A DNA stretch of 64,000 bases from positions 29,760,001-29,824,000 of the forward strand of contig CM114271.1 in assembly GCA_050084515.1 (NCBI GenBank). The letters are read 5' to 3'. Positions 1 through 64,000 of this stretch are shown in pieces. The position numbers were made by a program, and so were the translations under genes. Source of the DNA: Blasia pusilla. Lineage: Eukaryota. The notes below the pieces were generated by a model. That model worked only from the letters and a program-made list of their open reading frames with translations, was not told the DNA's origin and searched no databases. Each line of letters begins with the position of its first letter. Within the stretch, counting starts at the first letter, position 1.

Positions 1-56
1 CTCTAGATCATAGTGATGTTAGAACTGATTTAAATCAGTCATGTAGTGATCCACCG

Positions 57-2541
57 TTGGAAATTGACAAAACGTTAGATATCCATCGGATGATCAACGA
101 GGCTTTCCATACCTTTGACATGGGACAAGTCCAAGATCTGCCAACAGAGATACAATTAGATGCTAGAATCGAAGATGAGGATCAAGTGCCATTTGAGATG
201 GGGTTAGACGAATCTGAAAGGGGAGGTGGTGAGGAGGAATAGGCTACACAGTCTAAGGTGTTAAGGGATGCTTGTCAACCCTTATTTACGGGTTCTAAAA
301 CTAGCAAACTTGCATTCACCATGTTGTTCTTAAACATATGTGGTACTCATAATGTCTCAAATATTGATGTGGATGAGATCCTAAAATTCTTGGCAGTGCA
401 AGTCATGCCCAATGAGAATGTGGTTCCAAGAAACCACTATGATGCCAAAACATTGATCAATAAGTTGGGTTTGAATTATATTCAAATTCATTGTTGTCCC
501 AATGGTTGTATGCTCTTCAATGGAGAGCATAAGGACTTGTTGAATTGCTCAAAGTGCAACTCCCCTCGATATAAGGTGCAAGGGAAAACAAAGATTGCTA
601 TAAAGGTTCTCAGACACTTTCCAATTATCCCACGGTTAAAACGTATGTATAGATGTAAGACCATAGCTGAACTAATGAAATGGACATCAGAAAACAAAAG
701 TAGCAATGGTAAAGTGCGTCATGCTGGAGATTTTGGACAGTGGAAAGATATAGATGAGCGTTGGCTAGAGTTCATGAACGAGCCTCGTAACTGTCGATTA
801 GGGCTTGCTTTAGATGGAGTAAATCATTTTAGGGACAAGAGTTTAGTTTGGTCAACTTGGCATGTTATTTTCGTGAACTACAATCTTCCACCATGGTTGT
901 GTACAAAGAAATTCTTTCTCCAATTGGCTTTGATCATTCTTGGTAAGGAGTCAGTGTCTTCTCATAACTTAGATGTGTATTTAGCTCCACTTGTAAACGA
1001 GTTTCAACTACTTTGGAAAGGAGTTGTTGCATATGATAGTTTTCTTCCTGAAGGCCAAGATAAGTTCCTTCTTAGAGCCATGATCATATGGACTATTAGT
1101 GACTATCCTGGGCTAGGTGTGGTCTCTGGCCAATGTACCAAGGGAAAACTTGTATGCGTAGTGTGTGGACCACAAGTAAATTCATATTATTCTGAACCTT
1201 TGCATAAGCCAACATTTCAAGGCCACCGACGGTATAAAGATAGGAATCATCCTTACATGAAGATCCAATTTGCGCATCTTTTCAATCGACAGATTGAAAA
1301 TTGTCGAACGCCCAAGCGCGTGACCAATCATGACATATTGAGATGGGCTGAAATGAAGAAGATATTTGATGAAACGCCAAGACCTAGGCACAAGAGGTGT
1401 GAGCAGGTTCTGTTTGATCCCTACAAAGTGTATGGGGTCCAACGAAAGAGCATTCTATTCGAACTGCCTTATTGGAACGTGAGTAAAACCTATTGAAGAT
1501 GCTTGCATTTTTCCATACTTGTCCACACTTTCCATTTCTTATGGTAATTGTGTTGGTTCGATCACCTACTAGTTTCTTTTTTGAGTGCATGGATGAACCC
1601 GAAATTCACATTATTCCTTCTTGATAATTTTTCAGGATTTATTGATCCGTCATACCCTTGACATTATGCATTGTGAAAAAAAATATTGCGGAAAATATGT
1701 TGAAAACCTTGTTTGGTATGAAAAACAAGGACTCGGTTCAAGTTAAGCAAGACATTCAGGTTAGGGGAATTAGACGTCACTTGTGGCTTCAAGCGCATCC
1801 TAGTAGAGCATCTATCAAGTTAAAACCAAAGGCAGATTACCTGCTTACCCCTGAGGAGGTTAAGATATTTGACGCTAGGGTACAAAGTCTAAAAGTTCCT
1901 AGCAGTTATGCTGGCGCTTTACAAAATCATCTGCTACGGAAGAATGTGGGTGCATTTACCATGACCATCATATTTTTATGCAACAACTCTTACCATTCTT
2001 TTTGCGGGGACTCTTGAAAAGCCCAGTAAGGATGACTATCATGCGGATGTCCAGAATTTTTCGACGCCTTTGTGTTAAGACATACAACCCTGAGGATTTA
2101 GAACTCTTAAAAGAAGACGTTTCTACCACGCTTTGCCTCATGGAGATACACTTTCCCCCTTCCTTCTTTGATGTGATGACTCACCTCCTTGTCCATTTGG
2201 TTGAAGAGCTTGATATTTGTGGCCGTGTTCCATGTCGGTGGATGTACCCTGTGGAGAGATATTTGGGTGTATTGAAAAATTATGTCAGATCACATGCCAG
2301 ACCAGAAGGTTGTATGGCCGAAGGATATCTACTTGATGAAGCTTTTGGTTTCATCACCGAGTACATGCAAAACTATGATGTCATACGAACAAGAGTTTGG
2401 GATGCGAGCGAGGACGAAGGAATTATTGGCCAGGTGTTAGAAGGTGTCGGGACCAAGCGTCAAATGAGCTCTGAAATTCTTGAAGTGACACATGCATATA
2501 TGCTCCACAATAGTGAATGTTTCACAATATGGTTGGAGTAA
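57..2541 (+). pseudogene. CACTA TnpD-type transposase (Transposase_21 and DUF4218-like regions), with stops and frameshifts
   Basis: Motifs IHCCPNGCMLF, LRHFPIIPRLKRMY, LGLALDGVN, YNLPPWLC, WTISDYPG, SILFELPYW, FPPSFFDVMTHLLVHL, RWMYPVERYL and PEGCMAEGY. Confidence 0.92.
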
Positions 2542-4099
2542 GTACTAGTGTTGTGTAAACTCTTTCCACCTAGTTTCCTTCTGGCCTTTCTATTTCTATC
2601 GAATCAGATTATTTGTCGAGGCAAGAAATAACTACCTTTTGTAGTTGATGGAGGGTGTTGGATTTTAAAAGTTTGTCATTGTTGGTTATTGTGCAGAAAG
2701 TTTAGAGAGGAGGACAATGGGGATTCCACATTCCTTGGAATTGTGAAAATTAAGTTTTCTAAATGTATTTTTTGGATTTTGGATCTATCTATTTCAGGTA
2801 ATTTACCCAACTTAATGACATATATCTTTTTAAGAAAAAATTCCTAGAGAAGTACTTACAATTGGACCTTATTTGTAGTTTGACATCGGGTCCAATTTCA
2901 ATAGCGTTTGAATGATCATGCCATCGGAGGTGGGCAAAGACTCCGAGACTGATGACAAGACCCGCATTGTAGAGGAGAGTCCCTGCAGTAAATACCATCG
3001 ACTACGTGAGGAGCGTGTGGCTTTTGTGAGAGAGGCGACAAAGAAACTTGGGGAGGAGTTTCGGTAAGAAGTACTCTTTGAACTTGCACTTTGCTGGACT
3101 TACTTTATAATGGTTTAGGTTTTCATCCTTTGTGACTATAATCTTACTAACATTAGATGGATTGGTGGTAAATTTGTTTAGAAGGAGAGTTCTTCCACCT
3201 CTTAACCAGCCTGTTCTTCAAAAGAGAGCAAGAACCAGTGTGGGTGCTTGTTCATCAACTCCAAAGGTATATAATACTCGGAGTGTTGCAGCACAAAAAA
3301 CAATTATGTCGGAGGACTCATAAAATGATGAAGAGAAAGGGTTCAGTAGTTATAGTGGGTCCGATAAAGACTATGATGCAACACCTCAACCATCTTCCCC
3401 TGAAGGTTTAGAACAGATCTAAGTAGCCAAGGGGAAGTCTCCATTAAGGCGGAAGAAGAATCGTGGCAAGGCGGGTGAAGAATGTGTAAGTAACAAGTCT
3501 CTTAATTGCAAGCATTGAAATACTTTCATGGAACTTTATTAGTTCATAGCTTCTTTCTTGCAAATACTAAAATGACTCACTTAAATGAAATTTTTTGGCG
3601 ATAGCGTCCTAGTTCAGGCAAGAAGCAAAAAGAAAGCGAGAAGAATCCACTTTCCCATCTTCCCAGAGTCCTACAATAGCCGATTCTTGGGATGTACCCA
3701 AGGTTCCTCATGCCCACACAATGGCCTTCGGCCATGTCACCTACTCAAAAGGATCCTAAACACCTGCCATAATGTCTCATGAAGTTAGAAGTTTGAGCAA
3801 GGGGTCATTTTTGCAGGCTCCATGAGCCCTTACAAGCATATTGTTGATGCATATTGAAGTATGGCATGCAGGTTCTATCCCTCCTGGATGGGGCCAACCC
3901 CCTGGCTTCTTTGGTGGACATTTCTTTGCCCCAAATCCTGGACTTGCCCCATAGGTTCCACCAACTGATCACCAACCTAGTCCACTTGGTAAGATAAGTC
4001 ACTATATTAATGGGTTCACATTATGTTTGATTGGACCATGTAGTAAGGAGAGGGATTCTGATTTTTCTCAAGTGTAGAAGTGGGAAATTTTTGGTGTAG

Positions 4100-6390
4100 A
4101 ATCATCTATTAAATGGATGAAGAGAAAGGAGGATTATAATGCATGGAAGGCCGCCAGCAAAATTCGAGAGCGAGCTGGGCTAAAACTCTTGGTTGAGGTC
4201 ACAACAGAGGATGAGATAGTAGATGGTTGTGACGGAAAAAGTAGTTGGTACGATGAAGTAAAGGTTGCAGTGCATCGACACTTAGACATCAACATTATTG
4301 ATGTTGCTAAACAAACATATACAGATTTGAAAGTTGTGCGTAGGGATGTTGATGCCCACTATTAATACACGGGGGTGAACTTAGTGAGAAATTTTGGCGA
4401 AACTCTCTCCAAGAACTAATGAAGAGAGAGAGGGCTCGATTGAAGAGGATGTGGATAGAGGCACGGTGTTCTCCCGAATGCCCCTCTCCTCCGGATGTGA
4501 ATCCTAAGAGTTGGGAAAGTTTGAAATCATATTGGTTGTCTCCCGAAGGACAAAACAAATCCAAGCGTATGAAAGCCAATCGCTCAAAGGTGGAGAATCC
4601 CAATCCTAATGGAAGGCGTGGTTATGCAGGAGCAAAGCACACTTTGGTAAACTTTAGCTTTTGTTCTCAATATCTCTTCCAACAAGTTTACATTCTATTT
4701 CTAGATCTTCTACACATCTAAAGCTTAAATTGCAATCCTAACCTGATTTGATGGAATGTAGCGGAAAGAGATGGGAGGGAGAAGTCCATCACTACAAGAC
4801 ATTGAGGAGTCTTTGGATGCAGGAAAAGCATCCCCGATCCAAACAACTATTAATAAGGTAAGCTAATTTGTGACCTTCTTGATAATTATGTTACAAAAAA
4901 TAGAAGTTGTCTTGGCATAGTATTCTTAATTGGCTTGCTACATGACGTTGCTACACTTTCAAAAGTTGACTTGCTATATGTTATTCAAAATTGGCTTGTT
5001 GTAAAATTCTCTTACAATTTCAGAAGTTGTCTTGCTGTATGATATTCAAAATTGGCTTGTTGTAAATTTCTCTTAAAAATTCATAAGTTGTCTTGGCATA
5101 GTATTCAAAATTGGCCTTATTTAAAGTGAAATTACAAATATAGAAGTTTCTTTAGCATAGTATGGTGAATTGGCTTGCTGTAAAGTGAACTTAGAAGTTG
5201 GTCATGTGACATAATATTGTATCTTCATCCATTTTTTCTAACCAAAAAATATCTCACTTGTATGTTGGTATTGTTTCTTAGAGTGGTTTATCCACCTTAA
5301 CATATAGAATACAAGTGGTGGAAAATGACTTGGGTGGTCTCAAATCAAGCATGGAAATCTTGATGGGAATGATGACAGAACTAAAGGGTATGGTAAGTAA
5401 GGGACAAAACAATACACCACCTCCTCTACAACCAGTTGAGATCCCTAAGGTTGTGGTGATCCCAAAAATTTCCAATTCTATTCTTGATCCTCTCGGTGAG
5501 AATATCGCATCTATTGAAGTTCAAGCATCTTCTTCACTTGATAATCTTATAGAGAGACAAGATACTATGCTTATCTCTACTCTAAAAAAACCTCAGGAAG
5601 TTATCTCTGTGCCCAAGAATGTACAGTGTGTCTCTATTGGCATGGAGGAGACTCGTGAATCCGTGATTGCTGCCCCTAAAGAGCCTCAACAAGAATCTAG
5701 AATGGTTGTGGAGCCACTTCAAAATCTTGTTGGGGATAAAAAAAAAGGAAAAAGAATTGAAGCAAAAAAGCAAGCCCACGAAGAAGGGTTCAACGCTTCT
5801 CGAGAGGAAAGAAAGAAATATGGTGAGTCAATTCTGTAACTCTACGTGATCTGAACCTTTGTATGATCTTCGATTTTTAGTTTGATTCAATAAGATTGTA
5901 GTATTAAAAGAACTTGTGGTTCAATTTTTGCTTTGATGACTTAATTGATTGCAGCAAGTGAGCTATACATCCAACATTCCAAGCCCTGGTTGGAGTTTCA
6001 TGAAGGTACAATTTTCAGATTGACAGTAAAAAAATGCTTTATCTACCTATGTGTATGCTTCAGGTGATTTCTTATGGGTTGATTAATTGCATTGTGTGGC
6101 TTTTGCAGTTGAGTATAGGAGATACAATCTTTCTATCACAGAGCCGAAGAGGTTGGGAACATGTAGGCATTGGCCGCATATCAGGCATTGCTGGTAGGGA
6201 TTATTGTCATGGAAAAATTATTCCATTGGGACTTGTCAAAGTGGATGTATTGACCATCATTGATGGAGATGCAGAGCTTCCATTTCCAAACCTGGAAGAT
6301 GATCCCCCCCACACACTTTTGGCGCATGCTTCTGGCACTAGTATCTTATGGCCAGAGAAATCAGTGAAGAAGATTTCACTCCGAAGTTAG
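4100..6390 (+). pseudogene. CACTA second gene (TnpA/TNP1-like) exon fragments, with a C-terminal beta-rich exon (6109-6390)
   Basis: W..LKSYWLSPE..KSKRMKANR motif typical of Transposase_24-like proteins. The last exon LSIGDTIFL...CHGKIIPLGLVKVDV...ILWP is homologous to the exon at 41209-41464 in the second CACTA. Confidence 0.7.
4895..5200 (+). repeat. ~60-bp tandem repeat (about 5 copies) in a CACTA intron
   Basis: Recurring AGAAGTTGTCTTG...TATTCAAAATTGGCTTG at ~60-bp spacing. Confidence 0.8.
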
Positions 6391-9300
6391 TTAGGGCTCC
6401 TTTCTTTTTCCATCATGGCTCTATATTTTGTTCTAGTTGAGGAAATCTTCCATTTTTTGTTGATCCTCTATGGAATAAAGCTAGATTAGGTGTGAACAAA
6501 TGATTGTATGCATTCACTGTTAAAAATATTATGGTTTGCTCGATGTCATGCTTCTGATAAATGATGTGCAACCACACAACTCAATGTATTGAAATGAGTG
6601 TATGTGAGACATTCATTCCTAAAGAAATTAATAGTCAGTTCAATCTACATAAACAATCAAACAACAATAAAAGAAATAATCTTAATAACGTAATGAAACT
6701 AGACCTAGTTTTTAAGCAGATTCCAACACTATAGAACTAAAAAAGAATGACTATACTTAGTTACACTTATATAAAAAGAAGGGACCACTAGTTATTTATC
6801 AAATACCAAAATTGTACATTTAGAAATAATGTATATTTAGTTTCAAATATACAACCACATATAACCACTAGTTTTTAATCAAATACCAAAACTATACACT
6901 AAAGAGAATGACTATATTTCGTTACAAGGATACAACTAGAAACAATCACTGGTTTAGGATAACTGTAAGTAGTTTCATACAAAACACTTAAAATGGATTC
7001 TATATAAAATCAATAACTAGAATGACTACATTTAGTGTCAAATAGTAGCAGGGCAATATTTGTATACACTACAAGTAGAACCTTTGTCCACGTGTCACAC
7101 TTGTACTTCGACCACTCATTATTTACCACGTGTCAGAATCGTACAAACATCCACGTAAGCATCACAAGAATTCCATGTTATACTCAGTGGATTGATGACT
7201 AGGATTCTATCTACTTGTACACTTTCCAGCTCAGCGTTAAGAATTTATGCCAACGTGTCATTTTGACACTAGAAATCCTATAGGATGAGTCCTTTGATAC
7301 AACTTGTTTTCTAGTTATAAGTTAGTGTTATTAGTCCAGGAGAACTAAACTGAGTATTAAATTATAGTGGATTTTGGATTTAAATCCTTCTAGTGATGAG
7401 TGCGTCTAGAGGGAGCCATGTCATTTTCCACGTAGGTATGTGAAATTTTGGAATCCCCATTAATTTTGCTCCTTTTTTTTCATCTAAGTGTTGGTGTACC
7501 TTATTTGTATTTAGTTTATGACTTTACACGTTTAGCCATTTTTCATTACTTACACAAGTGAGTCATATAAATTTTCAGTATGACTATACACAAGACTGAC
7601 TACTTGCTAAGTCATTTCAAATATGACTATACCATATCCTAAGATTTCTCTATGACTTAGTCATATTTGTATATGACTAGAACTTTACTATTATATGGTG
7701 TGATATGACTTCTATCCGACTGGAAAACATTCTAGTCATATGCTTGAGTCATGAAGAACCTCAGACATTCTAGTACTAGTCATAAAAACCACTATTTTCT
7801 TCTAGTGTCGGTACGCCATGCCTACTCCTAAGGAGATCTTTGATGCGGTAGGGCATGCAAAGATCTTCAGTACTTTAGATCTCTGTGCTGGCTATCATCA
7901 GCTTCCTATCAGGTTGGAGGACAGGGAGAAGACAATATTCTAAGGGATAGATCGGTTCGGAAGAGATTGCTTGTACCATTGGCGGTTCTTACCATTTGGG
8001 TTGAAGAACGCGCCTGCAGAGTTTCAGAGAGTGATGGATAGGATTCTGGCTGGCTTGGATTTTGAACGTTATTACAAAGATGATATTCCTATCTTTAGTT
8101 CCACGGATGAGGAGCATAAGCGACACTTGGAAGAGGTGTTTTGGCTTTTGCAGTTACATGGACTGAAGTTACATTGAGGAAAGTGCAGATTGAGTACTTG
8201 GGACACACCATATATCCAAGTGGGTTAGGCGTTCAGTAGACAAAGGTGGAGGCTATTGCGCAGATTCTATGCCCTACAAATGTGAGTTGAGTCCGAGCGT
8301 TTCTTGGACTGGAAAACTTCTATCGACGGTATGTCAAGGGTTTTAGTGCGATCGCAAAGTCTTTGACCTTGTTGACAAGACTTGATCAATTTTGGTTATG
8401 GGAAGATGATCAGGAGCGAGCATTTTAGGAGCTCAAGGACAAGTTCACGTCCTCACCCATTTTATAGAGACCGATTAGGGGTTGCCCATTCCAATTACAT
8501 ACGGATTGGAGGATGTTGGGTCTAGGAGCAGTGCTTACTCAGAGAGATAATGAGGAAAGGGAGTTCGTTGTGGCTTACGCGAGCCGATTGAACAACATTG
8601 CAGAGGCAAAGTACAGCTCCTACGAGGGAGAGTGCTTGACTATAGTGTGGGCCGTGGCACATTTCAGGTGCTATTTATTCGGCAACCCTTTCACACTTAT
8701 AACTAATCAGCAACCGTTGAGGTGGTTGATAGAATCCGACAAGCTTATAGGAAATCTTGCCATGTGGGCTCTATTACTGCAAGAGTATGAGTTTGAGATG
8801 GTTCACAAGCCAGGTTGGCTAAACCAGGATGCGGATGGGTTGAGTCGTAACCCATGTCCGAGTCACTGAGACGTCACAAGAGCTCGATGAGGTGATGGTA
8901 GGGTTTAGGGTTTAGGCACGGAGAGAATGATGAGGTGATGGTGCCCGACTGGCATGCATCTGCCTATCTTTGTTGGTTGACTATAGTAGGTCAGCCACAG
9001 GTGATGACTCCAATGGTGGGGTTGGATGATGAGTCTTTGTATTCGAAGGTTTGTGAGGAGGCGACAGGTGGTCGTGATATCCATGACGACGTGGAGGTTG
9101 TGGAGTTCTTGCGCACTCGCGTCATAGCGAGCATAGTGAGTGCTAGGGAGCGGGATCGAATCCTACAGTGAGCCAGGAGGTTCAGGTGGGAGGGGACTTA
9201 TATTTTATGGGTATGGGGAGATGGTAGGATACGAGTGGTATCTCATCCTTCCTAGTCAACACGTGTAGTGCGACATGCCCATGAGGAGTTTGGGCATTTT

Positions 9301-10368
9301 GGAGTAAAGCGTACTTACAGCTTACTCCAGGTTTAGTATTGGTGGCGTGGCATGCAAACTGGGGTACAATAGTTTGTGGCCAGATATATGGTATGTGACA
9401 GAGTGCAAGCATCCTTCAATGCTCCCTCTTCGTAGTTACATCCTTTGCCGATTATGGGTTTAGGTTATTGGTGGAGTTTAGACTTTGCGGGACCTTTGCC
9501 ATTGACAAGGCGTCATCATAGGTACGTGTTGGTCATGGTGGAGCATTTCTCCAAGTGAATAGAGTTGGTGGCACTACCAGACAAGGCAAGCAAGGGAACA
9601 GCTTATGCGTTTCTAGATTGTGTGCTTAGTCACTTTGGTGCACCGGCGGAGGTGTTGAATGACCAGGGTACCGAGTTCAGGGGAGAGTTTCAGACCTTGT
9701 GTGATCACGCACTAATAGATCACTGCACCACGTCCATAGATCATCTTGAGGCGGATGGGTTGGCGGAGAGAGTAGTACAGACGATGAAGAGAGGATTCCT
9801 CAAGTATGGCTTGCAGCGGGGACAGTTGAGGGAGTGGGACCTATAGTTGCTATGGTTGTCTATGGGTTATCGCTTTAGTCGGCAAGCATCCTTGGCGTCC
9901 TTTTCACCATACTTTTTGCTCTTTGGGAGAGAGCCAGATTTACCTGCAACTATTGGACTTGACATGGCGGAGGTATTAGATCTTGATGATCAAGATGTGT
10001 GGGTACAAGTGTGTTCTCAGAGGGCGGAGATTTTTCGTAGAGTTATGCCTATGGCCTTTGAGAACTTAGCTATTGCTCAGCATAGAGATACATTGAGGTA
10101 CACAACTATTTGTGGAGGAGGTTATTCTCTAGGGATTAGGAGGCTTCATCATGGAGATTACGTGTATTTACATCAGGCGGCACCCATGACCCTAGATGTC
10201 ACTACAAGGCGCACGATCCTACGTGTGCGCGAGGTATTACCGACCAGAGTCCTCATGTTGGAGGGACATGATGGTATGGTTTGGAAGGATCATGTGCGCA
10301 ATTATGCGCCATGTCATCTTCCGAACGTAGACGAGACAATGGATCTAAGCTTGGCAATTGTACTTGCA

Positions 10369-10518
10369 GGCTTGAGGTGTATGTTTTGTGGATCTGCGAG
10401 GGATGCAGCCACCATGTTGGTATGTGATGGTTTTTCTCGAGGGTGGCATATGTCATGTCTGACCCCCCCTCTTGATGTAGTTCCCACGGGACCATGGATG
10501 TGTCCGAGATGTGTATAG
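10369..10518 (+). other. PHD finger at the integrase C-terminus
   Basis: CMFC-x11-CDGF-x3-WHMSCLTPPL-x2-VPTGPWMCPRC fits the C4HC3 pattern, with the 4th Cys changed to Phe. Confidence 0.88.
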
Positions 10519-10593
10519 GGTAATAGCTCATGTCAGATAGATGTGATATTTTCTATCTGGAGTTAGGGGGATCCAACTCCAAGCTAGGGAGGC

Positions 10594-11351
10594 CGTTGTG
10601 TAATCTCCATGTATATATATGAGTTGATTTCTTTACATGTCTCGATCAAGCTTTGTGTAGGGAAGATCGGTGTTGTCTCGTGAAGATATGACCAGCGATG
10701 TATGTTGTATAGCGATATGTATGCGCACCACAGCTATCACCTCTGAGTAGCCGATAGGCCGAGATCTATCGTGGATAGGGCGTAGGAGCTAGCGGACTAT
10801 CTTGAGTGTAACTTTGTCCCACAATTTTGGATGAGGTTGAGGATAGTTCCATTGTGTCAGGAACGTTGTTTTTGATGACTTTCCTATTGAGGTCTTTCAC
10901 AACCGGGCGACTTGTTGACCAGGTCACCCGCTCCTGCTAACGTGTGTTGTAGGTTATCAAGGGGATGGCTATTTTTAGGGGAAGAGCCTTTTGGCTCTTC
11001 CCTACCCTATATAAGAGAGGAAGATGGCTTTCCTAAGCCATCTTTCTCATGTTGGACCGTTGGAGCACCTCTCTTGTATGTGTGTGAGATAGGACTAGGG
11101 TGCTAGTGTCCGGATTCCTTGATAGCACAAGGTGGACGACGATCGATATGCCGATGTAGATTGAGGAGTGGAGTTTTAGGCCAGGTGTGTCATTTTTACT
11201 ACTCTTTATTTTTGTTGTGTGATCTCCATGTATATGTATGAGTTGATTTCTGTACATGTCTGGATCTACCCGTGTGTGGAGAAGATCGGTGTTGCGTGGT
11301 GTAGATTTGACCAGCGATGTATGTTTTGTAGCGATATGTATGCGCACGACA
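10594..11351 (+). repeat. 3' LTR region bounded by two 139-bp direct repeats (10594-10732 and 11213-11351)
   Basis: Follows the purine-rich AAGCTAGGGAGG tract (putative PPT). TATA-like CCCTATATAAG near 11006. Both repeats run (T/C)GTTGTG...GCGCAC(C/G)ACA. Confidence 0.75.
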
Positions 11352-13229
11352 CCATTCAGAGGCATGCATGCGTTTAGTGCCTTTCTCGGAATATTTTAAG
11401 GTTGGACATTTTAGGATTCGGATGCATGCACCGCATCTAACGGTTTTTTGAAATGATGCTTTAAATTCTGTAGTGAGCCATCTACCATCATGACAAGGGT
11501 GTCAGGATTTTTGAAGGGTTGTATTCATTTATGTCTTGAGATAGTTAGAATCGTGAGAAGGCACATCTGGTGATGTAGACTCTCTTCCCATGGACGGCAG
11601 ATCAGAGGGTTTTGGAGTTCTCAGGAGACTGTATAGGATGAATTTATTTACACATTCACTCCGATTGGATACAATGTCCGTTTCATTCACATACTCAGCA
11701 CTCAAGTTTCGATCTACTCAATGCCATGACTTTGCCATCTATGAACATTTAGGTTTTGATTTACTCAATGCCATAAGTTTACCATTCATGCTTAATACGA
11801 AGGTTTATTCCAGTGTTAGATTCCTCTAGGAGTTCTCAAGTGTCTTTGAAATACCCCAAGCATAGTTTAGCTCAACTTTAACACCTATGCTTTGATATGC
11901 TTTGACAATCTGTATCTCTGTGCTTTGTGATTGCAAGTACTATAATAACTAGCAGCTACCACTTGAATTTTAGTTGATCAACATCTCCTAGTTCAAGCCA
12001 CCTCCCGACTCCAACTACTGCAGCTCTTGAATTATTCATATTTTTTGGCTTTTGCTTTGTGGATTGCATGTGCTGATTGCAGTTCAAGTTCAAGTCACCT
12101 CCTGTCTCGAATCAACAAAAGCTCTAGATTCAGCTCCACCTCCGGCACCTCCCTAAAACCTCATGTGTTCAGCCTCCAGCCCCTGCAACTCTCGGATCAC
12201 CTCTTGTGTTCAACTTTAGCTCCTACAACTCCAACTCCTATCTCTACAAAACTTTCGTCAACAAAGGTGCACAACAAAGTGTGAGTGAAGAAAACAATTT
12301 TGTCAACCAAAGTACTCTGGTTGACATGATTGTTTTCTACACTCAAAATATGTTGTAGGTTTAGGGTTGCAATTGACCCTATGCCTACAATAGTGGGTTA
12401 AGAGCCACCTTCCATAGATAGAAATTCAAAGCCGCATATCACTGGGTATTTTACTCAAAATAATAAGTTTCTCACAAGGTCCAGGGTGTTTTTTTTTCCC
12501 TTTTAGTGAATATCGAGGTGAATATCCGGTCATTCAAATATCTCATCGGTTTTCTAAAGTAGGTGACCGGCTGTAATCTTTAAAAATTAGAACGGGCGGA
12601 AAAAATTGGGGATTTTGTTTTCTCTCACTTGAAATCTGATTTTTTTAATTCTCAAGGGGTTAATTTTTTACCCTTCCAGAAACTTGCCGATCTATTTTTG
12701 GTTGAGTTGTAAATAAATGGTCTGGTTTTTTCCACCCTCTTTTCTATTTGCTTACATTTTGGTTCCTATATCTTATATTTTGAGCCATCTTTGTTAACTC
12801 CTTCCACGTTGAGCTCTAAGGAAAAGAACATATACAAAATACATACAAGACCCATTTTGCTTGCAAACTATGCACTACAACTCTTCTATCCAAGCACATT
12901 ATAAATTCAAGCCCACTTTTCATCATAGTAACCTTCAAGTATCCTTGGCAGGAGTTGAACTTGGCCATACCTCCCAACGAGTTGGAAGCCAAGGATCTTG
13001 CCCCTTGAGAATACTTGAAGCCTTGTGGCTCCTAAGTATCCTAAAGGGGCTCGAAGTCTACAAGAAGGTGGAAGGACGTACTACTTACTATGAGGATATG
13101 CTTGTTGAATCTGTTGTTCTTTGGAAAACTTTTGCAAATTTTAGGTATCTGTATGCTAATCCAAATAATAGATAACTTTCTCCTCGTGTAGAAGATGAAT
13201 CCCTTCCACCTTCTATTGATCTGTCTAAT

Positions 13230-15290
13230 TCCCCTCAAACTCAATCTTGAGAATCGCATCCAAATGCTTAGTACTTAATCTATTTCTAGACTTGGTCCTC
13301 ATCATATTTTGAATTGACAATGCTCTCTTATATATGGCACTGCTAACATATTAGACTCTAGCAACAATAGCCAACATGAGAAAATTTGCAAACTTACATT
13401 GTAAAGATGGACTCCATCTTACCATTTCCCACAAATCCTTGAAATTACGGTCCTTCCATTCAATTATGGCCATCAACTTGAAGGATTAGAATTATTGCTT
13501 GACAAAAGTAGCATTTATGACAAAAGGTTGCAATTGCCCCCTTAATGATAACTAACGTAAAAAATGTGCACTCAACTCTTCTAAGTTATTACATCCTCAA
13601 GTTCTTAATTCTACTTGCCGAGAAGGCATGTGCAAGGGGTTCAGGATTTTCATGGTACCAATGAGATTGTTGTCTCTAAATCTATCATGCAAGGTTGTAT
13701 AAATACTCTGAGCATAACTCTTCTGAAATAATAGAGTAGCTTTCAAATCTTTTCCTGTGCGATCCCTCAACATGTCTATATTACGAAACTTCCTTCCTCT
13801 AATCTCAGATTGTAAACGTCTAAGATAGCCACCCAGAGGTCCATAGTCTGGTGGAACATGGTAACCCATCTCCTCTGAAAATATAGATGCATTCAAATCA
13901 TGAGTCTCCATGATTTGAATGCATCACAGCTACCAATGTTGCCTATAGTACTAACATCAACAAATTTGTATTGAAAAATCTTGTTCAAGTTAGCAAGCAT
14001 AGAAAGAATGTTGGCTAGAAAGTATAACTGATAGATCATTTGGAATAACCTTAACTTGTTATATTGATTTGTAGCATTCCCATCAACTTTCGACCGGGAA
14101 ATGTCCCTAAATTATGTTAAAACCAATTCTAGAGAATCATACAAAGTGGATACAGCTTGCCAACGCGACAACCATTGGATCTTATGATATCTTTTCATGA
14201 CTCTCTGGGAGTCATTCGACTTCTCCTGCAAATATACTAAAACAACTTTCCACTTGGAAGACCTCTTGAAATAGTATGCTGCAACATTGACAATAGAATC
14301 TACTTCTAAAGAAGTGGATTTTCAATTGGTTGCTTTTGCAGTTGTGAAACCTATAAGGGTTGTCCTATGGGCAACACAATGCACAGAAAGAATAAATTAA
14401 ATGGGTTTTTGCTTCAATTGTGAAGCCACCCTCGTTTAGCTTCCTACCATTGAAGAAGCACCATCAAAACCGAAATCTTCCATTTTGGAATAATCTAGTC
14501 CCCCATCTTTTAGTAACTCCAAGAAAATATTAGTGATAGCATTTGAACATTTAGACTCAGTGCAAAAAAATCCTAGAAAACTACATTTTGCTTCACCATC
14601 TTCTTTGAAAGTTGCGAAGACAACCAAATGCCATGTCACGGAAATATCACTAGATTCATCAATCATAATTCCAAATAATGGTAACGCATGCACTTTAGCA
14701 AGGGTCCTTTTCCACAAAACTTGGCTTATAAAAAACAAATCTCACTGCAAATTTTCTCATCCTGGTACAGATCTTTGATAATAGACAAGAAGCATAAACT
14801 TACAGATACCAAGGAATTTCGAGCAAGGCATAGCCTCCTTCACAAGGAAGTATGCACACCTAAATAAAGTGAGGAGAGCTACCTCACAAGTCCGATTTGA
14901 TGTAGCAATAGCCTTGGCCATGGATTTCTTACTTGAGTTTGTTGTCCAAGCTAGCTTTACATGCTCATTTGACTTTGCATGATCGGTAAAGCCAGAAATC
15001 TTATAATTGATAACACCCTCCATGACAAAGATACTTTTACCCCAACTCTTGCCTTTGCCTTTTCTACAGATGTTACAAGTTATTCTTCATGTTGAGGAAT
15101 CAAAGGTGATCCAATCATACATGGTATACCAAATGTCCTTCCAAGCTTCTCGATTTTTTGCAGGCAAGGATGCATTGTAATGTACTTTGCTCTTCTCGCT
15201 CGTCCGAGGATCCCGTTGGGGGTGGGGAGAAATTGGTAAGGAGAGTGAATACAAGATCCATGCATTGCACGGTCTCTGATAGGTCCTAAC
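13230..15290 (-). pseudogene. hAT transposase pseudogene, ZNF862/DUF4371-like type
   Basis: FGIMIDESSDIS, GFDGASSMVG, HCVAHR, and a C-terminal dimerisation-like segment (TKSRNRLSTKHLDAIL). Multiple stops and frameshifts; termini not found. Confidence 0.85.
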
Positions 15291-16323
15291 TAGTAATATA
15301 AATAGCAAATACAAACCAAATAAGGAATTACAAAATACATAAATGAAAAGGTAATCTTGAATCTGATAATATAATGGAAATAAAATTTGATTATTCCAAC
15401 ATCCAGCCTACATTGCATAAATTCGAAAAATCATTTCGTGATCCCCTTGAGCTCTTCATGTATTATAAGAGTATGATTGGCACACCACATGAAGTTGGTG
15501 GTCCATGAAGCTTGTTGAAATTATATTTAAATTTTGAGATGAAAAATATCTTTAAATTATCAGAAAAATCAAACATGGGCATACTAATTAAAAAAGAATT
15601 CTTCTTGCAAAGTATGGGCATGCTAACTAGTTAATTCAACTCGAGACAATCAAAAGTAGTTGTAAGGGATGGACTCCAACACTTTGAACTTTAAATTTTA
15701 AATCTCAAAAGAGTAATAACATTTCAACCTACTATCGGATGCAAATCGCTTAAACCAAAGAAACTAGTGTGGGTTCAGTCCTCAAGTGTTTTCCCAACTT
15801 CTGGCTTAAGCCTACGTGGCGTCCGGACTTTAAACTTGCCCGCCCCGCCCCCTGGCTGTTCCTCCTCGCTTCTTCTTTGCGCTGCATGCTTGACATATTT
15901 GCGATTCTTTCTCCCGCCCGCTGCTTGACTTCTCTCTCCTCCGCTTGCAGTAGGCTCGAATTGCCGTGACGGGGGCAGCAAGGGCTTCCGTAAGACCCGA
16001 GATAATTCTTCCTTAATAATTATGCTTGCCTTCGTAGCTACAGGTTGATTCGAAAAAACTGAAACGTGGAGTGCATGGATCTGCAGTTTGAGCTCGATTT
16101 CTGTTCTTGTGCAGTCACGGCCTGAGTCCCTCTTTCCTTTTGGACTTCTGCCAGTAGTCTCGGTACTTGTTCTGTGTTCTCCGTTTCAATTGTGTATCTC
16201 TTGTAATAGCCGTACTTCATCCCCTTGTGATGGGCCACTTTGTTCACCGAAGCAGCTATCCGAGATCCTGATCACCTGTACACTGACTGCAGTCGCTTTC
16301 ATGCGATTGAAAAGATTTCATCG

Positions 16324-19300
16324 ATGCCACCTCTGTTGGCTAACCGTAATGACAAGTCCATGTGCGACCGTCTTCTGGTCATGTGGACAAAAGAGGTAAG
16401 ACTGTTCTCTTCACAGTAACTTGAAGATCGTCTGAAAAAAGACTCTGAATATTCCCACTTTACGCTACGTTGGACTGTTAGACTAGTCTGTAACGTTATG
16501 CCTTCGTGGCTCCATCTTGGCGCTGCCAAATTGGTGCAGGTACTTGGTAATTAGTGTACCGGTTCGCATGGAGAGAAAAGCCCGTAAATTCAAGCTGTTG
16601 TAGCGTTGATGATCACTTTATGTCAGACCAAGGCATTTTTCGGGCATTTCATGCTGAAACGACCAGATCACCCGCTACATTTCTTTCGGAGGGTGGATTC
16701 ATTCAATCCAGCAAGTACTAGATATCGTCGTACGCATTGTTTCCAGATCTTCATAGTAAATTACAGTGATAGTGCATTATCATCGTAACCATTCCTCATG
16801 TTGAAGGACTGCATAGTGAGCATGGCGAATCATTATCTCGGCTGAATAGATGAGTTTAAGGCACCGTGGTTGCAAGATTACCGATGAACTATCCCTACTT
16901 GTTGCAGAGAAAATAACTATGAAAGCTTAACTACGGCGAAACCAAGTTCCTGCTGTTAGAATTTTCTAGAATGGTGCCCGTGTTTCACCTACCATAATTC
17001 AGAGCATGGAAAGATTCTGGAGTCGAGGAATGCCTTGCCCAAGACTTCTGTTGTCGACAAATGATAATTTCGTTCTCGTCGCTGTGGAAGCAACTGGTTA
17101 TCGAGACGTTCGGTGGTTGTATCATGGATCTTTCTGCTGCTCCTTTACAGAACTTTGCTGCCTTCTGATTTATCTAGCCTTGCATTCTAAGAAGAGGTGG
17201 CAAGCGTTTCGTATGTTTAGTTGGAGCATCGAGATATGGAGCACTTCAATCTGTAGTTCGGGCTGAGTGCCACTTTTTTTCTGGATAATCCTGGGCAGAC
17301 AGTAATAGGGAATAGATAAGCGTGGATCTTTCTATGATTTCCACTCGTATCTTAATAACTTCCCGGAAACGTCAATTCAATAATTCAGTTCACAATAGAG
17401 GTAAACCGATCAATTTAAAGAGACCAAAGTTCGAGGTTCGAGAGCTAAGTTTCCTGGTAAAGCTCAAGTATTAAACGCAGTGGACAGAAGAAAATTGCTT
17501 CAAGCGCCTTGGAAGGTGCCTGGATGATTATTCCTGTCACTACTATCAGATCTTGCCCACCTTACATGAATTAGATATTCAATTACGGTGCGAAAATTCT
17601 CCGGGGTTTTGGAAACCGTTCCCTCGGCTGGTAAGATTTCGCAATAATTTTTCCTCGTAGAACATTCTGGCCTCAGTCTTCGCCTAAACACCTTCCTGTT
17701 GGACAGAAAATTTTCTTGCCCAGAATGAAGTTGAGCCGTGGAGGCAGGTACATCGCGAACTCCTTTCCGGCCGTCTTGACATGGTGATTCTTACTATTTT
17801 CGCATTCGTCCATGCGTCTTGCAGGAAGATGAGATACTGCGAGATCAAGTGAAATTGCATGGAATCGACAAGTATTTTCCGTTTGCTTCCACTTCCATCG
17901 CCTTAACGATATTATCTATTTACTCTTATTAATCCAGTGCTCTGCGATTGCTTGGATTCCATACTGCCTTCCATGAGTCCCTTTTAACCTTCGTATATTA
18001 GTTTCGATTCGCTGGAGCAATAGTGTTTCTCTGTCTTGACCGTGTGAGGAAGTTCATCGAAGTCTTTCTCCTTCTGGTTCTTCCCTATCACTGCTGGACA
18101 GGTCAAATGATTAGCCGTGGCGCCTACAGTTTTATGCCAATTGTTCATGTTAACCTGCGCATTAGTAGCCTTCAGAGGATTTCATCTTTCCTCCACTTTG
18201 GATAGCAACAGAAGTTGTTTCATGAAATACCGCGTTGCAGTGTATCTCCATCGGAGTATTAAATTTTAAGATAGCATTTTTCATGTTCCTGCTTCTTTCT
18301 TTTGAAATGTAGATCGTCGAACGAATGGGGTCAGCAGATTTTGCCGTTACACCACTTCCTAACGTACGGTGTCTATCAGGTGGGCAAAGATCGCAACACA
18401 GCTGTGTGGTAAGACAAGCAGACAGTGCAGGCGCCGGTAAGATGGAGAGCCCTCTACCTAACATATTCCTGAATCTCGCCATCCATCGATTTACTGTTGA
18501 CGTTTTGGAATGACTGAAAGTCGGAATCTTCCTCGTATCTTTAAGACTGCTAATTATAGACTTATTTGTGCCGTGCATGTCTATGATCAGGCTCATCTTG
18601 AAATTTCAAAATACTTTGGGATGGCCTTCTTATTGTGTGCATACCATTCCCTGAACATAAACTAACTTTTTACAACCGTGAAGGTGGCACATGTTTCTGA
18701 ATGTGATTAACAAAAGGGGCGGATGGTCAGCAGACGAGGATAAGCTTCTCCTTGAGGTGATGGGGCGCGACAGCTTTTGTTAAAAAGATTATTGAGAGGA
18801 TTTTCTAAAGATAAACTCTTGTTACTTTGCGAGTTGGACTGATATTCCCTGCTCACCTTGTTTCTCATTCGTGGTTCCTCATGAACGATTGTTATCAGGC
18901 TCACAAGAAGTTTGGCAATCGATGGACCGAGATCGCAAAGAAACTACCGGGCAGGTACCCGACTCGACACGTCACAATGCATGGATAAGCAGTCGTAACA
19001 TAATTCTGTAGGTCAAATTCAAACGGACCTCTAACAGCTGACTTGCAGAGAAGGGCTTGTATTTGTCTTTCAAATAGCATGTATGTACAGGTACAATGGA
19101 GTCATAGCAGCGGCTCTTGGTGGAGTGGACGTCAGGAGAAACACCTTGGAATGAAAATGATTCAGAAAGACAGTGAATCTTCAATATTGTTGACATTCAA
19201 CCGTATACATTAGATTCAAACTTTTGAAAAATTGAGGAGTCGTATGCAGATAGAAATACTGACACTGCTGGCTCAAAGTCTTTCGATCTTGATGATGAAA

Positions 19301-22300
19301 GAGGGAACAATCTATACCACTCTAAGGCGGTTGAAAATATTTGTGACAGAGATTGAGCCTAATGAGAACTTATGATATCCCCTGATGAAAAGTAGAGATA
19401 GTAATGTTGTCATCATTGACTATTTTAAGAGCTGTGACTGCCTCAAACAGGCCCTTGTAGGCATAGAGCCTGAAACTGACATCATAGCAGTAACTGGAGG
19501 CTAGAGAAAGTCATCAATTACATCGAGTTCATTTAAGGGCGTTTACTTATTTCCTTGACTATAATTTGGAGGTTTTGAGGAATCACTAGAGGAATTCCAT
19601 TTGAGCTCTGTGTTAGATGAGATGAAACTGTTGGATAAACAGGATCTGGTGGATAGAATAGGATTTACCAGTGGAACCGTTCGTGAATGCTTCGTATGGC
19701 AATTGGAATTAGGCCTTATGATGTTGGGTCCATGAATGCAGAACGGACAATGCTGTGAAGAATCGGTTCTGCGTACTTTGCAAGAAACAAACGAAGGAGG
19801 CGGAAGCATGTCCTGCGCAACGAAATGTGGATGGTGGGGGCCATGATGCCAAGCAGCAGCAGCAGCAGCAGCAGCAGGAGAGGAGATTCCAGGAGTCCCA
19901 AAACCTTATGCATTGTGGTGGCAGCGTGAGTAAGAAGATGCGGTAAGATATGGATTTTAACGAGTTCCTTTGTGTGGATGTAGAATTGGAGCTAAAAACC
20001 TTTGTCATGGAGACCTAAATCACCCCTGAAGTATCCCAGATGAAGTTTTGGTCGATTGACCTATCAGGACCAGCAAGCTCTTCAGAGTTTTTGATTTTCG
20101 AATGCAGCTCAGACTTAGATTTTCATGTTTAACAGGATGGAAGCACATCTGCATAAGAAATCACCAGAGTCTGCTCTACAAAACGGATCACTCGAGGAAA
20201 ATTTGCAGCGATGGAGAGGGCTTAATTCTACAGAAATGCTTACAGACACTCTCGTCCAGCACAGATCTCTGGATGGATGCCTACAGCCATGGCAGTCGTT
20301 GCAGTCAGACTTTGTGCGCACTTGTACCCCCCCATTCCAAAATTCAGAAGAAAATGGTCATGTTTGGAAGCGAGGTCCAGTGGATGGGAGTGATGACACA
20401 CTTCACCCAAGGACACCGAACAAAGGGAATCTGCAACACTGGGAAGGATCACAGTCACGTGGAGAAACCAGTGTCTCAAAGGTTCATGAGAACTTACTCC
20501 AAGGAAACTCACAAACCTCAACGGCCTTGGAATCACAAGTAGGACCAATGAGCCCTTCTGACCACCCCAAACATATCCAAGACAACCTGCAGCATTGGAG
20601 GTCAACAACAGGTGAAGTAAGTGACGATTTTATGTACCAACAAAGAGGATTGAAGAAAAACATTTCCACATGGAGCCGTTTGAAAATGTCTGATACTGCT
20701 AAAAGACATTCTTCTGAGCAAAGGCAAGTTGATGAATTGGCTCAGTGGGGGAAAGGACTGCATGTTAAGGCCAGGATGTGTAGCGATCCCTTCAAGCAAA
20801 GGCAGAAGGACGAAAACCTAAACAATTGGGAGCAAAAATCGGAAGACTCTGTGAATGCTACCACAAATCAGCAGAGACCTGTTGATGAAAACCTACCACC
20901 TCTGAGTGAAATGGATTCCATCACTAACGTCTATACTTCTGCTCTTAAACATAGCGCAATGGTTGGTGTCACTCAGAGATGGTCCACTGTCCAGTTTGCA
21001 AGCCAAGGTGAGAAGCTCCAGCTATCTACTGGAGATGATTTGCAAATCTGTTATCTCTCAGGGGCTAATGACGGCAATGAGAAGAGTCCCCATCAGAGGT
21101 CCACTGAAACCATGCATCAATGGCAACGGTGGAACCATTCCTCTGACCAAGGAATCCATAATCCTGCGGGCCATCACACATCTTTAGGGTACAATGCGCA
21201 GGTGGACGAATCACAACCTGAGCATTCAACTGACAACAATCAATCTTGTCAACAAGTTTCAACACGACAGCTGCCAATGTGGGCGAATTCAAAGTATCGA
21301 AGGACGTTAGGCACTGCAGTTCCGCAACAGCTGGACAATCATAAAGTTAATGAATGGAGACCTTGTCCTGGGGGTCCAGGATACTCGGAGCACTCATCAC
21401 CTTTGGATGGCGGGCCCCATCCGTGGGACGGATTGGAGGATGTCAACTGTTCAGCCCCGCTTCTGAGCATACTCAACCGTTTCTCAGGTGGGGAAACACT
21501 AGGCGTTCTAGAGTAATTTTTCGACACTCGAGTTTCGAGTATAGCTCCTCAAAACAAAAGCTGCAAAGTCGTTGGAGTAGACATCGGCGAGGAAGATCTT
21601 TTCTATCAAATTGTCCACTGGGTTTTACGGACACTTGCATGAAATTAGATATTCAGTTGGTGTAGTTTAGTAAGAATGTTGGTTCTTTGCCCAGTAAGTT
21701 ACTCCTAGGATCATTTTCTTGGACAACAAATCAATTCATTCATGCATTGGCTTGGATTGTCCATAATTTAGGTCTTGAATCCAATCAGACTGCTCAAGTT
21801 TTGAGTCCCCAAAGTCGGAGTCACGAAGGACTTTCTCCACTACCGCAGGATGGATCTTGGAAGGTCAGCTTATCAACCCAATTATCTCTAGTCCATTACA
21901 AGAAGATCGTATCGAGAGGGAAGGTCTTATTTCGGGCAGGGCTTGGCGTTCTAATTGATGTCTACCTCGGGAACCCCCAAATTGTTGCTCCTGAAAACAT
22001 CAATTTTGTCCAGCCGGTATAGGGGCTAGATAACTCAAGAGTTTATTTCTGGTAGAATAGTCTGAGGGACAGTTATCTGATCGATGAGCTTCTCTTTGTG
22101 GTAAAATGGGCTTGGAGCCGTAATTCTTTGAAGAGGCTAGCCAATATTTCCATAGGAATTTAAAGTCCATCAAATTCATATGTAGCGCATTGACGAATTG
22201 AACTCCCTCTGTGATGGAAAAATTACAGCATTTTTTGCATACTATTCTTGCATTCTTCATCGTATTGAGTTCCAAGTTGTAACATTTGCGAGTATTTGTG

Positions 22301-24673
22301 ACAGGGAGAATCTTGGCCGGCGAAGCAGTCCGGCGAAATTCATGAAACTGTCGTGGACAAATTTGTCTTCGCACCAATAGAACTCTCTGTAAACGATCAA
22401 ATCGAAGGCCGTGGGTGAGTATGGTTCACAGCTAACCCACTTTAATCTCATTCTGTTGATCTTCTTTCCTTCTCAATAATCTGTGCGGATTTTGATAAGG
22501 TGAGTCAAACAGTCTCAAGGATGATAGATAATCGAGTATCGACTTCTGCAAGTGGGTCATACTTGGATGTCCAAAACATATGGAATGCCACATGTTAAAC
22601 TACATGTTTAGTCATATTTTGGTATATTAGAATTCAAGCAGACATGTGATCATGTCACCAAGTGCAACTCCTCGAATATAGAGTGGGCTCACATGAATGG
22701 AGGCTAAATGGCAGATTTGAGGTCTGAAAACTACGAGTCATGAATTGAGTTGATTATGAAGATTAATCTCAATCGATAATCTGGGATACCATCCGTGTCG
22801 TACTAACACATAGGCGTCCAATGATCAGAGCACCGGTCGTAAATAGTCGAAGTCACTTAGATAACCCATGAAACCCGTGTCTTGTAGATTTAATTTTCTT
22901 TGGGTGTCCTGGATGGTTGTCTCCACTCAGCGACAGAATTCAGTTCATTATCTGGTTGTCTTTCTTAAGAAGCGTGGGAGTGTTTCTTCAATTTTCTCGC
23001 TCTTCACGTCGCGTGATTCACTGTGCAAAATGGGTCCAGGGACGTTGTGTGCTTTAATGAGCTTATGCTAGAAGAATCAAAGGAGAACGATTCCACGACA
23101 GTACAAGAAATCTGCGCTGCAAGCATCCATATAGATCAAACATCTAGGCCTGAAATTCCAGCGTGGAAGTTGGTGACTAACTTGAAAGACAAGCATATAC
23201 CCAAGAGTGAATCGGAAACGTCAGCTGATTTTGGCAGCAACGGTGAGACGTGCAATGGCAGATGTGCCGTTCAGGATCAAGGTATTTCACAAAACCTGGG
23301 GACAGTCTTAGTTTCATGTTAATTGAATTTAAGTCGCATTCAAAATAATTATTGGTCCATGTGTTCGTACGATCTAGGCCTTCAGACAGAATGGACTTAA
23401 AGTTTTCTTAGTCCTACCCATCTGCTACATAAGGAATTGTTGCAACGCCAAGAGCACCTTTTCCTGGCACTAGGAAGAATTGAGTACTTCGAGTTAAATC
23501 CTGTATATGCTCCTGACCTAGATTCCGGTTTCTTTTGGTCGTACACTTAGAATGTGAGATTTCTTTTGCAAATTAGTAAATATAGAAAAACGCCGACATA
23601 TGAAGGGGATGCAGAAAAAATGGATGGGACAACCCATTCCAGCCATGAGTAGATGCTTGGAACTGGTTTTGGTGTAGGGTGCAGGTGGAATAGCGTGGTT
23701 TTCCTTTGCCTTAGTGCATACTTCAACCATGCGTATCTTATCAGCAGCGCCATTAGTCCTTGATTGTTTTATTGAGTATTTCTTTACTGAAGTAGGCCTT
23801 TCTGAGACCAAGGAATGTTGGTTGTGGCGGATCTGGTACTTTAAAAAGAATAGTACAGAGCCTCTTCTGGCCACTTGGACTGTTACACCCGAGATTTCGT
23901 CTAAGCAGTCATGTCTGATAAATTCTCAACCCTCGGAAAGATAATCGCTCCAGTTCGCTTGAAAATGAGCGTTAATCTTTGTATACACGAGAAAAAGTGG
24001 GAACGTGGTTCATCTTCCTCGAAGTTTCCAGCTTCTTGGTAGAGGGCTGAAGGTCATTGACTTCTTGTGTATTGCAGCGGAATCAGTGAAGATGGAAGGT
24101 CAAACATCTGGAGTGTCAGACTCTCCACCTCCTGGAATCGCTGCTGATGTCTTTTCACCAACTCAGATTACTCCCAGAAGTCATGTGACAATGGAGTCCA
24201 TGCCTAGCCCTCAGTTTTCAGAAAGTGTGAGTGCTGTTATTTTATACACCCTATGTACATTCTAATGGCGGCAAGTTGGGTTACTTCTTTGTGATTACGA
24301 TCATAGGCTGTCAGTGTTGCTTTAGTGAGGAGCGTCATTTCGAATGAATCACTGTCTGGCCAGAGGGTCAAGAAGATCCATCGCTGCTCTTCCCATTAGA
24401 ATCCTCTTACTAGTTCATTCTAAAACTTCCAGTACGATGACCAAGTAATCCAATTTGTCTCTCTTCGATGTACAGGAGAAAGAATTTCTGCTAAGCACAC
24501 TGGAACAGTCATCAACTAGTTGCTGGCTAGGCTCTCCGTTGCGTCCCACCTCCCATTTCAGCAAAGTTCGTACTGCACTCATTGATATCCGTTATGATAC
24601 TCCAGCTCGGTCACCCCTGTCCTCCAGCCTCTTGCACCAGTTTCAAGTTTCGGAAGGCCCACGTTTGGCCTAG
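16324..24673 (+). CDS. FLP: FOUR LIPS/MYB88-like atypical R2R3-MYB transcription factor. Predicted exons 16324-16395, 17825-17871, 18380-18436, 18684-18756, 18899-18954, 19742-19942, 20136-21487, 21772-21863, 22305-22414, 23040-23281, 24078-24226, 24476-24673
   Basis: Phase-consistent GT-AG splicing gives [100 protein letters not shown]. The C-terminal FSPTQITP...PSPQFSESEKEFLLSTL motif matches FLP/MYB88. The start codon and exons 8-10 are less certain. Confidence 0.88.
19853..19876 (+). repeat. (CAG)n microsatellite encoding poly-Gln just after the MYB domain
   Basis: Run of CAG triplets in exon 6. Confidence 0.9.
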
Positions 24674-25922
24674 GGTGCTGCGACTCCTGCCACCCATGTA
24701 CAAATGCTTACCGACGTCATTTGAAAGTAATTGTACTTATTAGATGATTGAATTTATACATAGTAGTGAACGTAGACCAGATTGATTCTTTCCGTAGCAT
24801 AGTTGATTATCATGGCGTGATGCCTGAGTTATTCATTCTTCAGCATTCCTAGATTGCAGGTGTACAACATAGATCCAATTCATGGATACAGGATTTGATT
24901 AGGACGCGAAAAAGCACCATATAGTTTCATACAGAGTAAGTCATTAAAGGAGATAAGCGGGCAAATGTTCACGTGTAAGTCTATTTAGACGACATTTTGG
25001 GAATTGTACACATGGAAGATAGCGCATATATGTGTATATATCCAGTGGCGCAACCATTCAGTGCAACCCAGCTTTCGGTTCTTATGATGTTTTCGTAATA
25101 TCCTTTGTCGTTTTGCGTTTTGATTGACTATTGCAGAGAATCAAATTCGTCGCAATTTTTCGTCGTTATTCTTATGAGGTCAGATTTGGACTTGACGTCT
25201 AGTCCCTTTCCACAGGACCATAGAACTGTTCACATTTTTGAGGGTCATGAAAGGGGTTGAAAATCCTAAGATTTTAATCTAGTGTTCAAACTGAACTTAC
25301 AGTGGTGGAGAACTTAAACTGCCCCAGGGTCTCTCGGCCCTATGAATATCATGACGCGGAGAGACTTTGGACCGTACTAGGTGGCTATCTAAGTCCAGCC
25401 GGTTCGTTCACTCGTTCATAACCCATGTATTTTCGGTCCAAATCAGTTTTCTCGTGTATCAGTTTCAACCAACGTTGGCAACAGCTAGCACCAAGACGAA
25501 TTTGGTAGCACAGAGGGAAAATTGAATCTTTGGAAACCTTCTCGAGCATGTGTATCTCGGGCGTGTAGAGAGGAAACGATGTATGTACCTGGAAAATCGT
25601 GAAACTATCAGTCGACGACCAGCTGAGTAGCAACGGACGCTCTCCGTTTAAGTTTTTAATTATTAAGTGCATCGACATTACGTAAGATCGATCCGTGCTC
25701 ACTAAATAAGGCAGTGCGTCACATTCACATTACGGTCTCCTCAAGACTCACCTGAATCTCAGACGGAGGGAATGCTGTGCAAGACTGAGGAAGGAATATC
25801 ACGACCATCGCATACAACATGATGAGCGAGTCCATCGCGAAGCAATTAGAACTTACGGAGATACAAGATGGAGGGCATTCTAATTGCATGTGTTTGATGT
25901 TGTCAATAGAAAGAGGCAGGAA

Positions 25923-25925
<3 letters not shown>

Positions 25926-25966
<41 letters not shown>
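25926..25966. repeat. (TA)n microsatellite
   Basis: About 20 perfect TA units. Confidence 0.95.
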
Positions 25967-25967
<1 letters not shown>

Positions 25968-26041
25968 TCAATAAAATATATATAAAATATACTCAACCAA
26001 AACCTACAAAAGTAGTCGAAAACTATTCTCCCAAAATGGAA

Positions 26042-26216
26042 TCTATACTATTAAAAGAGTTTGGGGGTTTTAGGGTTTAGGCATGGTTCCTCCGCATGAC
26101 ATGTATGCATTTTAGGCTTTTCTCGTGTTGACATGTGGCAGGTTTAACAGGAGCTAACAGTTAAGTTAAGGGGGACGAGGCCAGTTCCACCTCTGCATCG
26201 CACGGGCACCGGCTAG
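26042..26216 (+). mobile_element. Non-autonomous mini-Helitron (175 bp)
   Basis: 5' end A|TCTATACTATTAAAA. Imperfect hairpin CCTCTGCATCGCACGGG just before CTAG|T. Sits between A and T with no TSD. Confidence 0.8.
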
Positions 26217-26574
26217 TGTAGACTAGATTAAAATTTGGGGAACTTGTCCGAAATTTTAAATTATTCGAAATAATATCAAATGGATCGAACATGAGGTAAA
26301 CAACCCTAGATTCATGTTTTGATTTAGGAAAAAATATGGTAATGCACGTTCAAGTTGTCAAAAGATTGAGCTATACTAAAGTGCCATTTTCTCAAGGAGT
26401 TTTCAAAACGTTAATTATATTTTCCCATTTCTATTCCATTTATGGTTTTCTATGGCACTCTTTTATATTCCGTTTCTTATTTTCTATGGCACCTACTTAA
26501 AGCCTCGTCAACTTAACCGACGACGCATAACATGCAAGTATCATAGAAATAAACTGTATTTGTACTCGACTAGT

Positions 26575-28100
26575 AAAACATATCCACTTTATTATAAAAT
26601 AAACCTCAAAAGAGGACAAAGAAAGGCAATAACATCTCAAAAGAGGAGTAAAAAATGCATAATGGAATGCAAAAAGAAAATGCCTACTAGCCAACGCAAA
26701 CACCGACTCAACGAGCTACACGATTGATAGCCTCAAACAAATCTGACAAGAACACGAGTGGTTGGTCAGACGTGAATGGACGGCGAGGCTAGCCACCCCC
26801 GCCACCTCTGCACGACGTATCAATGCCAAGGCTTGTGCACGTTGTAAGGCCACTGAGATGCATTGCCAAAAATAAGTAGTAACTACAAAGAGAGAAGAAC
26901 TATGGGAAGGGGCAAGGTGATGATTCTCGAGGGAGTGGTGAGCACATGTTTTCACGAAAGTATCAAAAGACACATGTAAATGACCGAATACTTCCACTGG
27001 AAAAGGAATAAATCCATCAGTCGCATGTCTTTCAGCATAACTTAACTCCTTGATTCTTGTTGCAGCTTCGGTCGTGGAACCTTTGGTATGTACGGCTTGA
27101 CACACTAAGTCAGAACGTGTTGGATCAGCAACCATCACATCACCTAGTGTCCGGAATCCATCTCGAGACATAACAAGATCAACTCTCCGACGAGAGGTTT
27201 CTTGTGTGATTGAAGATAGAACATGGAGTTGCTCTTCCCCAACAATGTGAGTGTCAATATGAGCCACCGATGCTACCGCCTCTCTAATGACATCATGTGT
27301 GGCCGTTTGTTCACCACCATGTGCACATCAGAGAATATGGATACCCTTTGCATCAATGGGATCCCAACATACACAATTCGGCACACCTAATAGAGAAGGA
27401 TGGGAAAGTCCAAGGCGTAACCGCAAAGCAGTCGAGAATATACTTCGAGGAAGACGAAATGGAAGAATAAGAGGATTTGCAGTAAGCCACGCCCCCGCTC
27501 CGATACCCGCACATGAACGCAAACGAGCTCGATGAGCGTCAAAGGATGCCTCAGAAAGAATGCTTGAAAATTTTATTTGATGCAGATTCTCGGAGATATG
27601 CTATTGAAGTCGATCAAGCCTTCAGTAATCAATTGACTGAAAGGGGGTATAATTGCTTGTGTAGCAAGAGGAAGAAGAGCTCATGGAGATCCCAATTGTT
27701 GTTGAAATAACATGTCCTCCCTCCTCTACATTGGCCACATAATCCATCAAGATAGGTGTATCTCCTTGGAGAAACCTTGAAGCCAAAATGAGTGCTATCA
27801 CCCCAACTCCCCAAAAAGGTTGCGGGAGTAGATGCGACTATGGAGGAAAGTCCCACCCCTCCAAAAGAAATAGGTAAGATAGCTTGTCGTGAAGCCAAGA
27901 CATCATCCTCCCGTACACAAAAATAGACGCCTACGGAGAAGGAAGAAAAACTAGAAAACCTACTTGGTACGAAAAGAATGAGCTCGTCTAGACGATCGGA
28001 ACAAAATCAAACATGTCCACAACCAATATTCCATGAGAAAGTTATGAAAGAAATTGGAAACAACAAAAAAGAGGATGTGAGGAGAAAGTGTGCCACCCAT
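26575..28100 (-). mobile_element. 5'-truncated non-LTR retrotransposon with restriction-like endonuclease (CRE-like), decayed
   Basis: RT C-terminal LPISFGGVGL, GAWLTANP, ALRLRLGL, zinc knuckle CVC...HIL*C, HD motif, and RLE core RRVDLV...DVMVADP...KELSY...FIPFPVEVFG...ISVALQR. AATAAA on the minus strand near 26590. Both boundaries are approximate. Confidence 0.82.
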
Positions 28101-29430
28101 CGATGACTGCTATGAGGGGATGAGTTTGTAATGTTGGGCTCACCCGTATCAAAAGATGGAGAAATTCCTTAAACCGATGGTAACTAGATATCAATCTATA
28201 AAGAGAGCGCTATGTGTGAAATTGCGTTTAAGAATCTATGAGCACATTTAGGAGAGAAGGAGGTCCAAAGATCCCAAGAACTTTCGAAAACTCAATTTTA
28301 AGTGTAAAAAAGAAGACCCCAAGTTTGAGAAGATGAACATGTTGGGTCTTAGATTGAAAAGATTGGATTAGCATAAAAGTAGTTACAAGTAAAGTTCTAG
28401 ACGTCCCTCCATCTCTTCCCCCAACTTATTAGAATTTATTCGAATATTTTTTCGTCCACAACTTGGTAGACATGCCACGCCGTGAGATCCCAAATAAGTT
28501 ATTGACCTCTTACCCCTAGTTCATCTTGTGAACTTCGTCGAAATGTCAAAATCTAATTTCTCGGCCTTTTAAGCAGACAGTTTTAAAAATTCACCTCTGG
28601 TTACGTAAATTTTCGAGTTGCTTGCGTAAATTCTCATCTCAGGTTAGAGTCATACGTTCCGCATGTGGAGCCACCATTCCTGAGGGCCGTTGACATCAAT
28701 TTGCGTAGACCTAACATGTGGCATTCTTTGGTGGCATTTTCTACTTGGGTTCTGTACGTGAACCTTCACGTAAAACACAGTCTCGATAAGAATTATCCAG
28801 GCTTAAAGATGCCTGAGATGGGTCTGAACATTATTTTACCATCACTCTCATCAGGAAGGGAATCCTAACCTCAGGATTCTTATGTCACTACACAGCGCAG
28901 TGGGTATCATGATATATTTACAGGCGATATTTCACTTAAAGTGAAGAAAAACAATTGGTCAGTCCCTGTAAGAGAAAAACATCTTGGACCAGAGCACAAA
29001 TTATCTTTAAAACAGATTTTCAGGGATAAATTCCCATCTTTACAGGGAATTGTTAAGCACAAAGCCTGTGCGCTCACCATATTACCACCGACAGTGATCA
29101 TAGTAGTAAGACCATCATACTGCAATTGGTGGGAGGTGACTAATAGTTTCACTCCCATATTGAAGCTCAAATTTCTGTGTCAAGTCTTACTTCAGAATAA
29201 GGCCATGAGAAACAGTAGAACTAAGGTCGGATTTCCAAAATATATCTGCAGTTCCCTTCTTTCCACTGAAGTTATTCTCAGTTTGCCTTTCAAACTGACA
29301 AGAACCTATCACTTCTGATTTGTGAGTGCGGCAGAAGAGCATTCATGCCAAAGCGCTAGTAGATCTAAAGAATCATGCTAATGAAAACACATTCTTGGGC
29401 GTGTAGGTCACGTGATTCTTGTTGCTAATA

Positions 29431-32400
29431 TTAGCGGACTTGGACAATGCCGGCACTGACAAGCTTCTGAATTTTACCCATGACCATGGGATTTTTCATG
29501 TGCTCCTGTGCAGCCTTAGGGTTTTCCTGGAAGTCTGTCAAAACCTGCACATAGAAATAGAAATCGGTGAGTGCCTTGCATGGAGGTACAATCACAGATG
29601 GTTCACAAGATCCTCAGGGTTGATTGCTTATATCTAAGCATGGGGAATGAGGAATCAAACCTATTAAGACCTGAGTGGAACCTCAGGCAATGAACTACCG
29701 CAACTGAAACTAAGAAAATTTGGGTCAATCAAATGGCAGCCTTTCTAGAGGTTAATTCAGCCCTTCATTGAAACCGTATAAATACAAACCTGGCGCATGA
29801 TGGGGTCTGATAGTATTCCTTGAATCTCAGGGTCTTGCATTGCTTTGCCCTTCAGCACAAAACAAGTAGAAATTCATCAAACAACACAAATAATCTTGAT
29901 TTACTGGATTCAAAGCCTTATCTCCTAACATCAAGGACGTTGCTCACAAACTGTTTGGAAGTGACAGAAGAGATCCTATTCAGTAAGGTAAGGTACATAT
30001 GAGTTTACCTGTCTCTCCTTTAAATCCTCAGCGCTGATATCACCTCTGTTAGTTTTGTTAATTTGATCTATGCATCTGCCAAATTCCAGCATACCCCAAG
30101 TTAACTCAACACAGCCTGCCACAAGCACTTTTCACTCTCATACGTTGAGTTGCTTTAAGGCAAATAGAAATTCAGACATAAACTGCCAGCTCTTTCTGAA
30201 ATCTGTAGAGACGAGAATTAAGACAAACTATGAGTATAAGCTTGAAGTCTGTCCAAATTATCAAATGTGAGCACCTACACACTATCTGGCTGAAACTCTT
30301 ACAAGGCCTGCCCTGTTCAATCAAGACCTGACGAGTTCAACTCCTTAGACATGCCTGAAACGTTCATAGTACATGCCACAATCACCAGAAAATTTCCCTC
30401 TTTATGGGTGTTTGGTGTAGAGTCCATGACAACAACTCCTTCCTTGTGGCTCTTGGTCCTTACGGACTACACTAGACAGTTGAAATAACCCTGGATTTCA
30501 TCAAAGTACCATACCTGCAAGGTTTGGGAGTAAGAAAGTGAAGCTCACCTGCGAGCACCATCCAGAAGCTCCTGGTTCTCAGGCTCATGCTTTAGTCCGG
30601 TCTGAAGCAGACAATTTCACGGATCAGATTGAATTTACAAATATTTCTGGAAGATTCCATCTACCCCAATTCCATCCTATTCATGAGGGATATGGCAGCG
30701 TGTAAAGGTTCTACTCCAAAGGTCACATTGAATAGTTTATTCTTGACGTGTGACTCAGCCTGAGAATAATTTCACTCTGGTGCTGGATCAAATACCACTG
30801 TTGCGATAACATGGAGCAGACTTACTTGGTAGGTTTCTAAAGCCTTATCATACTCCTTCATAAAAAATTGGACAGTTCCTTTTCGTGAGTAGCCCTTCAC
30901 GAAAGTGGGGTCTAATTCAATAGCTTTATTTGCATCCTTCAGACCCTCTGGCAGAGCCCCAAGTTTCGTGTAGCATGCTGCCCTGTTGCTGAAAGCCTTC
31001 TCATTCACAAAAACGGTTCACTATCAGTCAGTACAAAGGAAGGGACCTCAATGGTTCCACCACAAGCAGTGGATTGACAAGAGCAACCAAACCACAGAAC
31101 TAAAAAGTGAAAGATCTGAAACTTCAAACAAATACCTTAACATCACGAGGATTCCGTTTCAAAGCTTCTGCATAGTGTTTGATAGCTTCAGGATATTGGT
31201 CCTTCTTGAAATACTCATTACCTGCGTGTGGGCAGATGTCCTTAATTCATTAAACTAGAATTGTTGCAAGTCATGCCATCACTCTGACGTGACATTACAT
31301 GAGGAATATTCTAAATACTAAATTATGTAGATCAGCATTCTACGATTAAGTAAACCCTGCTATCCATTGCATTCACAACCTCAATGCTGAAGTGCACACT
31401 GAATGAAGACAGAAGCTTGCCTTTCTCTCTCTCTTCATCAGCTAGTTTAGGATTAAAATACTCTTGTTGCTCCAATTCCTTCTTTGTTCTCTCTGCATCA
31501 TTTAACCTCTTCAGTGTGTCGGGGTTTCGATGCTCTGTCAGTGCCTTATTGAAAGCCTCGATCGCTATATCATAATCTTTGGAGGATTTGGCTAGCTTGA
31601 CATAAGCCGTTCCTTTCCTGGTAAGGGCTCGAGAAATCATCTTAAAATCCGCATGAACTTCTCTACCTCGCTCGACGGCCTTGTCACAGTCCTTTATGCA
31701 ATCTTCATACTGCACCCAAAGGACAAACGTCAAATGACTTTCACAGCGGATTACATTCGTTGTAGCCTTCCTTGGTACGATGATGGTTATCCCTTGGTTG
31801 AACAAAAGTGGTCAAATACCCATAAACGAAAGAGAGCACTCATATATAAAGTCCAACCAAACCCTCACATTAAGCCCTGGAAGTTTCATAATGCAACCAA
31901 TCCCCACTACGAAACACCTAGGACAATCCAACTTTACTACTCCCCGAAAAAACTCTTCCCCACCAAAACGATCCTCACCTGGCCCATCTCCAAATACACG
32001 GCGGCCCTGTTAGTCAGGAAGGAAATGTCTTCGTCATTCAACTCCCAGGCTTTGCTGTAGTGCGTGATTGCTTGATCAAATATCTTTTTCTTGTAGAAAT
32101 CATTGCCCAATTCCTTCTCTTTGAGAGACTGGGATTTCCGCTCCTTCTTCTCTTTCTCTTCATCATCAAGCTCCTCCTCCATTGGCTCCGTCTCAGGCTC
32201 TGGTTGCTTAGTAACCTCCGGCTCCCTAGGTCGTACTTCAGGTGCAGTCCAAGGCGACGACGACGGCCGGGGAACTTCAGGTTCATCGTCCCATTTCCCA
32301 GTTTCCATATCTTCAGCAGAAGGGGTTTGGATATTAACCCCTAATAGGACTCCCAAAACCTGCACCATTCGAGGATCTCCGATGAATTTATTAAGACTAG

Positions 32401-32914
32401 CAGGGCTTCTCTGCACTTCCTGAAGCATTTTGACGAAATCCGGTTGTGCTAAGAATGCTTTTGTTCTTGGATCAGTCTGAATCTTCGCCCACACGTCCGG
32501 GCCCTGGAATATATTGCCAAACGGAGAAGCCCCAGCTCCCACAGGGGGTGGTCGAGGTTTGGAGGCTGCAGATTGGGCATCGGCAAGGCCCGATTTCAAA
32601 CCTTCATTACTTGGGTCGAACTCCAGGCCCTTCTTGTATGATGTCACGGCCTCATCATACTGGTTGAGGCCAGAGTAGGCAGCTCCAAGTCTGCTGTATC
32701 CCTTGCTCCAGTCGGGCTTCAGCTCTACGGTTTTCTTAGCATCATTCAAAGCATCCTCGTATCTCTGGAGAGAAGCATAAGACGCAGAACGATTGGAGTA
32801 AAGCACATGATTGTCGGGTGCGAGACTGACGGCCGTTGAGAAGTGCTCAATGGCTTCTCCAAATCTACCTGCTGAGAAGGCTGCATTTCCTTTCGCTTTC
32901 GCTTCGTCGGCCAT
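29431..32914 (-). CDS. HOP: Hsp70-Hsp90 organizing protein (HOP/STI1). Exons 32914-31979, 31709-31421, 31221-31136, 30996-30826, 30601-30549, 30075-30009, 29849-29790, 29544-29431
   Basis: [14 protein letters not shown]...LYSNRSA (TPR1), DP1, [13 protein letters not shown] (TPR2A), EEREKGNEYFK (TPR2B), and the end [27 protein letters not shown]...[14 protein letters not shown] (DP2). All splice phases are consistent. An alternative in-frame ATG lies at 32926. Confidence 0.95.
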
Positions 32915-33468
32915 TCCTAGCACCATGTATGTGTATATCTACCTGTCGACAGTCACAGAACAATGCAAAACTCCGTTAGAGTTTCGTGCACTTTGCCGAG
33001 GTCAGGTTGACGTCAGAGAGGGTGATTTAGGACAAATCATTCAGCCAAGGAAATCAATCCGGTGATAAAATATAGAGGCCAGCTGATATCCACTGCCAGA
33101 TTATTTCTAGCATAAGGATATCTTGCCGAACGAGACCTAGACTTCAATTCCACCACGAGAAAAACTTTCCTCAAACCTGAGGATTGTGTTCCACTAAGAC
33201 AGTTACATTGAGAAAAAGTGGATCCAACCACCTCGACTCTTAACCGAAGACAGTAGCAGCCCAGAGTCAGCTCGGGGAACCATAAACTGAAGGCATTCAG
33301 AAATCCAAGTTCCATGGGGACTTTAAAAAATGAGATCCCATGACCTAAACGAAGTCGATACGCCCAAGATCGGCTGAGTGGAGCAACTATGACTCGATGA
33401 CATCTAACAAGCGCCAATCGAAAATGACCAATCAGCATAAAGCTCCTTGTAAGTCTTTTCACTCGGCT

Positions 33469-33471
<3 letters not shown>

Positions 33472-33523
<52 letters not shown>
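33472..33523. repeat. (GA)n microsatellite upstream of the HOP start, probably in a 5'UTR intron
   Basis: Perfect AG dinucleotide run. Confidence 0.95.
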
Positions 33524-33526
<3 letters not shown>

Positions 33527-34095
33527 CTCTACGTAGCCTTTACCCAATATCGGAAACTCGTACCAACTAGAAACAAGGCAACTTATCACCATACTTCAAC
33601 ACCAAAAGCTGACCTCACGACCTTCTCTCTCTCTCTTCCTCACTGTAAGACCAGACGCTCATTTCGGGAAACTTAGAACGCACAATCAAAAGCCGCCAAA
33701 AGAAAGCTAGGATTCTCTCCGCACACATCTTACCACTCTCCGGGACGACTAGAAATCCAAGAAACGTGTGAGAGATCGGACCCACCAGACAGTGCAGTTA
33801 GAGGATCAGAGCTTAGGAGAAAGATACAGCAGCAACGCAACACCAGGTGATTTTGCGGAGCTGGAGATCGACATAGAATGCAGAGCCACCTCCTGCGAGG
33901 GGAAACTTCAACGGGTACGAGCAGGTTCCTCGTATTTGTATGGCATAACAGTCGGAAATAAATGGTACCAGACAAGCTAGGCCAATGTGCAAGACCTCAA
34001 ACACCTTGCAGAACTAAACCAGCCTCCTCCACTTCGCCTGTCTTCCACTCTCTCTTTCTGCTGCTTCTAGAGAGCACTGTGGAGTGGGGGCGGGC

Positions 34096-34110
34096 ATTCT
34101 AGAACGTTTC
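34096..34110. promoter_or_regulatory. Heat-shock element in the probable HOP promoter
   Basis: ATTCTAGAACGTTTC gives alternating nTTCn/nGAAn units (third imperfect). It lies next to a GGGGGCGGG box, upstream of a heat-inducible gene family member. Confidence 0.65.
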
Positions 34111-35588
34111 CGTGCCTTCTCAAACCGGCCTTGCCCTAATCGACCTTGATTAGGAGCGGCCCTCTGTTCACGACCTCCGTTACGGAACCCTGACCGTCTC
34201 GCTGCCCTGACCTACCGCTGGCCTCGGGAACCGAAAGTGCCCTCTTAAGCTTCGGTCTCCGTCCATTCCCACATCACTTTCCGTTAGCTAGTCTTCGTTT
34301 CGAGGGTCACTTAGGTGTTCAGACTGTAGCTTCGGTCTCCGTTTGTTGCCACGACTTCGGTTGGATGTCAATTAAGTAAAGTACTCCCCGGTCCGATCTC
34401 CAATTTATGTTCTTTTATTCGAATAGTACAAAATGCCCTGGTTTTAGTTTTTTTAACGAGGCACTTAAAACCAATGTGCGGCCTCACGACGGGCGGAGAA
34501 GAAAATAATTAACAAATACTTGCATGGGATACGTGATAGTCTAGATGGATAAAATTTGTACGGTAAAATTTGTAGAGGCTGAAAATACTAGTGAGGCGCA
34601 AAAAAAAATTTTAAAATGTTTGAAAAGTTTTTGTTAGCGTACAATCCATGAAGGGAAAAGATTAATGATGTTGTACACAAATATAAAAAAATTCTTGTTG
34701 TATGTAATATGTGAAATAATTTCTTGCTGCCCAATTATCACGTGTCAAACAAAGAGATGTTTGCAAATCAAGAAAGCACTCTCCCAGAATAATATAGATG
34801 TTGTGTTAGTGCTCTTTGAAATACTAACATATCGGAGAAAAGCATACCTGGCACGGGCATGGTGGGAGAGTAGTGACATGGGAGGTACCTTAACACGGGG
34901 AATTTTTATCACAGTTCATATCTCTATTCACATCTGACGATTGACAAATTACCTGCTCAATAATCTGCATTCGAAATCAACTACTAGCAAGGGCCGTAAA
35001 ATTATGAAAGTTCATGCTCATATTAGTATTTTGGTGATCTAATAAAAAATCACAAAATTCATAATATTCAAACAAGAAACTCTACATAAATTTCAATGAA
35101 ACATTTTTTCAAAATTATTTTGTTCTAACATGTAAGACATAAGTTCTAATTTCTTATTTTCTACTCACTTGTGTCTTTTAGGCCTTCTCGTGTTTTCTTC
35201 TCACTTGTTCTATTAGAACTTGAGTAAATGCATTCATTGAGTACGATGTCACATCATTTACATAAGAACAAAGAGTATCTAATCAACATTCCTAGAGAGG
35301 TCAAGCATTGATCTCGACAGGTAGAAGGTAAGCATGACCTATTAAGGAGGTCGGAAACTTGTACGTAGAGGTTCTCCCACTTTATGGTCTATTTGGGATT
35401 ATTTGGAAGAACTTAGAATAGACAATCTCCAAGAAGTTCCTTGTTTTGTGAATACTTGACTCCTCGACATAGAAGATGTCTCTTAACCTCATATTGACGA
35501 TTGCAATTAGAGATGTGAAATGTGTGCACTGGTCACAACGGAGAGGGGGAAAGTATATACATAAAGGAGAGATAGCTTGGAAGCTCAT

Positions 35589-36130
35589 TATCGTGCACCT
35601 ACTTCTTTGAATGTTTGTCTTATGCGCCATGGAAGCTTTTATTTAGCTAGTCATGTTCTTGCTCTCGGCATGCTCTTGTTAATGATTTACATCCAAACAC
35701 ATTCAAATTAGTTGTGGTTTAGATCAATTAGTCTTGCGTTTCCCAAGTTTGGGTTTCAAGTCACCCCTTGAGCTTAACAAATTTAGATGAGGTCATATAG
35801 TGACCTAATCCCTCATATATATAGGCAAGTCATTCAAGACTTGAGACAAGCTTCCTTGATATTCTAGGGACATAAAATGGCGCTAGTACATAGGGAGGCC
35901 CCAAATGCCCAATAGACCTCACACAAGTGTTTCATCGGAACTCAATGTATGAGCCTCATGTTATTAAGGTCCAAGATTAGGGTCAAAAACCTAGACTAAC
36001 TAGATGGACTTTGCTTTGTATCGAAACCCAAATGCCAAGTTTTGAATCCATCTTGTATCCTTGGTTTGACTCTCACGACTTCCAAGGTTGGGTTGAGGTT
36101 CCAAACTCCATTGGAGATCCTTCCCCTTAC
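35589..36130 (-). mobile_element. Old, truncated LTR related to the 1.03-kb LTR family
   Basis: TATCGTGCACCTACTTCTTTGAA...ACATCCAAACAC...TAGATCAAT...CAAGACTTGAGACA resembles the corresponding end of 55944-56973. Confidence 0.55.
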
Positions 36131-36269
36131 ATATAGTTTTAGAGAAATTCAGCCCCTTCTTAGTTGCTAAGGAGTGAATTCTTTCTAGTGATTGGAAAGA
36201 GAAATGTCACTATTGAGGATGGTGAGCACTATATTTTCATATGAATGGATGCCCTTACATGTTTTCAAG

Positions 36270-36473
36270 GTAGATAAGGCCTAGCTAGAGATAAGTTACA
36301 AAATATAAGAAAGTTTGAAGTAAAATTTTGCCAAAGAATTAAAAAGGACAGAGAAGTACTTCAACATATATAAGAACATCTGAAGCGCGGGGGAGGGGGA
36401 GGATCTTGAAGAGGATCTTTAATGGCTCAAAGCAATATGGCAAAGTGGTGTGTAAATAAGGAATGAATATTGA

Positions 36474-36532
<59 letters not shown>

Positions 36533-36950
36533 GTATCCAAAAAGACTAATGTCTCCACAGATTAGAGTCATATCTCAAAGAAGGTTGAGGAGTTGAGGCT
36601 CAAGATTCTCTTTGTGAGTGAGTGGAGGATCATTTGAATGGGCCTTCCCGGAGATTTCAAGGATGGAGTAGTTGAGGGATGTGATGAGCTAAGGTACTGG
36701 CCAAAGATGTGGAATGCTGAAATGTGGGTTGATGTGGATGAAGTAAATTGAAGGGAAGTTGTCTGTAAGGCTCAAGCAATGATTAACAAATTAGATTCCT
36801 CTTCAACAACTCAATGATGTCGGAGATGGTGAAAAGGTATCATGTGGAAGACATTGGGGATGGAGATTTTAGGCTATTTGTAAAGGTTATCCAAAGTATC
36901 TTCTTGCCTAGTAGACCAACTCGTGTGCATGGTAATCACTTGTATTTCTA
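36270..36950 (+). pseudogene. Possible decayed gag-like retroelement coding remnant containing a (GA)n tract (36479-36529)
   Basis: Stop-ridden frame FKDGVVEGCDELRYWPKMWNAEMWVDVDEV. The family assignment is a guess. Confidence 0.3.
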
Positions 36951-37736
36951 TTGAGAGGTTTAGAAGGAAATAATGGTGAACTAGGCCTAGACAATACATG
37001 TGGGGAGTTGGTCAAGATCGAGTAGATTGTTGATTTAGTAGAAAAGAATGTAGTAGTAATCTATGTGGGAGCACACTTGGTACATTTTTGGCTAACCAAT
37101 GAGTGGGGATTGAAGGAAGATTTATAGGAGTATTTGGATGGTGAAGTGGAGATCTTGATGACAAATACAAAGGAAGAAGAATGCAAAGAAGTGTAAGAAG
37201 AACTAGTTTGCAGTTGAGTGGTGAAAAGCTACAATTAAAAGAGGAACAAGAGGGAGAATAGGGAGCTTGGAGAAGTTGTTGAGGTACAAATTTTGGAGCA
37301 AGATGAGTTAGATGAAGCCCATATGACCACACTTGTATCATTGGGGTAGGACATTCAAGAAGGACAAGGTCTTCGCAAGATGAAGATGGCTCTTATTGAA
37401 CTTGAAGACAAGTGGCGTGGTGTTATGGTGGACCTGACCACAAGGGCCGTAGAAGATCATGGATCTATGCTTGAAAGTTTTCAATTATCAATATATAGAG
37501 TAGAGTTGTTGAGGATGTTAGTAAAAAATGTTGAACAAGCTAGAAAAAATATGGAGTTTGAATTAAAAACTTTAGTAGAGAGAGTAATACACTTGGAGAA
37601 GAAATCGGAACAATATAATATAGATCAACTAGTGGAGGAGAATAAAGCATTAAAGGAATACTTAGTCAATCCTTTGTTGCGTTGGTTGGATGAAAAGCTA
37701 TTTGACTTATTTTCCGAATATGATTCCCACATTAAC

Positions 37737-38703
37737 TATTGTGCACCTACTTCTCTTGAACCTCAATCTCTAGCATGGCAGAAGCGTACGTTCAATACGA
37801 CAAGCTCTCACTGCTAATCTGCACCCAAACACACTCGCTTTAGTCTGGTCTAGATCAATCAGTCTTCCAACTTCCCAAGTCCTTGCCACGGGCCATTCAT
37901 GAAGCTCAACCTTCCTAGTTCCTCACGTCCAAACACGAGCAAGTCTTCAAAGACTTGGGACAGACTTTCTAGATAGTCCAGACACCTAAAATGATGCTTG
38001 CATGCCTAGTGGTCCTAATTGTCTAATGGGCATGGCATGAGTCCCTAATCGAGACCCAAAACATGAGTCATGGGTTAGAATCCAAGAGTGACCTCCGAAA
38101 TCCACTCCCTCGGACTTGGCTAGGGGTTCGCACCCCAACGGCAACCTCCCGGACCATCCCTTGGTTCACCTTGTGGCTCCCTAAAGTGGAGTTCAGGTCC
38201 CAAGCACCCTTGGAGACCCTCCCCCTTACTAGTAGTTATGGAGTTCTCCACCCTTCCCTTATCTTGGGAAGAAGGACTCCCGAGCCGCTCTTTTTGGCCC
38301 TCAACCCAACTCCCGATTCAAACATTTTTGGGAAATTTCTCAACCTCTACTTATGCATTTTCCAAGATCTTTAATCTAGTGGAATTTTCTTTGCATAAGC
38401 TTTCCAACGCCACTTTACTTGTCCCAAATGCATGGAAGGTTCAAAAGGTATGATCTAAAATATAGTAAAACCCCAAACGCTAGTCACGTTCCAAATCTGG
38501 TTCTCAAATAGACTCAACTCTTCTCAACTCTTGGTTCAAGTTTTCTTAGTCGCGACCATAAACGCGCAAAATTCTCAACCTTGTTCGTGTCTCATGTCTT
38601 GAGTATCCTTCAAGAGACCTCTCCGATGCACAACCATCCTACTGTGTGCACTAGAGTTTTGATGTTCTGCCTTGCCGCACATTTAACTATGAGGGTCTGG
38701 ACA
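37737..38703 (-). mobile_element. Older, diverged full-length LTR of the same family
   Basis: Colinear with 43220-44236 (AAGCTCAACCTTCCTAGTT, AGACTTGGGACAGACTTTCT, CCCCAAACGCTAGTC, TATGAGGGTC..GACA). No matching TSD. Confidence 0.75.
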
Positions 38704-39577
38704 TAGCGGAGGACCCGAGAAGAGAGTCATGATTGCGGGTCCAAGGAGGAAAGATCTAGATACGACCCATCAAAGTTGCAACCTAGACTAGCTAGTTGCG
38801 AGACTAAGTATGGCGACGAAGCCAACCGTGGGACTAACGCTAGGCGAGACACTTATGTGTCTTGTAACTAGCCTTAGGTGAGAAAGGGTTGTAGCTACTT
38901 ATGGGGACAAAGCCAAGGCAAGCAATGTTTGAGAGCTTGGAGCCAAGAGCCAAGTCAAGGGTGAGAAAAATGAGCATATGAGTTGTCAAGATGGGTGAGA
39001 TGTCATGAGACTAGTCACAAAACACAAAATTAAGGGCGGTAAGACAACCATGAGCTGCCAAACGGGGAGTAAAGATAGGCTCTAGCTATGAGACACACAA
39101 AACGTGGGTCCGAGCTCTAGGATGCGTAGGGGAACTGAGAGTTGCGCAAGCTGCAAGAAGCCTGTGCCAAGCCATCTCCAGGGATAACTAGTGAAACGTT
39201 GGTCTGTAGGTCATGAACTATGTTCGGGTTGAGGGCCAAAATCAATGGTATACGGAGAACAATGAGGGAGGTGGGGTTCCTTCAGAGAACCCTAGAATTA
39301 TATATAGGGGGCATACTCTTCTTCTCTCACGCTCAAGCCCTTGAACTAGGAAATAATCGTGATGTGTGTTCGGTCGTATTTCAAGTTTGAGCTAAGAGGC
39401 GCACCTAGAGGAATTAACCGATGAATCCCGGTTTATGTGAACAAATTGGGGAGATTAGACAAGGCTTAGGGAAAAGGCTTCTTGGGGAGATGCTATGCAC
39501 TTGGGAAGACAAAACCCAATTAGCCCTTGGCGACTTCTCAACTACCTACGGAACGCGCAACCAGTGGAGTCTTTAAA

Positions 39578-40088
39578 CACTAGAAGAAAATTATGGTTTT
39601 TATGACTTGACTAAGAATGACTTATGCACAAAATGACTGAAAGTATAACTCTATTGGTTTAGTCATTTTGTATGACTTGGAAAACTAAATGAGTCATAAT
39701 ATAATGACTCAAATATTATTAGACTTCTTATCTAAATTTTTCCACTTTTTTTTGGGACCATTCTCTTTTGCTCTTCCAAAAAAATTTCTGAATTTTTTAG
39801 TTAATGTATTCTGAAATAAATAATTTCAAAAAATAGGGCCTTCTACTAATGTCTCTTCTTCATTTTTCCTCTTCACATTCAATCCACACCATTCTCCTTC
39901 AATTTTTTAAAATTTTAAAATTTATTTTTCCTCTTTATTTCACTTCTCTTCTCAAGTTTAATTCATAGTTTTGCCGTGTGTGAAGTAGATGGGGAGGGTT
40001 GGCAGATTATTGCCAAATCTAGAGAGACGGCCACTGGGTGTTATCACAAATATACCAATTTTGAAAAACAATTTTAGGGATCCAAATT
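39578..40088. mobile_element. Orphan CACTA terminus with subterminal repeats
   Basis: CACTAGAAGAAAATTATGGTTTTTATGAC differs from the CACTA 1 TIR at 2 of 29 positions and is followed by ATGACT repeats. Confidence 0.8.
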
Positions 40089-43000
40089 CACTAGAAGAAA
40101 TCCCTCGTTTTATGACTAGGTTATATGACTCATATGAGTCATACTTTAGATACCACGACTAACAATGACTGACGACTACTTTAGACACAAAAGCCAAGTC
40201 AAATTTGTTTGACGACTAGGCTAACTAGGATGGTCAGCTTAGGTGGAGGTTGGTATATGACTCGAGGATGTAGTCATGAGGCCATGAGTGACACGTCACT
40301 TAGATGACATGGAATAATGACACATCATCATTGACATGGACTATTTAGTGTGATGTGTCACTGATGATATGGAGTATTGTTGTGACATGTCAATGATGAT
40401 CTGGACTTGAGTACGACTCATCTAGTCATATGTGTATATTTTTCTAGTTACCACCAACGACTCCTTTAGTCATGGTTGGTGTGCAAAAGTTCATAATATC
40501 CTATCAAAATGCACCAAGTGTACTCCATTCAGTTATAGTTGGCAACTCATGTAGTCCTTTTATTTTATTGAAATGTTGGTATGGACTCATGTAGTCATAT
40601 ACTATGACTAGAAGAGTAGAGTTACATGACTACTATAGAAGCGGACACAACTGGTTTAGTCACGAAGATATGATTATGTGAGTTGTGGATATTATGTAGT
40701 CATTGCAACAGAACTGCGTGAGTCATATAATTATGACTAGAGAGAACTTGAAGCTTAATACTTTAGTTTTTAAACCGTACTATGCTAGTTATATTGATAT
40801 GACTAGTGGGAAAATAAATTTTGGATATTTTGGAACGTTTATTATGCCTTTTGAACGGTGCAAGAATTAATGGATTTCAATTATTGAAATCCTCTTTTCC
40901 ATTTATATGATGAACACTTAAGCATTCACCTTAGCACATAGTATAATTTTGAAAAAAGCGCAAATAGCAAAACAACATCATATATCCAGAAACATGTCAA
41001 CTAAACTATATGGACGTAGCGCATGAGCACTATGTTATTACATTGAGTAGTGGCATCTTGAAGTAATCAAGAAACTACATATATTTTTTCTCTGAGTTTA
41101 GAAAGAGATGTAATAAGAATGTCTTGCTACAAACGAAACATACACAAGCAATTAACCAAGCAAATAATGAAAACATACTCTTGAAAATATATTTTGAGGG
41201 ATGGAATGTCACCAAAGAGTAGCTTCTATACACCAAGTTACAAATTGAATCACAATTACATGTGCAGGTTTGTCTATCAAATTCGGCATCCACAAAGCAT
41301 GTTCTGGTTCGAACATCTCATTTAGATCAACCCTCACCATGCATAAGGGGATGCCTTTGGCATGGAACTTGTCTCTTCCACCAAAACCTAATATAACTCC
41401 TGACCCAAGCACCATCCTACTCAACTTTGGCTTGGTGAGTAATACGTGATCACCAATTCGTAGCTAAAAAATACACAACCATTTAGTTAGTATCAATTCA
41501 AATTCTTCCCACATGCATTTGCACCATTAATCTGAAAATAAAAAACTGCTATGATATACCTGTTTGAAAGACCATCCCCATTTCGGAAGATGATGCGAAA
41601 AGTTCAGAAGTCCTGGACAACCATTTGATTGTCCACAACAAGAAATATTAGTGTCATCATGTAAACGATGTATGTTGTGTAGCGATGTGTATGCGCACGA
41701 CACATATCTACGACCTACTCTGGAAAAAAATAGAGCCACCCCCATGGTTAAGGTTGCAAATAAAATAAAAAACCAAGTCCTATCTTTGCCTACCTTATAT
41801 TCTTCACTCACTATCATCTTCAGATTCTTCACTTGAAGAGATTCCTTATGTGCAAAGTTGTATAGGAACTACGTTTGCAAAATCCCTACGTGCTAGTTCC
41901 ATCTCTTGGTTGGTCAATTCTATAGCTCCTATTGTGTTTACAATAGGAATCCTCTCAGGTAAGCTTATCAAAGCATGTAGACCAATGAAATCTCCATTAT
42001 CCATGTGCGTCATCTCACTATCCTCTACAAATACTCTACGGGCTCGAGATTCCTTGCGCAAGACTACTTTCCATTCACTCCCCTCACTTGCCTCGCCAAA
42101 AAATACTTGCTCCACTTGGGATGGAAAAACAAAAGGTTGGTCTAATGTTGATAGGCAAGACTTCAAATTGGCTAACAAGAATTCTTCAGAATCTCTTCTG
42201 ATTGATTTTCTAGGGGATTCCCAATCTTCCCTAACCCATCTCCCTCTCATCAACACTATTGGTTGATCAACCAACCCATAATCAAAAGCAAGTATATCTA
42301 TCAAGGTTCCAAGATAAGAATAAGCGCAATTTGATAGGGAGTTGTTCTCATCCCAAAAGTATGGTCCTATGCCACAATCAAATGTTGAAAAGGAATTTAC
42401 TCCATCCCTTCCCTCTACTTGAAGATGGTTTCCATATGCTTTCATAATTTTGTAAGAAAGAACCTTGGCCTGAGGTGGAATGGACAAGGAAAATGCTAAC
42501 GGATCAAGTTCAAGTGGCTAGTGATTAGCATTAGTGATCATAGCTTTGTGAATCCAATCTTCAAAGGGTAAGTTGGGTCATTCAAAGTTGTACTTCCTGC
42601 ACAAAAATGATGTGAGAAGGATATATAGTAAAGATGCCTCACATAACTTGCTGCCGACTATAAAAAAACAACAAACATGCCAAAAAAAAAGCAATAGTTT
42701 AGACACTCACCCGTGCCATACTTCCAATGATTTTTTATTGTGTAGAATGTAAAGATGTGCCAATCGCAACACTTCACGTGAAAGACGAATGGGCACCCCT
42801 GCCCCTTCCAACTCCTCTCCCATCACTCCATCTTCCTCACCATCATCCCAACATGTCATAGTAGCTTTGAACTTCCTCATATACTCACTCACAAATCCCA
42901 TGGCTTCATCTTTAACATAGTAACATACCCTTCGGACATACATCTCTCTAGTCTCGCTTTGGACAGTACGTACTTCTTCATGGTGCCTATGTACCTCTCT

Positions 43001-45520
43001 ATTGCGTATATCCAACGACAAGAGACTGGCCCACAGATATCAAGCTCCTCAATTAATTGGACAAGTAAATGGGTCATTATGTCAGAGAAGGCTATGGGGG
43101 AGTGCATCGATCTCTAGTAGACATAAGGTGATAAAAGTATCCTCACGTAATCTTTCAAGTTGGAATGGATCATAGACTTTCATACATATACTTCTAAAAA
43201 TCCTACTTAACTCCATGATTATCATGCGCCTACTCTCCTTGAACGTTAATCTTCTTGTTGCGGAAGCGTGCGTTCAGTAGGTCAGGCTCTCAACGCTGAT
43301 CTGCATCCAAACACGCCCTCTGGTTAGTCGGGTCTTGGATCAATCAGTGGGCTAAATTTTCGAGTTCTCGTCTCGGTCTCTCATCAAGCTCAACCTTCCT
43401 AGTTTCGCGGTTTACAACACGGGCAAGTCTTGCGAGACTTGGGACAGACTTTCTGGTCGGTTCAGGAATCTCAAACGGCATTTCGCGCCTCGCGGTTCCA
43501 ACTGTCCGATAGACATCCAATGAGTCCCTAACCAAGACTCGCATGAAGTGAATCTCGGGTTGGAATCCAAGTGTGGCGTACAAAGTCCACTCCCTTGGAT
43601 CAAGTTTGGGTTTCAAGTTCCAATGCCAAACTCACGTTCCATCCCGTGCCTCTGAGATGCCGTTTGGCGCTCAAAGTGGGGATTTGTGTTCCAAGACATC
43701 TTGGAGAGACTCATCCCTTACTAGTACTTCTCGGGATCTCTGGGGTCCCCCTACCTTTAGGGAAAGACATCCGGGCCTCTCCAATTGGCCCTCAACATGA
43801 TTGCTCTCACAGTTTTTTTTGGCCAATATCTCAGTTTTTACTTATGCGTTTGCTAAGATCTTTGGTGCGTTGGGAGCGTTTGAAGATAATCTTTCCAACG
43901 CGCCCTTATTTTTCCCAAATGCATCTTGGAGCTAAACATTATGGTCTAAAACACAGTCAAATTCCCCAAACGCTAGTCGTGTTCAAAAATTGGTTCTCAC
44001 CTCCTTAGCAACCAACCTTCCAAGACTCAACTCATCTCAAGTCTTGGTTCGCGTTTGGTCTAGGTTTCCTGGTCGCGACCACTAACGCACAAAATGCACA
44101 ACTCTGTTCTGCGTTTCGTCTCTTGGACTTTTCCAAACGCCTCTCCAAAGCGCAAACAACGCAGCATGAGTGCACTTGAGTTATGATGTTCCGCTTGGCG
44201 TCTATTTGGTGTTGTTTGATTATGAGGGTCGCGATAATGATGGTCATCCAAACTTCCATTTTCATAAGGCCATGCTAGGAGTAAGGTAGGATTTGATGAA
44301 GCAACAGATGGTAATCATGTGACTTCATATTTCCCAATTTCTTGTATACCACATGCTTCCTCAACTCATCGCAATAATCCGTAGGCACTTTGAGTGCCTC
44401 AATTATACCAAGAACTACCATCAACTCATGAGGAGACAACACATAGTCTGCAATAGGTTTGACAAGACCTTCTACTCTCCGTGGGTACGGTTGTAACCAC
44501 AAATGAGGTCGAACTCTTCTTGTCTCCATATCTCTCTAACCTTAACTGTATCTTTAATTCCAAATATTATCTTTACTAAGTTTTCAACAATATTCTTCTC
44601 CATATGCATGAAATCCAATGTGTGGCAAATTAGAAGATGTTGATGTATGATCAAGGAATCCCATTAGGGAGTTATGAAGCCCAATATATATATAATGCGA
44701 CAATGAGATTTTTTGGTGGTAAGAACCTAAGGTAAGTTGCTAGGATACTTGCCAATGAGGTAAATCGAAGAGCAAACTCCTCCTCTTCACTCCTATTTTT
44801 TTTTTGGATCAGCAGGACCATCTTCTCATCCTCCACTCTCGTCATATTTTTTCTTCTCCTCGGCCCATGCCATAATCTCCTCTATTGTAATCCTTTTTGG
44901 TGGTGGTCTTGCTTCCCCTTTACCATTAAAGTGGAAGCCATACTTCTTGCCTCTCTATGGATGAGAGGAGGGCAAGTATCGTCGGTGACCTCCAAATATG
45001 GGTTTGCTATACTCCTTGGAAACCCTGATTCCACCCTAGGCCTGCATATGGTACATGCAAGCTTTCCACCATGGCTTTGCCAAGATATTGTACCTAGTGC
45101 ATGATAGTCATTGATTGTCCAAAGAATCATTGACTTAATGGTAAACTCCCGCTGCCCATGGGATTTTTGAATATCATGGAGCACCACACCTTGCTATAAA
45201 TCTTCAAATTCCTCAACTAGTGGGGCAAGATAGGTGTTTTTATTCCCTCCGTGCACACTCTACTTCCCAAGTATAAGGAGTGCAAGCGTAACAAAGAATT
45301 GTTTGGTTTGCAACCAAGGAAGCAAGTTATAATTTACTAGTAAAATTGGCCATGCTGACCAAGAATTGGATTTATCTAAAAAGGGGTTTACCCTATTAAG
45401 AGCTGACCCAAATCTACAATTGTTTTTTTCTTCGCCAAATTCAGGGCAAGTTTCATCAACATGTGCCCATGCTTTGCTATCACCTATATGTCTATCCATC
45501 CCATATATTGGGAAGCCACA
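40089..45520 (-). mobile_element. CACTA transposon 2, decayed; 3' TIR at 40089, 5' end not found
   Basis: CACTAGAAGAAATCCCTCGTTTTATGAC plus subterminal ATGACT repeats to ~40810. TnpD fragments at 45499-45260, 45187-44882, 44654-44275, 43219-42707 and 42487-41846 (QPFVFPSQVEQVFF, DUF4216-like). TnpA-like last exon at 41464-41209. Confidence 0.9.
43220..44236 (-). mobile_element. Solo LTR inserted in the CACTA 2 transposase; TSD ATGAT
   Basis: ATGAT at 43215-43219 and 44237-44241. Termini mutated from TG..CA to TA..TA. Removing the LTR restores VWMTIMELSRIFRR, matching VRMTIMRMSRIFRR in CACTA 1. Confidence 0.92.
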
Positions 45521-45624
45521 TTTAGCATTTGTGATTTTTTATTGCCTCCATGTGTGGTTATTTCAAGATTTTCTTTTTCCATTTGAATGGTAAGACTGAA
45601 GTGTATGTTGAGACACACTTTGAT

Positions 45625-46115
45625 GATTTATGGACTTTAGAAAGAAGAGGGAAAAAAGTGAAAAAGATAGAGGAAGATTAGTGATGTACAAGTAATGTTC
45701 CAAGTCTTCTTTGAGTTTTGGTCTTTTTACCAATGCATCTCGAGAACGCACCATTGGATTGAGCTGAAGCATGAGGGATGTGGGGTTGGGAATGCCTTAT
45801 TGTCCTTGACGGTGTAGATCTTTAATATCAAACTCCATGTTAAATTTAAAATTGGGAATCCACATTTAGTGATGGTGATTTTTAATTGCCTCTATTTGTT
45901 TTCTATCTCCATTGGGATTGTAATACTAAAGTGCATGTTGTGAAAAACTTTCATGACTTATGGACTTTAGAAAGAAGAGGAGGGCCAAAAAATGAAGAAG
46001 ATAGACTCATAGAGGAAGATTAGTGATGTAAAGTAATGTTCCAAGTCTTCTTTGAATTTTGGTCTTTTTAGCCACGCATCCCGAGCATCCACTGTTGGAG
46101 TAAGCTGAAACATGA
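45625..46115 (+). repeat. Diverged direct repeat of at least ~150 bp, copies ~330 bp apart
   Basis: TATGGACTTTAGAAAGAAGAGG...GATTAGTGATGTA...GTTCCAAGTCTTCTTTGA at ~45630 and ~45959. Confidence 0.8.
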
Positions 46116-46480
46116 ATGGTCATTTGAAGAGTTTGTTTTTGTTATGGGTTCTAGAATTTAAGGTGCAGGTGGTCACAAAATTTCATGACTCAAAAAATTT
46201 GGAAGAGGAGGTCTCCTAGGGTTTGGTATTGGAGCAAAAGTTTTAGGGCTTTTTCCTTGGGGAGGCCCTCTTGATTTATATGATCTGATCTAACACTAAT
46301 ATAGATCAAGCCATAGCCAAAGTCAAGTGATGATATTTTGTGTCTTGTATTTAGTATTCCTTTTGTATGTGGGTATTTTGAGTTTCTTGTTTTGCATGGA
46401 TAATGAATCTACCTAGTGAAGAGAGGGGGTAGGAAAAATTGGTTCATTTATGTTTATGTAAGGAGTTTAGATAACGTTTA

Positions 46481-46655
46481 GGGTTAACAACTTAAACCCC
46501 TTGTATAAGCCAAGGGGTTTAAGTTGGTATTTTTTCTATGTGCAGAAAAAATACCAACTTAAACCCCTTGGCTTATACAAGCATGCTCCAAAAATGAGGC
46601 AAGCTTTGGGTGATACTTCATTGACGTGGCATGTAATGTCTGACGTGGCATGTTA
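46481..46655. repeat. Palindromic segment, possibly a Mutator-like TIR
   Basis: Starts GGGTTAACAACTTAAACCCC. Perfect 38-bp inverted repeat (46500-46537 and 46544-46581), followed by two GACGTGGCATG copies. No partner end seen. Confidence 0.55.
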
Positions 46656-47273
46656 GAGATGGGATGTGGCTTCAGAGGTCTAATGTTCCCTTGACACAAA
46701 AAATTTTCTCCTCCTGAAAAAAATAGCAATTTCCTAAAACTAATTATGGTCGGGCATTTGAGCGAGGTTTTGAAATGTGTCTCGCATTGAACCCTAAGGT
46801 GTATGGAGAGAGTGAGATACCCGGGAATTGAATTGAAGGCGCGATCAGGCGATCGAGAGAAAGGAAGGATCCGGATAGAAGAAATGTTGTAGTGCCGGTA
46901 AAAAGAGAAGACTCTTTCTTCAGGTATATTTTCATCACTTTGTAGAGAGACATTCAATTCTATCACAATGCCGCTCTCTCTCTTCCTGTCGGATGTGATG
47001 TCAATATCACATATGTGGAGTCCCATTATCCCATAACTCTCTCCACCTCTAGCAAATGATTATCCTCCGACACTCTTTCAAGCTGAAAATTCTCTCTTCC
47101 CTACCATTCTAAGTATCGTCCCATCCCCTATTTATGCTTCTCAATTACGGTCAACTTCTTGAACTTCACTCAACGGCTCAATCTTTCCTTGATAGGCCGC
47201 AATTGGAAGAAGAGCATCACACGGTTGCAGCGGCATATCCCTCCATGAGCATGATCGATCATTTTCCCATAGC

Positions 47274-48302
47274 TCTCGCGACCCTCATAACCAAACAACA
47301 CCAAATAGGCGCCAAGCAAAACATCAGAACTCAAGTGAACTCACACTGTGAGGTTTGCGCTTTGGAGAGGCGTTTGGAAAGGTCTCTTGGAAAAGTCTAA
47401 GAGACGAAACGCGGAACAGAGTTGTGCGTTTCATGCATTAGTGGTTGCGACTAGGAAACCTAGACCAAACGCAAGCCAAGACTTGAAATGAGTTGAGTCT
47501 TGGGAGGTTGGTTGCCAAAGATGTGAGAACCAGTTTGGAACACGACTAGCGTTTGGGAGAATGTGACTGTGTTTAGGACCATAACGTTGAGCTCCAAGAT
47601 GCATTCGGGACAAGTAAGGGCACGTTGGAAAGCTTATCTTGAGATGCTTCCAACGCACAGAGATGTCAGCAAACTCATAAGGACAAGCTGAGATATTGGC
47701 CGAAAACGATTGAGAGAGCAATTAGGTTGAGGGCCAATTGGAGAGGCCCGGGTGTCTTTCCCTAAATGTAGGGGCCCCCGGAGATCCCTAGAAGTACTAG
47801 TAAAGGAGGAGTCTCTCCGAGATGTCTCGGAACACGAATCCCCACTTTGGGCGCCAAACGGCATTTAAGAGGCACGGGATGGAACGAGAGTTTGGCGTTG
47901 GAACTCGAAACCCAAACCTGATCCAAGGGAGTGGACTTTGTACGCCACACTTAGATTCCAACCCGAGATTCACTTCGTGCGAGTCTTGGTGAGGAACTCA
48001 TTGGATGTCCATCGGACAGTTGGAACCGCCAGGCGCGAAACGCCATTTCAGGTTCCTGAACCGACCAGAAAGTCTGTCCCAAGTCTTTCGAGATTTGCAC
48101 GTGTTGTAAACCGCGAAACTAGGAAGGTTGAGCTTGATGAGAGTCCGAGACGAGAACTCAGAAAGTTAGACCGCAGATTGATCCAAGACTTGACTAACCA
48201 GAGTGCGTATTTGGATGCAGATCAACATTCAGAGCGTGACCTACTTAACGCACGCTTCCGCAACAAACAAGATTAACGTTCAAGGAGAGTAGGCGCATAA
48301 CA
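47274..48302 (+). mobile_element. Solo LTR; TSD ATAGC
   Basis: TCTCGCGACCCTCATAA...GGAGAGTAGGCGCATAACA, flanked by ATAGC at 47269-47273 and 48303-48307. Closely similar to the other two copies. Confidence 0.92.
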
Positions 48303-50338
48303 ATAGCGCTCTCAAAATCTCTTTGTTTCCCTGTGCTTCAAGATGCGCCGCGTCCTTCCACACACAGAACGAAACCACATCACCAAAAACAACGCCCACG
48401 TGATACCTTGGGCATTGCGTGCTTAATGTTCCACGAGGAAAACGTCACCAATATTTACTCTCATCCGAGACTATCCCAAATTTCTCTCGGTTTTGCAAGC
48501 TGCGAAACACAGACACAAATTGAAATGAAGGTATGATTGAGGAAGTGTGTGAACGGCGGAAGAAATTCCAGTGAGCTTGCCAACTGCAACAATTTGAGTG
48601 TGGGAAAATGAATGTGGAGAAAGATTTGGAAATGCATGCGCACTAGAGAAGACCCTGCTCGCACGTTCAAGTGGAATGCATTCTAAAATACCGCATGTAT
48701 CGTCCTCTGTATCATAGAAACTCATGCTCAACTGTCTGCTCGCCATCTTCACGAAAATTACCACGCCCATTACGACCGCCAATAACAACTTTCTCCCATT
48801 CATCTCCATCTTGTCCATCTTTGTCTTCTTTTCTCTCATGCTTTGAATCTAGTTCGTATTTTGTCTCTTGGTGACATAATTTTTCTTTACATATCAGTTT
48901 GGAAGTAAGTGAGCATTTTGAATCTTCTGTTCTCTCTAATCCCCAACGTGTAGATTCGATAGATTGATGAGGTCCATTTCTTGCATTGGAGATAGCTAGA
49001 ATGGGGCAGCCGAATATACAATAATACAATCCACAGTAGGTTCTAGCGGGACCTAGAGATCCATTAATAACACGATCCCCAATGTGAGCTTCAAGAAGAA
49101 TGTCCACTTGAAAAAACTTTGAGTAACGGAGCAAACTTTGAGAAATAACGAAAAGCCGTCAGGACAACCTCAAGAGGTCGAGGATGACCTGTTGAGGCCA
49201 TGGGTAACTTGCAAGAGTAGGTTTCCCCTTTGTTTTGGCTCATTTGGAGCCATATTGAGGAACTTCTTATTTTGGGTAAGTTACCATTTCTTAGTTTCCA
49301 CTTTGGAAAGTGGCCCTTGACCTCCTACAACACGTCAAGAGCCAAGGAGATGACCTGCGAGCATAGATTACCAAGGAGAGAGTTTGGGAGAGGGAAGGGG
49401 ATATACCTCCATGAGAGAGAGTTTGAGAGCTCATTCTCTCTATGTTGAACCTCTTGGCATGATGCGGCACAGCTATGGTACTCCTTGCCTTGTATGTGTA
49501 ACCCAAGTCTTTCATTAGGAGAGTGGGTTTGATTTGACATGAGAGAGAATGCACACCATGGAGAGCTTGGTGTGAGATGTTGAGAGGGATTTGATTGATT
49601 TACAAAGAGAGAATGAAGGAGTGAGAGAGTTTCAATGGAGGAGCTCGTTGGTCACTCACTATTGGTGCAGGTTGGGGACCGTGTTCCCCATTCAGCGGCT
49701 CATGGGAGTGCTCCTCGGAGCAAGAGTCGCTTGATTTTGCTCTTTCTTTGCCATTTTTTTGTGTGGAAGATCGAGTGGCGTATGGAAGCGTTGTCCAAAT
49801 TTCTTTAGAGATTGAGTATGGAGGCGGATTGCCCTATGCCGATGCTATTGGGAGCGCCATGTACCTCTTTGATTTATGGTTTTATAGGTTTGAAATTTTT
49901 GTGGGGAGAAATCAGTGCGGAAGCGCTGTTGAATTTCTTGAAGGACAACAGATTGAAGGGCTTTACAACAACCCCTTTCAATTTTTATTGCAAGGTTAAA
50001 TTAATTTATTTTTTGATATTGTTGTAGATTGTGAAGCTATGCACGCTTTGCAATAGACGGTGCGCAATTTGGAGCTGTGAGCAAAAAGTTATGACCAATT
50101 TTGCAAACTACCAATTTTAAGGTAAAAATTGTCAAACCCTAAACCAGCTGCCACCATTGGCGGCGCCGTCGCCGTCAACGTAGGAGTCACCATTGCCTTT
50201 TCCATCAATGCCGCCGCCGCCGCTTGTCACCGTTGCCATTTCCGTTGCTGCCGCTTCCGCCGACGTGAGTTTCCGCTGCTGTTGGCAATTGCAGCTGCCG
50301 CCGTTGCCACCATTCAGTTTACGTCTAGCCGTCGATAT

Positions 50339-51130
50339 TGTTAAGACCAGGTAGGGCTACCGCTACCATACTTGGGCGAGTCCGTATGAGTCGTCATTAC
50401 TTGTTAAACTCGCGACTTTGACAAGGTGACCTTTTTGGATTCACGGGATCCTAGTTTCTTTTCCACTTTGCTATGTTGTGATTGGTAGCCGCTCGACAAC
50501 GATCGAGTACCGTGCTGTGATGCATGTAGCTGCAACGCCCTGCCAATTTCCATGCCATGTCGCTCATGGCAGCACCGCACCGTCTCGATCGCGGAGCCAC
50601 TCCATCATTGGGGAGCATATTATGTTTTGTTGACTGAGGAGGGTATGTCACCAATTTCCGCACCCCATTCTCCGTTTCGTGCCGTTTATATCCGTTCCGT
50701 GCCACCAGTGCCACACCGTACTATTGGACCCGCACTGCACATCGGAGAGATTTTGGAGCAAAGTCACTACGAGAGGAGTACAACTTGTTGCTTGGAGAAG
50801 TTTGTCTTTATGATCGAGTTGGGGTCGAGGTTTCCAATTATTGAGGAGCGATCAACATTTGTTTAGGTTATCCATTCTGGTCTTTTGCCTTGCACGTGTT
50901 AGGGATTTCTTGATATTGGGTAGTTATTTGGGGATATTGGGTTTCGTGTAGGTGTTGAGAGCATTGATGATGTATGGGTTTAGGATATTGGAGGGTATGG
51001 ATATTGGAGATATTTTGGTACTTCTCGACTTGTTGTTTGGATGCCATGAGTAAGCATGGGATCATGCGTGTTTGTGTGTATGTTTGGTGACAGCGATGTA
51101 TGTTGTGTAGCGATATGTATGCGCACGATA
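50339..51130 (+). mobile_element. LTR-like remnant sharing its 3' end with the PHD-gypsy LTR; left boundary uncertain
   Basis: Ends AGCGATGTATGTTGTGTAGCGATATGTATGCGCACGATA. Confidence 0.45.
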
Positions 51131-52839
51131 ACATCCATTAGAGTCTCAAGCACCGTCCAACCAGGGCACGGGGTCTATGGTCTCAAGTCTACAACAGACA
51201 CTACTTAATGAGTACAGTCTCTCTCTCACATACACACATATAAATTTGCATTTCTTGGAAATGTTTCCAGCGATTGCACACCATCTTGCCCTATTTATGA
51301 TGGTTCTGACGGACACAATAGACCTCTTGATGAGCACATCTGATCCAAAAAAGAGACTAAAAGAGTCAATTGATTTTGTAGGCACTGCTAATCCCTGCAA
51401 CCCAAATATACAGATAGAGAGAGTGGGGGAGAGAGCAAACCCGTTGATAATGCCTTCCTTAGATCTCGACAATTTGATCTAGTTTAGAGAACTGACGACG
51501 GTTGTACAACTGCTCATGAGACCTGCCGGGAAGTTCCAACAAGTAACACACTTCCACCAGTGGGATGAGGCACCGATAATCCCAACTACTAAATAGTTAA
51601 TGGCTCCGCATAGGCTGGTCAGTGCTGATCGCGTTTACCCAAAACCTATCTCCAACTTTCGACTCTCAATTTTTTAGTTCCAGTGCATCTTCTTGCCAAC
51701 TCTATCTGTAAATCCCAACTTGAAGCACGGGCACCTAGCATCCAAAATGAACTCCACAAATACTGAGAAGTACAAGAATTGAATTTGACGAAAGAAAATC
51801 TTCATTACGGCTCTCGAGGTTTCTACAAGAATTGAAGGTCCTCCAAAAACTAACATCCTTCCCAAAATAGGATCTCGTCCACCACAACAATAGGACATTT
51901 GACATAACTTTCTACACCTCGTTGCCTCTGCATCATCTGCTGGCGATGCAAGTCCAGTCGAGTTTCCGAAAAATCCAATACCATCTTTCCTTGACATACA
52001 CACCAAGAAGTCCTCTCTCTCCCTATCTCATCCAAATCCAAATCCGACATCATTCGCACTATGATGAGTTGATAGTAACAATACAATAGTTACGTACTTC
52101 TTGACTATCACTTCAAGAAGTACGTACGTTACCATACAAATTCACTGGCTAGGCTATTTAAAGGGTAAGAGTAAACCAAGATTAGAGAGGGATGAGGAGA
52201 TGAGGTAATGGTTAAACTAAAACAACACAAAATGCAAGAACGCTGACAAGACACAATCTATGGTTGATCGAAGGTTGGATGCAATGTAGATTAGGTGATG
52301 GCATAGGCCATCTTCAATCCGGGGATCATCACCACCACAATGATTTTTGAGGGCTAATACCATGAGATTCCCACAGGTATGATCACCTCCCAATATTAGG
52401 GATGGTTTGAAGTTTGAGACACAAACACAATACCATCCACTATGTGAACGAACAAACTGAGCTCAAATCCATCCCCGTCACCTTCTCGTATGGGAGAATC
52501 CTAAAAGCCCTTTTTTAAAGCTGGAGAACCACAAAGCATTATCTCGGTGCAAATAAAAAATACAAGGGAGGGAGGAAAAAAAGTGCGGCAGATATTGTGT
52601 TCTATCTCTCTACCTAACGAGCACGTGCCCAAAGCCCTACGCTTTGTACTCTAAGATTAGAGTTACAAGGCCCGATAGCAAGCGCAAGCGCTTTGATCTT
52701 GAGTCCTTGCATATCAGACTCTAGGACAACGTTAGTTTCTTTTCTAGTGAACTGACTTCGCCAATCGCCTTCCAGTCCTTTGTAAAGCTCCACTATATTC
52801 CACCTCAATTGCAACAAAAACTATCACCCTAAAAGTTAC

Positions 52840-54070
52840 ATAACATCCCATTGGAACTATAGTTACGAATGCTCTTGAATTACCTCTTGAGATCCCATTT
52901 TTTCGGAAACTATTGTAGAATCGAAACCAAAGTTCTAATTATGTCCCTTATGGCCCAAGGGTGTGAACGTTATTTGCAACCATACTAAGTTGCAAATAAT
53001 CTTAAGATCAAATTGTGATAGTAGAAGGAGTTTTGTACTTAGAATATAACCTTCCATTCGAACTGTAGTTATGCATGCCCTTGAATTGGCTCTTGAGATA
53101 CCATTTTGATAATACGAGTAGTTCCGCAACTCAACCACCTCCTTCCGTGGATAACTATATGTAGGGCTACCACCAATAGGACCTTTCAAATACTTGGAGG
53201 ATAGGAGATAGGTCCAAGCTCATTTGAAATTAGTGTTCCAAATTATTTTCAACAAGATCCTAAGATCCGATTCCAGGGCTATCGGAGTTGTTCCGTAGTT
53301 GGAGCAGGTCTTTCCGTAAGGATTGGCAGTGGGTCAAAGTTCATTTGGAAATAGAGTTCCGAATTCTTTTCAACTTGTTCCTACTTCTTGCAACCTTATT
53401 GAAGACAAAGATCCACCAAACAAGAAGCCTCCCAACAGACGGACCGTACTTATTCCCTACAAGGACGATAGACGATGGGTTACAGTTCATTTGGAACTAG
53501 AGTTTTGAATGGTTGTTCAATTGGATTCGATTGTGAGGGATGCAACTACTCCGTCGCCTAAATAGCTCCTTCTGTGGGCGAGTGTAGGGCTACCACCAAG
53601 AGGACCTTCCAAAATTTTGAAAGATAGACGGTGGGTTGGAAGCTCATTTGGAACTAGAGTTTCGAATGCTTTTCAACTGGCTCCCAAAATCTGACTCGAG
53701 CGATAAAAGTTGTGCCGTAGCCGAAACAAGTCCTTCCACAGGAAATTGTAGGGCTCCTACCAAGAAGACCTTCCAAATACAAGAAGGGTAGGCGGAGGGT
53801 CAGAGTTCATTTGGAACTAGAGTTTTAAATGTTGTTCAATTGGCTCTTACGGTCCAGTTTTGGCGGATATATGGAGGGGATCAGTAGTCAAAACAAGTCC
53901 TTCTGCAAACATATTCTAGTTGATACTCAACTAGTTTGTTTTTGGTTGTGTTTCTTAGGAGAAGGGAAAGAGAAAGATTTAGTACTTAAGTTTTGATTGA
54001 TTACTTGTTCGTACTTCTTGCAACCATATTGAAGACAGAGACCCACCAAACAAGTGTCCTCCCAAGAGAC
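52840..54070 (+). repeat. Highly diverged tandem repeats, partly related to the 57.8-59.2 kb array
   Basis: Recurrent CATTTGGAACTAGAGTTT(T/C)GAAT and GTAGGGCTACCACCAA motifs. Confidence 0.65.
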
Positions 54071-54348
54071 CAATTGTACTTATTTCCAAGTGAAAAGTTT
54101 GTAATTCCATTCTCTATTCCCGCCGCCCAACGGACAAACCTCTGGAGAGGTGTTCCTTTCTCTAATCCATCCACGGAGGCGTTTGAGATATCTCCATGCA
54201 TTCAACCTTCTACTGCTACCATTGTATAATAATTGGGCCATAGAATAATTTAGTTTCTATAAGGTTTGCTATCTTGGAGTCATGAGGACTTCACCCACAT
54301 CATCACTTCATTTATGAGAACTAACCATGCATACAATATTCCTCCTTA

Positions 54349-57300
54349 GGAAGATCAATGCCAAAGCCTTGACACCACGATTGGAGGAAAAGGACTTTAG
54401 ATATAATTAGAGCTTAAGTTCAATTTTCGCACACTACATAGGGAGAAGAGGAGAGAGAGGGACTGCTTGGGATGGAAAAGCAGACTCCACCGTCATCAGA
54501 ATCTTCCTCTCAGGTGAGCAATTCAATTAATCTTTCATATTATGTTTTCAGTTTCCCAACCTCCTCTTGCATTGATGTAGAACTTAAGTTCTCATTATGT
54601 AAAAATTTTTGCCACTACACAGGGAGAAGAGGAGAGCGAGGGACTGCTTGAGAGGGAAAAGCAGACTCCACATGGAGAAAAGGGGATTGAGGCACTCGAA
54701 GGTATGGAAAAGCTCACTGCAACGTTACCGGCTTCTCCGAATCAAGTGAGCAACTAAACTAGTCATTAACTCATCTAAAGTTCTCATTGTATTCAGCGTC
54801 TCCACACTTTGAATTTAGAGAAGAAAACTTGATATTCTGGTTTCATGCAGGAGTCACTCGATGAAATGCGTTGTAGGTCGACGTCTGAGTGTTCAATGAT
54901 TGGTGATTGACAACTTAGAAAATTAGTAAATACTATCCTCGGGAATGACTTAGCCACTGCATTCAAAATATCGGATTCTGACGACTATAAATGCAATTTA
55001 ACAATCAAATATGTAAATGCATAGAAAAACGAGACGTCTCAAGTTCAACCTCGAGCTCCAGTATCTACAAAGCCAATGGCTTCGGCGAGAAGTACATCGC
55101 CGAAGAGCTGCTAGGCCACAAAATGAAGGGAGAACGAACACTGACATCTTCGGGACACAGAGAGTCATCGTGTCGAAGGATTCTCTGGGAAATGTGGACA
55201 GAGAAAAAAACAAAAAATGGATCCCATATAGAACAGTATCAACGACACTTGGAGATTCCAGCGGTTTGGGCGCTTCTCCAAAAATTTTAGCCGTGAAACC
55301 TTAAAAGAAAAAAAATCATATGGAACATCTCCAGATAGTACTAGCCCGAGGACCAACATCAACCAGGGGATCTCATTCTTGGTAAGACTCAATCGACATG
55401 ATCTTTACTATTAGGGTTTTCACATAGACTTTGATCATGCCGAAAGAGAGTTGAGATTACTAGCAACTTGAAAAGTATTAGCATCAGACCAAGGTGTGGA
55501 GAATTTCTCCATGCAGCCATGATTACTTTGCTTTGGGCTTGTGGATATATAAGAATGAAGATAGTCTAGCCAGAATGGAGGTTGCAATTTCGGATCACTT
55601 ACAAGAGAGGAATCTTCCTCCGGTTGGGTTCACTTTGGTTCGTGTAGATGATAGTGCGCGTGGAGGTCGAGCGGCTCTATTCAAACTACTGAACTATTTT
55701 GACGAGGCAACAAGACGTTGGTTGGATTTAGACAACCAAAAATTATTATTTTTTTGACGTGGTTGGAAATGAGAACCACCATGATAGTGTACAACATTTT
55801 GTGAAGGTGCCGAAATGGAAGGCATCATTGTCCAAAGATAGTTTTCTCATGACAGTGTTGACATACTTTGTTGAACTGCTGATGCTCAGCATATCCAATG
55901 ACCACTTCCAAACTCTGTGGCAGTTCATCTGAAAATGCGATTTTGTCGTGCGCCTACTCTCCTTGAACGTTAATCTTGTTTGTTATGGAAGAGTGTGTTC
56001 AGTAGGTCACGCTCTCAACGCTGATCTGCATCCAAACACACACTCTGGTTAGTCGGGTCTTGGATCAATCTGCGGTCTAACTTTCTGAGTTCTCTTCTCG
56101 GACTCTCATTAAGCTCAACCTTCCTAGTTTCGCGGTTTACAACACGGGCAAGTCTAGCAAGACTTGGGACTGACTTTCTGGTCCGTTCAGGAACGTGAAA
56201 TGGCATTTCGCGCCTGGCGGTTCCAACTGTCCGATGGACATCCAATGATTTCCTCACCAAGACTCGCACGAAGTGAATCTCGGGTTGGAATCCAAGTGTG
56301 GCGTACAAAGTCCACTCCCTTGGATCAGGTTTGGGTTTCGAGTTCCAACGCCAAACTCCCGTTCCATTCCGTGCCTCTGAAATGCCGTTTGGCGCCCGTA
56401 GTGGGGATTCGTGTTCCGAGACATCTCGGAGAGACTCCTCCTTTACTAGTACTTCTAGGGATCTCCGGGGGCCCCCTACATTTAGGGAAAGACACCCTGG
56501 CCTCTCCAATTGGCCCTCAACCCGATTGCTCTCTCAATCGTTTTCGGCCAATATCTCAACTTGTCCTTATGAGTTTGCTGACATATCTGTGCGTTGGAAG
56601 CATCTCAAGATAAGCTTTCCAACGTGCCCTTACTTGTCCCGAATGCATCTTGGAGCTCAACGTTATGGTCCTAAACACAGTCAGATTCTCCCAAACGCTA
56701 GTCGTGTTCCAAACTGGTTCTCACCTCTTTGGCAACCAACCTCCCAAGACTCAACTCATTTCAAGTCTTGGCTTGCGTTTGGTCTAGGTTTCCTTGTCAC
56801 GACCACTAACGTATGAAACGCACAGCTTTGTTCCATGTTTTGTCTCTTGGACTTTTCCAAGAGACCTTTCCAAACGCCTCTCCAAAGCGCAAACGTCGCA
56901 GCGTGAGTCCACTTGAGTTTTGATGTTCCGCTTGGCGCCTATTTGGTGTTGTTTAGTTATGAGGGCCGCGACACTCACCCCTCCTTAGAAGGTTGATGTC
57001 CTCATCAATGCAAACCTTGTTAATGTTAAGTTCTGGGAAGCCGACCCCTTAACACTGAATCGCGTTCTGGTAGCTAATCCGCAATTCCTCTTTTGGCTTA
57101 AGTCTTAGGTTGTCGCTTGCACCATTTAGAATTATTAGCTTCTTCTCTTCGATGAGCCCAGACTAGTTCTGCAGAACTAATCTAAACTATCAAAATAAGC
57201 TAACTAAGTCTGCAACCTAACACTTTACTCACTATTTGTAAACAATCGCATGTCTACCTGGCTAAAGCAGGATCTCCAAATTGATTTCATGAGGATTGTT

Positions 57301-57560
57301 CTGACTCCAAGGGAGGGAAGGTTTAGTTGGAGTAACTTCACCAATGGACTCAATACGTACATCCGTGAGGTTTAGGAGGAGATTATCGACCTTGCCACAA
57401 ATGAGACACTCTTGCGATTGAGCAGGAAGAGACCTCACCGAGGGTAATAGGTAGCTGAAATGATATTGTATTTTGATACCATTGGGTACATTTGTAAATA
57501 GAATGTGAAATATAGCACATTGAATTGGATGGATTAAGGAAGTATGTTGCCCATTTTTGA
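54349..57560 (+). pseudogene. Unidentified, decayed intron-containing gene interrupted by an LTR
   Basis: Short AG..GT-bounded exon-like blocks (54441-54512 and from ~54622, duplicated). Stop-ridden coding-like sequence at 54851-55943 and 57270-57540. Confidence 0.35.
55944..56973 (-). mobile_element. 3' LTR of a truncated LTR retrotransposon, with adjacent polypurine tract
   Basis: Intact termini TGTCGCGG...GGCGCACGACA on the minus strand, directly preceded by AAGGAGGGGTGAG (56974-56986). No TSD pair. Confidence 0.9.
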
Positions 57561-57844
57561 GCTGGTCGATGTCACAGATATAGCAGCGGATGAGACTCTC
57601 CTTCAATTGGAAATAGGAAGCTAAGATTGCGAGAAGTATAAACTATTGCGGAAAGTGAAAGCCAAACATTGTGAAGCCATGTGATTGTCGGGGATTTTTT
57701 TTAATCATCCCGAATTGGAACTTGAGTTCCAAATCATATATATTCAATGAGCATATTTACTGTCATCTAATGATCATGAGATGGACTTGTTATGTGACAT
57801 GTGTGTACAATTTCTTCTAGTAGAGCTTGCATCCTCAACTTTGC

Positions 57845-59210
57845 CATCCTATGGATTGATTGAAACTATAATTCCCATCAGCATGATCCTAAGATCCCTA
57901 CGTCGGAAACAAATATAGAAGCGGAACTTTGGTTCTGAATGTGTCCCAGACTGCCGCGCCCGTTGAACGTCATTTGGAGCCATACTTGGACTAAGTCCAA
58001 TTGGATCCTAAGATCCAATTCCGGCCGCAGAGGGCGTCTCTAAAAGGCAATTCCCCATCCTCCATTGGAACTGTAGTTTTGAATGGCCTGCTCCTAACAT
58101 TCCTACGTTTGAGAAAAATATAGAATCAGAACCTAAGTTCTGATTGTGTCCCAAACTGCCGTGCTCGCCGAACGTCATTTGGAGCCATGCTTGGACTAAG
58201 TCCAATTGGATCCTAAGATCCAATTTTGGCCGTAGAAGGCCTCCAATAAAGGGAAATCCCCATTGTCGATTGGAAGTGTAGTTCCGAATGGCCTGGTCAT
58301 TACATCCCAATAGGTCGGCAAAAAGTGTAGAATCAAAACCTTAGTTCTGATCGATTATGTCCCAAATTTTTGCGCTCGCTAAAAGTAATTTGGAGCCATA
58401 CTTGGACTAAGTCCAATTGGATCCTAAGATCCAATTCTGGCCGCAGAAGGCGTCTCTAAAAGGGAATTCCCCATCCTCCATTGGAACTATAGTTTTGAGT
58501 GGCCTGCTCCTAACATTCCTACGTTTGAGAAAAATATAGAATTAGAACCTAAGTTCTGATTGTGTCCCAAACTGCCGTGCTCGCCGAACGTCATTTGGAG
58601 CCATGCTTGGACTAAGTCTAATTGGATCCTAAGATCCAATTCTGGCCGTAAAAGGCGTCCGATAAAGGGAAATCCCCATCATCGATTGGAAGTGTAGTTT
58701 CGAATGGCCTGGTCCTTATATCCCAATAGGTCGACAAAAAGCATAGAATCAGAACCTTAGTTCTGATTGATTGTGTCCCAAATTTCTGCGCTCGCTAAAA
58801 GTAATTTGGAGCCATACTTGGACTAAGTCCAATTGGATCCTAAGATCCAATTCTGGCCGCAGAAGGCATCCGGTAACGGGAAATCCCCATCGTCGATTGG
58901 ATTGTAGTTCCAAATGGCATGCTCCTTACATCCCAATAGGTTGGCAACAAGTGTAGAATCGGAACCTTAGTTTTGATTGTGTCCCAAACTGCTGCGCTTG
59001 CTGAACGTCATTTGAAATTGGATCCAAAGATCCAATTCCGGTGGCAAAAGGCGTCCGGTAAAGGGAAATCCCCATCGTCGATTGGAGGTGTAGTTTGGAA
59101 TGGCCTGCTTCTTACATCCCAATAGGTCGGCATCAAGTGTAGAATCGGAAACTTAGTTCTGATTGTGTCCCAAATTTCCGCGTCCATTGAAAGTTATTTT
59201 GAGCCATACT
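57845..59210 (+). repeat. Tandem array of ~205/211-bp monomers (6-7 copies) with a 416-bp higher-order unit
   Basis: TTGGAGCCAT(A/G)CTTGGACTAAGTC starts at 57974, 58179, 58390, 58595 and 58806. Confidence 0.92.
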
Positions 59211-59989
59211 TCCGAATGCATGGTTGCACAAAAACATAGAAGTCCTTCCTTAAGACGATCATGGAGAGACCAGTGTGGAAATATCCACGGACATGGGTTC
59301 CAAGAGGTGGGACCCATTCTAATAGAACTATAGTTTCAAATGCCGTAGAAATGTCAGTAGGATGTATTCCAAAGCCCGAACAACTCCTTCGACGGATAAT
59401 ATTAGGTCTACTGGCAACAGGACTTGACGGATTCTTGGCGGATGGGGGGAATGGGGTTGGAGCGGAGGGTCCATGAGGCCAAGATTATTTGTTTCTTTAC
59501 TTGAGAATGCTTTGGAATTGGGTCTTAAGCTCCGATTTGGCTGACCAACGCACAAACCTTGGTAGAGTCTGCATTCAATCGTCCGCCACCTCCTTTACTC
59601 TGAAGTCATAAAATAATTTAGTTTATGTTGCAAATATTTCTCTGACGGGTCTACGATGACTTTAAACACATCACACGTTAGCCTTTGCTCTCCCGAGATG
59701 TCCAAAGAAACGAGAAAAATAAACATTGTCAACATCATTTGAACATTTTAACTTCAAGATCCTACTATATAGGTTGTCGGCAACTAAAAGAGACTTGATT
59801 GGTTGCAAAAGAACTTGATGTTTTAGTCAAATTTAAATGGACCTAAGTCCTTATTTTACTTGGAAGCATAACTTCAAGAAAGTCGAAAACCCAGAAATGT
59901 TTTAATTCACCAAGAATGCCAAAATTGGTGTTTGGGGTGGATGCGTATCATATTCTCTTGATCTAGTCTGCGAAGAGTGGGATAAATGG

Positions 59990-61436
59990 CCTTTGGTGGA
60001 CAGGATTTTTGCACAAGCTCGTGAGATGGTAGTATTTGTGAAGACTAGAACTTGGGTGATGGCCAAATTCATGGAAACAAATCCATTGAAAAGACAATTG
60101 TTGCTTCCTGCAAACACACGTTTGCCACAAATTTTATCATGTTGGGACGCGTCTTAGAATTGAGGGAGGCATTCCATGCCATAATTTCCACCAATGCTTT
60201 TAGGAAATATTTAAATGGCAAATATGCGAGGCAAAGGGAGAAGGCACGAGAGATTGAGACTACTGTGGCCAATTAGGATTTTTGGATCGAAGGTGAGGAG
60301 TTGTTTGCTATGGCTCAACCAACCATTATTCTGTTGAGAGAGTGATGGTCATAAAGCAATGACGGGGCATATTTATTGCGGTATTTTTGAAATAATGGAA
60401 GAGATCCGTTCTTTTCTTGTAACTCCATGGCCCGGTGTGGATAGAAGGTGTCTCGATTATTTTGTCATAATGTCTAGAGCTACGAAAATGGTCGATGTTA
60501 TTTCTAGGCGATGGGCACTTATCCACAATAAGTTACATGCAATAGGCTACATTCTCGCCCCTTACAATCTTCTTGGTAGTGTTCAAGACGTCACTTCAAA
60601 TGTTGAGTGCATGAGAGATTTTAAATAATATCCGAAACTTTATGCCATTTATTTAAAATCTGAAACTTTAGGGGGTGTATGGCCTCAATGTCACCGAGAC
60701 TAATTCTTATGTGGCTACTTGCTTGCGAGAGTTGGGCAACATTGTGAACCATCAGGAACTATTTGTGGATGAGTTTGGTAGGAAAGTTGTTGATTCACTT
60801 GGCCCCTCTGATTGGTGGAGCATGTGCGGTCAAGGTGCATCAACATTGCGCTCTGTGGCGAAGTCCATATTAGCACAAGTGGTTTCATCTTCTTCAGCGG
60901 AGAGAAATTGGAGTACTTATGGTTTCATCCACAACAAGCATAGGAATAAATTGACCAACGAGCGTGTCAAGGATTTGGTGTACATCTACACAAACTCACG
61001 ATTTGGAAACAAGGGTGTTTCTCGCAAATCAAGACAAACGCTCTTGTACGAGCAATACTTTTTTGAAAGGGATGGACAAGAAGAAGCTAGAAGGGTAGTA
61101 GAAGATGGCAGTGAATCTAGCTTGCATGCAAGAAACCGTGATGGTAATCATGAAGATAACCTCGACTTGCAAGATGAGGAACTAAAAGAGGTGGATGTGA
61201 TATGTGGAATTCATGGCATCGAAGGGAGGGAGGATACTCATATCGGCAACACAGAAAAATTTGACTCCGAGGGGTTTGGAAGAGACGAAGATGATGCTGA
61301 AATGGAACATTGGATTCAAGAGCACGAGGAAGAGCAACAACGGAGGACTTCAAGAGAAGCGAATCTCCCCGGCACTTCTCCTAACACAACCTACGACCCT
61401 ATGATTCTTGCACTAGTAGGAGTTCAATCCTACTAG
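59990..61436 (+). pseudogene. hAT transposase pseudogene (DUF659-type, C-terminal dimerisation domain), N-terminally truncated
   Basis: TRFATNFIML, DFW, RRWALIHNKLHAIGYIL, and WWSMCG...LRSVAKSILAQVVSSSSAERNWSTYGFIHNKHRNKL...DLVYIYTN, followed by an acidic tail. Confidence 0.9.
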
Positions 61437-63664
61437 TGCAAATCGCTACTTGAACCAGGAGCGAAGGGGGTGAATATCTTGAGTCATCGAGCAAGAGTTG
61501 CTCTCCCGCAACACTTCTTGTATGTATGATATTCTAGGCATGTTGCCAAAGAAGATCCACCTGATTGAACCTCTTTAAGGCACAAGCAGATACAAAGTAC
61601 GAGAGTTAAAAAGGGGCAGATGGGCAAAGCCGCTTTGTACTCTACAAGTTTACAACCACGTGTGCCCACAAAACACCTTCCACGAATGAGCCCTCTTCCT
61701 TCAATGACCCCTAACAGAAATTTCATAAGATGCATATGATCTGATTCCAAGAATCTGAACTGACCGTAAGCTTCACATTCTGAAGAGTAACTAACCTTAG
61801 GCTTCAAATCATCGAGAGTTTTGTATCAGCTTCTGAGATACTTCTAAACTAAGGAGAACTAGAACTATTGTAACCATGATTCTTTAGTGAATAATATCGT
61901 TGTGTTTGCTGCAAAGCAAATTCGAGGTAAGAGGCCTTAGGAAGGTCTCAAGACTAGGAAGATTTCTCGGAGGAACAATGTGCATTTGGTTCATGGAGAA
62001 CTTCAAAATTAAACACCAAAGATGAATCTGTGCGAATCAATTTGACGCTTAATGAATAGGCATGAAATCGCACGGCTGCATTGTTTTGGTGTGCCTGGCT
62101 ACTAGGTCATGATAGCGCTTGTGTCCTCAACGAATCACTACCATACTCACCTCGGCATGAGGCACTACAATCGCCCGCTTACTGCACAGCCAATGAAGGT
62201 GAAAGGTTTGAAAGTATCACGTACAACGACAGTCACGGTAGATCTCAGTCCACAACTCCTTCACAAGTTCTTACGAAGTTGTATCCTTTCGTCAAGCGGA
62301 ATGAATCGACTGGCTGAGCTTGTATCAGTGATTACATTATGCGTTGGGAGCCAAAGCTTTCAACATCAAGCTACCATGCTTGCCTGGTAGCTTGAGAGTC
62401 GATCTCTAGAGGTTTTCTAGCAACAAAACCAGTGTGCGGCCCTTTGAGAGGGGATAGAAAATAATTCATAATTAAATACGTGTTCAATGACAAGCAGAAT
62501 TCTGGAAGAGCGCGTATGCTCGAAGCAATTATGTCGAGCAAGATTGTGTGGAACCCCGCAACTTCATGTATTTGTGTGAAGCATGGAAGAAGGACCGAGC
62601 TCTTCAATCGCTCGAATTGGAGAGCACAGTTCGCTGAGGTAGGAAAAGCTTCGAAATGCCAACCGACGCTGACTTCCAGCTCTGCACGAGCTGCAAACTG
62701 GGGAAGATCGGTTCTTTTGAGGGAGAATTAATATTCATAATCTCCTCTTATTTGTGTCTGTTTGGACGTTGACGGAATGTCGGTCATCAAATTCTTGCTC
62801 CTCATGGATCGAGTAGGCAGCTAGACCTCCCTTCTCCGTTTTTCCTCTATCAATGAGCTGTCTCTGCTTCACCTTTTGGATCGCCACACTCAAATGGGCC
62901 GTGTGGAGTGAAGCAGATTTTCACTCATCCTGATCTCTCTTTCATCCGCCTTCAACTAATTCTTCCTGTCTCAAATTTTCAGCTGTTCCTCCCCATATGC
63001 ATTGAGTTTCTAGCAATCCAGCAGATCCGTAATTCCCTCGCTCTTCTGAATTCACATCTTTGTGGTGCTCACCATGCTTCCGATCGCCCACATAACGCAC
63101 TTTATCGTCTTTGTTGTCTCCCACCCACAGCCGAGAATTTGGCTTTCGTTCCGAGCTTAATTGTGACGGACGTAGACCAGAGTGTTCATTCACATGCCAC
63201 GGCTGATGAACTCGACAGTGCTGCTCGTGTGAATCACACCTACAGGTAGAAATGCTATCTCGGTTGTGGTCGTTGGAAAGTGCGTCGTCTACGTTGTGAC
63301 ACCCTGTTTAACCTGCAGGACGGAAAAAGCTGATCCGCACAGCCATTAACGCTGTGGATGAGGACCTTCATACAAGTGAGACGACTGACGCTTTGGAAAA
63401 AATGCGATAGCAAGTGGAATTAGCGGGCGGAGATGGCCAGGTAATTCTGAAATATATGGCCAGTATGCTGATCGATCACACAAGAAGCAACGAAATACTT
63501 TACGATTTTGTTGGTTTAGGGTGTAGAGCACATGCCAGAGTCGATCCATCGATTGTTAATTTCAAAGTGTACTGAAACGGAATCGATGAATCTGCACAGT
63601 TAGAAAGGGGTTGGTGGGTGTGCTTTCCCTTGGTGATGAAACCGATGTTGAATTGAGCGATGAA

Positions 63665-63912
63665 GGCTGATGATGACATCCAACTCTGCAATTCTTGCGA
63701 GCAAGTTCTATGGACATGGTGAAAGCTGCGACTGCATTCGTGGATCATCAGAAATGGCGATCCGAATTAGTGCCGAATGGTCGTTTCACCGAAGCTGATT
63801 TGCCCGCGGACCTTCACACAAAGAAATCATATTGGATAAGCAAAGTCAAACAGGGTCGTCCTGCACTCGTCACTCTTCGTGTACAACAAGAATGATTTTG
63901 ACGAATTTAAGC
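63665..63912 (+). pseudogene. CRAL-TRIO/Sec14-like exon fragment, apparently frameshifted
   Basis: PTLQFLRASSMDMVKAATAFVDHQKWRSELVPNGRFTEADL...KQGRPALV, then KNDFDEFK in another frame, followed by a GT. Confidence 0.55.
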
Positions 63913-64000
63913 GTACACATCCAAACCTCACAATGCTCTTCAATGCCGAATCTCTCTTAGTGATGGTTATAGCATCCGGATGCTCCAACTTTTTATCCAA

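Follow-up and report, generated by a model that had tools for sequence, protein, structure and literature searches.

A regularly spaced tryptophan array in a putative FLP/MYB88-clade R2R3-MYB gene of the liverwort Blasia pusilla

Introduction

FLP and MYB88 are well known for regulating the final division in stomatal development. The end of MYB repeat R3 in their clade (FLP/MYB88, or MYB124) is diagnostic, reading ...GRTDNAVKNRF, in which Phe substitutes for the third Trp. In MYB/SANT repeats, which fold as a helix-turn-helix, Trp recurs every 18-20 residues, and platforms that place Trp into partner pockets are built of isolated Trp residues in a disordered, polar region. Passages of two reports (PMC8324025, PMC7527812) portray Arabidopsis FLP chiefly as repressing cell-cycle genes together with RBR1. 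According to a passage in the former, liverworts are without stomata, so the known guard-mother-cell role would not apply in these plants. For Marchantia, parts of PMC6174852 name MpR2R3-MYB18 as the FLP ortholog and report that a different gene, MpR2R3-MYB3, is antheridium-enriched and up in 13-day sporophytes.

Here we describe a gene in a 64,000-nt stretch of the Blasia pusilla genome (the window; contig CM114271.1 of assembly GCA_050084515.1, forward-strand positions 29,760,001-29,824,000), with positions counted from the first nucleotide of the window. An initial annotation, made from the sequence, had proposed an FLP/MYB88 homolog with a long exon encoding a degenerate Trp repeat.

Results

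Gene Structure

All exons lie on the forward strand. Exon 1 (16324-16395) carries the start codon and the beginning of MYB repeat R2 (MPPLL...MWTKE) and ends at donor GTAAGA; it was located by tblastn of the Calypogeia fissa protein P0003 (79% identity) and by reading of the DNA. The P0003 search also gave exon 2 (17825-17871), which encodes R2 helix 1 (EDEILRDQVKLHGID-K) between acceptor cag and donor GTATTT and ends in phase 2. R2 continues in exon 3 (18380-18436; WAKIATQLCGKTSRQCRR-R; 90% identity to P0003, splice sites read), exon 4 (18684-18756; WHMFLNVINKRGGWSADEDKLLLE; 92% identity) spans the end of R2 and the start of R3, and R3 continues in exon 5 (18899-18954; AHKKFGNRWTEIAKKLPG-R; 90% identity). 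Exon 6 (19742-19942) holds the R3 end TDNAVKNRF, in which Phe replaces the last Trp, a KKMR basic patch, a run of nine Gln (CAG run at about 19853-19879) and donor CG/gtaaga. The Trp array is encoded by exon 7 (20136-21487), which ends with conserved PLLSILNRFS-G. The borders proposed for this exon held up: both are canonical (AG and GT), and the phases match the end of exon 6 at 19942 and the start of exon 8 at 21772. Exon 8 (21772-21863; G-LESNQTAQVLSPQSRSHEGLSPLPQDGSWK) gave a weak tblastn match (E 1.1), with AG/GT sites and phases that fit; an alignment with fern and angiosperm relatives places its Trp in the clade-wide AWKELQDFL box. Throughout exons 1-8, splice sites were canonical and phases compatible. 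The array is also part of an annotated, 848-residue Calypogeia protein. Judged from these sequence features, exon 7 belongs to the coding sequence of a liverwort-type R2R3-MYB.

No clean exon chain was obtained between 21864 and 24077. A candidate coding stretch at 22981-23274, with provisional exon borders, aligned colinearly with P0003 residues 621-723 despite an in-frame TGA at 23014-23016; the TGA may put the full-length product of this gene copy in question. The penultimate exon (24078-24226, borders approximate; 50% identity to P0003) ends in the clade box ...SPQFSES. The last exon (24476-24673; 68% identity) runs from EKEFLLSTL through IDIRYDTPARSPL to a stop codon and ends where P0003 ends.

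Family Placement

The closest relatives of the window gene were Calypogeia P0003, an ORF (P0040) and Marchantia MpR2R3-MYB3, the last being the best named relative after Calypogeia. By sequence comparison, the window gene is an ortholog of P0003 and MpR2R3-MYB3. Its MYB exons (1-6) were 61-92% identical to P0003. Pfam recognized PF00249 in two stretches of P0003 (E 6e-35) together with PF13921; the two-repeat result is that of P0003, to which window exons 1-6 were aligned. A tree of MYB domains (36 rows, quick search), in which Calypogeia stands for the window gene and from which ordinary R2R3-MYBs and MpR2R3-MYB18 were left out, placed Calypogeia in a 13-row clade with MpR2R3-MYB3, Ceratopteris and 10 angiosperm rows, one of them named MYB124-like (SH-aLRT 100). 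MpR2R3-MYB3 was sister to Calypogeia (SH-aLRT 96), and the 19 MYB3R/c-Myb rows fell apart from this clade. The string TDNAVKNRF of the window recurred in the fetched fern and angiosperm clade members; Marchantia has NRY. Two C-terminal boxes were also found, ...DGSWK in exon 8 and SPQFSES/EKEFLLSTL, both placed by an alignment with 8 fern and angiosperm rows. The first of them (...AELLSSLA...AWKELQDFL) is kept from ferns to angiosperms and only weakly conserved in liverworts.

The FLP/MYB88 homology proposed at the outset thus agrees with the MYB exons, the clade tree and the C-terminal boxes, and assignment of the gene to the R2R3-MYBs of the FLP/MYB88/MYB124 clade is supported by sequence. 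Given the naming of MpR2R3-MYB18, the relation of the window gene to Arabidopsis FLP/MYB88 may be either strict orthology or liverwort paralogy. Clade features shared by the window gene are two MYB repeats, the R3 end NRF, the AWKELQDFL box and the SPxFSxSE(K/R)xFLL box. The examined seed-plant and fern members differ in being 473-532 residues long, with 2-4 Trp outside the MYB domain and no lattice; where they have a short, variable linker, the window gene has a 450-residue Trp array. The view that FLP/MYB88 proteins lack such a repeat agrees with the absence of a Trp lattice from one fern and three angiosperm relatives, a set that does not include Arabidopsis FLP and MYB88 themselves.

A Tryptophan Lattice in Exon 7

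Exon 7 lies within a frame of 465 open codons (20119-21516, forward strand), the translation of which (P0001) is used for residue numbering. All ten motifs listed in the initial annotation were present with the spacings it gave. Nine of them end in Trp, at residues 32, 58, 83, 108, 160, 185, 210, 237 and 288, and the tenth, DENLPPL, has Leu 262 at the Trp place. The listed motifs stood, but the end set for the array did not, as further Trp residues at 335/338, 388, 413 and 436 share the lattice. All 14 Trp of the frame fit a single period of 25.4 residues over 17 units (Rayleigh R=0.96). When periods of 8-60 were scanned for random placements of 14 positions, none of 5000 matched this value and their maximum was 0.83, so the periodicity is unlike chance. 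Thirteen units carry a terminal Trp, and the four that do not lie near residues 133, 262 (DENLPPL), 313 and 363. The lattice continues into exon 8, whose Trp, 50 residues beyond the final one in exon 7, is still in register. The array therefore comprises 17 units of ~25 residues, or 19 counting exon 8.

The repeat is not confined to Trp. Around it the units share the core L-(D/E)-(D/E)-N-L-Q-x-W, and when Trp was fixed and every other residue shuffled within each protein, the window protein scored -1.5 for flank similarity, a value that none of 1000 shuffles (-11.6 +/- 1.3) reached. The same test gave 0/1000 each for Calypogeia and P0040 as well. An HMM built from Calypogeia and P0040 units scored the window protein at 18.0 bits, with maxima of 8.2 for 500 full shuffles and 13.8 for 500 Trp-fixed shuffles; we prefer the within-protein flank test because the HMM holds orthologous units. 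At the DNA level the repeat has eroded, as had been noted from the letters: TRF returned no rows at score 30 over the array, and the sole trace consisted of three 20-nt copies at 20717, 20795 and 20870, spaced 78 and 75 nt.

Among 42 motif segments, position -3 was hydrophobic in 32 and -2 was Gln in 24, with -1 mostly Q/R. Further out, -7 was Leu in 14/42, -5 acidic in 18/42, -6 acidic in 14/42 and +2 basic in 13/42. Hydrophobic-x-x-W occurred at 10 of the 14 window Trp. The unit motif sets hydrophobic residues at i, i+4 and i+7, with polar spacer between units. Of 452 residues in exon 7, 208 (46%) are S/Q/N/T/G/P and 74 (16%) are I/L/V/M; aromatics comprise 14 W, 6 F and 6 Y. Charge is close to balanced (54 D+E vs. 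44 K+R), for a net of -10 over the 452 residues. Motif scans of the array turned up neither LxCxE nor EAR motifs (LxLxL, DLNxxP), nor any consistent pattern of the LIR or cyclin RxL type.

AlphaFold2 predicted the array with a mean pLDDT of 35.5 and a pTM of 0.15; no residue reached 70, 452 of the 465 residues were below 50, and the best-scoring helix covered LEENLQRWR. The array looks disordered in this model, without a predicted fold, and since the underlying alignment held only 3 sequences the low pLDDT is weak evidence for disorder.

Conservation and Distribution of the Array

In a three-way alignment of the orthologs, 13 of the 14 window Trp were invariant, compared with 104 of 452 residues overall, and pairwise identities were 31.8% and 32.5%. 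Each of the other two proteins has a lattice of its own, with a period of 24.6 residues in Calypogeia (R 0.90) and 25.2 in P0040 (R 0.85); 0/2000 random placements did as well in either case. All three orthologs lack Trp in the unit near residue 133 and in the one at 262, and DENLPPLS is identical across them. MpR2R3-MYB3 is colinear through the array region and retains remnants (SEETLKLW, AENLEQV, VESLQQS, DLLTWWEERD). It differs in that most of its units are without Trp and its lattice is not significant, 604 of 2000 random placements doing as well. Invariance of Trp in orthologs only 32% identical suggests that the array is old and under selection. The initial view of an old, lineage-specific repeat under selection is borne out by this invariance, by the lattice in both other orthologs and by the decay in Marchantia.

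Comparison with Known Domains

The array matched no Pfam family at E<=10 and no PDB sequence at E<=1, and so corresponds to no domain already described in either resource. The ESM Atlas, queried with Calypogeia P0003, gave no usable match, and a search for longer homologous proteins had no hit in 6108 candidates. When 1.84 billion proteins were scanned, only the two orthologs and one doubtful match came up, the latter being the Melastoma candidum hypothetical protein KAI4302595.1 (P0004; E 2.7e-4). Like the array, this protein repeats a 25-residue unit in tandem, IPPVLRPVENLAQWKALKAKGSRSR, and the ENLxQW core is shared, but it comes from an angiosperm, is without a MYB domain and has young, near-identical repeats. 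Because its score sums one weak match over many copies, the resemblance is likely to reflect chance or convergence. The repeat was not described in the literature searched on MpR2R3-MYB3, MpR2R3-MYB18, Calypogeia R2R3-MYB and FLP/MYB88 in liverworts.

Two known Trp-rich classes were considered and rejected. A MYB/SANT repeat is ruled against by the 25.4-residue period, the empty Pfam search and the lack of a predicted fold. GW/WG Argonaute hooks and the W-motif arrays of GW182 resemble the liverwort array in that numerous isolated Trp are scattered over a long stretch of disordered, polar sequence; in the liverwort array, however, Gly is almost never beside Trp, and Leu at -3 and Gln at -2 are conserved. 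With one WG among the 14 window Trp, the array is, by its flanking residues, not a member of the GW/WG Argonaute-hook class.

Discussion

With moderate confidence, we read the array as a set of disordered, multivalent, acidic-amphipathic Trp motifs in a ~450-residue linker that would serve co-regulator docking or activation. An array of interaction or activation motifs is plausible in view of the composition, the motif grammar and a structure model that shows no fold. Such a linker would join the DNA-binding domain to the conserved C-terminal boxes of the clade and would represent an ancient tandem array, 17 units of ~25 residues with a short acidic-amphipathic motif in each. Each unit could act as a short linear motif that briefly forms a helix on binding, and together the units would let a transcriptional co-regulator dock in a multivalent manner, most likely on a surface that resembles an activation domain of the acid-plus-Trp/Leu kind. 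Avidity would then depend on how many Trp there are and how they are spaced.

As in acidic activation domains of the Gcn4, VP16 and p53 type, the motif has acidic residues just ahead of a Leu and a Trp that would share one helical face, within a region that looks disordered. The grammar resembles that set out in parts of PMC8137143 (Sanborn et al., 2021), with a net charge of only -10 over 452 residues; the bias is modest, weaker than in classic acidic activators, and the units are only mildly acidic. Known acidic activation domains also differ in having one or a few clusters, as opposed to 17 even, individually conserved units. Nor is an activation role implied by family membership, because Arabidopsis FLP is mainly described as a repressor.

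A fuzzy activation domain would not require the spacing of the units to be strictly conserved, and this conservation hints at a mechanism of greater specificity. It is conceivable, if rather unlikely, that the 25-residue spacing is itself selected, the array being a molecular ruler that arose by repeated duplication of the ancestral AWKELQDFL Trp box, with up to 19 copies for a periodic or oligomeric partner. The exon 8 counterpart of that box does lie on the array lattice.

Even spacing in three orthologs could also be explained if the Trp residues were aromatic stickers separated by a polar, Q/S/N-rich spacer, driving self-association or condensates in place of docking to a defined partner. 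Trp does predominate among the aromatics (14 W vs. 6 F and 6 Y), S/Q/N/T/G/P make up 46% of the spacer and the structure model shows no fold, but pure stickers would have no need of the conserved flank motif L-D/E-D/E-N-L-Q-x-W, and 14 stickers per 452 residues is a low valence density; we regard this explanation as a minor possibility. Still less probable is a folded repeat domain of a new type, a solenoid or similar, that AlphaFold would miss with three sequences and in which Trp would form a buried core as in MYB/SANT. The strictness of the lattice, which has few indels although the sequences are only 32% identical, and the standing of Trp as by far the best-conserved residue (13/14), as is typical of core residues, would suit such a fold. 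Against it are the composition (16% aliphatic, 46% small or polar), a pLDDT below 50 for 452 of 465 residues, the four units that have no Trp in a frame that is nonetheless kept, the loss of most Trp in Marchantia and the lack of a Pfam or PDB match.

The array has many isolated Trp, spaced by more than 10 residues, in polar sequence that looks disordered, as would be expected of a GW182- or Ago-hook-like platform with Trp entering pockets of Argonaute, CCR4-NOT or a similar partner. We consider such a platform very unlikely, as WG or GW occurs at 1 of 14 window Trp, 1 of 15 Calypogeia array Trp (a GW) and 0 of 16 in P0040, and the positions next to Trp favor a hydrophobic residue at -3 (32/42) and Gln at -2 (24/42), not Gly/Ser. 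Least credible is that the stretch is intronic or a neutral relic of a dead tandem repeat. The DNA repeat has eroded and the downstream TGA at 23014-23016 could mean a decaying copy, but three species whose sequences are 32% identical have kept the 465-codon frame open, 13/14 Trp are invariant, the lattice is found in the orthologs, splice sites and phases fit, and the Calypogeia annotation treats the stretch as coding.

To return to the docking or activation motifs that we favor, the array lends itself to testing ideas about multivalent motifs, activation-domain grammar and aromatic patterning, because function could be attributed to single residues and to their spacing. For annotation, exon 7 should be treated as coding and not be trimmed as low-complexity sequence. 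Taken as a whole, the sequence comparisons show that at least three liverwort lineages have a protein with a large, old repeat region absent from the domain databases searched (Pfam, PDB), in which Trp has stayed in place from one unit to the next even as two thirds of the remaining residues were replaced. Liverworts have kept a member of the FLP clade although they are without stomata, and its array may point to the partner of the Trp box common to seed-plant FLP. If the ruler reading were true, it would give a first handle on the partner of this conserved FLP/MYB88 box, and a stomatal cell-cycle regulator would have been rebuilt in stomata-less plants, perhaps for antheridium or sporophyte development.

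Gene Structure and Family Placement

To locate the exons, the window was searched by tblastn with the best full-length homolog, an 848-residue protein of the leafy liverwort Calypogeia fissa (P0003; listed by NCBI as 'unnamed protein product [Calypogeia fissa]'), and splice sites were then read. Exons 1 to 8 lie on the + strand at 16324-16395, 17825-17871, 18380-18436, 18684-18756, 18899-18954, 19742-19942, 20136-21487, and 21772-21863. Because every border among them is GT-AG and the phases are compatible, the coordinates and the "exon 7" label given to 20136-21487 by the initial annotation hold. The first six exons carry an R2R3 MYB domain whose last residues are TDNAVKNRF, then nine consecutive Gln and a KKMR patch. 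The Gln run (CAG repeats at 19853-19879, exon 6) directly follows the MYB domain, where Calypogeia has only AKQQLLEG. A second strong donor-like site (GC/GTGAGT) occurs at 19926-19931, 17 nt upstream of the modelled exon 6 donor, and its use would remove the KKMR basic patch, which is kept in the Calypogeia protein. The last two exons (+ strand, about 24078-24226 and about 24476-24673) encode SPQFSES/EKEFLLSTL and the tail, and the gene's end coincides with that of P0003. The segment 22981-23274 (+) is colinear with an uninterrupted coding stretch of P0003 (621-723) and contains an in-frame TGA at 23014-23016; the downstream exons are intact, and no intron of realistic length was found that could splice out this codon. 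The TGA could reflect a nonsense allele, an error of assembly, or an unseen splice form.

When P0003 was the query, Marchantia polymorpha MpR2R3-MYB3 came next, along with a protein from Ceratopteris and others from angiosperms (one named MYB124-like); MYB3R and c-Myb proteins ranked after these. The best matches of the gene make a liverwort the most likely source of the window. A MYB-domain tree of 36 rows, built by a quick search and sampled without ordinary R2R3-MYBs, paired Calypogeia with MpR2R3-MYB3 (SH-aLRT 96), and these two, a fern, and ten angiosperm rows formed a 13-row clade (SH-aLRT 100) apart from MYB3R/c-Myb. Alignment of the C-terminal halves matched the "...SWK" of the window and Calypogeia to a clade-wide AWKELQDFL box and likewise placed an SPxFSxSE(K/R)xFLL box. 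The tree, through its Calypogeia row, and these boxes together assign the window gene to the FLP/MYB88/MYB124 clade, in agreement with the FLP/MYB88 homology first proposed for it. In the available text of PMC6174852, another Marchantia gene, MpR2R3-MYB18, is called the FLP ortholog, and MpR2R3-MYB3 is described as antheridium-enriched and also up in 13-day sporophytes. In the literature searched (main texts), MpR2R3-MYB3 was named by one paper only, with expression data (PMC6174852, available text), and no description of the Trp repeat was found; the gene family is already known, and the repeat region is without a described counterpart in that literature.

Elsewhere in the window, two open frames at 243-2541 (+) match Transposase_21 (tnp2, E 1.7e-59) and DUF4218 (E 8e-37) and are assigned to a CACTA/En-Spm-type transposon remnant. 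Open frames at 31937-33528 (-) match TPR repeats and the STI1/HOP DP domain (E 8e-21), which identifies them as a HOP/STI1 co-chaperone gene by homology. An open frame at 9847-10518 (+) has a PHD finger at its end (E 1.7e-9), and one at 60672-61436 (+) contains a hAT-family dimerisation domain (E 2.3e-10).

The Tryptophan Lattice of Exon 7

The frame holding exon 7 (P0001; 20119-21516, + strand), whose residue numbering is used here, is open over 465 codons. All ten motifs listed by the initial annotation were found in its translation at the spacings claimed; the array as drawn there stands up to residue 288 but ends too soon, since Trp 335/338, 388, 413, and 436 also fall on the lattice. A period of 25.4 residues fits 14 of 14 Trp (Rayleigh R = 0.96). 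The lattice, which the annotation had left to be checked against chance, was matched by none of 5000 random placements of 14 positions scanned over periods of 8-60 (maximum R 0.83). On this lattice exon 7 comprises 17 units. Trp is missing from four, which lie near residue 133 (HENLLQG), at 262 (DENLPPL), near 313, and near 363. When the Trp were fixed and the other residues shuffled, the observed flank similarity of -1.5 (shuffles, -11.6 +/- 1.3) was reached in 0/1000 cases; the repeat is more than a Trp comb, as its flanks are repeated too. Exon 8 carries a Trp exactly 50 residues past the last one of exon 7, so that the window lattice extends into exon 8; the matching gap in Calypogeia is 71 residues. 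The DNA repeat, noted earlier as no longer obvious, has been lost: Tandem Repeats Finder returned no rows at score 30, and the sole DNA-level trace consists of three 20-nt copies within 20717-20889, spaced 78 and 75 nt apart.

Residues of the unit motif were tallied in 42 segments anchored on Trp, taken from 14 lattice columns in each of 3 species (doubled WW or WQxW counted once). Trp occupied position 0 in 40 of the 42, preceded by Gln at -2 (24), Leu at -3 (20; any hydrophobic, 32), Asn at -4 (9), acidic residues at -5 (18) and -6 (14), Leu at -7 (14), and basic residues at -9 (12); positions -11, -10, and -9 were mostly Q/H/P, Q/H, and Q/R/K, respectively. The resulting core, L-(D/E)-(D/E)-N-L-Q-x-W, puts hydrophobics at i, i+4, and i+7, on one helix face.

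Conservation of the Array

Exon 7 alone, searched against 1.84 billion representative proteins at E <= 0.001, matched three: P0003 (E 1.4e-38), P0002 (E 2.5e-32), an unnamed ORF whose longer cluster member P0040 contains the whole array, and P0004 (KAI4302595.1; E 2.7e-4), a Melastoma candidum (angiosperm) protein annotated as hypothetical. P0004 has no MYB domain and carries about ten near-identical 25-residue units, IPPVLRPVENLAQWKALKAKGSRSR, that share the core ENLxQW and the period with the liverwort unit. Its score of 36 bits is one weak match summed across many copies, and the likeness is probably due to chance or convergence.

Array identity is 31.8% between the window and Calypogeia, 32.5% between the window and P0040, and 60% between Calypogeia and P0040. 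In the three-way alignment 13 of 14 Trp are invariant vs. only 104 of 452 window residues overall, Leu being the runner-up (14/37). The lattice recurs in Calypogeia (24.6 residues, R 0.90) and P0040 (25.2 residues, R 0.85), each reached by 0/2000 random placements; these figures bear out the view that the repeat is old and under selection. All three orthologs lack Trp in the unit near residue 133 and in the one at 262, and they share DENLPPLS without change, from which we infer that the array had worn by the time of their common ancestor and has been maintained ever since. Marchantia MpR2R3-MYB3 showed no significant lattice (604/2000 random placements do as well); it is colinear through the array region, with the remnants SEETLKLW, AENLEQV, VESLQQS, and DLLTWWEERD and most Trp replaced. 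The tails of one fern and three angiosperm relatives have only 2-4 Trp, consistent with the earlier remark that no such repeat is known in FLP/MYB88. On sequence evidence, exon 7 is coding and its array an ancient repeat conserved unit by unit.

In the FLP-clade proteins P0006, P0007, P0013, and P0016, from fern and angiosperm species, the two main Trp outside the MYB domain, one in the AWKELQDFL box and the other at a W(R/E)QPDL-like site, lie 44-48 residues apart, about twice the liverwort period, on few points.

Predicted Structure and Possible Function

The array has no predicted fold. AlphaFold2, run on an alignment of three sequences, gave a mean pLDDT of 35.5, a pTM of 0.15, and 0 residues at >= 70; the best-scoring block was a short helix, LEENLQRWR. 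A match to an already described domain, named at the outset as a refuting result, was found neither in Pfam (none at E <= 10) nor by PDB sequence search (none at E <= 1). We regard a folded repeat that AlphaFold missed as improbable. S/Q/N/T/G/P account for 208 of the 452 array residues, aliphatics for 74, D+E for 54, and K+R for 44; that such a region acts as aromatic stickers and spacers in self-association is conceivable, if rather unlikely. A Trp-pocket platform like that of GW182 is still more doubtful, as its defining Gly context is all but absent from the array, where WG is found at only 1 of 14 window Trp. That the array is a neutral relic appears very improbable beside the invariance of 13 of 14 Trp.

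The motif of the array unit fits the published sequence grammar of acidic activation domains: in the available text of PMC8137143, acidic residues are favoured N-terminally and less hydrophobic domains require hydrophobics on one helical face. A simple activator is made less attractive by an array net charge of only about -10, by a spacing stricter than a fuzzy activator needs, and by Arabidopsis FLP, which the available texts of PMC8324025 and PMC7527812 describe as restraining division through repression of cell-cycle genes, with RBR1. A motif scan of the array found neither LxCxE nor EAR. With moderate confidence, we favour a docking or activation array, in which each unit would be a short linear motif forming a brief amphipathic helix on its partner, and the units together would offer this liverwort FLP-clade protein a multivalent docking or activation surface.
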